From: Psilocybe cubensis
Lineage: Eukaryota
DNA length: 64,000 nucleotides
Assembly (NCBI GenBank): GCA_017499595.2
Contig: CM039000.1
Coordinates: 2,790,001-2,854,000 of the forward strand
Direction: 5' to 3'
Under the pieces are notes generated by a model. The model was not told where the DNA came from. It did no database searches and saw only the letters and a list, made by a program, of their open reading frames with translations. The position numbers and the translations under genes are program-made. Within the stretch, counting starts at the first letter, position 1; every line of letters starts with the position of its first letter. Of this stretch, positions 1-64,000 are shown piece by piece.

Positions 1-3000
1 TTGATGTCCAAATTGCCCTAAATGTAATATAAGTAAAATGGTATTGAACATAAGTAGTCATTACATACGCAAGGTTTCAAAGATTTTCGGACGCAGTTCA
101 GAAAACTCTCGATAAAGAACCTGAGTAGCTGCCGGGGGCTCTGTACTTCTCGCAGAAGAGGTCATTGGTTGATAGATTGTTTGTATAGAAGGAATAGCAC
201 ACAGAAACAAAACTTACAGTGCAAGCCACTCTATCCTTTCCTTTACGCATTCCAGTAAAACCTTTGCAAGCCCAGGGAATTGAGAGCTTGGTTCTTTTAC
301 GGTTGTTATTGGTCCACGATCGGATTTTAAAGCTTCTGTGGTCAGGTCAAAGAGTGAACGAGCCGAGTCGATAACACCTGATCTGCTTGTCCATGCTCCA
401 ATCATCGGAGATTCCAATCCATATACTTCCCAATTGAAATCTCGATATTTGGAGGCTTCGTGGAGAACTGACTGCAGAAACATATCAGTATGCATGTGAT
501 AAGGTGATATTTCTTACTCACTATGACAATCCGGTTTGCTTCAGGGAGTATCTGAAGCAACGTGTTGCTTGAACGCTTAGCGGCCTCTTTTGCGATACTG
601 CTGACTTTCTGCAACACATTGCCTATGTCTGATACTCGTGTCCTGAAGAATGCTCTGACGAGATCTTCATGAGAATCATCACCGATTTCTTGCATATATG
701 CAACCACAGCATCCTTCAAGACGCTCGAGTGTGATATAGACTGATTATAGGCTATCCATAACTTATGGCATGCAAAGAGTTTCTCGGAATCTGTGGCTAT
801 CCGTTGTCGACTTGCCTGGGTCATCTAGCAACCGGGTGTCAGCCCAAGAATTGATATAAATAAAAAAAGATGGGTCACTAACCTTGTCCAGTACTGTGTT
901 TTCGTTGATAAAGGAAATAAGCCAGCTGAGCCTGTCCTTACGGCCCTGCATTTGGATTGTCATATCAGGACTTTGCCTAACAATTTCAGAGTCTGGGCGG
1001 CCTTAGCATCTTTGAGACAGATATAAAGGAGTACTGACCAGATTTCATAACAGCATCGCTTAGCTGTTGGGCTGCGTTCATCAATGCATCCCCGCTAAGC
1101 TCTGGTGGAAAACTGAATCGTAGAGGATTCTGGTATAGGATTAGTCGGGCAGACTAAAATATTTGAAATTTTAATCACCAACGGAGAAGGGCCGTAAATA
1201 ATGGCCTGCATCATGATTGATTTAACCAGAGCGGTGTGACCAGTCCTGACATTGTTTCCAGACTGTTAATGGTAATCCCAATGACGCTCGTGTAACTTGC
1301 TCACTCTGGTCTAAAAGACTGAATTTTATCTAAATCCAGAGATACTTTCATCATTGTATTGGCGGTCAAAATGAGAAGTAAGTTGGTTGTTAGGCTGACA
1401 CCAACTCCTAGTGTTCTATCATTGATGCCTTTTAATTCCAGTCGATCACGGTATTCTGATCCTATACATAAAAATAAACAGTGAAACAAAAAAGGATGAA
1501 AAACAGTGCTAACCTCTGGCACAAAGTGCAACAGCGTCACCAAATTGAACACTGATGATTGATCCAGAATAGATTAGCTGTATTCGTGGATGTACTGGAG
1601 GACCAGGCTTGCTTGTCTATGCATCAAGAAATATTATAAAATAGTATTTCGACACAAAAATGGTCCTACCGTTTGGTAAGGAACGCTGTAGAGATGCTTG
1701 ACCGAAAAATCATTTCCAACAGATTTCAATTCGGCAAGAGCATAAAGACGTTGGAAATCATCGGCAGACACGTCCTTTCCAGAGTATGATATTAGAAGGG
1801 CAATGTTTTGGTCCCTTTTACACATATTACATGTATTAGCAACCATCCCAGGAAAGCATGTGTTCAACTCACTCAAAAATGGCGATGTCAGAGATTTCGA
1901 CATCTTCACTATTGGCGCTAAGCTTTTCTTGAACCTTATTTAGAAGTAACTGGGTGAGGTCGAGATCAAGCACAAGCTCCTCCCAGCCTTCCACCCTCAT
2001 AATCCATCGTTGGATTCGACCATTCGCAAGGGCCCATACATCTCTATCGCCCAATGTTGACGTTGTCCCAAGGGCAACCGCATGAATATGTCCGGCCTTA
2101 CCTTTGGAATCATACGATGCAGATGCACTCGACGACAGAAAAGATGGTAAAAGTCTGCTAAATGTTCCGGAATTACTAGGTCGCGCGAAACCACGGATTG
2201 TAAGGTGATATTTTCCACCGGCTGAAGTGAGAACAATGCGGTGGAGGACACCGAACGATGTCGATAGAATGTAAGTTTGAGCCTTGAAGCAGTAAGTTTT
2301 CATCCCTTGAATGAATTGATAGAACCTACGTCGACCCGAATAAGATTCGTGACCTCTTCCTCATAATTCATATTTTCAACCTGAGAAGATATATAATTAT
2401 CTCCACCTGCAAGACCAATGCCTATGCTATCCCAAAATCGAATTTGGCCTGTGACGGAGACAAGGATAAGCCCTGGTTCTCGGGAGCTTCCTTGAGGGAC
2501 CAAAGCATGGAAGGGTGGTTTGGGGGTTTGAGAGCCATCCTCGGGACACGAGAATATATAGCACGTAGGTATGCCTTTGATAGCCTGGAAGCAGTCAACA
2601 CTTGCTGAAGAATCAGACCGACATTCTTACTTGAGCATGCTGCCATACGAAGCATGTTTGCGCAGAGGCAACAAGCGCGAATCCGGTGGTGGTATCTATT
2701 TCCCCTGAATACAGGTCTCTATTGAAGTCTGTAAAGGTATTGAATAACGCGCGAACACGTTGGTTTTGAAAATATACTCACCTGAGAGCCTCAAAACTTG
2801 CTTTACCTCCAAAGGTAAATTGGCATAAAATGAAACAGACATCTCTTCCGTTTTGGCAAAAATCATCTCGCCTCCAATCCTAGATAAACTACGATCTGTG
2901 ATTAGGGAACTCCTCTCGTCAATGTCCATTGCAGATGCGACCGAATTGCTGTCATTTAAAATAAGGGTGGGCTCGGCCGCTAGCCGGTGGGGTCGTTGAC

Positions 3001-3076
3001 TCCTCACTGGAGAATTACCACGTGTGTGTAGTCTTGAAGAACGGCGAGGGGCGGGCGAGGGAGAGAATGTGGCCAT
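1..3076 (-). CDS. NUP133: Nucleoporin Nup133 (multi-exon; 3' end lies beyond the left edge of the window)
   Basis: ATG at 3076 (MATFSPSPAPRRSSRLH...) begins a disordered N-terminus. Beta-propeller-like exons follow (GLILVSVTGQIRFWDSIGIGLAGGDNY; RDVWALANGRIQRW), then helical exons (LESPMIGAWTS). GT-AG introns of about 50 nt join the ORF fragments. Family recognised from memory. Confidence 0.8.
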
Positions 3077-3202
3077 TGTTAAAGGATACGAGTTGGAGGT
3101 AAGTGCATAGGTTTGATTCTCAAATACAGTGTAAAGTCCAATTCGCGCGTCTGTCCAGTCCAACTATCTTTAAACTCCGACAGACAACTCTTGGTTCGTG
3201 CC

Positions 3203-4422
3203 ATGAAACTCTCAATATCCTTGAACAAGCCCAAAGCCACTCAACCCAAAGCACCTATCCTACGGCCCTCTGCTTTCTCAAATGATATCGATGACGAGGA
3301 GGGTCAAGAAAGTGAGAACCCTGGGCCTTCAGGCCCTGTCTCTCACAATGTTGAAACGTCGAAGGCTATGAAGAAGCGAATGGCAGCTGAGAAACGCGTC
3401 GACGAGACCGTCTATGAATACGATGAAGTATGGGATAAAATGCAAGAGGCCAAACAACGTCTACAAGCTGCTAAGGAGGCAGAAGCAAGTGTACGAAAGG
3501 TGAGTAAATCCCTTCATCGCTGTACGTGATAAAAAGCTCAGATTTATCAGCCGAAATACATTCAAAGCCTACTATCATCTGCGGCAACGCGAAAACTAGA
3601 TCACCTGAGAGCCGAGGAAAAGATGATGCAACGAGAGCGTGAAGCTGAGGGTGACCTTTACCAGGATAAGGAGGTTTTTGTCACCCAAGCGTACAAAGAT
3701 CAAATGGAAGAAGTTCGGAAGGCCGAGGAAGAAGAAAAACAGAGAGAAGGTGCATATTTCTTCTCGAAGCTATTGAAATATACATTCAGCTAACTCCTGA
3801 AACACAAGAAAATCGGAAAAAGCAAGGGATGCAGTCAACTGGAATGACCCATTTCTATCGCCAGCTATTAGAAGACTCGGCCCAAAAACACGAAGCCACA
3901 GTCGCGGCAACTGAAAAACGGTTCATCGGTCCTCAAGGCCCCACTCCCAATCTTACCATTACTAAACCGGCCAACTTTACTCCATTGGCAGACGTCGAGC
4001 TCGCGAAGATAGCACGAGCTGAAGGCAAAGAAGTCGAGTTGAATGACGATAATCAAATCGTCGACAAAAGAGAGTTGCTTTCTGCTGGACTGAACTTGTC
4101 TCTTCCAAACACAAGACATCTTGGACTTCGGCATCCATCCAACAAACCTAAAGAACAGTCAGAACAAGCGCCCCAAATCCATCGTGCCGTAGGAACGGCT
4201 GCTTCTAGGAAAGAAATAAACGAACGAAGAACAAGAGAAATTCAACAACAGCTGGAAGAAGAGCAACGCAGGGTCGCGCAATCGAAACAGGAGGCCGATG
4301 AATTGGCTCGACAAAGAATTGTTACGAAAAGAAACAATGAAGATGACGTCAAAAGTGCTCGTGAGCGCTACCTCGAAAGAAAACGCAGAAAATTAGAACA
4401 AGAACAAGCAGAACAAAACTAA
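3203..4422 (+). CDS. NSRP1/CCDC55-like coiled-coil nuclear speckle splicing regulator (DUF2040), 3 exons
   Basis: ATG 3203 MKLSISLNKPK. Motifs DETVYEYDEVWDKMQ, PKYIQSLLSSAATRKLDHLRAEEKMMQRERE, FVTQAYKDQM and C-terminal SARERYLERKR. Introns at about 3500-3550 and from about 3750. TAA ends at 4422. Confidence 0.8.
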
Positions 4423-4557
4423 CTGCGTTGTATTATTGGTGGAAACCCCGCCACAGGTGCTAGGGAATGCATTATGTATGTATGTATTATATTCCCATCT
4501 AAATTAATTAATGTATTAAATGATTCCAAAGATTTCAAAATATCCCCTCCCTGCCTC

Positions 4558-5814
4558 CTAATGTGGTTCATTGCAGTTTGACTCCAGGCGATACCCCAAC
4601 GATGTCACCACTTTGTCGAAAGCATGTAAGGCATGCCAGGATGAAGGTCTTCTGCTCGGTTCATCTTCCAACATGGGCTTAATGACCAGCATAAGCTCCG
4701 GGATCCAATATCCAGTCAACTTCAGAAAATGTCCTAGCATCAATCTTTCTGGGTCCTGTGCGAAATAAGTCAAGTGATATACCTTGCATGCTCGCAATAT
4801 CAAAACACCCAATGCCCACACGTCGACCTTATATGGATCAATCCCAGTACTGCTTTCACTCTCTGGTGGCAACTCTGTTCCTCGATAGTTATATATGAGA
4901 GAAGGAGATAGATTGTCGAAATGGCGGCTGAGTTCATAATCTATATATGCATAACGTCCGTGATAATCTGTCAGGAGATTCATTAGGGATATATCCAAAT
5001 GGGCAATACGATGTTTGTGCAAAAAAGCAGCGTGCTAAATGATAACCAAACCAAGATTAACTTGCTTCCTGAAAGAGGTACAATCCAACAAACCTCTATG
5101 CATTGGCGCATAGCCAAGAGAAAGCGAGTCATACAGCATGGACCTAAACTTGCAACAAGATTTGTTGACCATTCTTCCATGATAATGAAAGCCATGTCAT
5201 CTTCAGGTACTGTAAACTGATCCAACACCGCTGGGAGCAAAGAATAAGTTATTCCGAAATCAATGCATTTCGATCATGGAACGGTACACACGGATAGTGT
5301 GATTCATAGGGTCGTTTCGAAATGGTGGTTGTGATAATTTATAGACGATGCTGTATTCGCGACTGCCAGCATGGACGGCTTTGACAACCACACGCTTCGA
5401 ATCAGATATTCGGATTCCTCGGAATAAATTGTCAGGCTAAAGATGACTCGGTAAAAGTCGACGAGGCTTAAATCAAAATTAACTCACCAGACCTGCGTCA
5501 GGACATAGGGCGTCGTCGCTTTGTTGAAATTCTGTTTGGCTGTGAAATGGATGATAAAGAGTCGAGGAGCCTGCCTTTAGTTGTTGCTTGTAGAAGAGCT
5601 TGACGTCTCTGACAGTGTCGAGGCGTATCCCCCGGGACCTGAAAACAGCCTGATATTTAGGCCAGAAAGGCTTGACGCGTCGATTGACTTCTTCCTCGTC
5701 TACAGACGAATCAGACGAAGAAGGAGAAGGCGGCGGGTCTTCACCATTATCAAAATCTCCTTGATGCGTATAAGAATGAGTTCTTGCCACTGGGCGAGAT
5801 AAGGAGCGGCGCAT
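4558..5814 (-). CDS. Protein kinase, agaricomycete AgaK1-type
   Basis: VVVKAV (VAIK-like), HRIAHLDISLMNLL (catalytic loop), YIDYELS (DFG-equivalent), YRGTELPPE, DPYKVDVWALG and EPSRRPS. Several short introns. Confidence 0.8.
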
Positions 5815-6647
5815 AGTGGGTCGACTGAAGTGAGACGGATGTGGGTCAAGGGACTGTCAAGTGAGTAAGATATAGTTCACCATTGAGAGAATGGCGAGAG
5901 TAACGCTTGATTAAATGACAGTTACGTCGAGCATCTGGAAAAGCCACGAATTGGGATAACCTTGCAGGAATGGATGTTCCTAGGAAGGCAGAAGCCTGAA
6001 CAGAATTCGCATTTGGGCTATTTGACCTCCAACACGGCTCGGCGGAATGGCAACAACACCGCACCATTGAAAGATCTTCCCGATAAAGGTGGACTTCAGG
6101 ACAGACTGAGAAGAGTCAGTGCATGATTCAGGGAAAAATATCCCATGGTTATCTAACACTAAGGGGACGGTTTGCCTGGATGTAGTATGCTCCGAGTTAA
6201 AGAACAATTCTTGAGTATTAGATTCTCCATGCGTGCACACTTGTAACACGTATGTGGCGATGGCGACCTTCTTGAATGACTGTTCGCTTGATCCTGTGTC
6301 CTGACCTGGTCTAACGTTATGAGCAAAAAGTCGAGGTGGGAGAAAATGTCCTCATATAGGCCTCCGTACCCCCTCGGATTTCGACTTACCCACCATTACA
6401 TTCTCCACGTGCTGTCTAAAGCCGTCAATCGCGTGAAGATATTTACTTTTTTTGTATAATGCAGGTGTACACAAAAATACTTTCTAGGACCTGCCAATTT
6501 TCAGGTTGTGCAGAGTTACGATAGCCATGCGATCTCCGCCTTGATGGCCGTAAAGCAATTGACGGAAGTATAAGTAAACAGAATTTGAGTTACGAATACT
6601 GTTTAAGCGCAATTTCTCCGAATGGTTTCTGCAGCACAAGTCATCTT

Positions 6648-8402
6648 TTAATCATCGACGTCTCTGCCTTTATCGAGTTCAAGTTGCCGAGCACTTTCCA
6701 TCATGTTCTTGATTTTTTGCCACTCCGTATCGATTATTTTTCGGTCATCGAGCCAGTCGCACACGCCATCTGCATCTGAAATGTCGTCGGGAGGTGCTCT
6801 AGCTCCTGAAAAGCCTATAGTGTGAAAGCTTCGCGATGACGTAGCATTGTGAAGCGCATCAATTTCCTGAAGGATGCGATGAAAGAGAGAATGCTATGAG
6901 TAGCACTGTAATTTGAGATTTGAGTGCAACATGTCAAAAGTAGCAACTTACTTCCCAATGAGAAAATTCGTGATACACTCGCGTTCTTTTGGCACAGAAA
7001 CGACCGAGGTGATATTCCTTACATTTGGCTGCCTCCGAACGACGTGGTTTTTGCTAAATGTAGCCAGCAACTGTCAGCCACCGGTTGGCAGCATACAATT
7101 ATTCTTACCTCGACGAAGCCTGAACGGTTATATGGAGATCCTGTAAGACGACCTAAGAGTGTCGACATTCTTCCGCCGAGGTGACATGCGTCGCAGGCTG
7201 GTATTGCGAAATCTAGAGAGACTAATTCGAATGTAGGATATTTCTTAAGGTGTTCAATGAATTCAGGCCGCCAGACCGAAGACGCCACGAGGGAATCTCT
7301 TAGCCCGGATAGCTTTCTTCTGACCACCTGCAAAGGCACAGAGAAGTATTGTTCATCTAGTCAACTGTTAGTGTAAGAATCTTGGCTTTCAATAAGATAT
7401 GAATTGCCTTTCATGCGGGAATCCATAAAATTTGCCCGTTTCTTGGAGGGTTGAATGGCGATGTGTACAAAAAACTGAAATATCTTTTTAAATTGATGCG
7501 ACAAATCTTGATGGGTCTCCATGCTAAATTCAGCAGGCAATTCGACAGTCCCTTCGTCTTCAACAATAAAACTGGATTGCGAATTATCGCCGTCTGAATA
7601 TTCATCGTATTCTGCTGAAGGCTTTGCGCCCTTCAGCGGCTGGGAAGCATCTACCTCCTCTTCCACTTCCTCGTCCTCCTCACTAGCTTCAAGTTTAAGC
7701 TTGCGCCCTGATATTTAGTCAGTAAAAGGACCACTTCGATTGAAAAACACACACTTTTTAATTTGTCGAGATTCTTCTGAAATACTGTCTTATCTCTGAT
7801 ACGAAGTCGAGTGTTCAATATTCCTAAATGAAGTTGAGGATATTCATTGGACAAATCCTACGAGCGAACTGACTTTCTTCTTCAACTTCTTCTGCGAGTT
7901 CTTTCAAGTCGTCGCTAGAAGATGACGCTCGCTCCGAAGAGCCTAATCGACGCAAACGGCCTGATTTCTTGGATGGTCTGGCGTCAACTGGTGACTCCGA
8001 ATTGGTATCGAGAGATGCCTTTCTACGTAACCGTTTTCTGATGGGCTGAACATCGTCTTCGCTTTCACTTGGGTTTTCACTTGAACTGCTCAACTGAATG
8101 TGTCGTTTGTTGTGGGAGGATTTGGGCGGTAGAGGATTACTTGTTGATTCATCGTCATCACTTGATATCTCAACTACGGCAGGTTGGGTTGGGGGTGCCA
8201 TTTTGATTCTAGAGATTTCATCTGAAGAGGAGGAATCTTGCGTAGTTGCCTTACGTTTTCGTTTTGCAGGAGCTCCAGTACGAGTTACCCCCTTTGATGG
8301 TGAAGGGCTTGGGTACTGAACAGTAGATGAGAGTTCCTGTTTTTCGAACAGTTTCGTTTGTTTCATCGCCTTTGCATCTTTCGCTTTGGAATTCCGTGGC
8401 AT
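6648..8402 (-). CDS. DUF4211/CCDC82-like nuclear protein (acidic, Ser-rich N-terminus; CxxC C-terminal domain)
   Basis: ATG 8402 MPRNSKAKD. Low-complexity S/D/E/K region, then FIVEDEG..LPAEFSM, SSVWRPEFIEHLKKYP and ACDACHLGGRMST. Last exon ends ...ELDKGRDVDD* (TAA at 6648-6650). Confidence 0.65.
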
Positions 8403-9046
8403 CACGCCGGTCGTACACGTCGCCTGTAGGTTTATTTTTCTGGCTATCTTTACAAAGATAGCAAAAGATGAGTTCAGTTACTTGAGATTGTCAAGGCACG
8501 AATATGGTACTGCTCATACAATGGTTGTAGCAGCATGATTGATGTGGTTCAATGCAAGTCGATCATCCGGCTGAATCCCCACGCTGCCAGAAATGGCACA
8601 ACTTCCAAGTTCACTGGCAATAGGGGCCTTCGTCTTTTCCGCTGTCTCCAATCGTCATGCTATTTCATTAACGGCCTTTAATAATTCTGTGCGACACGTA
8701 TCAAGTCCATTTCGTAACACTCTCATCATAAGGCTGATAATAGCGACCTTTTGAAGTTCGACCATCGTTATGCCAAATCTATCTGTTGGCACCAGCCGAG
8801 CACTTGACGCCAACCTGGTTGGCAATCTGTGTTCACAAAGTAGGCTGCAACAATTTGGAGTCTCAAGTAAATGAAGCTTGTCGTTATCCATTCAATTGTG
8901 ATGTAGACAAACCTGGAAGTCAAGAGCACATGGGCATTAGTCTACTCGTTCTCAGGCTGCTTCTCTACCATGCTAGCCACAGAATATAAGAACGCATTCC
9001 GCCGTCGACGCCTTGCTTCCTTTGAAACCCTGCTTCCTCTAGAACA

Positions 9047-11451
9047 ATGCTGCCCCGAACAGCACTTCCGTCTCTCTTCTTGCTCCTGGGGTATGCCTTG
9101 CTATCGAGCGCTGCTGTTCTTGTGGATTTTCAGGTAGCTCAGCCGCCTCCAGTTCCAAAAGATGCGAAGCAGTGCACAATCCAGGTTTTACAGTGAGGAA
9201 ATCTTTGGTAACTGTACGGAATATCTAGCTCTAAATGTTATGATGCTTACGCTCCCAGACGCGATTTCGCCTTTTCGTTTGGAAGGTAAGATTTCCCGAA
9301 AAAGCTCCAATTATAGCTAATCTTAACTATTGTGCGACTTTAGTGCTGAAGTTGTCGAACTAGTGTATGTACTATTTTATTTTGAGTCGCTTATCCCGCA
9401 GATATTGTAACATCATCCAGTCCACCGACTGACTGCGGGCCAGTTGGGTCATGGGCAGCCATAACCCTCAATCTTACCGTTACGAGCAACGGTACTCAAT
9501 TTGACCGGTTGGGAATTTTCACATTCCAAAATGTTGAAAGTGCGTCGTAACATTATGTCGGCAGAAAGGTAGCAATTGACTAAAAGCTCAGTTTGGCGAA
9601 CCTCAACACCGGAACCTACCAGAGGCGATGGCATCATATGGACATACATCAAAGATGTAACTCGATATGCCCCTTTGTTTGCAAAACCGGGGACATTCAT
9701 ATTCCAACTCGACAATCTCATCGAGACTGGTCTTGATGGAATATACTCAAGTAAGAATGATTTCTATGATTCTAGAAGCCCTACCACAAAGATATCTCAC
9801 GTTGTTCTAATCTAGCTGTTGTCCATGCAACGTTCTTTGCTTCCTCTCCACCACATCCACCCGCTAAGAAGGCAGATCTACTGGTCCCTCTTTCTAACTT
9901 GAGAAATGACACTGGAAATGATGTGTCAGTACCTCCAGCGTTCTCGGTACGTTTAAGAAATACGTTGTTTAAATTATGTAGATATCGAACCAAGGACATG
10001 GCTAATATCAAAGCCAATAGATCAACGTCACTCTCCCTCGAAACTCTGTCCAAGTGTTCGCCGAACTTTATGCATCTGGAAACGGGAACGAAGAATTTTG
10101 GGTGCGTTACATTGACACCATGCTCTTGTGGGCGCTTATTAATTTCAAATTCAAGTACTTCAATACTCCAAACCAATTCCTGAATGCTTTACCAGGTTTC
10201 CTCGGACAGGGCCCGTTCAGAGAGGTTAGACTGTTGGTCGATGGTCAGATAGCTGGCGCTGCATACCCATACGCAACCATTTTCACAGGAGGGATTGTCC
10301 CGACTGCATGGAGGTGAAGGCAACACTCCGCCCTGACCAACGTCTTATTTACCTTTGATCCAGACCCATAACATCCTACGGAGCAATGGACTTGCCCACA
10401 TATTTCCTCGACATCACACCATTCGTTCCAATTTTGACCGACGGACAACCGCACAACATTTCTCTCGACGTCACATCCGCCGAAGAGGATCATACTATTT
10501 TGCAAAACTGGTTCCTCTCAGGTGTCCTTCAAGTCTTCACGGACAAGTCTACAAAACCCACCACTGGAAAGATTACGCAGTACACCGCGAGTCCTTTCTC
10601 TCAAACAAACACGGTCGGGACTGTCGGGGAAAATGGAGACGTCACTTTCACTGTCTCAGCGTCTCGCAAAATTCATATCGAGTCGACTATCGTCAGTGGT
10701 AGCGGCCAAGTTAACCATGTTGTTTGGTCCCAAAATTTGCAATACACAAATTTGCAGAATATCTTGGACGACACGGCTATCCAGGTAGGTATCTCACAAT
10801 ATATACAAAGCGTTGCACATATCTTAACTAATCGAATTTCATTTTAGGATGTTCTCCAAATGTCGTCGGGTACCGTACTCTCGACTCACAACGGCGTGCC
10901 TGTGGTAGTGGATGACTTTTCTTTCCCCCTCGGCATAAATTTCACCTTGTTGGACCCCAGCGGAGACAGCTGTACGTCAGCTATAATTCAATTCGTCAAG
11001 TCAAAGCTAACAAGCGTTGAACACTCCAGTTAAAGCCACCTTTGACCACTCTTACAATCGCGATCTCCTACCATTCCCCGCCGTCGTAAGATCAAACATC
11101 CAAGAACGACAAACAGCCAGTACGTATTTCTTTTTCTGCACACCTTTGGTTGAAAATCTCAGAGATCGTTGACCATATCAAACCTGCCAATTCACAGGTG
11201 GCTTCTTCTTGGAATCACCCAACGGGAACACAGGAAATGGCACCAACAGCAACGTGTTCAGTTACGTAGACCAAGCAGGTAACACCTATTCTAGAGTCGT
11301 CGATGCCGTGTTGAACAACATCACCTTCGACAAACAATCCGGGACACTCGCGCCAACCTCTCCACCACCCCACCGCGGTCCACTGCCGTTCATCACCGGC
11401 TCAGTGGGCAAAGCACGCCTGCCAAGCGCCCGCCGGGTCCCGAGCACGTAG
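9047..11451 (+). CDS. Secreted peptide-N4-(N-acetyl-beta-glucosaminyl)asparagine amidase A (PNGase A family)
   Basis: Signal peptide MLPRTALPSLFLLLGYALLSSA. Motifs NGTQFDRLG, WRTSTPEP, ELYASGNGNEEFW and GPFREVRLLVDGQIAGAAYPYATIFTGGIVPTAWRP. Many short exons; TAG ends at 11451. Confidence 0.88.
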
Positions 11452-11663
11452 ATTGTTGATTTTTTTTACTTGCTCGTTGCTCATACCCACACACACGCAC
11501 ATAAAAGTCGTGTTGGTGTTGGAGTGGAATCCAAAGGTCGTTCGTTGTACACTCCCGTTTGTTTTTTTCCATTTTGTTTTTTGTTTACCCAGCCGTGGAC
11601 AAAGAAATGAGAATACCCCAAAATTTGAAACACGTCTCCCTTTTTATGGATAGCGTCGAAGTT

Positions 11664-14600
11664 TTAGAATAAACCAACGACCCTTCCTGATTCCTGGTCG
11701 ATGCCAACCTCCCAGAAGCCTATAGAAGAGATGAGTGACTCGAAAAACAATGTCTCTGGAGAGAGCTTACCAGGGCGTGTGCCCAGACCAGGCATGGTCT
11801 GCATGTCTCCAAGAATAGGGTACAGGAATCCAGCACCGGCAGACAGACGGACAGCGCGGATTGGGAGAGTGAATCCTAGTAAAAGGGCTATCAGAAACGC
11901 AAAAAAGCAACTTGCGTACAATACTTACCAGATGGAACACCCTTGAGTTTAGGGTCATGAGAGAAGGAGTACTGGGTCTTCGCCATGCAAACTATGAACA
12001 GCGCAATGAGACAGATTGAAAATGTCCCAATAACTGAGTACTTACTAGGAAGATTGCCGTATCCCTGGCGGGTGTAAGTCTCAACTTGAGTGCGGGCAAG
12101 GTCGCTGAGCTCGATGCCATCAGCGCCGTAGATCTCCTTGCCAATAATCTCGATCTTCTCCGCGATGGGGAGGTTGAGGTCGTAAAGGAACTTGAAGTCG
12201 GATTCGCCCTCGCAGACAGCAATGGTGGCTTCGGCCAAATCCCTTGCGCCAGCTCCTCCCTTGGCCCAGTGGTTGCTGACGACGGCGGCATCAGCACCCG
12301 CAGCCAGAGCCTCTTCACGGACGAGAGCGAGCTCAGCAGGTGAGTCGGTGCTATATGTAATGTATTTAAATGAGTGAACAATAGTTGATGACAATCTACT
12401 AATCAAATACGACTCACGCGAATTGGTTGATAGCGACGATGACCTTGACGCCAAACTTGCGCGAGTTCTCGATATGCTTACGCAAGTTCTTGCATCCCTC
12501 CTTTAGCGTGACAAGATCCTCTTTGGTATACGTCTCATGGAGGGGCTTGCCTGGCGACACGTCCGGTCCTCCACCGTGCATCTTGAGCGCACGCGTGGTG
12601 GCAACAATGATAGTGGCATCAGGCTTGAGGCCGCTGGTGCGGCACTTGATGTTGCAGAATTTCTCCATTCCCATATCCGCGCCGAAGCCGCCCTCGGTGA
12701 GGACGTAGCCAACACGGTCCGCGGAGTCGCCTTCCTCAGTACCTGCCAATTTGAGAGCGACACGGTCAGCAAGAATGGAAGAGTTTCCGTGAGCGATGTT
12801 GGCGAATGGTCCGGCATGGACGAACACAGGGGTTCCCTAAATATTTTGGTCAGACGAAGGTGCATTATACCTTAACCAGAAGAACTTGCCTGCAGGGTTT
12901 GCATAAGATTAGGCTTGATAGCATCCTTGAGAAGGACGGCGAGCGCGCCAGAGACACCAATGTCGTCAGCCGTGATAGGATCACCCGACTTGCTGGTGGC
13001 CACGACCATAGCACCAAGACGCTCGGTCATATCCTGCAAGCTGGTAGCCAAAGCCAGAATGGCCATACACTCGCTGGCGACGGCGATATCGAATCCAGCC
13101 TGGCGCTCAAAGCCTTGCTCCGTGGGGTTCTGGCCGATGGTGATCTTGCGGAGGAAACGATCGTTGGTGTCCAGGACACGGTTCCAGGTGATGGTGTCGA
13201 GGTCAACATCCAGGCGAGCGAACTTGGTGATTTCCTCGGGGGTAAGAGAGTTGGGATCGGTCTTGTCGATTCCGAGCTTCTTTAAGCGCTTGAACATCAG
13301 GGGAGCGAATTCGCGCTTCCCTTTCTTTGTAGGTACCAGGCGGCTATAAAGTGCCTTGTCGCTTTGTGTACCCTCGTGGAAGATACGAGCATCCAAGGCA
13401 GCGGCTATTGAAATACAATATTAACCAACGAGAAAGAATTGGGTTATTCCTGTCACATACCGAGCAAGTTGTTGGCAGCAGTGACGGCGTGAATATCGCC
13501 AGTCAAGTGCAGGTTAAACTGGACGACGTTATTATAAAGTCGCAGTAATAATGAAAGGCACCTACCTCGTCCATAGGAATGACTTGACTATATCCTCCTC
13601 CGGCAGCTCCTCCCTTGATACCAAAGGTAGGGCCTTGACTGGGTTGACGCACGCATGCAAAAGCAGGTCGTCCCAATTCAGCTCCAAGAGCCTGAGCCAA
13701 TCCAATAGTCGTCGTAGATTTTCCTTCTCCAAGAGGGGTAGGGGTGATTCCAGCAACGACGATGTACTTGCCATCCTTACGATGACTGAGGCGGTCAAGG
13801 ATGCTGAGGTCGACTTTGGCCTTGTATTTTCCGTAGCTTTCGAGTTCGTTGGCGGTGATGCCAATTTCCTTTGCAAGCTCCGCGACCGGCTTAGGGGTCT
13901 GGGCCAAAGAGATTTCGATATCGGTGGGGACTTGGTCAAGCACGTTCAGTGCCAAAGGCTTAACTTTGCGTTCCCTTGCTTCTTCCCATTGACGGTTAGC
14001 TGCGATGAGGGTATTCTCCATAAGCATGGCCACGGTCATAGGACCTACACCTCCTGGGACAGGGGTAATGTACGATGCGACGTTGACTGCTGTAGAAAAT
14101 TCGACATCTCCAACGAGGCGCTGTCCAGATTTTTTGGTTGCGTCTGGATAAAATTAGAGAGGAAACTGGAGACTTTAAAAGAGCGACATACCAGGAACGT
14201 AGTTGATTCCGACATCGATGACAACAGCGCCAGGTTTGATCCATGAGCCTTTGACAAATTCCGGTTTACCAATAGCTGATACTAAGATGTCCGCGTTTTT
14301 AACCTGTGATAAATGAAAAATAAATTAAATGTTGAAGTTTTGAAGACACTGTACATACAATATCCTGAATGTTTTTGGTACGACTATGGCACTGAGTGAC
14401 GGTAGCATCTGCATTTCTGAGCATGGACGCGACGGGGCTGCCGACGATATCACTGCGACCAAGGACGACGGTGTTAGAGCCTGCAATAGACACGCCAGTG
14501 GACTTGATGAGACGCATGACAGCAGAGGGAGTGCATGGAGCAAACAGGGGGTCAGATGCACGAGAAGAAAGATGGCCAATGTTGTATGCATGGAATCTGG

Positions 14601-15160
14601 ACAGGAGTTACAGTGGTACTGGAGGACAAGGTAGCGCGAGTCAATCTCACCCGTCGACGTCCTTGCCAGGGCTGACTGCCTCGGTGACGAGACGCTCGTC
14701 TGCAGAGGTGATATGTTCTCCAAGTGGGAGCTGCACGAGAATAGCGCTGACGTCTTGATCTGCATTAAGGTCTTCGACGACTTTTACAATATGATCGGCT
14801 GAGGTTTCGACTGGGACGTTGATGTGTTTATATTTGATTCCAACCTCCTCAGCTGCCTTTGCCTTCATGCGCACATAGGTGCTTGAATCTGGACGGTCAC
14901 CCGCTTGGACGATGGCGAGCGAAGGGCGGAAGCGGGGAAAAATGGCCTGCTTTGCCTTGATCCTCTCCGCAATATCCTCGCGGATGGATCTGAAAAAAAA
15001 AAGTCAATATAGGGGTAAAAGAAAGAAAAGAAAAGAAGTACTTTGCGAGAGCAGTGCCATCTATGATTTTTGCGGACTGGGGAGACTGTGTAGCTTCAGT
15101 AGCCATTGCACGAAGATGGGGGAGAGATAAGATACGGCGGGATGCTGGCACGGAAAACAT
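11664..15160 (-). CDS. MIS1/ADE3: Trifunctional C1-tetrahydrofolate synthase with N-terminal mitochondrial presequence
   Basis: Dehydrogenase/cyclohydrolase motifs ([33 protein letters not shown]). FTHFS motifs ([77 protein letters not shown]). C-terminus VVGLF*. Confidence 0.96.
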
Positions 15161-15473
15161 GGCCAGAGGATTTCTATATGTGAGAAGACGGATCCGGAGG
15201 TCCGTACTGTGCCGAGACGGCAGGAACTATAGGAAATTAAGATAAATAGGGATGGGAGACACTAAACGCCGCTGAGGACATCCAGAGCGAACGAGAGAAA
15301 GACAGGCCAGCCAAGAATTGCAGTCCTCGACTCAATCCACTCCTTGACTCACTCTCCACCGCAAATTTATCCTCAACGCGTATTAGGAACATCTTTCCCA
15401 CGCTCTGCCCTGACAAATTTTAATTATTTTATTTCTTTTTCTGTTCTCTCGTCTCGTCACTCCCCTCGTCCTC

Positions 15474-16265
15474 ATGAATCTCGCCGCCGCCTCCTTCGCC
15501 TCCCTGCGTGTCTGCTCCAGGGCTACCTCGTCCAGGGCCCTTGCACGCTCCTCTGTCCCCCGTGCCCACTCCCGTCTCTCCGCTCTCGGCTCACGGCATT
15601 ATTCGGAGCAGGCTGCATCTCAGGAGACTCCTCCTCCAAAAGCCGAAGATGCAAAGCCCGACGTCGCTGAGCTCGAGAAAAGGCTCAAGGCAAAGGAGGA
15701 TGAAGTTACTGACCTAACGGTGCGTTCAGCCTCATTGTTATGCCCCCCACAACCTAACTTACCTCTTACTTAGGGCCGTCTGCGCTACTTGCAAGCAGAC
15801 TTCCTGAATCTCCAGCGTAATGCGGCGAGAGAGAAGGAGCAGACCCGAGACTATGCCATCTCAAAGTTCGCCGGGGACCTCCTTGAGACCGTCGACGTCC
15901 TTTCCATCGCCCTCAAAAGTGTACCCGCGCAGGCTCTCAAGCCTTCGTCCTCGTCCTCCAATTCTGACGTTCCACCGACACCGGAGCCCCCTCTGCCGAA
16001 AAATCACGAGACATACCTCCACGAACTTCACGAGGGTGTAGAGATGACCCAGCGTCAGCTTCTGCAAACCTTGTTCAAATACCACGTCAAGCCGTTTGAC
16101 CCCGTAGGCGACAAGTTCGACCCTAATCACCACGAGGCTCTTTACCAGGCTCCAGTCCCAGGGAAGGAACCCGGAACCGTCATTGACTGCCAGAAGATTG
16201 GTTACAAAATCAAGGACCGCGTACTACGAGCCGCACAGGTCGGTGTAGCCCAGGACACTTCATAG
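15474..16265 (+). CDS. MGE1: Mitochondrial GrpE nucleotide exchange factor
   Basis: R/S/A-rich presequence, then YLQADFLNLQR, KFAGDLLETVDVL, FDPNHHEAL and GYKIKDRVLRAAQVGV. One intron at about 15720-15773. Confidence 0.95.
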
Positions 16266-16448
16266 TATTTCGCCACCTCGTCCGGCATAGAGTGTGCGAC
16301 TCATCATTAGTGACCCGCACCCATTACCCCCAAAATTACATAGCATCTAATCACTCATTATTACCTTCGACAATCCCAACTCTTTCTACATGGAACCATG
16401 CGTGATTACATCTTTTTTATTCAGGTATTATTAGTATTAATGTAGTGA

Positions 16449-17960
16449 TCATCGTATTTCGACACCAAACTGCTCTTTTAGACGAGCTACGACCTGACTC
16501 TGTACGTGGTTAATTTCTTCGTTTGACAGAGATCTGCGTGTTGTGAATGTTGCAATGAGCTGAGATTTGTAGAGGAATTTAGTTGTGATTCGTACCTGTC
16601 CATCGAACGGTAGTTGATTCTATAACAAAGACTTGTTCTATTAGTTTTAGGGTGGACAAACTGGTCAATCTGCAAAACTTGAATTAGCAACTGAGCATGG
16701 GATGTCTCGAGCCATACATACCCTTTTAACATCTTCCACCAAATCACCTGCAGTATCGCGCACAAGGTCGCAAAAGTCATTTTCGTGCAGATTAAATTCC
16801 CGAGGAACCCAGAAACTGACATCCTTGAAGCACGAAGGGTATTTTGAATATGGCTGGAAGACATTAATCTGGCCCTGCTTGAACTGAGAGAGGAAGCGGG
16901 GGTCTGTAGACCAGAAAAGGCGAATGTCAGGGATCGAAAATAGCACCATGGCTATTCTTTCCAATCCCAATCCAAAGGCCCAGCCAATTTTGTTCTGAAC
17001 GCCTGGAAAAAAAAATATCGTTCATTGGTCTGTGAAATGAGCAAGAATCCTATACACACCTGCTGTATCTAACGTTGCTTGCCGTATGACGCCCGATCCG
17101 AGTATCTCCAGCCATTTGCCCTGGAAGAAAACCTCGACTTCAAAACTGGGGCTCGTGAACGGGAAATACGCCTCAATCCAGCGCACGCGCAACGGCTCCT
17201 GCGCGCTGATCCCCGCCACATCTCCAAACACCTTCAGCAGCAAATTATTCAACGAAAGCTTCAGATTCTTCGCCACCAGCTCGGAAAACACAGGATCGTG
17301 GCCGGGCTGCACAGGGTTCGTCGGCGAGATATGGGGTATATCCTCAATAACGATGTTCGCAGTGGCAAGCAAGCTGGTGAGACGCGCATTGTCTTCCTCT
17401 ACCTCCTTCATCCCTGCAGCGTTGGTGTCGAAAATCCGCGCGCCCTCGACCTGGTGGAAGATGGGGTAGTGCGACGCGTCGATCTCGTCCCGCCGGTACA
17501 CATCCGCGGTGAGCAGCCATTTCGTCTCGCCTGCGCGGAACATCTCTACCTCGTGCGCCGATGTGTGTGTGCGCAACATCATGTCCCTGTTCACATAGTA
17601 GCTGTCCGTCACCGCGCGCCCCGGGTGGTCGGCTGGGAATGAAAGCTCGTCAAAGTTCTTGAAGGGTGAGACGAGAGGTGAAATAGTGGAAGCATGCGTG
17701 AAGTCCGGGTAAGCAGACTCTATGAGGGTGCGGAGCGTGCTAAGGGGGTGCGCGGGTGTGGTGTGCAGCTGCAGGTGCGTTCTGGATATAATCGCCGGAG
17801 TGATGTTAGTGTAGTCGTCAGTTGGGAACCGTTGGCCCAGGATTTCGATAGTAGCGGAGGAAGCAAGCGTTGATTGACGCGCAAATGGTGCTCTATGTCG
17901 CAACGACACCAGTAACCGCGATGAGTATGTGTTTCGTCGCCATAGGGCGAGCGCGGCCAT
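16449..17960 (-). CDS. MSF1: Mitochondrial phenylalanyl-tRNA synthetase
   Basis: [52 protein letters not shown] and [20 protein letters not shown]. Anticodon-binding domain ends [13 protein letters not shown]...FGVEIR* (TGA 16449-16451). Confidence 0.95.
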
Positions 17961-18360
17961 GTTAGCTGAACACGGAAGCTCACAATATTCGTGATTTCCT
18001 CGAGTTCGCTTATCTAATGTCTGATTATTGACAACGAGAGAATGGAAAAACAGGTTCCCTGTATTTTATTCATGGCGTCAACGAAATACTACTACTTCTA
18101 CTTTATGTATACTACACAGCTAAGTACGGAAATCATATCTGCTCAAGGTCGTAAATAATGCCCCTCGAAAGCCTCGAATTTGGTTCGTGCACCAAATCCT
18201 GTCGCCATGAATGGACCAAGGGTAAAAAAGGTGGTACAAAAACACTGGGGTGGGAATAAGTGTCCGTCAAGGTAAACAAAAACATAGGTATAACATCAAA
18301 AAAGTCATGAACGTGTGGTGATATGATATAAAAGGCAAACGCAAGATTGTCCAAAACTAT

Positions 18361-19712
18361 CTACCAATTCCCGAACCAGCGGGTAGGTGGTCGTATAGGT
18401 CCACGAACAACAGTGCGGGGTTTGCGCGGATCCTTTTCCTCGGTGATGACTTCAACAGCAGTGGTTCGCGGGCTTCCGGCTGACGTAGAAGGGCTTGCGG
18501 CCTCGGGAGTTGGGAAAGCAGCAAGGCGCGTATTGGCGGGTGGGGGAACAGTAACAGTTTCGGTTTGAACAACAGTCTTGGTTTGCGTCTCGTAAGAGAT
18601 TTCTGAAACGACGATGGGTGGAAGTTCTTGATACTAAAAATAAGGAAAAAAAATTGAGTCAGCATTGTTATACAGAAAACAAAAGGAATGGGTTGCAAGC
18701 TGCCGATCAACAAGCAGCGACACGCCATCACGTGTTACTACTTCGATCGATTTCTCGATCGCGAATATATGAAGGGCGTCAAGACGCGATCTCATGTGGA
18801 GGCGCCTCGACCCGATTGATCGGCAGCTTGCAAAGGACAAGGGGGACGAGATAAAAGCACCGTGGTCCCCCAAGCCCGGACGAAGGTGGGAGACAAGGGG
18901 CATGAGGAGTAATACGGACTGGTCATGATGGGACCCCCTTCGTCTCAGAGCTCGGAGCGGCGGGGGGAAGGTGGCGGTACCTTGGGTTTTCGCTTCGAAG
19001 GCTCGTAAACATATTCTTCTTCGACAGCGGACTGAGGATCGCCATTTCCAAGGGCACTACAATTCCCGATGAGTAACCGTGCCAGTAAGTAAATAATTAA
19101 GAAAGACGCTTACATGAGTTGTTCCATGATCCATCCCTCACGACGGGAAGCGTCATGTTCCCTGCGGTTGACATTTTCTTCGCGCTTGCTGATATCGCGT
19201 TCTCTCTCGGCAATTTTGAGTTCACGTTCGAGAATTTCTTCAGCGCGAGGACCATTCCAGCCAGCTGGGGCCAATGAATCTTCTTTGACAATTTCTTTGA
19301 TGATGGTTTGAGCAGGAAGTGTTTCGGTGACGGTTGTAGTAGCACTGACGCATGCTGGGCACAAAACAGGCGAGGGAGTGGGAATAACACCACCTGGCGC
19401 ACCAGCGAGCAATTCAGCTTCCCGACGGGCAACTTCAGCTTCACGTATAGCGACAGCTCCTTCTCGAGCAATGAGGGCCTGTGTCCTCTTAGGAGTAAGG
19501 TAGCTAAGAACGCCTCCGGGAGTAGATGAGTCTGAGGAGCTGGAGTTGGAAGGAAGAGAGAGCATAACAGCTAGGACAGCAAGAACAAGAGACAAAACAA
19601 GTAGAAGAGTCGTGGATGAGATTGTGCGATGATGATGTGATGATGAACGTTCGCGTTCGCGGTCGCTTCTGTGGCGACGTTCTTCATGGTGGGAAGACGA
19701 TGGTTGGGCCAT
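18361..19712 (-). CDS. Uncharacterised single-pass membrane protein with coiled coils and a Pro/Thr-rich C-terminus (3 coding exons)
   Basis: ATG 19712 MAQPSSSHHEERRHRSDRER. TM helix TLLLVLSLVLAVLAVMLSL; coiled coils AIREAEVARREAELL and ILERELKIAERERDISKREE. Introns 19057-19113 and 18634-18980 join in frame to YQELPPIVV...PTRWFGNW* (TAG 18361-18363). Confidence 0.75.
18634..18980 (-). other. Long (347 nt) structured intron containing a perfect 18-bp inverted repeat
   Basis: Donor AAG|GTACCG, branch GCTGAC, poly-T tract and TTTAG acceptor. TTGCAAGCTGCCGATCAA (18693-18710) is the exact reverse complement of 18816-18833. Further stems at 18841-18847/18865-18871 and 18879-18886/18937-18944. Confidence 0.75.
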
Positions 19713-20022
19713 TCTTATCTTTTCTGAATAGAGGAGTAAGAAAATGAAAAAATCCACTTGGAAATAAAAAAAAACCAACCGCTAATAGAAGCACTGGGCG
19801 ACAGTGAGGTCGCGGTAGGGGCTCGTAGTAAGATCGACGTGGTGAAGAGAGGGACAAATGCGCGTGAAGAGCACTAGAGGTTTAACGATGTTCGTGAATG
19901 GAGATAGAAGGGTAACGCAGGATGGGGGAATAGAAAAAAGAGAAAATAGATGGTGGGGGTTTAAGAGCAAGGGTAGCGCTGAAGTTCAACAAGCCCTTTT
20001 GCCGTTTTCATTGTTCAACCAC

Positions 20023-20149
20023 CACGTGTATTGGGCACGTGTTGGGGTAACAATGGCCATCACGTGCGTTCATTGTACTTCTCGATTTCTTCTCAATTTC
20101 CTCCAAGCGGCGAGCCTCCTGTCATCTGTCGGTTTACGCGAACACGCGT
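20023..20149. promoter_or_regulatory. Paired E-boxes and MCB/SCB-like motifs upstream of the Nur1-like gene
   Basis: CACGTG at 20023-20028 and 20061-20066; ACGCGAA at 20136-20142; ACGCGT at 20144-20149. Confidence 0.35.
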
Positions 20150-20173
20150 TTATCGTTCCCTCCTCGCACCTAG

Positions 20174-21523
20174 ATGGCTCTCCGACGCCTTGCTCAGGAG
20201 AACAATGCCGCCTCGAGCCCGAGGAGCCCCGCTGGTCCAATCCCCGCCTCTCCAGCCAGTGGCCTTGGACCTACAACCCCACGCAGTCGTTTGTCGAACG
20301 GATCTTATGGATTTCATCGCTCCCCAGCGGATACCCCATCGATTTCATCGTCCATTCCCTTTGACTGGGAGGCAGCACGCTCCAGAGCACCTGCACCATT
20401 CGCGACACCACTCAAGAAAGGCAGAAAAAGCGTCGCAACTGGCACATCTACACCCCGCAAAGCCGTAATAAGGAAGAAAGGGATAATTGAACGGTAATAC
20501 TACTCTCATACACTTACTTGTATAAATCAAGGCTTGCTTATATTTGTCTACAGAATTAAGAATATACCCTCAGCTATCGCCTTTGAAATAGCAATATTCC
20601 CTCAAAATGTGCCACTACCAACCCCAAAAACAACTGCGCGCATCATCGGAGGCGCCATTCACGTCGCGCACTTTCTAATTTTAGCCAGGAATGACAACGA
20701 AGAAAATTGGGATCTCGTTTCCGGCACAAAGCAGAGTTCGTGGTTTGACTGGGTCAGTCATTCGCAATGTTTCGCGGTAGTCGAATGATTTCACTGACAG
20801 GTCGGATATTCTAGACGACACCTATTACTTTACTACTCATACTCTTCTCTGTATACAACACTTACAATCTCGCCACACGTAGGCGCACATACAAGTTCCA
20901 CCACCGAATGGACCCACTGTCCTCCCCTCATGCTAAATTTGTCGTCACCAATCTCGATCTTGAACCTCTAGCCCGGCCAGCTATTGGGCAACGCATACGA
21001 TCAAATTTGTGGTTCTACTTTTCGTATTTTTGGAGATTCTTGTTTGGCATGCAACCACCTACTCGGCCTGCTCTCCCCCAAGGGAAAACCTCCCGCGTAC
21101 AAGAGCTTGAAGTTTGGGAACCTAGTGAAATGGATCTCGAGCTCTTCAGTATATACTCTCCTGCCCATGCCGTGCTCTGGCTCTCTATGGGATCTTCAAG
21201 TTGGCTGTACTCGGTGGTCATTATGGGTATAGTTGGTTTACAGGTCCGCCCTCTCCATGACCACAAAAGAGATTATCTGACTTCTACCACAGCTGAATGT
21301 CATGACTCATTCATATACTCAACTATTAAAAGATAAGCAAATTATTGCAGCGGAGACCATGAAGGAATATAACGACGGTGTAAGTATCCCGTCAATCAAG
21401 TTTGTGTGTGCACATTGTTGATGCCCTTCTTCTTAGTTCGTATACCCCCGTATCAATCCCATTCGCAAAGACGTCGCAGTCATGACTCATCAATCAGAAG
21501 TTGTGAACGTCTGGGAAGACTAA
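20174..21523 (+). CDS. Nuclear rim protein Nur1/Mug154-like (DUF2418) membrane protein
   Basis: Basic S/P-rich N-terminus and TM segments. RTYKFHHRMDPLSSPHAKFV, VQELEVWEPSEMDLELFSIYSPAHAVLW, LLKDKQIIAAETMKEYN..FVYPR. TAA 21521-21523. Confidence 0.75.
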
Positions 21524-21798
21524 ATATATGACGAACTTATTGCCTTTGACTTCAATAGAGCATAGTGACCTAATAGTTATATTGAAATCGCAGCATTGTA
21601 GGGATTATCTAGACCACATATCAGGCCTCAATGTTGTGAAGATAAACACGTTGAATAAGTCGCTCAAAAGTTGACACAATACATTATGCCCAACAAACTA
21701 AAGAATGGAGGGGAAATTTATGAACGTTGACGAATAACGTATTGTTCAAATATATGGGAATGTTATGATAAGCTCATGAAGCGCCCGTCCGAAACGCC

Positions 21799-21804
21799 AA
21801 AAAA
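21799..21804 (-). terminator. RNA polymerase III terminator (T6) of the tRNA gene
   Basis: AAAAAA on the plus strand immediately 3' of the tRNA discriminator base. Confidence 0.8.
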
Positions 21805-21890
21805 TGCCCATACCGAGAATCGAACTCGGGACCCTTGCATGGTCAGATATCCTCATAAGTACAATGCTCTACCGGCTGAGCTATACGGGC
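21805..21890 (-). tRNA. tRNA-Ile (anticodon UAU) with a 13-nt intron (21841-21853)
   Basis: Cloverleaf: acceptor GCCCGTA/TATGGGC, D arm GCTC/GAGC, anticodon stem TTGTA/TGCAA with loop CT-TAT-G^A, T arm CCGAG-TTCGATT-CTCGG, discriminator A. Followed by a T6 Pol III terminator. Confidence 0.93.
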
Positions 21891-22135
21891 TTGAAACCAG
21901 GTGAAGACTCAGACATTAAGTTCGGCCAGCAACAAATATGATCTTTTCCCGAGGGCTGCGATCTTCAATGAAGACAAACACTATGTGCGCAACATAATAA
22001 TTGTTCATAACTCTCTAAAACCTAAATGTTAACGCTTATCATGTGCGTCAGAAATTATTTCCTAGATCAGGGAGTGCGTTCATAAGCAAGTAGCCTTACA
22101 GGTGGCAGGCGCTTGCGCTGTGGTTCACGACTTCT

Positions 22136-23098
22136 TTACCCCACAGGGGTAGAGGGAGAGGGCGAAGGGGTTGGGTCGTCTGTCTCATAACAGCCTCCAG
22201 CGGACAAATGTATAAACCTGCTTCCCACCCTTCGACTCTGCTCGGGTGAATGTGATATCCATATCACTGCTTTCAATGTGGTTTTAGTGGAATAGACCCT
22301 CTCCACTATGGCTTGTTCTACTAGTAGCGATGTCTCTTGGTCTAGAGCAGAAGTGGGCTCTATTCACAGACAAAATAAATTTGGGATATAAGAGTCATCG
22401 TCTGAAGCGAAAGACTCACCATCAAGTAGTAGTATCTCTGCCGTGTCCAAAGATATGGCTGCAGCCAGCAAAATTCGTTGACCTTCGCCTCCACTAAGGT
22501 TCATCCAAGAACGGTGCCAAAGGTCTGCCTGTATCTCAAACGCTTCTCCTACTTCAATGGCACGCGCGAGTAACTCATTCGGCGAGCTGTTAGCATTGTC
22601 ACGCGCCAGAGCCTGGTGGGACCGCAGCTTCGTAATGGTGACAAGGAAGTCGAACGGAGAGCCAGGCAAAAGAGAAGGCCGCTGAGGCACGTACAAAATT
22701 TTTGTTCTATATGCAGGAATTCCTATGATAGTATTTAGAAGTCAGGTATAAGGATTCCAGCTGTGAAATGGAGTCCGCACCATAATCCAGAGCAGTCCTA
22801 ACAAGACATATGAAGCGGGGAAAAAACATGGAATATGGTGCTTACCGTCCTCTATACAGACTTTCACCGGTGTGCATGGTCAAATGGGAGATACATTTGA
22901 GCAACGTCGATTTACCCGACCCACTTCTTCCTTGCAGCACCACAATGTCGCCTAACAGTGAAATTATATAATTGGAGGTCTAATTGTGCAAATTTTGTGC
23001 TTACCTTCATTAACAGTAAAACTGATATTAGAGAATATGTTGGTCCCTCTTTTAAGGTAGCAAGTAATATCCCGAAGTTCCAGAACAGGTGCCCCCAT
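22136..23098 (-). CDS. Stand-alone ABC ATPase (single nucleotide-binding domain, no transmembrane domain; YbbL/FetA/STAR1-like)
   Basis: ATG 23098 MGAPVLELRDITC. Walker A GRSGSGKST, Q-loop YVPQRP, signature LSGGEGQR, Walker B/D-loop LLLDEPTSALD and H-loop WISHS. TAA 22136-22138. Includes a 17-nt exon at 22781-22797. Confidence 0.85.
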
Positions 23099-23420
23099 TT
23101 ATTGTCGCAAAGGGCAAAGATCAGTCGCGCCATCCCAATTGCCACCAAGGTCTCACGTGAACTGGTAAACATGAAGTGACATCATTTATCCAATTTTGGC
23201 TCGTTCATCCATCCACCGTATGAATTATGGCAAACCGCGCTATGCACTATTGAGAACGAACTGTATAACATGGTGAATGATTTAAGAGCGAGCATAAGCA
23301 GATGTCATTCACAGCTGGCTAGATAAGAGCCGCGTTAGCAGCTCCGACACGTGTAAATTATGTTGAGACAAATCACAAGCGAAGGATCATCTACAATAAA
23401 TAACACTATTCGTGTAACGC

Positions 23421-24667
23421 TTAAGGTGGGCCCATCATGCCCATCTCCTCTGGTGTCAAGGTCGTACTTTCGATCATTACACCAACACCGACCTTCGCCG
23501 AGTTCTACGGTATGAACTAATCAGCCGGCTTGTCGAAAGTTAGCGGCTAAGAGGCCACATACCTTGAAGTGATCTATCTCTCCAGAAACGAGGAAGGCGA
23601 ACGCTGGAACGAATCGCTGCTCCAGCAGAGCAGACACCTTGCCGGTTGAGTCAACCTGTGCTCTGAAGGTCGCGACTCTGAAATCATATTTGGCGCCCAA
23701 AGTCGCGATGGCGTCCCTTCGGGTAGGAGCGGAAAGAACTTGCAGATCCGCGGCGACTTCGACCTTTTCGCTCAGCCGTTGCCAGTATGTGGCCTGAAGG
23801 ATACCAGAAGGCTGCAGCTGGGCAGTGGCAATCCAGTTTTTGTCCGAACTCGTCAACTTGGCCAGGTAGGAGACAGCCAGGTCACTGGTATCGGGGGTAG
23901 GGCGCTGGTATAGACCTTCTAGACCAATTGCCAGGTTTTTAGTGATGGACTGGAGATAGCTACCAATGTAGACACCAGTGAGATTAATTGGTGAGGGGTT
24001 AACGGCTTTAATGTTAGCACTGAAATCTGAACCATGGTAGTCGTGCTCCAGTTGAATCATGCTTTGCTCCGCTTGTTGGGACAACTGTGCGATCAAAAGT
24101 CAGAAGGGAAGGAGATGAGAGATACATTACTGACCTGTGCTTGCACCTTGAATACATTGTTAGCGTCCCAACCGTTATTAAACCTGCCACTAATACTGCC
24201 TTCGTGGTCTACTGAACCTTGAAGGAAAACCTAACAAGACATTAGCGAGTGGTTATACAGTTCAGAACGCATGACACACCTTTTGGTTGGCAAAAACAGC
24301 TCCGAAGTTGTAGGAAGAGGGAAGAGTTTGTGATCCCAAGGCGAAGGAGTGAGTCACCTGGAACAAGGGGTTCACGGAAAGACTTTTCGTCAGGTCCGCA
24401 CGAGCACCGTCAAAGATATAGTTTGACAGATGGGTGCCTTCGGACTACTTGAGTAGTGCAAAGGACAAACAGAACAGTAGACATACCCTTCACTTCCTTC
24501 TGAAGATTTTCGACTGAACCAGGATGGGGGAGGCCGAGATCCTCGCGCCAGCGGGCAAAGCGGTCGTAAGCATTAAAAAAGGGGGATATAGGGTTGAAAT
24601 ACGAAGGAACTATAGGAGTTGAGGATTTGGAATGCACATCCTCTTCAGGTAAGAAGGTGGACGCCAT
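23421..24667 (-). CDS. TOM40: Mitochondrial outer membrane translocase Tom40
   Basis: LGLPHPGSVENLQKEVK, FDGARADLTK, QLEHDYHGSDFSANIKAVNPS, YIGSYLQSIT..LAIGLE, LGAKYDFRVATFRAQVDSTGKV and FLVSGEIDHFK. TAA 23421-23423. Confidence 0.95.
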
Positions 24668-25070
24668 AAGGACGAAGAGAGAAGTGCAACCGTGGCAAGA
24701 GGAAAATTGCGCCAAACACGAGCAATCATTACTTTTCTGGTACTTGGGTGGCGCGCACGCTTGACTTAGTGCAATTCATTTCTATCCTGTTACATGCAAA
24801 ATATTTTATTCTGTCTGATGTTTTTTTGATTTCGTCTACCGTAGTCTTGTCTTTAACCGGAATTGGCATTACTTGAGCGGGAGATGTTTTTTGGCGTTTG
24901 TCCTACCTGCCTGGCTGTTCCGCCATTGCCGATCTCCACCTTGTCTTACGCTCCGAATCCTCTCCGTGCAGCCGCCCAGTTCTGAATCCTGCCGATATCA
25001 AACCCGCTCCAGGTTATCACCCAGGGTGTCCAACTGATATATAAATCTCTTTGGGGCCTTGTTTTGCCCC

Positions 25071-26915
25071 ATGTCTGCCCGTCTCCCTCAGATTTCCGGT
25101 CGGCGCTTTGCCTTCATCGTTTTCCTTCTCATAGTTTGTTGAATCAAATCGGTTTCAATAGGCTCTGCGAGCTAACTGTGCTACAGATTTCCTTCCATTT
25201 TCTTTTGACCATTCTGTTCAAAGAATATGACTCTATACCTTCGTTGTATCGAATAAGTGACCGATTTGGGTTGACGACGCAAGAAGAGGAGGCAGATATC
25301 CAAGAAACACTCTTCGAGCAGAACAACATCACTTCGATATCCTTTTTGCACTCTAATTTATCGATACACGAAGACCCTGTCTCAACCAATGCCAATGCAA
25401 CTTTTGTTCTCCTCTGTCGAAATAGCGATCTGGCGGGCGTACTCGCCAGTATACAACAAGTGGAAGACCGATTTAATCGCAATCGTGGATATCCATGGGT
25501 ATTGTTGAACGAGGAACCGTTCACGGAGGAGTTCAAACGGTGTGTTATATAAATCTGTGGCATCATTCAATTCTCAGACATTTTCAACATCCAGACGGGT
25601 CAGCGTGCTTGTCAATTCTTCTATACAATTTGGTCAGATTCCAGCCGAACACTGGTTTCAACCTGATTGGATAGACGAGGAAAAGGCCAAAGCAGGACGA
25701 ATACGCATGATGGCACAAGGCATTATCTATGCTGGTGAGCATTGCTTCTCCGAATTTGATAGATGCACCAGTATGACCGTTATCATTAGGCAGTGTACCG
25801 TATGTGTCACCGCACTAAATTTATCTCTCCATCTAAATCTCCCATATAGATACAGAAATATGTGTCGCTTCAATTCGGGGGTACGTTCTATCTTTGGAAG
25901 CTTCGCAATGCTCCCTGTTGATCATTATGGCCTAGTTTTTCTTCCAACATGAGCTATTAAAGCCATATCGTTACTACTGGAGGTCAGTACCATATTTTGG
26001 AAAATTGAAACCGACTTTATTCATTTATCTTACAGAGTCGAGTAAGGATGAAATGACGTACTATTTTCTTGGTCTAATCGATCCTTAGGCCTGATGTGAA
26101 GTATTTCTGTGACGTTGACTACGATCCGTTCAAATTTATGGAAGAAAATCAGAAAGTATATGGTGAGAACGAATCAAAGCAATGTATTTATTGTGTCGCT
26201 GACGGAACTGCTTAGGATTCACAATATCGCTCGTGGAGTGGGAGGCGACGATACCAACTTTGTGGAGTGCAGTAAAAGGTTCGTTGCAATACATCCTAGC
26301 TCCAACGTCGTCATACTAAATTGATATATCAGAGTTCATATCTGAAAATCCACACTACGTGGACCCGAACAATTCGATGGAATTTCTCTCCGACAATAAC
26401 GGTGATACCTACAATCTTTGCCACTGTAAGAAATACCTTGCAGTCGTCATTTTCTTGTTCATAATTTTTGCAGACTGGAGTAATTTTGAGATTGCCGACA
26501 TGGACTTCTGGAGAGGAGAGGCTTATCAGAAATTCTTTGATTTCCTAGAAGCTAAAGGGGGATTCTACTACGAGGTACCCTGTTTTAAGATTTTACATGG
26601 AAAATATGGTCACCTAATGTTTATCATCAGAGATGGGGAGATGCACCGGTTCACAGTATAGCAGCATCGTTGTTCGCAGCCAAAGATCAGGTTCATTTCT
26701 TCCGTGATATTGGTTACAGGCACAGCCCATTCCAACATTGTCCTATTGGTGAAAAATGGGTCAAAGGAAAGTGCTCTTGCGACCCTAATGATAGTTTCGG
26801 TTTGTGCCTTTCGATTTGTGAAATTATCTTACGACTGATTTGATTGTTTGGTGGACATATTTCAGATTATGTTCAGAATTCGTGTCTCAAGAAGTATGAG
26901 GACATGTTTTGGTAA
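25071..26915 (+). CDS. GT15 alpha-1,2-mannosyltransferase (KRE2/KTR family), copy 1
   Basis: Type II TM N-terminus. NATFVLLCRNSDL, VEDRFN..GYPWVLLNEEPFTEEF, YRNMCRFNSG, YYWRVEPDV, WSNFEIADMDFWR, GGFYYERWGDAPVHS and DIGYRH. TAA 26913-26915. Confidence 0.92.
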
Positions 26916-27549
26916 CGCTTAATGCTCTCATCAGATGGTTAGAAGAAGGATGCTATCTATGTCTCTTATCTTCGCCACAGATTTGTAAATTTACTCATTT
27001 TCATCTTTAATTTATTATATTATGTTTGTAGTACTCTCTCGTTTTTATATACATAGATTCATCTATTTAGTATTAATAGACGACCTGTTGAATCAATTGA
27101 ATATTATTTACTACTTCGCTGTAGAAGAAGTTATACCTAGTTGGTTCCTGCGCTGAATATCACATTAACGAAGTTACAACTCTTTGTTTTTCCCTCGCTT
27201 TCCTTTTTCTCCCTTTTACGGACTAAGGAGATCATCAACTGCGCAATTTGCAGGACACACTGACCCAAAGCGCCAAGGATGTTTTAGGAACTGTGGTCAA
27301 TGATCTGTGGCGGTGTTGCAGTGATATTTATTACGTAATGATCATAAGCAGCCTGTCAGGCTTGACGCTGACGACCAGACCATTGAACATTAACAACTGC
27401 CACCGTCACCACTGAACCACGTTTGAAATTTCTGAGAACTTTCAAGAATTTGTTGACATATTCCTAAACACACACTTTAACTCAGGCGGTGGTCCGCTGA
27501 CACTATCTATTCGTATTTGCGGTGATTTCACAGAAAACATTTGCAAAAG

Positions 27550-29413
27550 ATGATGACCCCCATGCGTTATGTCGTGGTCGTGCTGGCCCTTATTGTAAGT
27601 TTGTTTTACTGTGTGTTCGTACGAATCAGGTTCTGAATTTAGATTGGCTGTGGCTATAGATCAGTTTACACTACCTTGTTAGCTTCACAAGTGATAGCTA
27701 CGGTCGCGTAACTTCTCTCGAAAGTCTCAAGAAAGCGGTTGTTGGCTCGAAGCCAGATCCGAATGTACCCCCCTATAAGGTCCCTGTATCAGATGAATAC
27801 TATGTACATAAGAACACAACCTCGCCTCTCGGAAGGAAAGCAAATGCAGCTATTGTAATGTTGGGTAAGGCATGCGCTTTGACACCTTGGTGTATTTTTG
27901 CTCACAATTGTACCATAGCCCGTAACAGTGATTTGAACGGTGTCATCATTAGCATGAAGCAAATGGAGGATCGTTTTAATAAAAAATTTCAATACCCATA
28001 CGTCTTTCTGAACGAACAGCCGTTTGAAGACAAATTTGTACAGTAAGTATCTTTACTTTCCTTGGCCTCAGATGATTTACATCATGCATAGGCGGGTCTC
28101 CGAACTCACAGATGCTAAAGTTCAATTTGGTCTAATTCCAAACGAGCATTGGGTTCAACCAGCAGAGATCGATGAGGAAAAAGCCACAGAATCTCGTAAT
28201 AAGATGATCAAGGATAATGTCATTTACGGCGGTAGGCGAATCTCTGATTCTGGCGAGCACTTCCTCACAATTTTTTTATAATAAAGGGAGTGTACCGTAG
28301 GTTTTTTTTTGCTACAACCTGCTCTTTACTCTAATTGTTGCGTAGATATCGCAACATGTGCCGTTTCAATTCGGGTGTACGTGGAATGCTTCTCTTATCG
28401 TCGAACTATCAATTTAAGTGTTTTTTAGTTCTTCTATCGTCACGAACTTCTTAAACCATTCCAATACTACTGGAGGGTTGAGTGAGTTCTATATAAAATG
28501 TTTATCTATACAGTTATCTTCAATTCCAACAGGCCTGACGTCAAATTTTTTTGCGACATCGACTACGATCCCTTCTTAATCATGCAAGATCAAAACAAGT
28601 TGTATGGTGTGTAGATAACATATGGCTTACTGGTTGCACATTAAGATTCACCTTTTTCTAGGCTTTACTATATCTTTGTATGAGTATGAAGCTACTATTC
28701 CTACACTATGGAGCGCAGTGAAAGGTTGGACTACCTTTTATTCTCCTTATATTATATGTCTACAGAATCTGACAGGTCTCTAGAATTTATTCATGAAAAC
28801 CCTGAACTCATTTCCCCCGACAACGCCATGTCCTTCCTTTCGGATGATGGAGGTGAAACATACAATCGTTGCCATTGTAAGTTTTGTTACATTCCATGTA
28901 TTTTGCGTAATTTTGTCCTGGTTTTCATCTAGTCTGGAGTAACTTCGAGATTGCAAGCTTGGATCTTTGGAGGAGTCCTGCTTATTCTAAATTCTTCGAC
29001 TTTTTGGACAAGAAAGGCGGATTTTATTACGAGGTATACTAACTGACATCCACATGATCACCAATGATACTTACACACCGCTTTTCAGCGCTGGGGAGAT
29101 GCTCCAGTTCACAGTATTGGCGCCGCTCTGTTTGCTAAGAAGGAACAAATTGTACGATTATTTGTGACCAACTAAGCCCTGCCATTGATGATATCTTTTA
29201 GCACTTTTTCAATGACATAGGTTACCGACACGAGCCTTTCCAACACTGTCCTCAAGGAGATGCACACAAAAGAGGGAAGTGTTGGTGTGATATCACCCAA
29301 AATTTTGGTAAATTCTACCTCAAATCATTCAATGCTTGATTATCTGACCGTCGCTTTACCCAGACTATGAAGGTTACTCATGTTTGAACAGATACGACAA
29401 GCTATTTGGATGA
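27550..29413 (+). CDS. GT15 alpha-1,2-mannosyltransferase (KRE2/KTR family), copy 2
   Basis: MMTPMRYVVVVLALI TM. ANAAIVMLARNSDL, MEDRFNKKFQYPYVFLNEQPF, YRNMCRFNSG, YYWRVEPDV, CHFWSNFEI and GGFYYERWGDAPVHS. TGA 29411-29413. Confidence 0.92.
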
Positions 29414-29553
29414 TACTTCACTGTATAATAGTAATATATTAGAACATACCACGATGCCGCCGCCATAGAACTTCGAAATGTCACTTTTAAAATGCAAGTT
29501 GACATTTCAAGTGCAAGTTAAGAGTAAGAGGCCAACATTCGGTATACGGTTTA

Positions 29554-33372
<3,819 letters not shown>

Positions 33373-33616
33373 GACATCTCTCCTTCTACGTTTGGTCGGA
33401 CTACTACTATACGCTGTTACAATTGACCAACTGTCGGAAGTGTCCATCATCCCGCCAGAGGGCACAATCACGTGCCACGTTTCCCATCTACAGTGTCTGC
33501 ACGATGATGACACGGTGACACGTCCGCGACCAAGTTTACTACTATCGTTTCTTACACTCATTACAATAACAGCGATACAGCAAAAACCGCGACGCGCTGC
33601 ATAGCTTCAGCTCGTG

Positions 33617-34835
33617 ATGAAAAACCTTTTTTTTGCGGGTCTCTGCACTCTCCTTGCGCTCCCTTCTTTTGCCGCGACAAATACTCAGCAACAGCTCGCC
33701 CAATTAGCTGCGGCAGGAAATGGAATCATAAAGTTGAATACCGAAACTTTTGACTTGTTGACTGCACCAAAGCGCACATGGTCTGCCTCCATCCAACTTA
33801 CTGCTTTAGACAGTAGGCGTCGATGCAACCCTTGCAAGTTTGTATACCTTCCCCAATGCTTGCGCTTTGGAATCTCACGGCACTGAACAGGGAATTCAAT
33901 CCTTCTTGGGTTTCAGTTGCAAAAGCTTGGGCAACGGTGCCTGCTGATAAACGCAATGAACACTTCTTTGCCACCATTGACTTCGATGATGGGACTGCAG
34001 TCTTCCAGAGGGTTGGTCTGACTTGCCCACTACCGACTGTTGGGTTCTAACGACTTTTTAAAGCTCGGGCTAGCATCAGCGCCTGTTGTGTACCACTACC
34101 CTGCTACAGAAGGTCCCCGAAAACCTACTAATGGAAAAACGTCTCCAGTTAAATATGACTTCTCAGAGTATGTAGGCGTCGACCGCATGAACACTCTTTT
34201 ATTGCTAATCCTGTTTCTTCAATAGAGGCTTCGAAGCTGCACCTCTCGCCCAGTACCTTTCTCAATATACTCCTACTACTATTCCCTACCGCGACCCTAT
34301 TGACTGGACTCGCTGGATCACCATCGCTGTTGGCGCTGTCGGCTCTTTGCTCTTTCTCAGGTTCATCTCTCCCATTGTTCAAAGTAAATGGACATGGGCA
34401 GCTGTAACTGTCGTTACATCGCTTGTCATGACATCTGGCTACATGTTTACTCGTATCAGGAACTCTCCATTCAATGGTGGCGACGGCAGCTGGATTGCTG
34501 CGGGATACCAGAACCAATTTGGACAAGAAGTTCAAGTTGTGGCCTTCATCTGTATGCTTAATGTCGTATTAATTTTAAATGATTTTTTCTCATCTTTTCT
34601 CAGATGGACTATTGGCGTTTGCATTCCTTATGCTCACAATGGTTGTGCCTTTACAAACGTCACCACAAAAACAGCGTTTTCAAGTCTACATATGGACAGC
34701 AGTGATCATGATTGTTTACTCTGTCCTTGTCTCCCTGTTCAGAGTCAAAAATCGAGGTGCGTTGTCTGATGAAAAACATTTTAATAGCTGTTTTCTTAAT
34801 CTTGACCAGGGTACCCTTTCAAACTGTTTTTATAA
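33617..34835 (+). CDS. OST3: Oligosaccharyltransferase gamma subunit (Ost3/Ost6 family)
   Basis: Signal peptide and thioredoxin-like CNPC. Then FFATIDFDDG, MTSGYMFTRIRNSP and AAGYQNQFGQEVQVV, four TM helices, and the end FRVKNRGYPFKLFL*. Confidence 0.9.
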
Positions 34836-35014
34836 CTCTGTAAAAATTCGATCGATCCCTGGAATAATAGCAGTAGCAATTTTAGGTTTATGATATTACA
34901 ATCCATAAACCTCTCAAGAGCGTGATAATATATACCATTTGAAGCATTAAAGTAAGGCTTTATAAATCTACCAGAATATGAAACAATAAGGATTACATCT
35001 CGCACCGCCGGCTC

Positions 35015-38000
35015 TCATGCCGCTCCGCCCTCTTGTTGGAATACGTCAACATAACGACTGCGTACATTCCTTTTGGCTGCTGACGACTTTGGCCTTCCCG
35101 GAGGGGGAGGCCCTGTGTTCATCCTAGTTCCAGTTGGAGTGCTGGGTGCCGATTCGGTTGGAGGTGCCAAGTTAGAACGAATGCGCATTGGGGCTTTCAG
35201 AGGTGGCTCCGTGCTGAGATCTATCGCAGAAGCAGAACGAGGCGGTGGTGGCCCAGCTGGAGACTGAGACTTGGAGTTTGACATGCCCGGGGATGCGGTC
35301 TGAGCTCTTGAAGGTGGAGGTGGCGGTGCAGCTTTTGGGGCTTCATCGGTTCCTCCGGCCTTCGAAAGTAATTTCCTATCAGACGGAGCACGTCGTTAAA
35401 GAAGATCGGAATCACCTTTTTATTAACCCATCGTTTTTGTTCCTTGTCGTAGTAAAACGACGACTCTTCACCCAGACTAGCCTTGATGGGTGCAGGTGTT
35501 GTTGACTCACTCCTCTTCCACCAGCGACCTAACCATGAACCACCGCTAGCAGCGGCTGGGGGATCTGTAGCGGGTTAAAAAGGAACATCATGGCAATGTA
35601 ACAAAAAAAATACTTACCGGCTGGTTTAGGAGGGGTGGGAGTTGCTGACTTGACCGTTGCAGATACAACCTCGTTACCTTCGTCTGTGTCCGCCTTCTTA
35701 GGTTTCGGCTTCGAGTTCCCAAGGCCAAGATCGTCTTCATCATCCTCTATATGTGTTGACCGCGAAGATTGTTGTGAAACTTGTTGAGGACCAATGGCGA
35801 ACGAGTTGTTATCCATCAGTGAAATGAAGCCATCGCTACTTGGCTGGATAGATGTCTCGTCTACCGACATGAAAGTAGCAGCAGTGGGAGTAGAAGACGA
35901 GGCCTCGTCAGTGGTACCCCACCAAGAAGAGCCCCCTTGCACTGGCGTCTCAGCTTCGTCTGCTGCTGTGGTATTGTACTTCGATGTATATGTATCATAG
36001 CGTGACTGGCCATTTAGACTATAGCCAGTGGGAGACGACTGGGAGGACGAGATGGAAGTAACTTCATTTGTAGGCGCAGGTGGCCTTTGTCGCATGTAAC
36101 CCATCGCTGATGATGCCCGTTCGATCTGTATTTGAGAATAAGGAGAAGAAGTTGCCATAGCGGATGTCGTGCGCTGGGGAGGAAGTGAAGTTGGATTGGA
36201 AAAAGAGGGCTGTGGAGAAGATCGAGCAGAAGGCGTAGTAGAAGAAATAGTGCTGTAATGAGCAAAAGGGCCTGCGAAAGGTTGGCCTGCTGATTTAGCC
36301 TGATCATCCGTGTGACTCGGCTCGTCGGTATCCCCAGTTACTAACTTTGTAAACCTTCCTTCAAGCCATCCACCAATGGTGTCCAAGCTTGGTTTACTCA
36401 ACTTGCCTCCAATCCAGGAACCACCCTTTTCGCCATGAACAACGCCCGATATTCTTTGTTGTAATCCTTGCAGTTGTTCTAAAAGTGCGGCACTTGTATA
36501 CGGAGAAGTTTGGCTTAGTGAAGAGGCTATAGCTTCGCAATATCTGCTACTTCATAAACAATTTTGTCAGCAAGGCAGATGGGAAAACTGACCTATTTGC
36601 TAGCTGAATGTCACCGATTTCAGCAAGTGAGATAGCTCTTATGAACCTATAAGCTTGAAGATGGGGTAAGCCGTGGAACGGTTCATGACCTTTGACCGTA
36701 GGAACAAGCGACATGGCAAACTCGAGAATCTCTGATAGTATGATGGCGTCCGAATCTTTCATCGCCTCGCCTGGGTTTTTTGACCCAACAAGAGTGATTC
36801 TCGTGGAAGGGTTTCCAAATCCACCTAATAAAGATGATTGCGATGAAAGCAAGTAACTAAAAACGCGATTTTAATCACATCAGTGTTGTTTACGAAAAGC
36901 ATGCACGGACCATGAATGAGCGGCTTCAACCCAATTATGAGAAAGCAGTTGGTCGCCTAGGGCAGTCAAAGCACCGGACGTTTCTGGGGTCAGTGGCGAT
37001 GAAATGATCATGGCAGCGGTCTGCGCCCAATTCGAAAGCGCTTCTGCAGGAAGATTCTGTTGCAATACAGGGAAATTAGGTGTTCGAGGTGTAATAAGTG
37101 GAGCTATGGGAGTTTGGACTTGGAGACGACCAGTAGCTCTTTGCAATAGGTTAACGGGCGCCAGTTCCTGGACTATATACAAAGTTGATTTGGAAAAAGA
37201 CCTTGGATAACGTAAAACATACCAGCAGCAGGGCCTTGACCAGAATATAAACTGTATGCCACCCTCAAACTTTCCCGGTTGTTTTTATGACTTTGGATCC
37301 CCCCACCGTTAGTAACTCCGCGTGGCACTTCCTCTTTAGAACTAAGCTCAGTTCTTAAAAAGTCGCTTACCACTTCCTTCCAAGATTCCTTGTCAATGCT
37401 ACTCGCAATGATCATAGCATGTGCCCAAAGCTTTTGATCCATGGCGAATTGATATGCTTGACGACGTTCGCCTTGCAAAAGCAGGTCTTCTATTCTGTCA
37501 AGCGTTGAAGGTCGGAGAGTAACGACGCTGATAGGTGTCTCGTCAACAGGTCCAGTATTGAAAGCTTGAGTAAACATATTAGTTTATATCTGGGATGGTA
37601 GTCTGTTGAATAAACCTTGAAGGGACACTCCATCTTGCAGATTGGTCAAGCTTTCTAATCGAGGTACCAGCGCTGAGCGAACAGCAGACTCTGCTTGTGG
37701 ACTTTTTGGTCACGAGTTAGGTCAGTAATTGTATTGGCGTGGAGAAAGACTTACATCCCAAGAAGTCGACCATCATTTTCGACCATGATGGATAACAACT
37801 TCACAAGAACGAGTTTATCTTCTGCTGCTTGTTTTTCAGCATAAACAAAATATCCAAGGCCTTGGTGGATTTCACTCGCACGGCTAGCGAGATATGCTAT
37901 AACACCGGCCTTCTTCGTCTTTGTTTGAGTGTTTTGGCCTGGTCTTACAAGACTGATTGACGAAGTTCCTGGGTCGGCCAAAAGCGGTCCTGGATAAGCC

Positions 38001-39953
38001 GTTCCTGACGTGGTGAGAACACTTTCCGGGAGGAACTTTTGCATTACATGTATCTTAAGTTCAGATGAAGTTCTGGAAGATAATGCGACATCGAATCCAG
38101 CATTTTGACCAGCCATACCATGGAAACAAGTGACCATTTTGCCTCCAAATCCAAATGTGACTACTGGTGCTCGGGCAGAAGTGCGAGATAGTGGGTCATT
38201 GGCTCCAATTAGTGAGGGAGATGGTGCATACTGCGCTGCAGTATTCTTCACAATAACGTCCTGAGGTCCGAATTTGTCAGACCAGTGAGATGCTGGACGG
38301 AGATTGTCAACAGTACCCAAAGGTACATGAGGTGTAATTCCAACCAACGGACGAGGAATCGCGCCGAAAGTGGATGAAATACCGTTACCCGTATTAAGAC
38401 CTGCATTTACTGGAGGTTTCCTTTCGTTAACCGGTCCGTGGGAAATAGAAAGAGGAGATGATGTCCTAGGAATGTAATTATTTGTGCTTTGAATGTGTTT
38501 AGGTGCATAAGGGTCGTGAATCTCTCGGTTCATGGACATTTCGCGTCTCTGGGGTGGTGGTGGTGCATAAGATTTAGGTTGAGGAGGCGGAGGTAGCTTG
38601 TTTTGAGTGTCGTCACCAGACAATACTGTTGTGGCCTCTGGATCTTCAACATCCGTGTTGGTTTGAGGGGGAGAAAAGGGAAGGGGCACAGTCCTAGGTG
38701 ATACCGTTTGCAATGGAGGGTCATTGGCACCTGGGTGGTCGTAAACTCCGTGTATTACGTCGTTAAGTGAATTTAGAGGGGCAGACGATGACTTATGTTC
38801 ATTAGCGTGAGATTCATTAGCATAATTTGCCGGATCGTACGCCTCCTCGCTCGGAATCCGGAGTGAAGCCTCATTAGTGGAATCGAATGCCAGGGACCTA
38901 GGAGGCGGATATGTCTGCTCAAATTTAGCTTGAGACGTGGAATTGGTTTGAAAAGTGGAGTCTCCTTGTTGTTGCGGAGAATATGTGCCATGGCTGTACG
39001 ATTGTTCAGTCGCAACAGGGTTTGTATAGCTAACACCCCTCGAATATAAATTCGAATCTAACTCCGTTGAAGGAGGTGCATCTTGATTATGAATGACAGG
39101 CGGTTGTTGGTATTGTCCATACGACGTGGGGGCTTCAACTGCCTGCGGGTACGGAGGCTGGACATAGGATTGGAATTGTGAATACAGCTGTGCTCCGCTA
39201 CTTGCAGAACGAGGTGCTTTCCTACTCGGCAATGTCTGCAAGAAGGGTGGGTCGTATGCGTTTGAAACTTTTGGTCGTGTCACAGTCGACTTTGTCGGGG
39301 TGGGAACAGGTGGTATGGAAGCAATCCCCTTACTATACGAAGAGTCTAAGGATGAAGGTGGCGCCAAAACTGGTGGTAAATACGATGGATTTGAAGGTGC
39401 CTTCGTATGCGAAGTAGGGGCGTAAGGATCGTAGGAAGAGGCAGCGGCAGGAGGATCATAAGCACTATATGCCGAATACGCTGTTGTTGGAGCTGTATAT
39501 GTTGTGGGCGCATACGTATTATAACCGGTAGTCTGCGGTGGAACATCTGCTCGATGGGTGGCATAGCCTATTAAATACTGTTACAACCACAAGATCATGG
39601 GTGAGAAAAATTAGAAACGTACTTGAGTAGTCCGGTGCTACATCTTGTTGGTGGTGGTTATCCCATTGCCTGGCGAGGTCTTTGGCAGAAGAGCTGTACT
39701 GTACATTGTCCGACACCTTATGGTCCTCCGTATTGCTAGGGTATTCCGTGAAAGTTGAATGTTGGACAGGGTATGAATCAGGGCGCGATGCGAAGTCGAA
39801 AGTTTCCGCTTCTTCAGCATTTGAAGCATTACTGGTAAATAATCCGTCTGGTGGAGGGTGAGGTGATGTCGATTCTCCTCCCAAAGTTGAGAACAAGTCA
39901 GAACCAGACTCCTCCGAGCCAAAGAGGGAGGCTGCCGCTTCGACGCCGTTCAT
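35015..39953 (-). CDS. SEC16: COPII ER-exit-site scaffold Sec16
   Basis: [15 protein letters not shown], then a long P/S/Q-rich region. Central domain [59 protein letters not shown] and LSEILEFA. C-terminal [13 protein letters not shown] and [12 protein letters not shown]. Confidence 0.92.
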
Positions 39954-40471
39954 GATATGTGCAGTGACTGGTAGCTGCCCAACTCGATTTTAAGCGAAAA
40001 GTGGTCCAGGAAATAAATACGGCGCAAAGGTGGAATGCGTCCAGTTTTGCCGATATTTGGTGAGCTTTACAATTATTTCACGAAGTCCCGACACGTCACA
40101 TTCCCACAAAGAGTGCCGGCCACGGGACAGTCGACCGCTGGTATACCCCGGGTCTGTGACTTTCACAGTTAATGTGTCTCTCAAAGCTCAAAGTGAGTTA
40201 CATTGAAGATAATTGGCTTTGGTATCAAAGGAATATCTGAAAGACAGCAACGTTAAGATAATGGTATAGTACGAATACTTTGAAGGAAAATAAGTAATTT
40301 GTATTAGTGGAGTGTTAGCATCAAAACAGCGATCAATGAAGTGAACAAGAAGAGCAATGCGACGGAAGAGATACAGCATAAAATGAGAAACAGAGAGAGA
40401 ACATAGCAAAGCATCAGGAGACAGATAACATGATAGAGTGTGCGATTCGGACAGAGCGATACACTGGGCAT

Positions 40472-43173
40472 TCAAGCGGAGTTTTCGGCAACCTGTCTAG
40501 GACGTTGCGGCTGTGTTTGGTAAAAGTCATTCACTATCCGTTCGACTACATACAGTTCAGTAACATCGTTCAGCTATAAAATAATGCATTAAACTAACTT
40601 GATAAAAGCGGTCCTTGCCGCTTAGTATTCTGAGGGGTTGCTTCCCGTAGTGCAAGGACGAGAGGTTTAACTCGAGCGAATAAAGTTTCTCGTTGATTGC
40701 CTTCCACCAGAAGTAAAGAGCGCTGCAAAACATAATCTAAGAATACTCAGTCAGAAAGGTAGTATATACAGGGACACAAAAAGGTACTCAACTGGCATAC
40801 TGATCATTCATCATCTTAACAATGGTATTATCAAAATCTGGAGCCATCGTCATGATTTCTTGTATTAATTTGTGTCGACCATCGCTATCGGTGTGAACGA
40901 GGGCTTTCTCGCAAACATTGGAAGCATACTTATGATGCGACAAGGCAACAAGATTCTTGATTATTTTGGAAATTACTATGTTTCTGTCCTTTGCTCGTCC
41001 TTGCTCGATAATGAATTGTATAACATAGTTCTGATACCACACGTATTAGAATCAGCAATTTTTGCAGGATGTCAATGATGAAAACAGACGTACGCCATAC
41101 TGATCTTGCATCAATTCGATTGTATGGCGATGAATAGATTCTAGAAGACCTTCAAGGTATTCCGGAGAAATATATTCGAGGCACCTCTGCAGTACACGAC
41201 ATCCATATGAATGGGTTGCAAGGTCCAGTATGTTTTCACTTATTGAAGGTAAGAACGTTAATAGGTTAGGATTTACTACCTGGATTATTTTTTGGATGAC
41301 CTGGAACGAGAACGATGTAAGGTTTTGGCTCATTGATATATCATTGGTAACAAATACATGATTTCCGTGAGGGTTTTTGATGCAGGTTAAAATATCTTTT
41401 TCCAGGAGTTGGATTATGATTTTGTGGCCAGATTCCGGAACATAATCGATTAGCTTAAAGAAAATTGTGAGTCCAGCCTTGGTATCTTAAATAATAATCA
41501 CTCACCTTTTGAACCACCCGGCAGCCATATATGTGAATCGAAAAATCTAGCGCTCGCCGTATCACCACATCGGCAATCGCATCTTTTTGACCCATCATCC
41601 CATGGTCGAGAAATTTTTGAATAACCTGGTCGATTGGTGTCCGTAAATTCAGAAACCTTGATTCCATCTATACTCTGTAAACCAAACTTACATAATTCCC
41701 AAAAACATTCTGAATTAATTCTTCTGTGTGTTTCGGGTGGATTTCCTCGAAAGCGCGTTGCTTTTGCTCATCAGTAATTGTCTCAAGCTTGCCTTGGATA
41801 AAACGTGATCCATGTTGATCATTACTGAATTCTACGACATGCCCGAGGATTTCCTGCATTCAAGGTCACCGTCTTCTAAGTTCGACATTATTCTGATAAT
41901 CAGCCATGATGCATACCGAAAATTCCCAATGTTTTTCACGGTTCTTTCTAAAATCGCTCATAAGAGTGGTGCAGTCTGTAAACAGATACGGGCGCCGAGA
42001 TTTGCGGTTTCCACGGTGGACCGACGATACAAGCATATGGGTCATCGGCGACGGGCGCTTAGCCTCCGGTCCAGAAAAGACAACTGCACTCGACGGCGTT
42101 GTGGTAAGTAAAGAACGCGGAACATTTTGAGGGTTAACATGTCCAGCGTCGAGAAATTTCTGGTCATAACGTTTTAGAAAAGCCTAACTGTTGAAATGCT
42201 TAAGCGAACCTGATTACCGAACCCTTCGTTGAAAGGGGACGAAATTCCCTTTGTCCTTGTTACATTCGACAGGCTATGTGTCATTGGCTGAGATGTCCAA
42301 CTATGATGAGGCTGGTTATGACCTTGTGGTACAAAGTGTGTACCTGGTGCACCAGTAGGATAGAGATGCGGTGGAGGGATGTGGTTGGAATGTGAATCAG
42401 ATATAGCAGAATTAGAAAGAAGCGGATAGGGTTGGAAAGGTACAAGATTGTGCGCAATCGGAGACGGCACTGAACTGAACTGATCGCAAAACGTGAATGA
42501 AAAGTCAATCAATGGTTCCGGGGGTGGGGTCAAGTAATAGCTTCCATAATCAGGCAATGGCAGATTTAAATTCACTGGCATTGGTGGAAAGGACGGGGGG
42601 AAAGGACCTAGTTGGAAATGTGAGGAGCCCATCCCAAGGTGAAATATTCTTGTGTCCAATGACGAAGAAATCTGTCCATCATGGCGGAAGGAGAGATTTG
42701 GATGTGGATATGCAACAGGATGGGGACCTGTAGGTGACATTGCAGGGCTTATATTTGCTTCCGGATAGACCTGGAAACCCGGTATTGGTGGTAGAGGAAA
42801 CCAACCATGTATATGTCCATTCTGATTAAGATGAATACAAATTCAAGACATCATAATAGGTTCGAAGCACTTACTGGGCTTGGATTAGAAGCTACCGGTG
42901 CAGATGTTTCGATCCGACCAGTTTCATTCTCTTGGGGCGGTGGCATATGCGGGAGAAATATATTCGGAGGCGGTACAGTCGTATTATCAGGACGGTCATG
43001 AGTTGGCCTTAAAGTTGGGTAATGTATTTCTGATCCAACTGTTGGTCCCCATACCTAAATTAAAACGGATGATTTAGATATAACATAAAAAACGCGGAGA
43101 AATGACGACCAACCTGCCATTCATCTTTATCGGCATTGATGGACGACTCACTACACGAATCGGTATGGCACAT
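40472..43173 (-). CDS. Pumilio/PUF-family RNA-binding protein (8 PUF repeats, Pro/His-rich N-terminus); start codon uncertain
   Basis: Repeats [68 protein letters not shown] and DQYANYVLQR. Candidate ATG 43173 ([17 protein letters not shown]). TGA 40472-40474. Confidence 0.88.
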
Positions 43174-43818
43174 GGTTGGAACAATGGTAGTAGATGGTGA
43201 TGTTTTCTGGAGAAGGTAAGTAGCTCGAAAAAAAATTTAGAAAGAGATGCGAAAGGAACAAAGGGTGAAAAAAAAAAACTGGAAGCAGAAAGCCTCATCA
43301 GGGGTGACCCCGTTAAACAGTCGCCACTAACGGAGCAAAATGGACGCGGAATTAAATTAGGCTAGAGTTTAAAAGGAGGTAAAATCTGAAAAGATTATTA
43401 CATCAAATCAGCCGCGTTTCAAAGGGATCAATTTGGTCAATGGATACTTACGAACTATCCAAAAGAGGAGAATTTGTGCAAATACCAGTTCCCCGCCAGA
43501 CTTCAGAGCAACAGCAGACTGTTACGATGTCGTAAGTCGATGCTTCTTAGCAAAAATTAGCTAGCCGATCAAGGTCGATCAAACTTATCGCCATGTTTTT
43601 TTCTGAGTTGAACCAGTCAAAAGGTACTTAATAAAGCAGCACCGGTTGTAATATTACTTACCGAAGAAACACGACACCATGTCGTCATGCCTTTTGAAGC
43701 CTTGAGGACTGGAGTTGAGTGTATGTGCTAAATATGTATATTTCTAATATAATAGAACAGACTGTGCTAGAAGAAATACAGAGCGAGCAAAATCCGAGGA
43801 AAGGAAAAAACGAATCTA

Positions 43819-46800
43819 TTATCGAGAATTGAAGAACCATGAAGCCCGCTTGGCTGTGGTGCCGAAGAGCAAAAGTAAAAAAAAGGGTTGAGCGACCACG
43901 ATACAGATCGCGCCAGGAACATAACTCACCTGATCTAAAAGATCGTAGATCATGGGAACATGCAGTGAGCCACGTAGAAAAAAGAAGAGAGAAAAAAAGC
44001 TTACATACCCTGCATCTTCGTTCTGAACCCGAGAGAGAGGGTTAGCGGAAGAAGATCCGCCACCAATGGGGACAATCGGACTTGGTATACTGGCACCTCC
44101 ACCTCCTCGCAAAGGTTTTGCTATGCGGCCGAAATTCAGTGTAGAGGACGTGACAGCTTTCTGGGCTAGAGGATTCCAATCTGTAAGCGACGGCTTGGTA
44201 GCCAACAATAGGGGAGGAAACCTACCCCTAGCTTGATCCAACCGCTCTTTGACTGCTTGCAACTGCGTCTCGAATTTCTGGTTTTGAACAGAAAGTCGTC
44301 GATCTGCATCTTGAAGCAAAGTCTCTAAGTTTTGAATTCGCTCGTTGCGCGCAAGCAATTTGCGCTCTGCAATGCCAGCTTCTTTTTTCAGTGATGAATT
44401 TTGATCGACAAGCTAAATACTGGATTAATAGGTGGAATCAATGGAACGGGTGTGCTCTATTACCTGTTTTTGGACCAATGTCAGCTGCTCTAGATTGCGT
44501 TCGAGGAAAGCCATCTTCTTCTGCTGCGCTTTGTTGTTACTGTTTCGAATTACATTGCTGTACTGCTCCTTCATCTCATCCAATTGAATTTCTAACTCCA
44601 CAACCTTCCAGGCATGTTAATATACTTCGGCAAAAAATAGGAATAGGCAGCAAAACCTTTTCACAACGATTTTGTAGGTCCCGCATGAGAGATTTCTTGA
44701 CGCCATCGAACTCTGCGAGCTGCACATTTATCGCCTTTCTTGTTCTTTCGAGATCTTGTGCACTCTCTGCAAGATTCTTGCCGCCTTCTATACCGGCAGA
44801 GGTAACGGCAAACGCGCGCTAAACACAACAAATGAGAAAGAATGGCAAGGAAGATCAAAATCTGATACCTTCAGCTCTTCATTGACACTCTTCAGACTTT
44901 CGATTGATGCGTTAAGGCTTCGAACTTCATTGTTCCTGACTTCTAGCTGCTGTTTCAGGTCAGACACTTCGCTCAATAGCGCATCACGTTTGGCCGAATA
45001 CTGAATCTCCAATTTATTCTGGAAAAATCGAAATCAAAGTAAGTGAAAGGATAGATTCCAACAATTATGTTCACTAACTTTGAGGTCGGACATTATGTCG
45101 GCTACATCGCCATTATTGGCCTCTTCGTCATGTATTGTTTTTTCTGTTCGGATATGTCAGTATCCAACGCAATATCCCTAGGTTTAGAAATTTACCCAGC
45201 AATTCCTCATAGTCAGTTTCCAACGACGTCACTCTCGCCTCTAATTCATCCCTTCGGCGAGTGATCATCTCATTCTCCTCCTGAACCTGTCGAAGACGAT
45301 CAACGGTTTCTTTAACGAGGGTTTGGCCTTCGGAAAGTTGTCTTCTAATGGCTGTGATATCGTCGGCGGTCAGCGCGCCGGAAGCTTCCTGATCAACGTT
45401 GTCAAGTTTGGCGAGAATCTGGCGTAATTGCTCGTCTTTCTCGGAGAAAGCACCTTGCTGTTGCCACAGAAGAAATTTTAAACTTTTTTCGGCAAGTCGC
45501 AGACAGGGGAACGGAGACTCACGGTATCGAATTTGGCCATCATCATGGCCATCTTCTCTTGCTTGCGTTTCTCTTTATCTTCTGCTGATGCGTCTTTTTG
45601 GGCTGACTTCAACTCTGCTATTTGCTTCCTGAGCTCTTCTAACTCAGCTTTGGCGTCTTGATTCTGTTCTTTAAGGATGTCAACCGTGATGACACTCTCC
45701 TTGTTGTCGTAATCTAATCGTTCAACTTGTAATCTCAGTTCGTTCAGCTGACTGGACATCGCTTTGTTTTCCTGATAAAGGTAGATAAGCAACGCTGTTC
45801 CTGAGGCGCGGAACACTAAGAAAAGATACATACCTTGTTAACTGAAGCCTCCTGTTCTTTCAAAAACGCTAATTCTTCCCTCAACTCTTTCACGAGTTTC
45901 TCAGCAGCGGCAAGTGTCGATTCTCTTTCGGCAAGGGCATCGCTTAACTCATTCTCGCGCTTCAAGAAATCCTCTCTTTCGTCTTTATCCAAACCAATAA
46001 CAGTTGGTGTCGCCGGACGTGACTCGAGCTCGCTTCTGAGACCTTCGATGTTTGGATTTACAGGAGTCATACTGCGAGATGTTGATGCAGGTGTCGATGG
46101 GGTAGGTGAGGTTGGCGTCTTCTTTGCCGACGAAGCTGCCTTCAAAGCAGCTCCGGCTTTACTGGGTAATACCCAATCAGCCTCGTCCACGGTCTCCCCA
46201 CCACGCCATCGTGCCAGTTCCTCCTCCAAGGCCGCGATATACTTCTGGTATGATGTATTTGCCAACTGTGTCTTCGCAAGCAAACCTTTCAACTCCAGTG
46301 GCGAGAGTTCAGCATTAACACGAGCAGAGTTCTTAATGGATTTCGCGCGAATACCAAATCGAAGTGTAGAAAGGGTCTCAGCTTCGTTGTACGATGATGG
46401 AGAGCAATTGATAATTAGTGTTGTTCGAGAGTTTCCCCCGAGAGATTCTTGTAGAATACGTGTGAGTTTGGAGTCACGGTATGGAATGTGCTTTGCCTGT
46501 TCAAGCAAATTATTCCTCAATGATAATTTCGGATATTACAATTGGGTTGTACGCACTTTGCTATCGGTCAGGGCATTAATAACCATACCAAGAGCAGACA
46601 AAGACTTGTTGATCTTTTTGGCCTCTTCTAATGTCTGGCCCGAAGCTCCTGTCTTTCCAACTTTCTCCGAACCAGCGAGATCGACTAGATATAGATTTCC
46701 TGTCTTTTGGGCCCCCGTTTCAGTATTTCGCTGTTGAATCGTAATCAGAAAAATCGAATGTGACCGGGATGATTCAGCGTTCATGTCTAAGTTCGACAAA

Positions 46801-47745
46801 TGAGGTAGAGGCAATGATCACAAAGGGGAAAGCAACACACTTGTCGATGTAACAACCCTAGCAGCGCCTCCTGTCCGCATGATCTCATAGACCTCAGTCG
46901 CACTACTGACGTAGTAGTCAGAAAGATTCTTGACATAAACACCCTTTGATTTCTCTTCGTGGACTTGCAAATTGTCGTTTTGAGCTGCACAGACGAGATA
47001 AGTGTATTGATTGATGCGATCTAAGCGGGAGATCCAACGCACGAGCAAGCAAATCCCGAATTCTTTCGAGGTAGATTTCCATATAGGACACTTTCACGAC
47101 ATATTCCAGATGAGCGTCACTCTCTACGATTGACCGAAAAATTTGCTCGGTGATACGAGGAATTATCCCCTTCAGCTCTTCAGAGTCGATATCGGCGCCC
47201 TAATGTTGTGACGTTGACACAAGAATGTTATTGTATATTTCGCAGGACATACCATCATTGTGAACGTCTTTCCGCTACCAGTTTGACCGTATGCAAACAC
47301 CGTGCCATTGTAACCATCCAAAACGTCTGTATCAATTAGTAAGATTGATTGTAGACGCGACTTTAGTTTCGATAATTCACCCACCTTTGACGATGCTGAG
47401 TTTAAGTGGAAGTAGTCAAGCCCGGAAGTCTGCAAGTGATGACAGCGAAACTCACTCTTTAACACCATAGTCAAACACTTCATGTTGAGTCGTGCCCATA
47501 GGGAACACCCTGTCGAAAGTAAACCCATCTTTCTCAGGACCCGAGCTGACCGCAGCTGATTTGAGGTACGCGGTCTGCAAGTTGTCATCGAAAGAAACAA
47601 CGATGTCGCCGCCTTCCCTTTGCTCGATCGCGTTGACGGGACGAAACCTATGAAAAAAATCAGGACCATGACCGACTAATAAGACCTCCTTGATTCCTTG
47701 GGGAACTCACCGACAGACTACCTTGATGTTATTAGAGCTTGCCAT
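43819..47745 (-). CDS. Kinesin-1 (conventional kinesin heavy chain)
   Basis: [81 protein letters not shown], a coiled-coil stalk, tail [10 protein letters not shown] and terminal KRASWFF. Micro-exons at 47385-47395 and 43930-43934. Confidence 0.96.
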
Positions 47746-48683
47746 GAGGGACCTGCTGTTCGTTGCTGTCTTCTATACCAAGATGATTGATTAGGCGCGA
47801 CTCGAACTGGGAAGTCCCAGACAAATCGCGAATTGTAGTACGTAAATGTCGGTGTAGTTGATACCCAAGTGATTATAGTGGCATGAAGATGGTGAGTATA
47901 GGATGATGAGTCGTGCAGCAGGTTACCCGATTAGAAACGTCAAGTGCGGCAACACGCCTTTTAATGTTTGCATTTGTTGTAAATGACTTTGTCAACACAA
48001 TCACTGTGATTGATTTGTTTTTAATCTCAACTTCAAGCTGCTTAAGTCGGTCCCATGCTGGTTCATTCGGATCATATAGACTTGGATTAAACCCGACTTC
48101 TATGGACTATCAATGTTGTTGAAACTCATAACCCAAATTTCCTATTCCACAAAATGGTCTTTTTCTCTGGCTGATTTGAAGTTTATGCGCCTGGAAGAAA
48201 TAATTACTTGCGGTGTCTTTGAATTGCCCGAAAATCCAAATCCTATTGTGATGGTCAATGACTTCGGTGAGATGTTCGTCTTGCACCGGCAAGGTTGGAA
48301 TGGGTGTTCGAGAAATGGCAGGGTGGGCATTAATTGCACCGAAACGAAGCAGTCTCTCAAACGACTATTCACCCGCCTGCAGAGACAACCTCCTAATGGA
48401 TCATTCTCGTGGTAAAAATGTATGGTTAGAGACTCAACGTTGAGTGTCGGAGGATGTACTTCACAACAAACTAAACCGCAATACAATGATATACAAGCCA
48501 GATGAAGGGCGCTATCGTGATGCGCAATCATAGCGCAAATATGACACTAGCCTTGAAGAGGAGTTATCTATCACTGTCTCAAAGGCAGATTGGTTGAAAC
48601 CTAAGTGCAGAGCGGCGTAATGCAACAACGTCAAGCAGAGGAATAAGAGAATGCAGCTAAGATTCGTCAGTGGAAGGTTGGTT

Positions 48684-49127
48684 CTATTCTTCGTCTTCAC
48701 TATCCACAGACGCGGGGACGGGAATTGGTCGACTGGATGACGCCACAGGGCGACGTGCGATCTGCTCCTCGCGTTGTGCGGCATCTGCGGCGTCTATCCA
48801 CTCCGAGTAGATATCGATGGGCTCAGTCAAATCTGGAATATATGAGGAGGAGGATGGAACGGATAGCAATGCATACATACGATTGACTTTGCTCTGATAC
48901 CTCTGATCACATACTCTGCATACTAATTGGGCAACACCCTCTTTTCTATCGAGTCTGACGGTTACAGACTTGTCATGATGACAGAACAGACAGGTAAAGG
49001 TGGTGTCTGTGTAAAAACACATAGTTGCATTAGTTGGCGCCCCTTCAGAACGAAGGTCTTACATACCAAGAGGGACCTTTTGTCTAGCAGGGCCTGGTTT
49101 CCTGGAAGACTTCTTTCGCTTACCCAT
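48684..49127 (-). CDS. ELF1: Transcription elongation factor Elf1/ELOF1 (Zn ribbon)
   Basis: MGKRKKSSRKP..PL|DTTFTCLFCHH...CRVCDQRYQ...LTEPIDIYSEWIDA. Two introns. Confidence 0.93.
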
Positions 49128-49308
49128 GGCAAGGAATCAAGTCCTATACCAAGCAGGATTTAGAAAGTGTAAATGAGCCAGTACATTGATGCTCGCCTTT
49201 ATGGTAAAAATGGTGCTGAAGCTCTGCAAGTTGGCAGAGCACCAATAACTTAATGGGTGCCGCGGTCGGCATCAAGATGGTGATTCCTAATGGGGAATGT
49301 GGCACCAC

Positions 49309-49331
49309 CACGTGATGAAGTCGAAACGCGT
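49309..49331. promoter_or_regulatory. E-box (CACGTG) and MCB-like (ACGCGT) motifs in the ELF1/kinesin-5 divergent promoter
   Basis: CACGTG at 49309-49314 and ACGCGT at 49326-49331, about 120 bp upstream of the kinesin-5 ATG. Confidence 0.4.
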
Positions 49332-49449
49332 TCAACAGTTACGTTGATTGTCAACTGTGTGAAGTCGCACACAAGTGCGACGAATATAACCCATCGCTCA
49401 TAGACTTGAACCAATTTATCTTCCTCCCACTATAACCCTCAGGGTAGAA

Positions 49450-52400
49450 ATGGCTGCCCGCCGTCCGGTCACTTCTCGTGCGCGAGTAAACAACAATCTC
49501 AACCCCATGCCGCCACCGCAACAGCTGCAACGCCCAAAGTCTGTCATGTCCCGGCCGCCTTCTGCCTCTTCGCAGAGGGTTTCTTCTGATATTCAGGAAT
49601 CGTCCGGAACCTCATCTAAACGCCAGGGAGACGATGGAGACACTAATATTCAAGTAATTTTGCGTTGTCGTGCCCGTTCTCAGCGAGAAATCGACGAAGA
49701 ACAAACGGTCATTGTCGATATTGACGGAGAGAAGGCCAAAGAACTAATTATACAGACTGCCAAATCCAACTCCAGTCTAGGAATGCATACTCGAGCGCCT
49801 ACACGGACTTATACATATGATATTGTTTTTGGTCCAGAAGCTACTCAAAGCATGGTTTTTCACGACGTTGTTGCACCTATGGTGAAGGAGGTTACAGAGG
49901 GATACAACTGTACTGTGTTTGCATACGGGCAAACGGGAACAGGAAAAACGTGCGTTCTTCGCTTCGATCGTCTGCCATTTATTCATTTATTCATTTAACA
50001 CATTTGGATTGTAGGTATACCATGCAGGGAGAATTGGCGCCATCTCCTGTAGGTGGGCCCGCTGTTAGTGCGGGAATCATACCGCGCGTCCTGTTTCGTC
50101 TGTTTCATGAGCTTGAAAAAGCGCATACGGACTTCATCGTCAAGATCTCCTATATTGAACTTTATAATGAAGAACTACGTGACCTGCTTGCCGCTGAACT
50201 TTCAGCCCCATCTACTCTCACTCAACCAATGGGGAAGGACGCCAAAGGGGGCGAACAAAAGCTTAATATCTTTGACGATGTCAACAAACGCGGTGTTATC
50301 ATCCAAGGCTTGGAAGAAATCCCGGTGAAAGACTCGAAGCAGGCACTGGCTCTACTTACCAAAGGCAGTGAACGGAGGCAGATCGCTGCTACGAATTTTA
50401 ACGAACACTCTAGTCGCTCTCACTCGATTTTCTCCATCACTGTTCAAATTAAAGAACCCTCAGCTGCTGGGGATGATTTAATCAAAATTGGAAAGCTTAA
50501 CTTGGTGGATCTGGCTGGTTCTGAAAACATTGGACGTTCCGGCGCCGAAAATAAGAGAGCAAGAGAAGCTGGTATGATCAATCAAAGTTTGCTCACCCTT
50601 GGTCGAGTGATAAATGCGCTGGTGGATAAATCCCAGCACGTCCCTTATCGGTGAGTTGAAGACAAAGATGATAGTTTCTCTTTCATACTGACCCAAAGTT
50701 TTCTTGCCCTTCAGAGAGTCCAAATTAACTCGACTTCTTCAAGACTCCCTCGGAGGGCGTACGAAGACATGTATCATTGCCACGATATCACCATCTAGTC
50801 TCAACTACGAGGAAACCATCTCTACCCTGGATTATGCTCTTCGCGCCAAATCTATACGAAATAAGCCCGAGGTCAACCAACGTATGACGCGCAACTCGCT
50901 TCTCAAGGATTATATCATTGAGATCGAACAGCTTAAAGCTGACCTTCTTGCTGCTCGCGAGAAGAACGGTATATATTTCTCTGAGGAGACCTGGAAACAG
51001 CGCGTGGCGGAAAGCGAACTACGCGAAACAGAACTGATCGAAGCGAAGAAGCAGGTCACGATCATTGAGAACCAGATGCGAGCCGTTCGCGATGAATACG
51101 ATCAAAGCATAGCTTTGCTCAAGCGCCGGGAGGAAGAGTTAGAAGAGACGAGAGGAGTGCTCAAACAAACAGAGAACAATCTACGCCAACGCGAGGTGGA
51201 GCTTGCTCATATGACTGAACAATATGAGAAGGAGGTTGTTGTTCGTAAAGCCCATCAGCAGACTGAGGCTTCTATCAACGGTGTTGCATTGGGGCTCAAA
51301 AAGGTCACTGAAGAAAGTCTGCGTGATCTTGGAGGCGCCTTTGAGAAACTGGGTGAGTGCTACATTTATATACCACAATAACAACTAATCGCTTTGTAGA
51401 TCGCAAAAACAATGTTTTTGCGTCAAATAGACGTATTGTCTCGGAGAACGAAGAGCTTATCCGCGCATACGCAGATGCACTTATGAAAAAATTGACTGAG
51501 CTTGACCAGCTTATGAAGTCGTTAAGGGGGAACGTCGAAGAAGAAAATACAATGCATCTCTCTTCCCAGCAACAGGCAATAATTGCACAAGTGGAAAAGG
51601 TTAATGTCCACTTTGAAGGCGCCCAAGATCTATTTCAACAGATCGAGAAGTATGAAGGTGCCGGTGAACGCATTCTATCCAACTTTAAAGACCAACTAAA
51701 CAAGGCATATTCGTCCTTCACCTCGGAGGTGTCTTCCTGGTCCGAGAAGGCGACTACAGAGTGCACACAGTATTCAAACAATGCCATGGAGATCGGCATC
51801 GGACAACTTGACATATTGGAGGAATCCATATCCATTCTGACATCGCTCTTGAACCGAATATCTCGCGACGTGCAAATCTATCTTCATGACGAACGTGCCT
51901 CCCTGACAGAGTTGCGAAAACTAGCGGAAACATCTACCGCCCAGGAGCTGCAATATCTCCAACGCCAGAATGAAATATTGGCAGAAATGTTGATTAATGA
52001 GCGAAAAGCAGCGGATAAGGCCAAGAATGATCTACTTCAGCGCGTTTCGGGGCTTTTGGGTGACTTCTTGCAACAACGCGACGAGTCGCTGAGGGAATCC
52101 GTCGGCAGCTTGCAGCGCAGTAATGCGGAGGTCACAGCACTTCTGAAAGCGACCTGTGAACGTCAATCCGATCTGTACAATAACCTATCAACTACAAATG
52201 GGGAGTTGCAAAGCCAGATGGGGCAGGCAAACGAAGAAGGCAATGAAGAGAAAGAGAAGACAATTCAGGTATGGAAAATCTTGCGCTGGTTTATTTTTTA
52301 ACTTTTCCTAATATCTTTGTGTGGCTTTAGAATACTGCCACGGCAAAAGCAAAAATTGGTACATCACTAAAGGAAGTTGAAACTGCGATGACCAGCTCAA

Positions 52401-53191
52401 TAACTTCCCATTCCACGTGGGCAAACCGTCAGATACGTTCTATGGGCAAATCTTTGAATAGTGGTACGCCTCTTACTTCAGACTTCTCAACGATCTAATA
52501 TATCCTTTGCAGCTTTCGAAGAATACAATAGAGCAAAACGCGCAAGAGTCGAGGCAATAGATGGAATGCACGCAAATATTGAAAGTCATCATTCTGTTCA
52601 ACACAATTTCCTCGTGTCGATTTCCAATGAAATGGAAAGACATGGTAGCCAAGTTAATTCTTCTGTAAGTTTGATATATTGGCGTCAACTGTTCTCAACT
52701 AACGCGCCAGCGGCCATTAGGTCAAAGAACAGAGTGCAATTATGAAGGAATACCAAGTTGCCGCTAGCAAGAATTTGGAATCTGTTGAGCGCGCCAGAGC
52801 TACCATCGCCAACATGGGCAACAAAGACGACATTCCTACCGGTAGTACTCCACGCAAGAGGAAATGGCAGTATGTTGACGAATGGGCTCTAACCCAAAGC
52901 CGAGAGGAACTGCTGAAAAACTGGAAGCAAGACCCTGTGGCCGATGACGAAAGTAGCGAACAAGAGGACAGACCGGAATCCTCCAGTAGCCATCGTACTT
53001 CAGATGCCGCAATACGCAGAACTCATATCCGAACGGACTCAGTTCAATCAGAGAATGTCGCCCTGCCTATTCTAGAGGTGCAAGAGGGACGAAAGTTTGA
53101 GACTGTCAAAAAAGCTGACTCTCCCGCTGAACCGTTGGTTGAATCCAGAAAACGCAATGTGTCTACTCTCCGTACTCGACGAGCGCGATAA
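49450..53191 (+). CDS. bimC: Kinesin-5 (BimC/Cin8/Kip1/Eg5 family)
   Basis: [76 protein letters not shown] and IRNKPEVNQ. Long stalk and a BimC box ([12 protein letters not shown]). Confidence 0.95.
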
Positions 53192-53364
53192 ATGCTATCG
53201 ACTAATTTATGAATCATTCCCTTTATGTACATATCGTTACTCCATTCGTACTTACTACACTTGTTGTATGTATTATGTAATAAACATAACCGCTTTCGAA
53301 TCACGGCGCAGCGTCAAGCTTCAACACTGTCCTTCACTAGCCCTCAATCCGCAAAGTCGTTCTC

Positions 53365-53925
53365 ATGGCAGCAGGTCTTAGAAGTAGGGTTTTGTTTAAT
53401 CTAGTAAAGACCTAATGCACTCATAAACGTGAATAGCCGTTATACTTCTTTCTTTCGTGCTGGCCGTAGGTTTCCTGTTGATCATCCTTTCCTGCGCTCT
53501 GTGGCAGAACTGGCTTCCGTTACTCGTTGGTTCGTCGTCGCCAAACTGTTTCCTTATCTATCTGAATACAAAATAAAACCAATAGCGTTGACCTTTGTAT
53601 TGGCACCTCTTCCAAATGCTCTCTTCTCACACTGCGGTTCGGATGAACTCTCTTCGAGTTACGAAAGTTCAGCACCAGCGGTGGACCTTGGACGTTTCAT
53701 TACATCTATATTCGTTGTGACAGGATTTGCCTTGCCGATTGTGCTTGCACATTCCAACGTTATCGACCCGAAAGCTTGTGCCATGTCTATTACAGGAGGA
53801 GGGTGAGTAACTGTGTTACTCTCCTTGTATAGCAAGCTAACTGCTGTTTTGTTACTAGGCTTGTGTATGCTACAATTATTGCATACTCAGCGGCTTTCCG
53901 TCAGGAAGACTCCGATTATGATTAA
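53365..53925 (+). CDS. VPS55: Vacuolar protein sorting 55 (OB-RGRP/LEPROT family)
   Basis: MAAGLR|TVILLSFVLAVGFLLIILSCALWQNWLPLLV..TFVLAPLPN..DLGRFIT..GFALPIVLAHS..MSITGGGLVY. TAA 53923-53925. Confidence 0.92.
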
Positions 53926-54040
53926 TCTTGTACTTATAAGAATGTAATGTAGTACTGAGTCCACAAACAGCCTCGCAAGCTACCCTTTACGAGATATTCT
54001 ATATCCTACATGCATCATGACGAACCAATGTCTAACATAT

Positions 54041-57000
54041 CTATGGGTCATCTTTGAGTATCGCAGTTATGTGTGCTCTAGCTACCCTGCTATCTGCAGT
54101 TGCCCCTCCAAATCCACGTACTAGCGCGGATATCTCGAAATGCCCGGACGCCAAGAAACACACAGAAGTCGTGATTTCACGAGACTCGCCACTTTCAAGG
54201 CGTCCCACAGGAAGATCGTTCAGCACTCCTTCATAGATGATGTATTCAGAAGGATTTGCTTCCAATTCCATTGTGAATACGAGGGATGATGCTACCAGTG
54301 TTATCAGTTTATAGTCCTGGTAGTATGACTGAAACGACTAACGAGTCAAGTTTACTACTGTTGCTTTCAATTCAACGAACTCGTTAACTTTAGGGTAATG
54401 ACGTGACCCGTTGCGGTTTGCTTGCTGTTGCGTAGTTCCATCGCAAGACGACCCCAATGACAAAGAAACGCGAGCGATTTCTAGTCGGAAGACTTCAAGC
54501 ATTGGCAATGTCATCCTTTGAGTTCTGAAGGATAGTTCCCCTGACCTAGTTCCGCCAGTCTTTCGACATAGGATTAGGCACCAGTAAAGAATTGTTTCAA
54601 GACGCATACCTCGTGCCAACGACCCCGAACACATTTGAACAATTCCTCCCGATACCAGAATAATTCACGTTGTGCCCTTTGGTCAGCTTCTGACAAGCTT
54701 GACTGGGCCAGAACAAACTGCCTATCAGACAAAGTTGGGATCGGTTTTGAAAGTTGTTCTTCTTCCAGCAGAATTTTCTTGATCGGAATTACGAGCCTGG
54801 ACATTGTGACTTTTAGGATTTTACTAACTGATCAAGTTTGATTACCCACCGAGAAACGGAACCTGGTGGAATTGTCGTCGTCGATGATGCTGCGGATTCT
54901 CCATGTTGGGTTCGAATCAGGGCGACATCGAAGGGAGATCCATATGTATTCCGTACTTCAATTGAAAATAAACACCAGCCAGTATCATCTTCAAAGTGAA
55001 GGGAACTCATTCGGGCATTTTTGGGATGGTTATTTCGGAGCAGAGACAGGGGATATGAAGGGAATTGCAACAAATCCATCCCATTACATTCAAGCATATG
55101 GTAGACCGTTACCATAAGTGGGTATGACACCTGACGAACATAGAATACGTCGGAGTCATGAAGATTTGGGTCTTCGGCATGAGAGTATGAAATGTGAATA
55201 ACGCCGTTGTTACTACCAAATAAACGTTTTTAGTAATTGTCATCGGATGCAAGACGCAAAAAACATACCAGCCAACTTTACCGTAACATTCGACCGTCAG
55301 GGTTAAGATGTGATTAGGTGCGATAGTCTTTGCTTCATCTTGATCCCACGAAAATACTGGTTTGTGGATTAGATTAAACTCCGTTTCATAAGTGTCAGAG
55401 ACCGAAAGGTTTCCTTCTGCCAGGGCCTTCTGGGCAGGTTCGATCGTAGAATCTTCGAATGCACAATGTAAAAAGTCTACAGTGATAGGTGAGACATTTT
55501 CAAGGGTCAACCTGATCGACGACCTGAAAAAAATATTAAAGTTTACCCAACCTGAAGAAAAGAAAAGTCCCCTTACTTCTCGCCATCGTACAACATTAAT
55601 GCTCCATGAGTGATAGAGCTTCGCCGAATGCGAAGGAGAGGTTGCTCTGGGACAACTTTGCATTCTAGGAACCTAAATGATGGACCGGAGGCGTCTGCGG
55701 GGGATTTGCTGGAACGTTTTTCTTGTTTCGTCCCGTGATAATAATCCAATCCTGCATATTTCGACCGACCATTTTCTGAATTGATTGCTCTTCGTTTTCG
55801 TGAAATGCGTTCCTCTTCCTGGGCTGTGTACAAAGGTAGAATATATTCTCGGACCACTCCTCCTGGAGCCTGAACAAAGCAACCACGAATAGTGAGGGTG
55901 CCGGTATCTGTTGCTTTGCCCGAAAGAACTACTTGGTGGAGGGTGTTTGCTGGAATTACCACCCGGAGAGGCTGGGATTCGAATGCAACCCCTGAGGTAC
56001 TAAATAAATAGATTATATGTACAAAATTTTTAAATTGCGGCTACCAGAGCACTTGCCTTAATGACAGCTCCTGCAACTCTAGATCGAAGATATAGGGATT
56101 TTGCAAGGTAATCACAAATTCCAGAACTTCATTTTTCACAACGAGTGATTTTTCCTGTGGTTGAATTGAGCGCGGATGTTGCAGGAATCACAAAAAGGTA
56201 TCACTTTGCCTGCTGTCGCCTTTCTAGGATTGTACAAAAACGGATCAACAATCCCTTGCACAAGGGGCTTTAAATCGCCAATTTTGTGTTGGATTGACCG
56301 GGGTTTCTCGACAGGGATCCGTATTGCCGGTAACCTATGACAGTATTTGCTGCATCAGAACGGTATCGACTTTGAAATGGAGCACTTACGGTGCAATGGA
56401 CATGCTGACAATAGGCCTACCTGACCAGTACTCAACAGCTCGGGAATCCCCTCTTCTTCTTGCTGTTACCAACGCTCGTGAGGCAGTAGAGTATAGATGG
56501 TATTGGTCTCCAGAAGTCAGGACAGTCTGAAGTGTTTTTAACGATGAAAGGGCGAATTGAGCAACAGTAGGAAAATCTGAAAAATATCTTTTAGTCAATC
56601 GACGATACCTGCATTAGAATCACATCATACCGGGTAATGCCTCTGCAACTGCAACAGCTTCGCGAACAACGCCGACTTGTAGTTCAGGCCAGCCACAGGG
56701 TTGTCGAAGTTCTTCGATGATATCTTCGTCATAATCATCCAAAGACGGAGGGTTTGGGGATTCGCGTGACTTAGTGCCCTCCACTAATCCCACTGACTCC
56801 AAATTGATGCCCAGCACTTTGCAAACATACTTCAGCAAACGAAGGACACTTTCATTTCCTGCAGAGCTTTCACTCAACCGTACACCAACCGTTCCCCAGT
56901 TACCCCCGGCACCGGCGTGGACATTGTGAATACCCAAACCTGCGCTTTGGGCAGTTGGTTGGGAAAAACCATCTTCTTCCCGGCCACAAACCATGAGGTC

Positions 57001-58753
57001 CAGAATACAACCCAATACTTCTCGAAGAATGTAGGCTTCTTTGCGGTGATACCCCAGACATGAATAAAAGCTGGCCATTGTCTCCAGAATGGAAATCCGC
57101 TCCCGTTGCCCGAGATGTAACAACCAGGGTCCGTGTAACTGACTCAACGCAGATGATATTGATGCCCGCGAAATTCCGGTGATTGAGCTCAAGCGTTCCA
57201 AAATCAACCATTGGTCTCTGTCGTCTGATAACAGAGTTGGAGGTAGCTGCGGCTTAGTACCTGACTGAAGCATGATTGTGAAAGCAAGAGGACCCCAGCC
57301 TTTAGAAGACCATACAGAAAACAGTAGGGATGTCTGTCGAAGTACACATCCACAGAAGAGATACGCAAGCAAAGAATGCATTTGTTCGCCATCAGGGGCC
57401 GGCGTTTTCTGGTATAAGTTGATGGCTTGTTGTAGTCTGTCACTGACATCTGTCCAAGGTTCTTTAACAGCGGTCACAGAATTGTTCTTTCAGGCCTACA
57501 AGTTTGTGTTAATCCATTTTAATAGAGAAGGACAACTCACCAGACCATGGCCCACTGACCATGCATCAATTATTGCGATAGTCGCCATTCCCTCCAAGGT
57601 GCAAGCATACCATAGCGGATCATGAGAGCTTTTGAATAGTTGGACTGCTTCATTGTACCTAGTTTTAGCTTAATGTGTGCGTGTAAAAGATAGCTATAAC
57701 TTGGAACATACCAGATTGTTGCATCTTCCGTTCTTCCAGAAAGAAGGAAAAAGTCCCCGAGCATTTTGTAGAGTCGGCCATGTGAAGAGCTTGTACCAAT
57801 GGTACTGAGTCTCTTCTTCTGTGCTTGTACACCCAATGTGGATTGTCTAGCCGTGCTGGAGTTGGCAGACGACGCATTGCGTTTTATAGCGGGTGCTGCA
57901 GCGAGACTAAAAGAAGACCGTGAAATGTCGGGTGAGCTGTTATGTGAATTTATACTTGGCGATGATTCAGTCCTGGAGAAAGAATTCAAAGATGATGGCA
58001 ATTCGGCTACAGGAGGGAGGAACGGCATTAACGATGCATTGAGATATTCGTTGCCTAGGGGTGTTTCTAAAGCTTGCACCTATTCGTTTATGCTTATAAG
58101 TAAATGAGTCAAATGGATTTTTAATACTGACCAACACCCCAAATTCCGTAAGAATTTGTGAACACAGCACTCCAAGCAATGTTCCGATGTGAAGCTTCCT
58201 ATTCTTTATGCAGGGTACTGTCACCAGGCCTGGTAGGGTTTCTCCAGGATCTAAGTTCGCTGTGCCTTCTACATCTTCGAACGCAAAACAGTTGGTTACC
58301 AGAGGATAGGTACTTCCTGATGGAAATATGTCTGCGAGGGATGAACGGAACTGTGAATAAAGGGATTTCGAGGATTCAGATTGGGAACATGTTGCAACGC
58401 CGATGACTGCAAGTGGGAAGTGTGATGGCCGAACAAGAGAAAGTAGGGAGTGTGATTGAGGTGGAGGATGCGTTGGAAAACTTAGAAGTATGTTTCCTTT
58501 CGACAAAGGATTAGGGAGAAAGCGAGCAGCTAGATGACCAAGTGTGGATTAAATGACAAGATCATTTAGCACTGAATGAATTTGACGACCCACCTCTTCC
58601 ATCTCTGGTATCTGTCGGAATTTCTCCCAGCCTGATCGAGTCGAAACTTCGTATTTCCTCAGCATAAACATCGAAAGAAGATCGTGGTATCAAGCCGACG
58701 GGTATAAGCAGAATTCGGATATGTGCAAGCGAAGCAAAGGCATGCGTGTCCAT
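54041..58753 (-). CDS. TRS120: TRAPP II subunit Trs120/TRAPPC9
   Basis: MDTHAFASLAHIRILLIPVG, RFLPNPLSKG, LAVIGVA, GRLYKMLGDFFLLSGR, GWPELQVGVVREAVAVAEALPD, DPFLYNP and LQNPYIFDL. Ig-like C-terminus ends CFLASGHFEI. Confidence 0.88.
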
Positions 58754-59504
58754 GAACTAGACGACACAAACCAATCAGTGTGTATCCTGGGTATCGTCTG
58801 GGAATTGTCCAGTCAAGCTGAAGGACCTGGCCAGAATTTGAAGATAATGCAAGGATTTGGGAATGATATGTGGGGTGCCAAAGTAGCCTGTTAGCACACT
58901 CCAAATTAGCCGCACCCCGATCAAACGCTTCCGGTATCACATGATGGCCACGACGGTCGTCCAACGTCGAGTGCTGTGAATTGGATGCTCACCAACTTCT
59001 GAAGCACCACACCGAATATCATCATAATAATGGTATACCTATCTCCCATCTACTGAAGTATTCCTCATCTCTTCTTGTTACAGGGAGGAAGCGATAAAGC
59101 GTTGGGAGGCGCTATGCTGCTGGCAGCGTCAGTTGTCTTCACCTATTACACAACATGGGCCATACTTCTCGTGAGTGGGATCCTCTGAGGGTTAGACTAT
59201 CCTGACCATTCTTCCAGCCATTTTTCGATAGCTCAAACCTAATTCACTCCTGGTTTCCGGCTAGGGAATGGGCTATAAGGGTGCCGGCGTTCATTTTGGT
59301 CGTTGGTCTGTCGGCTATTGGATCATTCCTAGGCATAACTATCATAAGAGAGAATCGAAAGAAAGCAGAAGCTGCCAGACTAAGAACGGCGTGAGCCTTC
59401 GCATTAAATTCTCACTATCGAAACAAGAAGTGCACTTTTGCGAGAATGCTAGAAAGTGCATTCGACATACATACACGTCCCTTCAAATACCAATAATAGC
59501 TGTA

Positions 59505-62500
59505 TTAGGTGGCCAACGCTCTTCCCTCCTTCCGCGATCTTTCACCTGGCATTCTACCATAATCTCTCTTGCTTTCCATAATCCGTATTTTTTCAGCAGC
59601 TATAAGTTCCTTTCCTATCTGCTCGAAAAGAATGTTGCTGCGTAGAGTTTCCGTGGGCGGCTCGGACATAGTTTTGACAGCTCGAGCAATCTTTATGAAG
59701 TGTTCAACCCACGATGATGCTTTATAAATCAAAACTTAACTTACTCTTCCAGACAAAAGGGAATCTCCTCGTGCTAATGATCGAAGGCGATTTAGAATGA
59801 TAGTATGCGAAGCCGTGTCCAGAGCAAGGGATGATTTCAAGGCATGTACATATAGCAATAATTCTGCCACAGATGTACATGCCAGTGATGTTAAAGTCTG
59901 AAAGAACTTGAATTAGAGCCGAGTTCCCAAGTTAAAGCGCTAAATCTTACAGGATAAAGCCCAACTTGTGCTTCTGTCTCCAATACACCCAAAAATCCTT
60001 CAAATCCTGGCCAAAGCTCGTTCCAAACAGCGTAGACGACTGTCTCACCGCCTTGAACAAATTTAGAGACAGAATCTGCGATCTTGAGCCAGAGCTTCAT
60101 CGATATATGAACTTGGTTGACATCTGTTGTTGCAGCGGCAGCAGATGAAATTCCAGATGTGACATAGGTTCTCAAAACCATGGAGTACGTATTGCTGAAA
60201 GCAGAAAAGTAACCAAAAATCATGCTTGTCCAATCGTCGTTATTCTCCTGTAATATTGCGAGGAGAAGTACATTCCATGTTCGAATGCTTAGGGGCAATC
60301 GAAGGTATTTCTAAAAAATAAAGAGTATGCTCAGTCTGCAACTATAATAACAGAGTGTGTTGTGACAAACGTCTGATTGTTGGTCAATGAAACGGTGTAG
60401 AATCGACGGGTCTTGATTCCCGATAGATAACAGTAGCCTTCCAGTTGCCACCGCAGCCTGGAAATCCGGATCGATGCTTTCGTCGTGCCATGCCGAGTTC
60501 TGGAGAAATAAAAATGCATCATCGGCAAGATTACGGAAAAGAAGACTATGAGTTGACGATGGAGGTAATGTATTAGCATCTTCTGACGTAGTCAAACACT
60601 GACAAGCTAAGAATCAATTGAAATTTGCAAAAGAGTAATAGCATACCTCAATCAAAGACTTTATTGTGAGAGGAAGTATTTTAGTCTTCATCCGGAAACC
60701 ATCCAAGAGAATCTCGAAAAGAAGGGCGACAATGTCAAGTGTTCCATTATTTTCCGTATTTTTTGGTCGACTTAAAATAGCAGCTTGAATTAGAATAGTT
60801 AAGCTAGACACCTTGACATGTAACCTGTTTGATACTGCTCTAACCACAGTCTCGATGTAGGGCAATAAATCCTTGATGAATATGATAAGTTCACAAACCA
60901 AGAAAAACATGCCTAACACCATGGGCTAGTACCTTTGAATGTTTCTTGTTACTTCGTAGGAGAGTCGCCGACATTGAAAGAATGGGTGCGGGATCAGCCC
61001 CTTCGATTGTTCCGTCTGACAATCTACGGACTAGGTGTGTCAGGTGTTGACCGGTAACTGAACACAGATATGAGTAACAAATGTTTGAGCAGAAGAATAA
61101 CCTACATATAAGAAGATCCGAGCTATAGCCTTCGTGATATACAATCTCAACGAAATTAGCGATGCTCTGAAGTATCGTTAAGAATACCGAAGGATCACAT
61201 TCGACTGCCCGGCTAAGGGTGTCGCGAAGTAGGGGGTCGCAAATGAAATGAGATACCGAACCTCCGTCCTTTCCTTGTCCTTTGAAAATTTCGGCCAAAA
61301 CGGTAAAAAAATGTGGTTCTAGGGGTCGCTATACAAATTTGAGAACGCAAAGCAGATACAGAGATGTATCAAGAACATTACCCTCATCAGACCAATAAGT
61401 AGGCCATTTTGACAAAACCTATTTACATTATTTTTAACATCAGAGAAAATGAACAAATCTACCTCGTTACTTACGTTTGAAGAGTAGTTCCAATGAGAAA
61501 TTTGCCCTGAACGACAAGCGCATCTTGACTGTTCTGTATCTGCGATGCAATTTCGGATGCCACAAGTTCAAGGATAGTCCTAGAGGTCATTGAAACAATG
61601 TCGGGGGAACGAAGCAAACAGCACGGGGTCTTTGCACGTACGCGACGGTGGCTCCTAAGAATGTGTGCCACTTCTTTATAGAAGCTTGTGCGATAGAAAG
61701 TGACAGTTGCCGAAGCTCGTAGCTTATGTCTTTTGACAGTAATTCGATTGTCCGCAAGACGGCACCCCGTAACAGAGGTTGTAAATGTCGAAATAACCGA
61801 TCTTCAAAATCATATTTTTGGATGGCAATATACAGAGTTTCAAGAGCACATTTAAGTGTCAGGACAGGAAGCGACGATAACTCCCGCAGCTTTCCAAGTA
61901 TGCAAAGACTCGCGTCCAGGAAAACAGATCCAATTAAAGCGTTGATTGTCTTATCATCAGGACCGTTAGAAATCCCTATCGCAGCATAAGGTAATTTGGC
62001 AGATTGTGGAGCATCGATGACTCGGAGCAACTCTTCAACACAGGGATACGCAGATTCAGGCATGTCTGAAATATCGTCGAATTGCAAGTGAAAGGATTGA
62101 CCGCTTAGCGTGGGGACCATGATGACGCGACTGAAGCCTGCGATTTTGACAAACTGAACCTTGAGCTTCATAACAGAGATTTTGTCGATTTCAACACCGT
62201 CAGCCAGCATCTGGAAACTCAGTAAAACAAGCGAAGTCTAAAAATATAAGGTGTCTTTCTTCAAGCTTAAAGAATGGGACTCACTCGGAGATGGGATAAG
62301 TCGGGATCTATACTCGATAAGTTGTAGAACTCCCTCGCCTTTTCATCGACCGCCTAAGATGATATCAATGACATTCTGGTTATAAATGATACACCTTACC
62401 AAATCTCTGGGAGAAGAAAATGGTACGTCTGCGCCGTTTAGGTCATAATCATATTCCATCAGAGTTTCCATGATCTGCTCCCAACCCAAAACTTAAACAC

Positions 62501-64000
62501 GATTGAATGCGTGGTTAATTCTAGAGTTGATTTGAACGTACCTTTCCATGCTGGGAAGTGAGGACGGAGTTGAATGAGAAATCCGACAAGGCGAACTCTG
62601 TCGGTTATGGGGGCTTTTACTAATGATTCACTCCAGCACTGTGAAATGATTTCGAAGTGGACGGGGAGAAGAACTGAAGAGAAAGTTCTGACAGCGATCC
62701 TAATTTCTTCCTGCTTAAAGTTGATAAAACCATTCAGCATGAATGTATCGCTGAGCGCTTACATTGGGATCTGCCCACAAAGCAGTAAAAAAGGCATAGA
62801 AAATTTCGATTACACTAGAACGCCATTGCCGTCCATCGACATTGAAAGCTGGACTGGTGACATCAGAAATCATGCGAAATAGGCGGTTGACACCAGAAAG
62901 TCTTTCAATTCAGAGAGTCAGCTCTGATACAAAAACAATGAAATCAAAGTGCCACCTTTGTTGGACAGTACATATGGAGGGATCCATCCAAGTACGTATG
63001 GTTTCTTGGAAGTGCTCTGGGTCTATTAGAAGGCTTCGTAACAAGAGGTTCGTGCGGACAATAGCTAAATCCTCATTTTGAATGTCGTATACATTCCATG
63101 CACTATGAAATCATTAGCCGTGGTTTCTTCGAATGTGAAAGCCAACATACCAGAATGATAAAAGTTTTCCGTTCTGCAGTATGAAGTTATCAATTTCAAA
63201 GCTTTCTAACAACGGCGGATCCGACATAATGAATAAGTTCAAAAATTTTGCCACGAAACTCGTAACAAGACTGGAATTGCTTTGGAGATAGAGGTGCAAA
63301 GCGTTGAGAACTTCGCGTTCAATAAATACGGGGTCAACAATTGTGGAGCCCCGGACGTTGAGCTTCCTCCTAAGAAAGGGGTGATTTAGTGATACAATTT
63401 ATGCAACAAAGTGACCTACCTGGAGGGTAAATCTTCAAGCTCCTCTGGAAGTACCATTCCGGCAGCTATGATAGAGGATCGTTCGCATCCATAGAGTCGT
63501 AAGCAAGCTGCAAGGGAGCGTCGAATGACAGAAACACTGTAAACAATCATCTTTTTCACTATGATCCAAGGCCCGTAGCATGTTAACTTACGATATGTTG
63601 GAATTTACCCCAGAACGCAGAGATTCCAATATTTTGGGCGCCAAATGAGACTGAAGGGATGAAATGACGCCTCGCAAATCCTGACGTCCAGATGACCTAA
63701 GCCAAAGGGTAAGAAGGATAGCTTTCGATAGAAGGTTCGCGTTTTGTAAGCAATTATCTTTGTCGGAAATTGTCAACTTCAAAAATAGCTTGAAAGACGT
63801 TATTGGAATGCTGATCCCGCATTTTATAACGCTCGAGAGGTAGGTCAAGGATTTTGAAAGGCCCGAAGGAGATTCCCGCGCCAAGTTAGAAATCGTTCTC
63901 AGAGGATCGACGTATAAAGCAAGTGAAGGATCGGAAGTAGGATCTACAATGACGGTGCTGCGCTGAATGGTGTCCGCGTCATTTCCCCATAGTTTGATTA
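59505..64000 (-). CDS. Large multi-exon alpha-helical (ARM/HEAT-like) protein of unknown function; 5' end beyond the right edge of the window
   Basis: A continuous series of Leu-rich helical ORF fragments on the minus strand, separated by GT-AG introns of about 50 nt (e.g. 61587-62210, 59891-60298, 63588-63884). Last exon ends ...RKEGRALAT* at 59505. Confidence 0.7.

Follow-up and report, generated by a model that had tools for sequence, protein, structure and literature searches.

Few nuclear genes of eukaryotes carry a conserved, structured RNA that regulates them in cis. For fungi, PMC5882874 gives the TPP riboswitch as the sole validated riboswitch class. The question raised by the present locus is whether a long, folded intron in a protein-coding gene of Psilocybe cubensis is an element of this kind, and what it might control. 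The whole stretch of 64,000 nucleotides that was analysed is referred to here as the window. A sequence-only reading of it had described an intron six times longer than usual, folded into three elements (hairpins A and B and domain C) behind a non-consensus donor, and had proposed either structure-controlled splicing with intron retention as the alternative form or a hosted small RNA. We favor, with a probability of roughly 0.6, the reading that intron 2 of this gene is a conserved and ancient structured regulatory intron governing the choice between a weak donor (D1), which gives a long protein, and a consensus donor (D2), which gives a short one. The locus would then be a compact and testable case of about 150 to 350 nt, in which mushroom-forming fungi have jointly kept the RNA fold, two donors of unequal strength and an overlapping reading frame. 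It could also serve as a marker for how short-intron spliceosomes cope with long introns, and as a first functional handle on an uncharacterized, Basidiomycota-wide membrane protein.

The host gene and its long intron

Intron 2 interrupts the 315-residue protein of the gene model between K225 and Y226 (Table 1). Its exact borders are found in two sequencing runs presumed to be RNA (X10 and X11): one contig of each joins 18633 to 18981, and the skipped 347 nt read CT..AC on the forward strand, which is GT..AG on the strand of the gene. The X10 and X11 contigs also skip two introns of ordinary size elsewhere in the gene (57 and 56 nt), and the description 'six-fold over-length' is therefore right for this gene. 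In the short form, exon 3 is 3′ UTR.

A Pfam profile search with the host protein returned no family above the cut-off, and its matches in the Atlas are unnamed Basidiomycota clusters only. The host is a Basidiomycota-wide membrane and coiled-coil protein without a characterized function.

Table 1. Features of the host gene and of intron 2, in window coordinates (A, B and C, predicted structural elements)
Feature	Positions	Strand	Basis or remark
5′ UTR intron	19724-19779	-	gene model and run contigs
Exon 1, coding part	19114-19712	-	ATG at 19712; gene model and run contigs
Intron 1	19057-19113	-	gene model and run contigs
Exon 2 (76 nt)	18981-19056	-	gene model and run contigs
Intron 2 as spliced from D1 (347 nt, phase 0)	18634-18980	-	joint 18633/18981 in X10 and X11 contigs
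Donor D1, GTACCG, after AAG	18975-18980	-	non-consensus, C at +5
Coding extension when D1 is skipped, VPPPSPRRSEL and TGA stop	18945-18980	-	stop at 18945-18947
Lower stem of hairpin A, 5′ strand GAGCTC, formed by the final codons of the extension	18948-18953	-	partner 18872-18877
Hairpin A, upper stem, 5′ strand GACGAAGGGGG, directly after the stop codon	18934-18944	-	MFE
Donor D2 (alternative), GTCCGT, within the hairpin A loop	18914-18919	-	consensus-like
Hairpin A, upper stem, 3′ strand CCCACCTTCGTC	18879-18890	-	MFE; duplex -19.4 kcal/mol
Hairpin A, lower stem, 3′ strand GGGCTT	18872-18877	-	alternative partner, GTCC after hairpin B
Hairpin B, GGGGGAC ... GTCCCCC, conserved CGGT in the loop	18841-18871	-	arms 18865-18871 with 18841-18847
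Domain C: 105 nt holding three sub-hairpins, closed by a perfect 18-bp stem	18693-18833	-	MFE and repeat search
CACGTGA motif inside domain C	18728-18734	-	
Branch-point-like CTGAC	18658-18662	-	30 nt after domain C, 22 nt before acceptor AG (18634-18635)
Exon 3, 90-aa C-terminus of the long form and TAG stop	18361-18633	-	

Two donors share one acceptor

The earlier claim that D1 departs from the donor consensus is borne out by comparison with the intron-1 donors, which, unlike D1, have G at +5 in all 34 cases (genomic loci and the window). The sequence aagGTACC is present in 35 of 35 loci. Nested (stwintron-like) and U12-type splicing of D1 were considered and rejected, as no such reading gives the observed AAG|TAT junction.

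D2 lies 61 nt downstream of D1 and would define an intron of 286 nt (18634-18919). In the alignment of orthologous introns it appears as GTCCGT, GTCAGT or GTTAGT, with T63 and G66 invariant, and forms a conserved island in a loop that is otherwise variable in both sequence and length. Use of this donor is seen in two metagenome loci, L004 and L026, which alone among 38 lack intron 1 and are thus cDNA-like. In both, the sequence continues for 74-75 nt beyond D1 before exon 3 follows directly, and the joint is not preceded by AG. When L004 is aligned to L006, a related genomic locus, 217 nt of the latter remain as a gap running from GTCCGT to TTAG, an exact GT..AG intron, and L026 is also spliced from D2 to the same acceptor. 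The D1 and D2 joints share this one acceptor, but D1 was seen in X10 and X11 and D2 in other species; X10 and X11 have the D1 joint only, in contigs that leave 18656-18940 uncovered, and contigs lose rare forms. Both splice forms exist in nature, and together they constitute an alternative 5′ splice-site event, with two donors, one acceptor and both joints in transcript-like contigs. The alternative form documented in the relatives L004 and L026 is not the retained intron of the sequence-only reading but a second donor joined to the same acceptor.

The read-through peptide and the two protein tails

Translation past D1 reproduces the extension and stop codon that had been read from the window. 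Among homologues the read-through peptide has 7 to 13 residues, invariably in frame, and its last four positions follow the pattern R-x-[E/D]-[L/F]. In the extension, variable sites are distributed 5/3/9 over the three codon positions and pairwise differences 123/97/311, and indels are in frame. This variation shows a conserved coding extension held under coding constraint. With respect to nonsense-mediated decay and its 50-nt rule, the distance from the stop codon of the extension to D2 is 25 to 72 nt across sequences and so is not uniformly below 50 nt.

Among the 120 best homologues, 33 are short forms ending in the same or a similar peptide and 44 are long forms, whose 90-aa C-terminus ends in RWFGNW. 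Intron 1 is spliced in 28 of the short forms in this set. Twelve of these 28 come from JGI or Logan contigs of ~1-1.7 kb, which are probably transcripts; contigs of this kind hold 12 such short forms versus about 10 long forms. The other 16 are NCBI gene models of ~231-251 aa. The short NCBI models, including that of the closest relative (236 aa), read through into intron 2, and the short and long annotated proteins are therefore two products of one gene. As judged from the homologues, both alternative products encode conserved proteins; through its second donor the gene can make two proteins with different tails.

Predicted fold of the intron

The sense strand of the intron has an MFE of -129.4 kcal/mol (z -7.9). 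The 100 dinucleotide-shuffled controls average -91.8, and none of them folds as well; the antisense strand reaches -120.9 kcal/mol (z -4.0). The coordinates first claimed for hairpins A and B and for the 18-nt inverted repeat are all correct, and the sub-hairpins assigned to domain C, including CGATCGA-GAAA-TCGATCG, are present in the MFE structure. In hairpin A, GACGAAGG (18937-18944) pairs with CCTTCGTC (18879-18886), and the full GACGAAGGGGG strand is predicted to pair with the strand before the GGGCTTGGGGG landmark with a probability of 0.87. The GGGCTT strand has two possible pairings, one with the lower stem of A and one with GTCC after B, each kept at ~90%. D2 is mostly unpaired in the predicted ensembles (mean unpaired probability 0.17-0.94) and any masking of this donor would therefore operate by looping it out rather than by direct pairing. 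The perfect 18-nt arms of domain C (18816-18833 with 18693-18710, 105 nt apart) place this stem between intron positions 148 and 288, with the branch-point-like CTGAC at 319. GCTGAC is aligned at the latter site in most orthologues.

Two features of the predicted fold were not upheld. The 90-100 nt that the sequence-only reading counted as unpaired between donor and acceptor are not special by a path measure: shuffled introns connect D1 and the branch point by exterior-loop paths that are no longer than those of the real introns (for the window, 48 steps versus a mean of 21.8 in shuffles). A pairing of D1 with the hairpin B loop (GTACCG with CGGTGC) occurs in the MFE structure, but shows no covariation with the Pro-codon wobble base in relatives and was rejected.

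Conservation across mushroom-forming fungi

The orthologous intron measures 272-415 nt in 23 of the 25 genomic metagenome loci in which both of its ends could be placed. The exceptions are L032 (179 nt) and L036 (224 nt, acceptor unconfirmed). One further locus with the long intron has an exon 2 that matches a protein of Suillus, a genus of the order Boletales, at 96% identity, and on this distribution the long intron is ancestral.

A covariance model of hairpins A and B (R1) finds one place per locus at E<=1e-10 in all 25 genomic sources given to it, and no other match below E 0.1 elsewhere in the 64-kb window. Cells of A and B are paired in 85% of cases, versus 42-62% when the partners are slid. 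In the 25 sequences, hairpin B is paired in 93% of cells and nearly invariant in sequence, and the GAGCTC lower stem of hairpin A is paired in 91-96%. The distant loci L032 and L036 retain A, B and D2 without domain C, and at the corresponding position, directly after the stop codon, they build hairpin A from an entirely different sequence (GGAGAGGGGCGAC with GTCGCCCCTCTC). Covariation within A and B is weak to modest: 5 of 24 pairs change on both sides, and as many do so in 224 of 500 shuffles. RNAalifold on a MAFFT alignment did not recover hairpin A and gave only hairpin B and a weak pairing of C/U-rich with G-rich sequence. Of 21 sequences, 14 place the partner of the strand after the stop codon before the GGGCTTGGGGG landmark and 7 place it beyond the landmark; since the partner differs by lineage, 'hairpin A' is not one fixed helix.

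Domain C behaves differently from hairpins A and B. Its closing pairing is stronger than in all 100 shuffles in 10 of 14 loci, and stronger than in at least 98 of 100 in 3 more, while the arm sequences differ (near-duplicates L009, L019 and L030 were left out, L001 and L006 were unscored and L032 has no room for the domain). In a relative less than 90% alike (X12), 98 nt (18641-18738) are replaced by 99 other letters. Hairpins A and B are conserved mostly in sequence, and stem C is conserved as pairing while its sequence changes.

For strand preference, the sense z-score lies below the antisense one in 8 of 14 introns, and there are 162 G-U pairs on the sense strand versus 141 on the antisense strand. 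The conserved G-U pairs of A and B exist on the sense RNA only (GU in 20 of 23 cells, UG in 19 of 25). A count of 162 G-U versus 4 A-C pairs was set aside, being biased by the folding itself.

A model for donor choice

The alignments described above show a conserved architecture, from which the following mechanism can be proposed. Splicing from D1 (AAG|GTACCG), which is weak and lacks G at +5, removes 347 nt and yields the long protein with its 90-aa tail. Splicing from D2 (GTCCGT) would leave a 61-nt exon extension, encoding VPPPSPRRSEL and a stop, and yield the short protein. The strand after the stop codon would pair with a strand downstream of D2 to form hairpin A, and D2 would therefore be enclosed in its loop. 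Most of the remaining length is taken up by hairpin B and the long stem C, so that the folded RNA would bring D1 near the branch point. With hairpin A formed, the strong D2 would be looped out and the weak D1 placed at a short-intron distance, and D1 should therefore win; with hairpin A unformed or opened, D2 would win. We infer that the structure sets or regulates the D1:D2 ratio. The earlier proposal of structure-controlled alternative splicing survives to the extent that a conserved, structured cis element is tied to a swap of the C-terminus.

It is also conceivable, although rather improbable, that the A-B core is a true RNA switch, either riboswitch-like or gated by a factor. The invariant part would be GGGCTTGGGGGAC ... 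CGGT ... GTCCCCC. The strand after the stop codon would pair either before or after this core, in mutually exclusive fashion. GGGCTT would likewise have a choice of partner, in the final codons of the extension or in the tail of hairpin B, and the change of fold would be triggered by a metabolite, by temperature or by an RNA-binding protein. The sequences are compatible with two alternative partners for one strand. Such a switch would toggle the membrane protein between a short -EL tail and a 90-residue tail, by means of an element retained since before the Agaricales/Boletales split.

Alternative explanations

The folds could simply help a short-intron spliceosome to handle a long intron, by a zipper-stem effect, with D2 used constitutively as leakage, in a fixed proportion and without regulation. 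Stem C is separated from hairpin B by 7 nt and from the branch point by 30 nt, and is thus positioned much as the zipper stems of PMC12350175 are; D1 alone was seen in the X10 and X11 contigs, and no ligand or protein is known. We consider this explanation possible but unlikely, as it accounts neither for the retained length of the intron nor for the conservation of D2 and of a short reading frame with coding-type variation, nor for short forms being about as frequent as long forms among transcript-like contigs, and the two distant loci keep A, B and D2 in introns without domain C. A MITE or foldback transposon that inserted its 141 palindromic nt into an ordinary intron, leaving the structure as a by-product, is suggested by the perfect 18-bp terminal inverted repeats and the short, palindrome-rich interior. 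The 64-kb window holds no second copy, however, and a search of run X9 contigs at >=80% likeness returned only the two records of the locus itself, neither of them partial, so that the arms are not multi-copy in either set. No target-site duplication (direct repeat) lies beside the arms, and an equally long intron with an equivalent stem in other sequences is present in other genera and in Boletales. The transposon explanation is largely refuted as far as the window, the X9 contigs and the relatives reach, and we rate it as extremely unlikely.

Long conserved introns of fungi are often snoRNA hosts, and the sequence-only reading had offered a hosted RNA as an alternative. The intron would then be conserved for an independent small RNA, either a snoRNA or a milRNA made by Dicer from the 18-bp stem, and stem C, at >=18 bp, is long enough for a Dicer substrate. 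The proposal did not hold up well: a cmscan of both strands of 18000-19800 at E<=1 gave no match among 4227 Rfam families, and so no snoRNA family and, as the same reading had anticipated, no TPP riboswitch. The CTGA near the 3′ end of the intron is the branch-point motif and was not counted as a snoRNA box. The most conserved parts (A, B and D2) overlap the coding extension and a splice site, and the arm sequences of stem C vary among relatives, as those of a mature small RNA would not be expected to do. A hosted RNA is accordingly a highly improbable reason for the conservation. The palindromes might instead act in DNA, with domain C as a promoter or enhancer element inside the intron, whose sites (CACGTG, ATCGAT-like) would be bound by dimeric transcription factors. 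Of 20 aligned introns, 12 have CACGTG at a comparable position, compared with 11 copies in the whole window, ATCGAT-like palindromes occur in most of the 20, and both strands fold about equally. The closing stems of C, however, hold their pairing as the sequence changes, unlike a protein-binding DNA site, and the conserved G-U pairs of A and B are confined to the sense RNA. For the intron as a whole we judge a DNA element quite unlikely; for the CACGTGA motif alone it could be true, alongside a regulatory intron governing donor choice.

Comparison with known systems

Full-text searches of the literature, which were not exhaustive, gave no description of this element, although supplementary tables of studies on Agaricomycetes alternative splicing may list the event. 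The SDC motif (Li and Breaker 2017, PMC5640933) differs in that it lies in an ascomycete 5′ UTR with uORFs; Basidiomycota, Agaricomycetes and Agaricales occur nowhere in the text of that paper. Closer in design is the TPP riboswitch of Neurospora crassa NCU01977, where PMC3597705 describes long-distance base pairing near a 5′ splice site. Here as there, a fungal intron lies between coding exons, pairing near one of several 5′ splice sites would pick the donor, and the architecture of the intron is conserved across species. Unlike NCU01977, the present intron has no TPP aptamer by the Rfam scan and no known ligand, and its gene has no link to thiamin.

In PMC12350175, zipper stems are defined by a total linker of 42-85 nt, comprising the segments from 5′ splice site to stem and from stem to branch point. 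Stem C agrees with them in position and length (18 bp, intron positions 148-288), but its linear linkers amount to 147+30 = 177 nt from D1 and about 80+30 nt from D2, and the total falls to about 64 nt only when hairpins A and B are counted as collapsed. Stem C by itself is therefore best described as zipper-like in action and outside the strict definition. As with the zipper stems of Saccharomyces cerevisiae described in PMC12350175 and PMC2536676 (RPS17B and others), the stem of domain C persists while its sequence evolves fast. Unlike those single stems, three structures occur here in series, they enclose a second functional donor and overlap a coding extension, and the setting is the Agaricomycetes, where default introns are ~55 nt.

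The yeast RPL7B intron 1 combines, according to PMC12311795, a zipper stem with a mutually exclusive, conserved alternative structure. There a stem helps a weak splice signal and a competing conserved structure turns that help off, a likeness to the two partners of the strand after the stop codon in the present intron. RPL7B, as described, is autoregulated by its own RNA-binding protein, whereas the host protein here has no RNA-binding domain. Finally, the outcome in RPL7B is splicing or none, while the intron studied here offers a choice of two donors and, with it, of two protein tails.

Intron 2 is spliced and strongly folded

Two open exon frames flank intron 2 of the host gene, which begins GTACCG and ends TTTTTAG. 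Contigs of four of the twenty public runs listed for the gene were compared with the window. One contig each of runs X10 and X11 (presumed RNA, a guess) skips exactly the 347 nt that the sequence-only reading had delimited, together with intron 1 and an intron in the 5′ UTR. On the gene's strand all skipped parts run from GT to AG, the pattern given by spliced mRNA, and the resulting gene model encodes 315 aa. The intron is present in X9, a near-identical relative with one changed letter across 18200-19127, and X12, a more distant relative (<90% alike), has an intron of equal length with 99 unalignable letters in place of 18641-18738.

Positions of features of the host gene and its surroundings
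Feature	Position	Strand	Remark
5′ UTR intron	19724-19779	minus	56 nt; ends 12 nt ahead of ATG; spliced in X10/X11 contigs
Exon 1	19712-19114	minus	gene model
Intron 1	19057-19113	minus	57 nt
Exon 2	19056-18981	minus	gene model
Intron 2	18634-18980	minus	347 nt
Short-isoform C-terminus	18948-18959		R-[S/F/P]-[E/D]-L
D2	18919-18914	minus	61 nt downstream of D1
Closing stem of domain C	18816-18833 with 18693-18710		perfect 18-nt inverted repeat
CACGTGA	18728-18734	minus	within domain C
Exon 3	18633-18361	minus	gene model
Foldback match	18260-18311		3′ UTR
Next gene downstream	about 17600-17960	minus	begins ~400 nt beyond host stop codon

All three hairpins (A, B and the third, domain C) lie where they had been placed, including the perfect closing stem. 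Folding of the sense strand gives -129.4 kcal/mol; 100 dinucleotide shuffles average -91.8, and none does as well (z -7.9). Stable folding is likewise predicted for the antisense strand (z -4.0), as Watson-Crick inverted repeats would lead one to expect.

An 80-nt X10 contig (depth 768) matches the 3′ UTR in both orientations and probably reflects an artefact of assembly at the transcript 3′ end. The cDNA-like contig L026 continues, at about 950-1064, into the start of the downstream neighbour. In Mycena, two host-protein homologues carry the name 'Phenylalanyl-tRNA synthetase', probably transferred from that neighbour.

A second donor probably yields a second protein

Scanning metagenome contigs by protein alignment returned 38 loci. 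Intron 1 is present in 36, which are genomic, and missing only from L004 and L026. Intron 2 measures 272-415 nt in 23 of the 25 genomic loci with both ends placed, and is shorter in L032 (179 nt) and L036 (224 nt, acceptor unconfirmed). The nearest named relative of the window belongs to Agaricales; a long intron 2 also occurs in a locus that shares 96% identity with a Suillus protein (Boletales) in exon 2. In L008 (1821-1830) intron 1 apparently opens with GC (AT, then GCACGT), where GTACGT stands in its close relatives L009-L015, and may be of the GC-AG type.

The cDNA-like L004 and L026 run 74-75 nt beyond D1, the outer donor, and then enter exon 3, with no AG before the joint. Aligned to its genomic relative L006, L004 shows a 217-nt gap that begins GTCCGT and finishes TTAG. 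This hexamer (GTCCGT/GTCAGT/GTCTGT/GTTAGT), the second donor D2, is the sole conserved island of an otherwise variable loop. D1 reads aagGTACC in 35 of 35 loci, without G at +5; D2 and every intron-1 donor of these loci have that G.

A search with exon 1 gave 480 homologues, every named one from Basidiomycota, the best (96% identical) from Psilocybe cyanescens. Among the 120 best, 44 have the long form, which ends in ...RWFG(N/G)W; 28 have the short form, with exons 1 and 2 spliced and a peptide read from intron 2 at the end; five are short forms with intron 1 read in frame; 40 stop within intron 1 (unspliced genomic calls) and three are other. The peptide (VPPPSPRRSEL, VPPPLPRRSEL, VPTPPQRRFDL, VAPPLQRRSEL, VPPFPRRSEL, VPRRSEL, VPPPPPQQRRSEL and more) has 7-13 residues, is always in frame, and is followed directly after its -EL/-DL end by the stop codon. 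Across 13 distinct 11-codon versions, variable sites per codon position number 5, 3 and 9, and summed pairwise differences 123, 97 and 311. This third-position excess is the signature of translated sequence, and makes the 'retained-intron' tail a conserved alternative C-terminus. The tail that the sequence-only reading had translated is supported as coding; in relatives it arises by the use of D2, not by the plain retention that reading had considered.

Sixteen NCBI gene models (P0001, P0004, P0005, P0024, P0059 and 11 others) of ~231-251 aa end in the peptide, and those of other species have ~311-344 aa; these annotated sets are not separate families, since one gene gives both products. The conserved short-form end is reminiscent of K/HDEL-type ER-retrieval signals. 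The basic N-terminus, which precedes the only membrane helix, points to a C-terminus on the lumenal or outer side. No Pfam family is assigned to the host protein, and its Atlas neighbours are unnamed Basidiomycota only.

The fold is conserved across relatives

Folding each sequence separately recovered a common plan in most lineages: a helix with D2 in its loop and a 5′ strand that starts directly behind the stop codon, the hairpin GGGGGAC...GTCCCCC, and a long irregular hairpin, with a closing stem of 14-25 bp, that ends 25-45 nt upstream of the branch point. R1, a covariance model of hairpins A and B, matches exactly one place per locus in all 25 genomic sources, with E-values from 1e-39 to 2e-10; the two matches that rank next in the window have E 0.13 and 0.83. 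R1 also located the A-B core in L027:3720-3899 and L031:2054-2236 (69.9 and 62.4 bits), both missed by the peptide pattern.

Pairing in A and B holds in 85% of cells versus 42-62% with slid partners. Strong sequence conservation keeps covariation modest: both sides change in only 5 of 24 pairs, which shuffles match. Helix A of L032 and L036 (38-41% protein identity) has wholly different letters at the same position, evidence for selection on pairing itself. The domain C duplex, in which the stretch downstream of B pairs with the stretch upstream of the branch point, is stronger than every one of 100 shuffles at 10 of the 14 loci (than 99 in two, 98 in one and 88 in L028), and its arms vary in sequence between lineages; C is the clearer case for selected pairing. 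L032 and L036 lack domain C, which marks A and B as the core and C as an accessory element.

The post-stop strand has no fixed partner: in 14 of 21 sequences the partner is located before the landmark GGGCTTGGGGG, and in the other seven it follows the landmark and comprises the 3′ strand and tail of B. This second pairing is equally well kept over the alignment (82.5% paired), with double changes in 5 of 10 pairs and a score attained by 0 of 500 shuffles. Duplex energies in the window are -19.4 and -17.7 kcal/mol for the two alternatives; GGGCTT has two possible partners, both conserved.

CACGTGA, an E-box-like palindrome accompanied by ATCGAT-like palindromes, is similarly placed in 12 of the 20 orthologous introns aligned and might bind a protein, either as RNA or as DNA; CACGTG occurs 11 times in the 64-kb window.

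Origin and function of the element

The palindromic segment might have been a MITE, and the sequence-only reading had allowed that the stem C arms could belong to a multi-copy family. We reject this: the arms are single-copy in the window, where their only other matches are a chance-level one with 3 mismatches and blastn matches of at most 14 nt; no extra X9 or X12 contig pieces match the element at at least 80% likeness; target-site duplications beside the arms are absent; and the same place in intron 2 is occupied in distant relatives. No Rfam family matches the element.

Two donors share one acceptor, and both products are seen in nature; an alternative donor with a dual protein has, in our estimate, a probability of about 0.9. 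The codon pattern shows coding constraint on the short tail, and the intron architecture is conserved. The helix after the stop codon would loop out the consensus donor D2 and, with B and C, would bring the weak D1 to short-intron distance from the branch point, so that the folded state would favor the long protein, and a helix that fails or opens would favor the short one. Against such control, predicted ensembles leave D2 mostly unpaired, and predicted compaction is no better than for shuffled sequence; the two strands also fold about equally, with the lower z-score on the sense strand in 8 of 14 introns and 162 sense versus 141 antisense G-U pairs. That structure sets donor choice is nevertheless plausible, and we lean toward it. 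Use of D1 in X10 and X11 versus D2 in L026, close relatives whose hairpins are near-identical, is compatible with condition-dependent choice and no proof of it; gating by a ligand or factor is speculative and unlikely. Intron 2 holds a candidate cis-regulatory RNA that has an overlapping coding function and is shared by Agaricales and Boletales; the observation is real and of more interest than a single odd intron.

Relation to known systems

A full-text literature search of main texts found no description of the element. The text of Li and Breaker 2017 (PMC5640933) neither describes it nor mentions Basidiomycota. Intron 2 is similar to the TPP riboswitch of N. crassa NCU01977, with its long-range pairing beside a 5′ splice site (PMC3597705), but differs in having neither TPP aptamer nor Rfam match. 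It also resembles the RPL7B intron, which combines a stem-enhancer with an exclusive alternative fold (PMC12311795). Its fold works like yeast zipper stems, for which a linker of 42-85 nt is the rule (PMC12350175): stem C alone, with a linker of 177 nt counted from D1, fails this rule, and the linker comes to ~64 nt solely when A and B are treated as collapsed.
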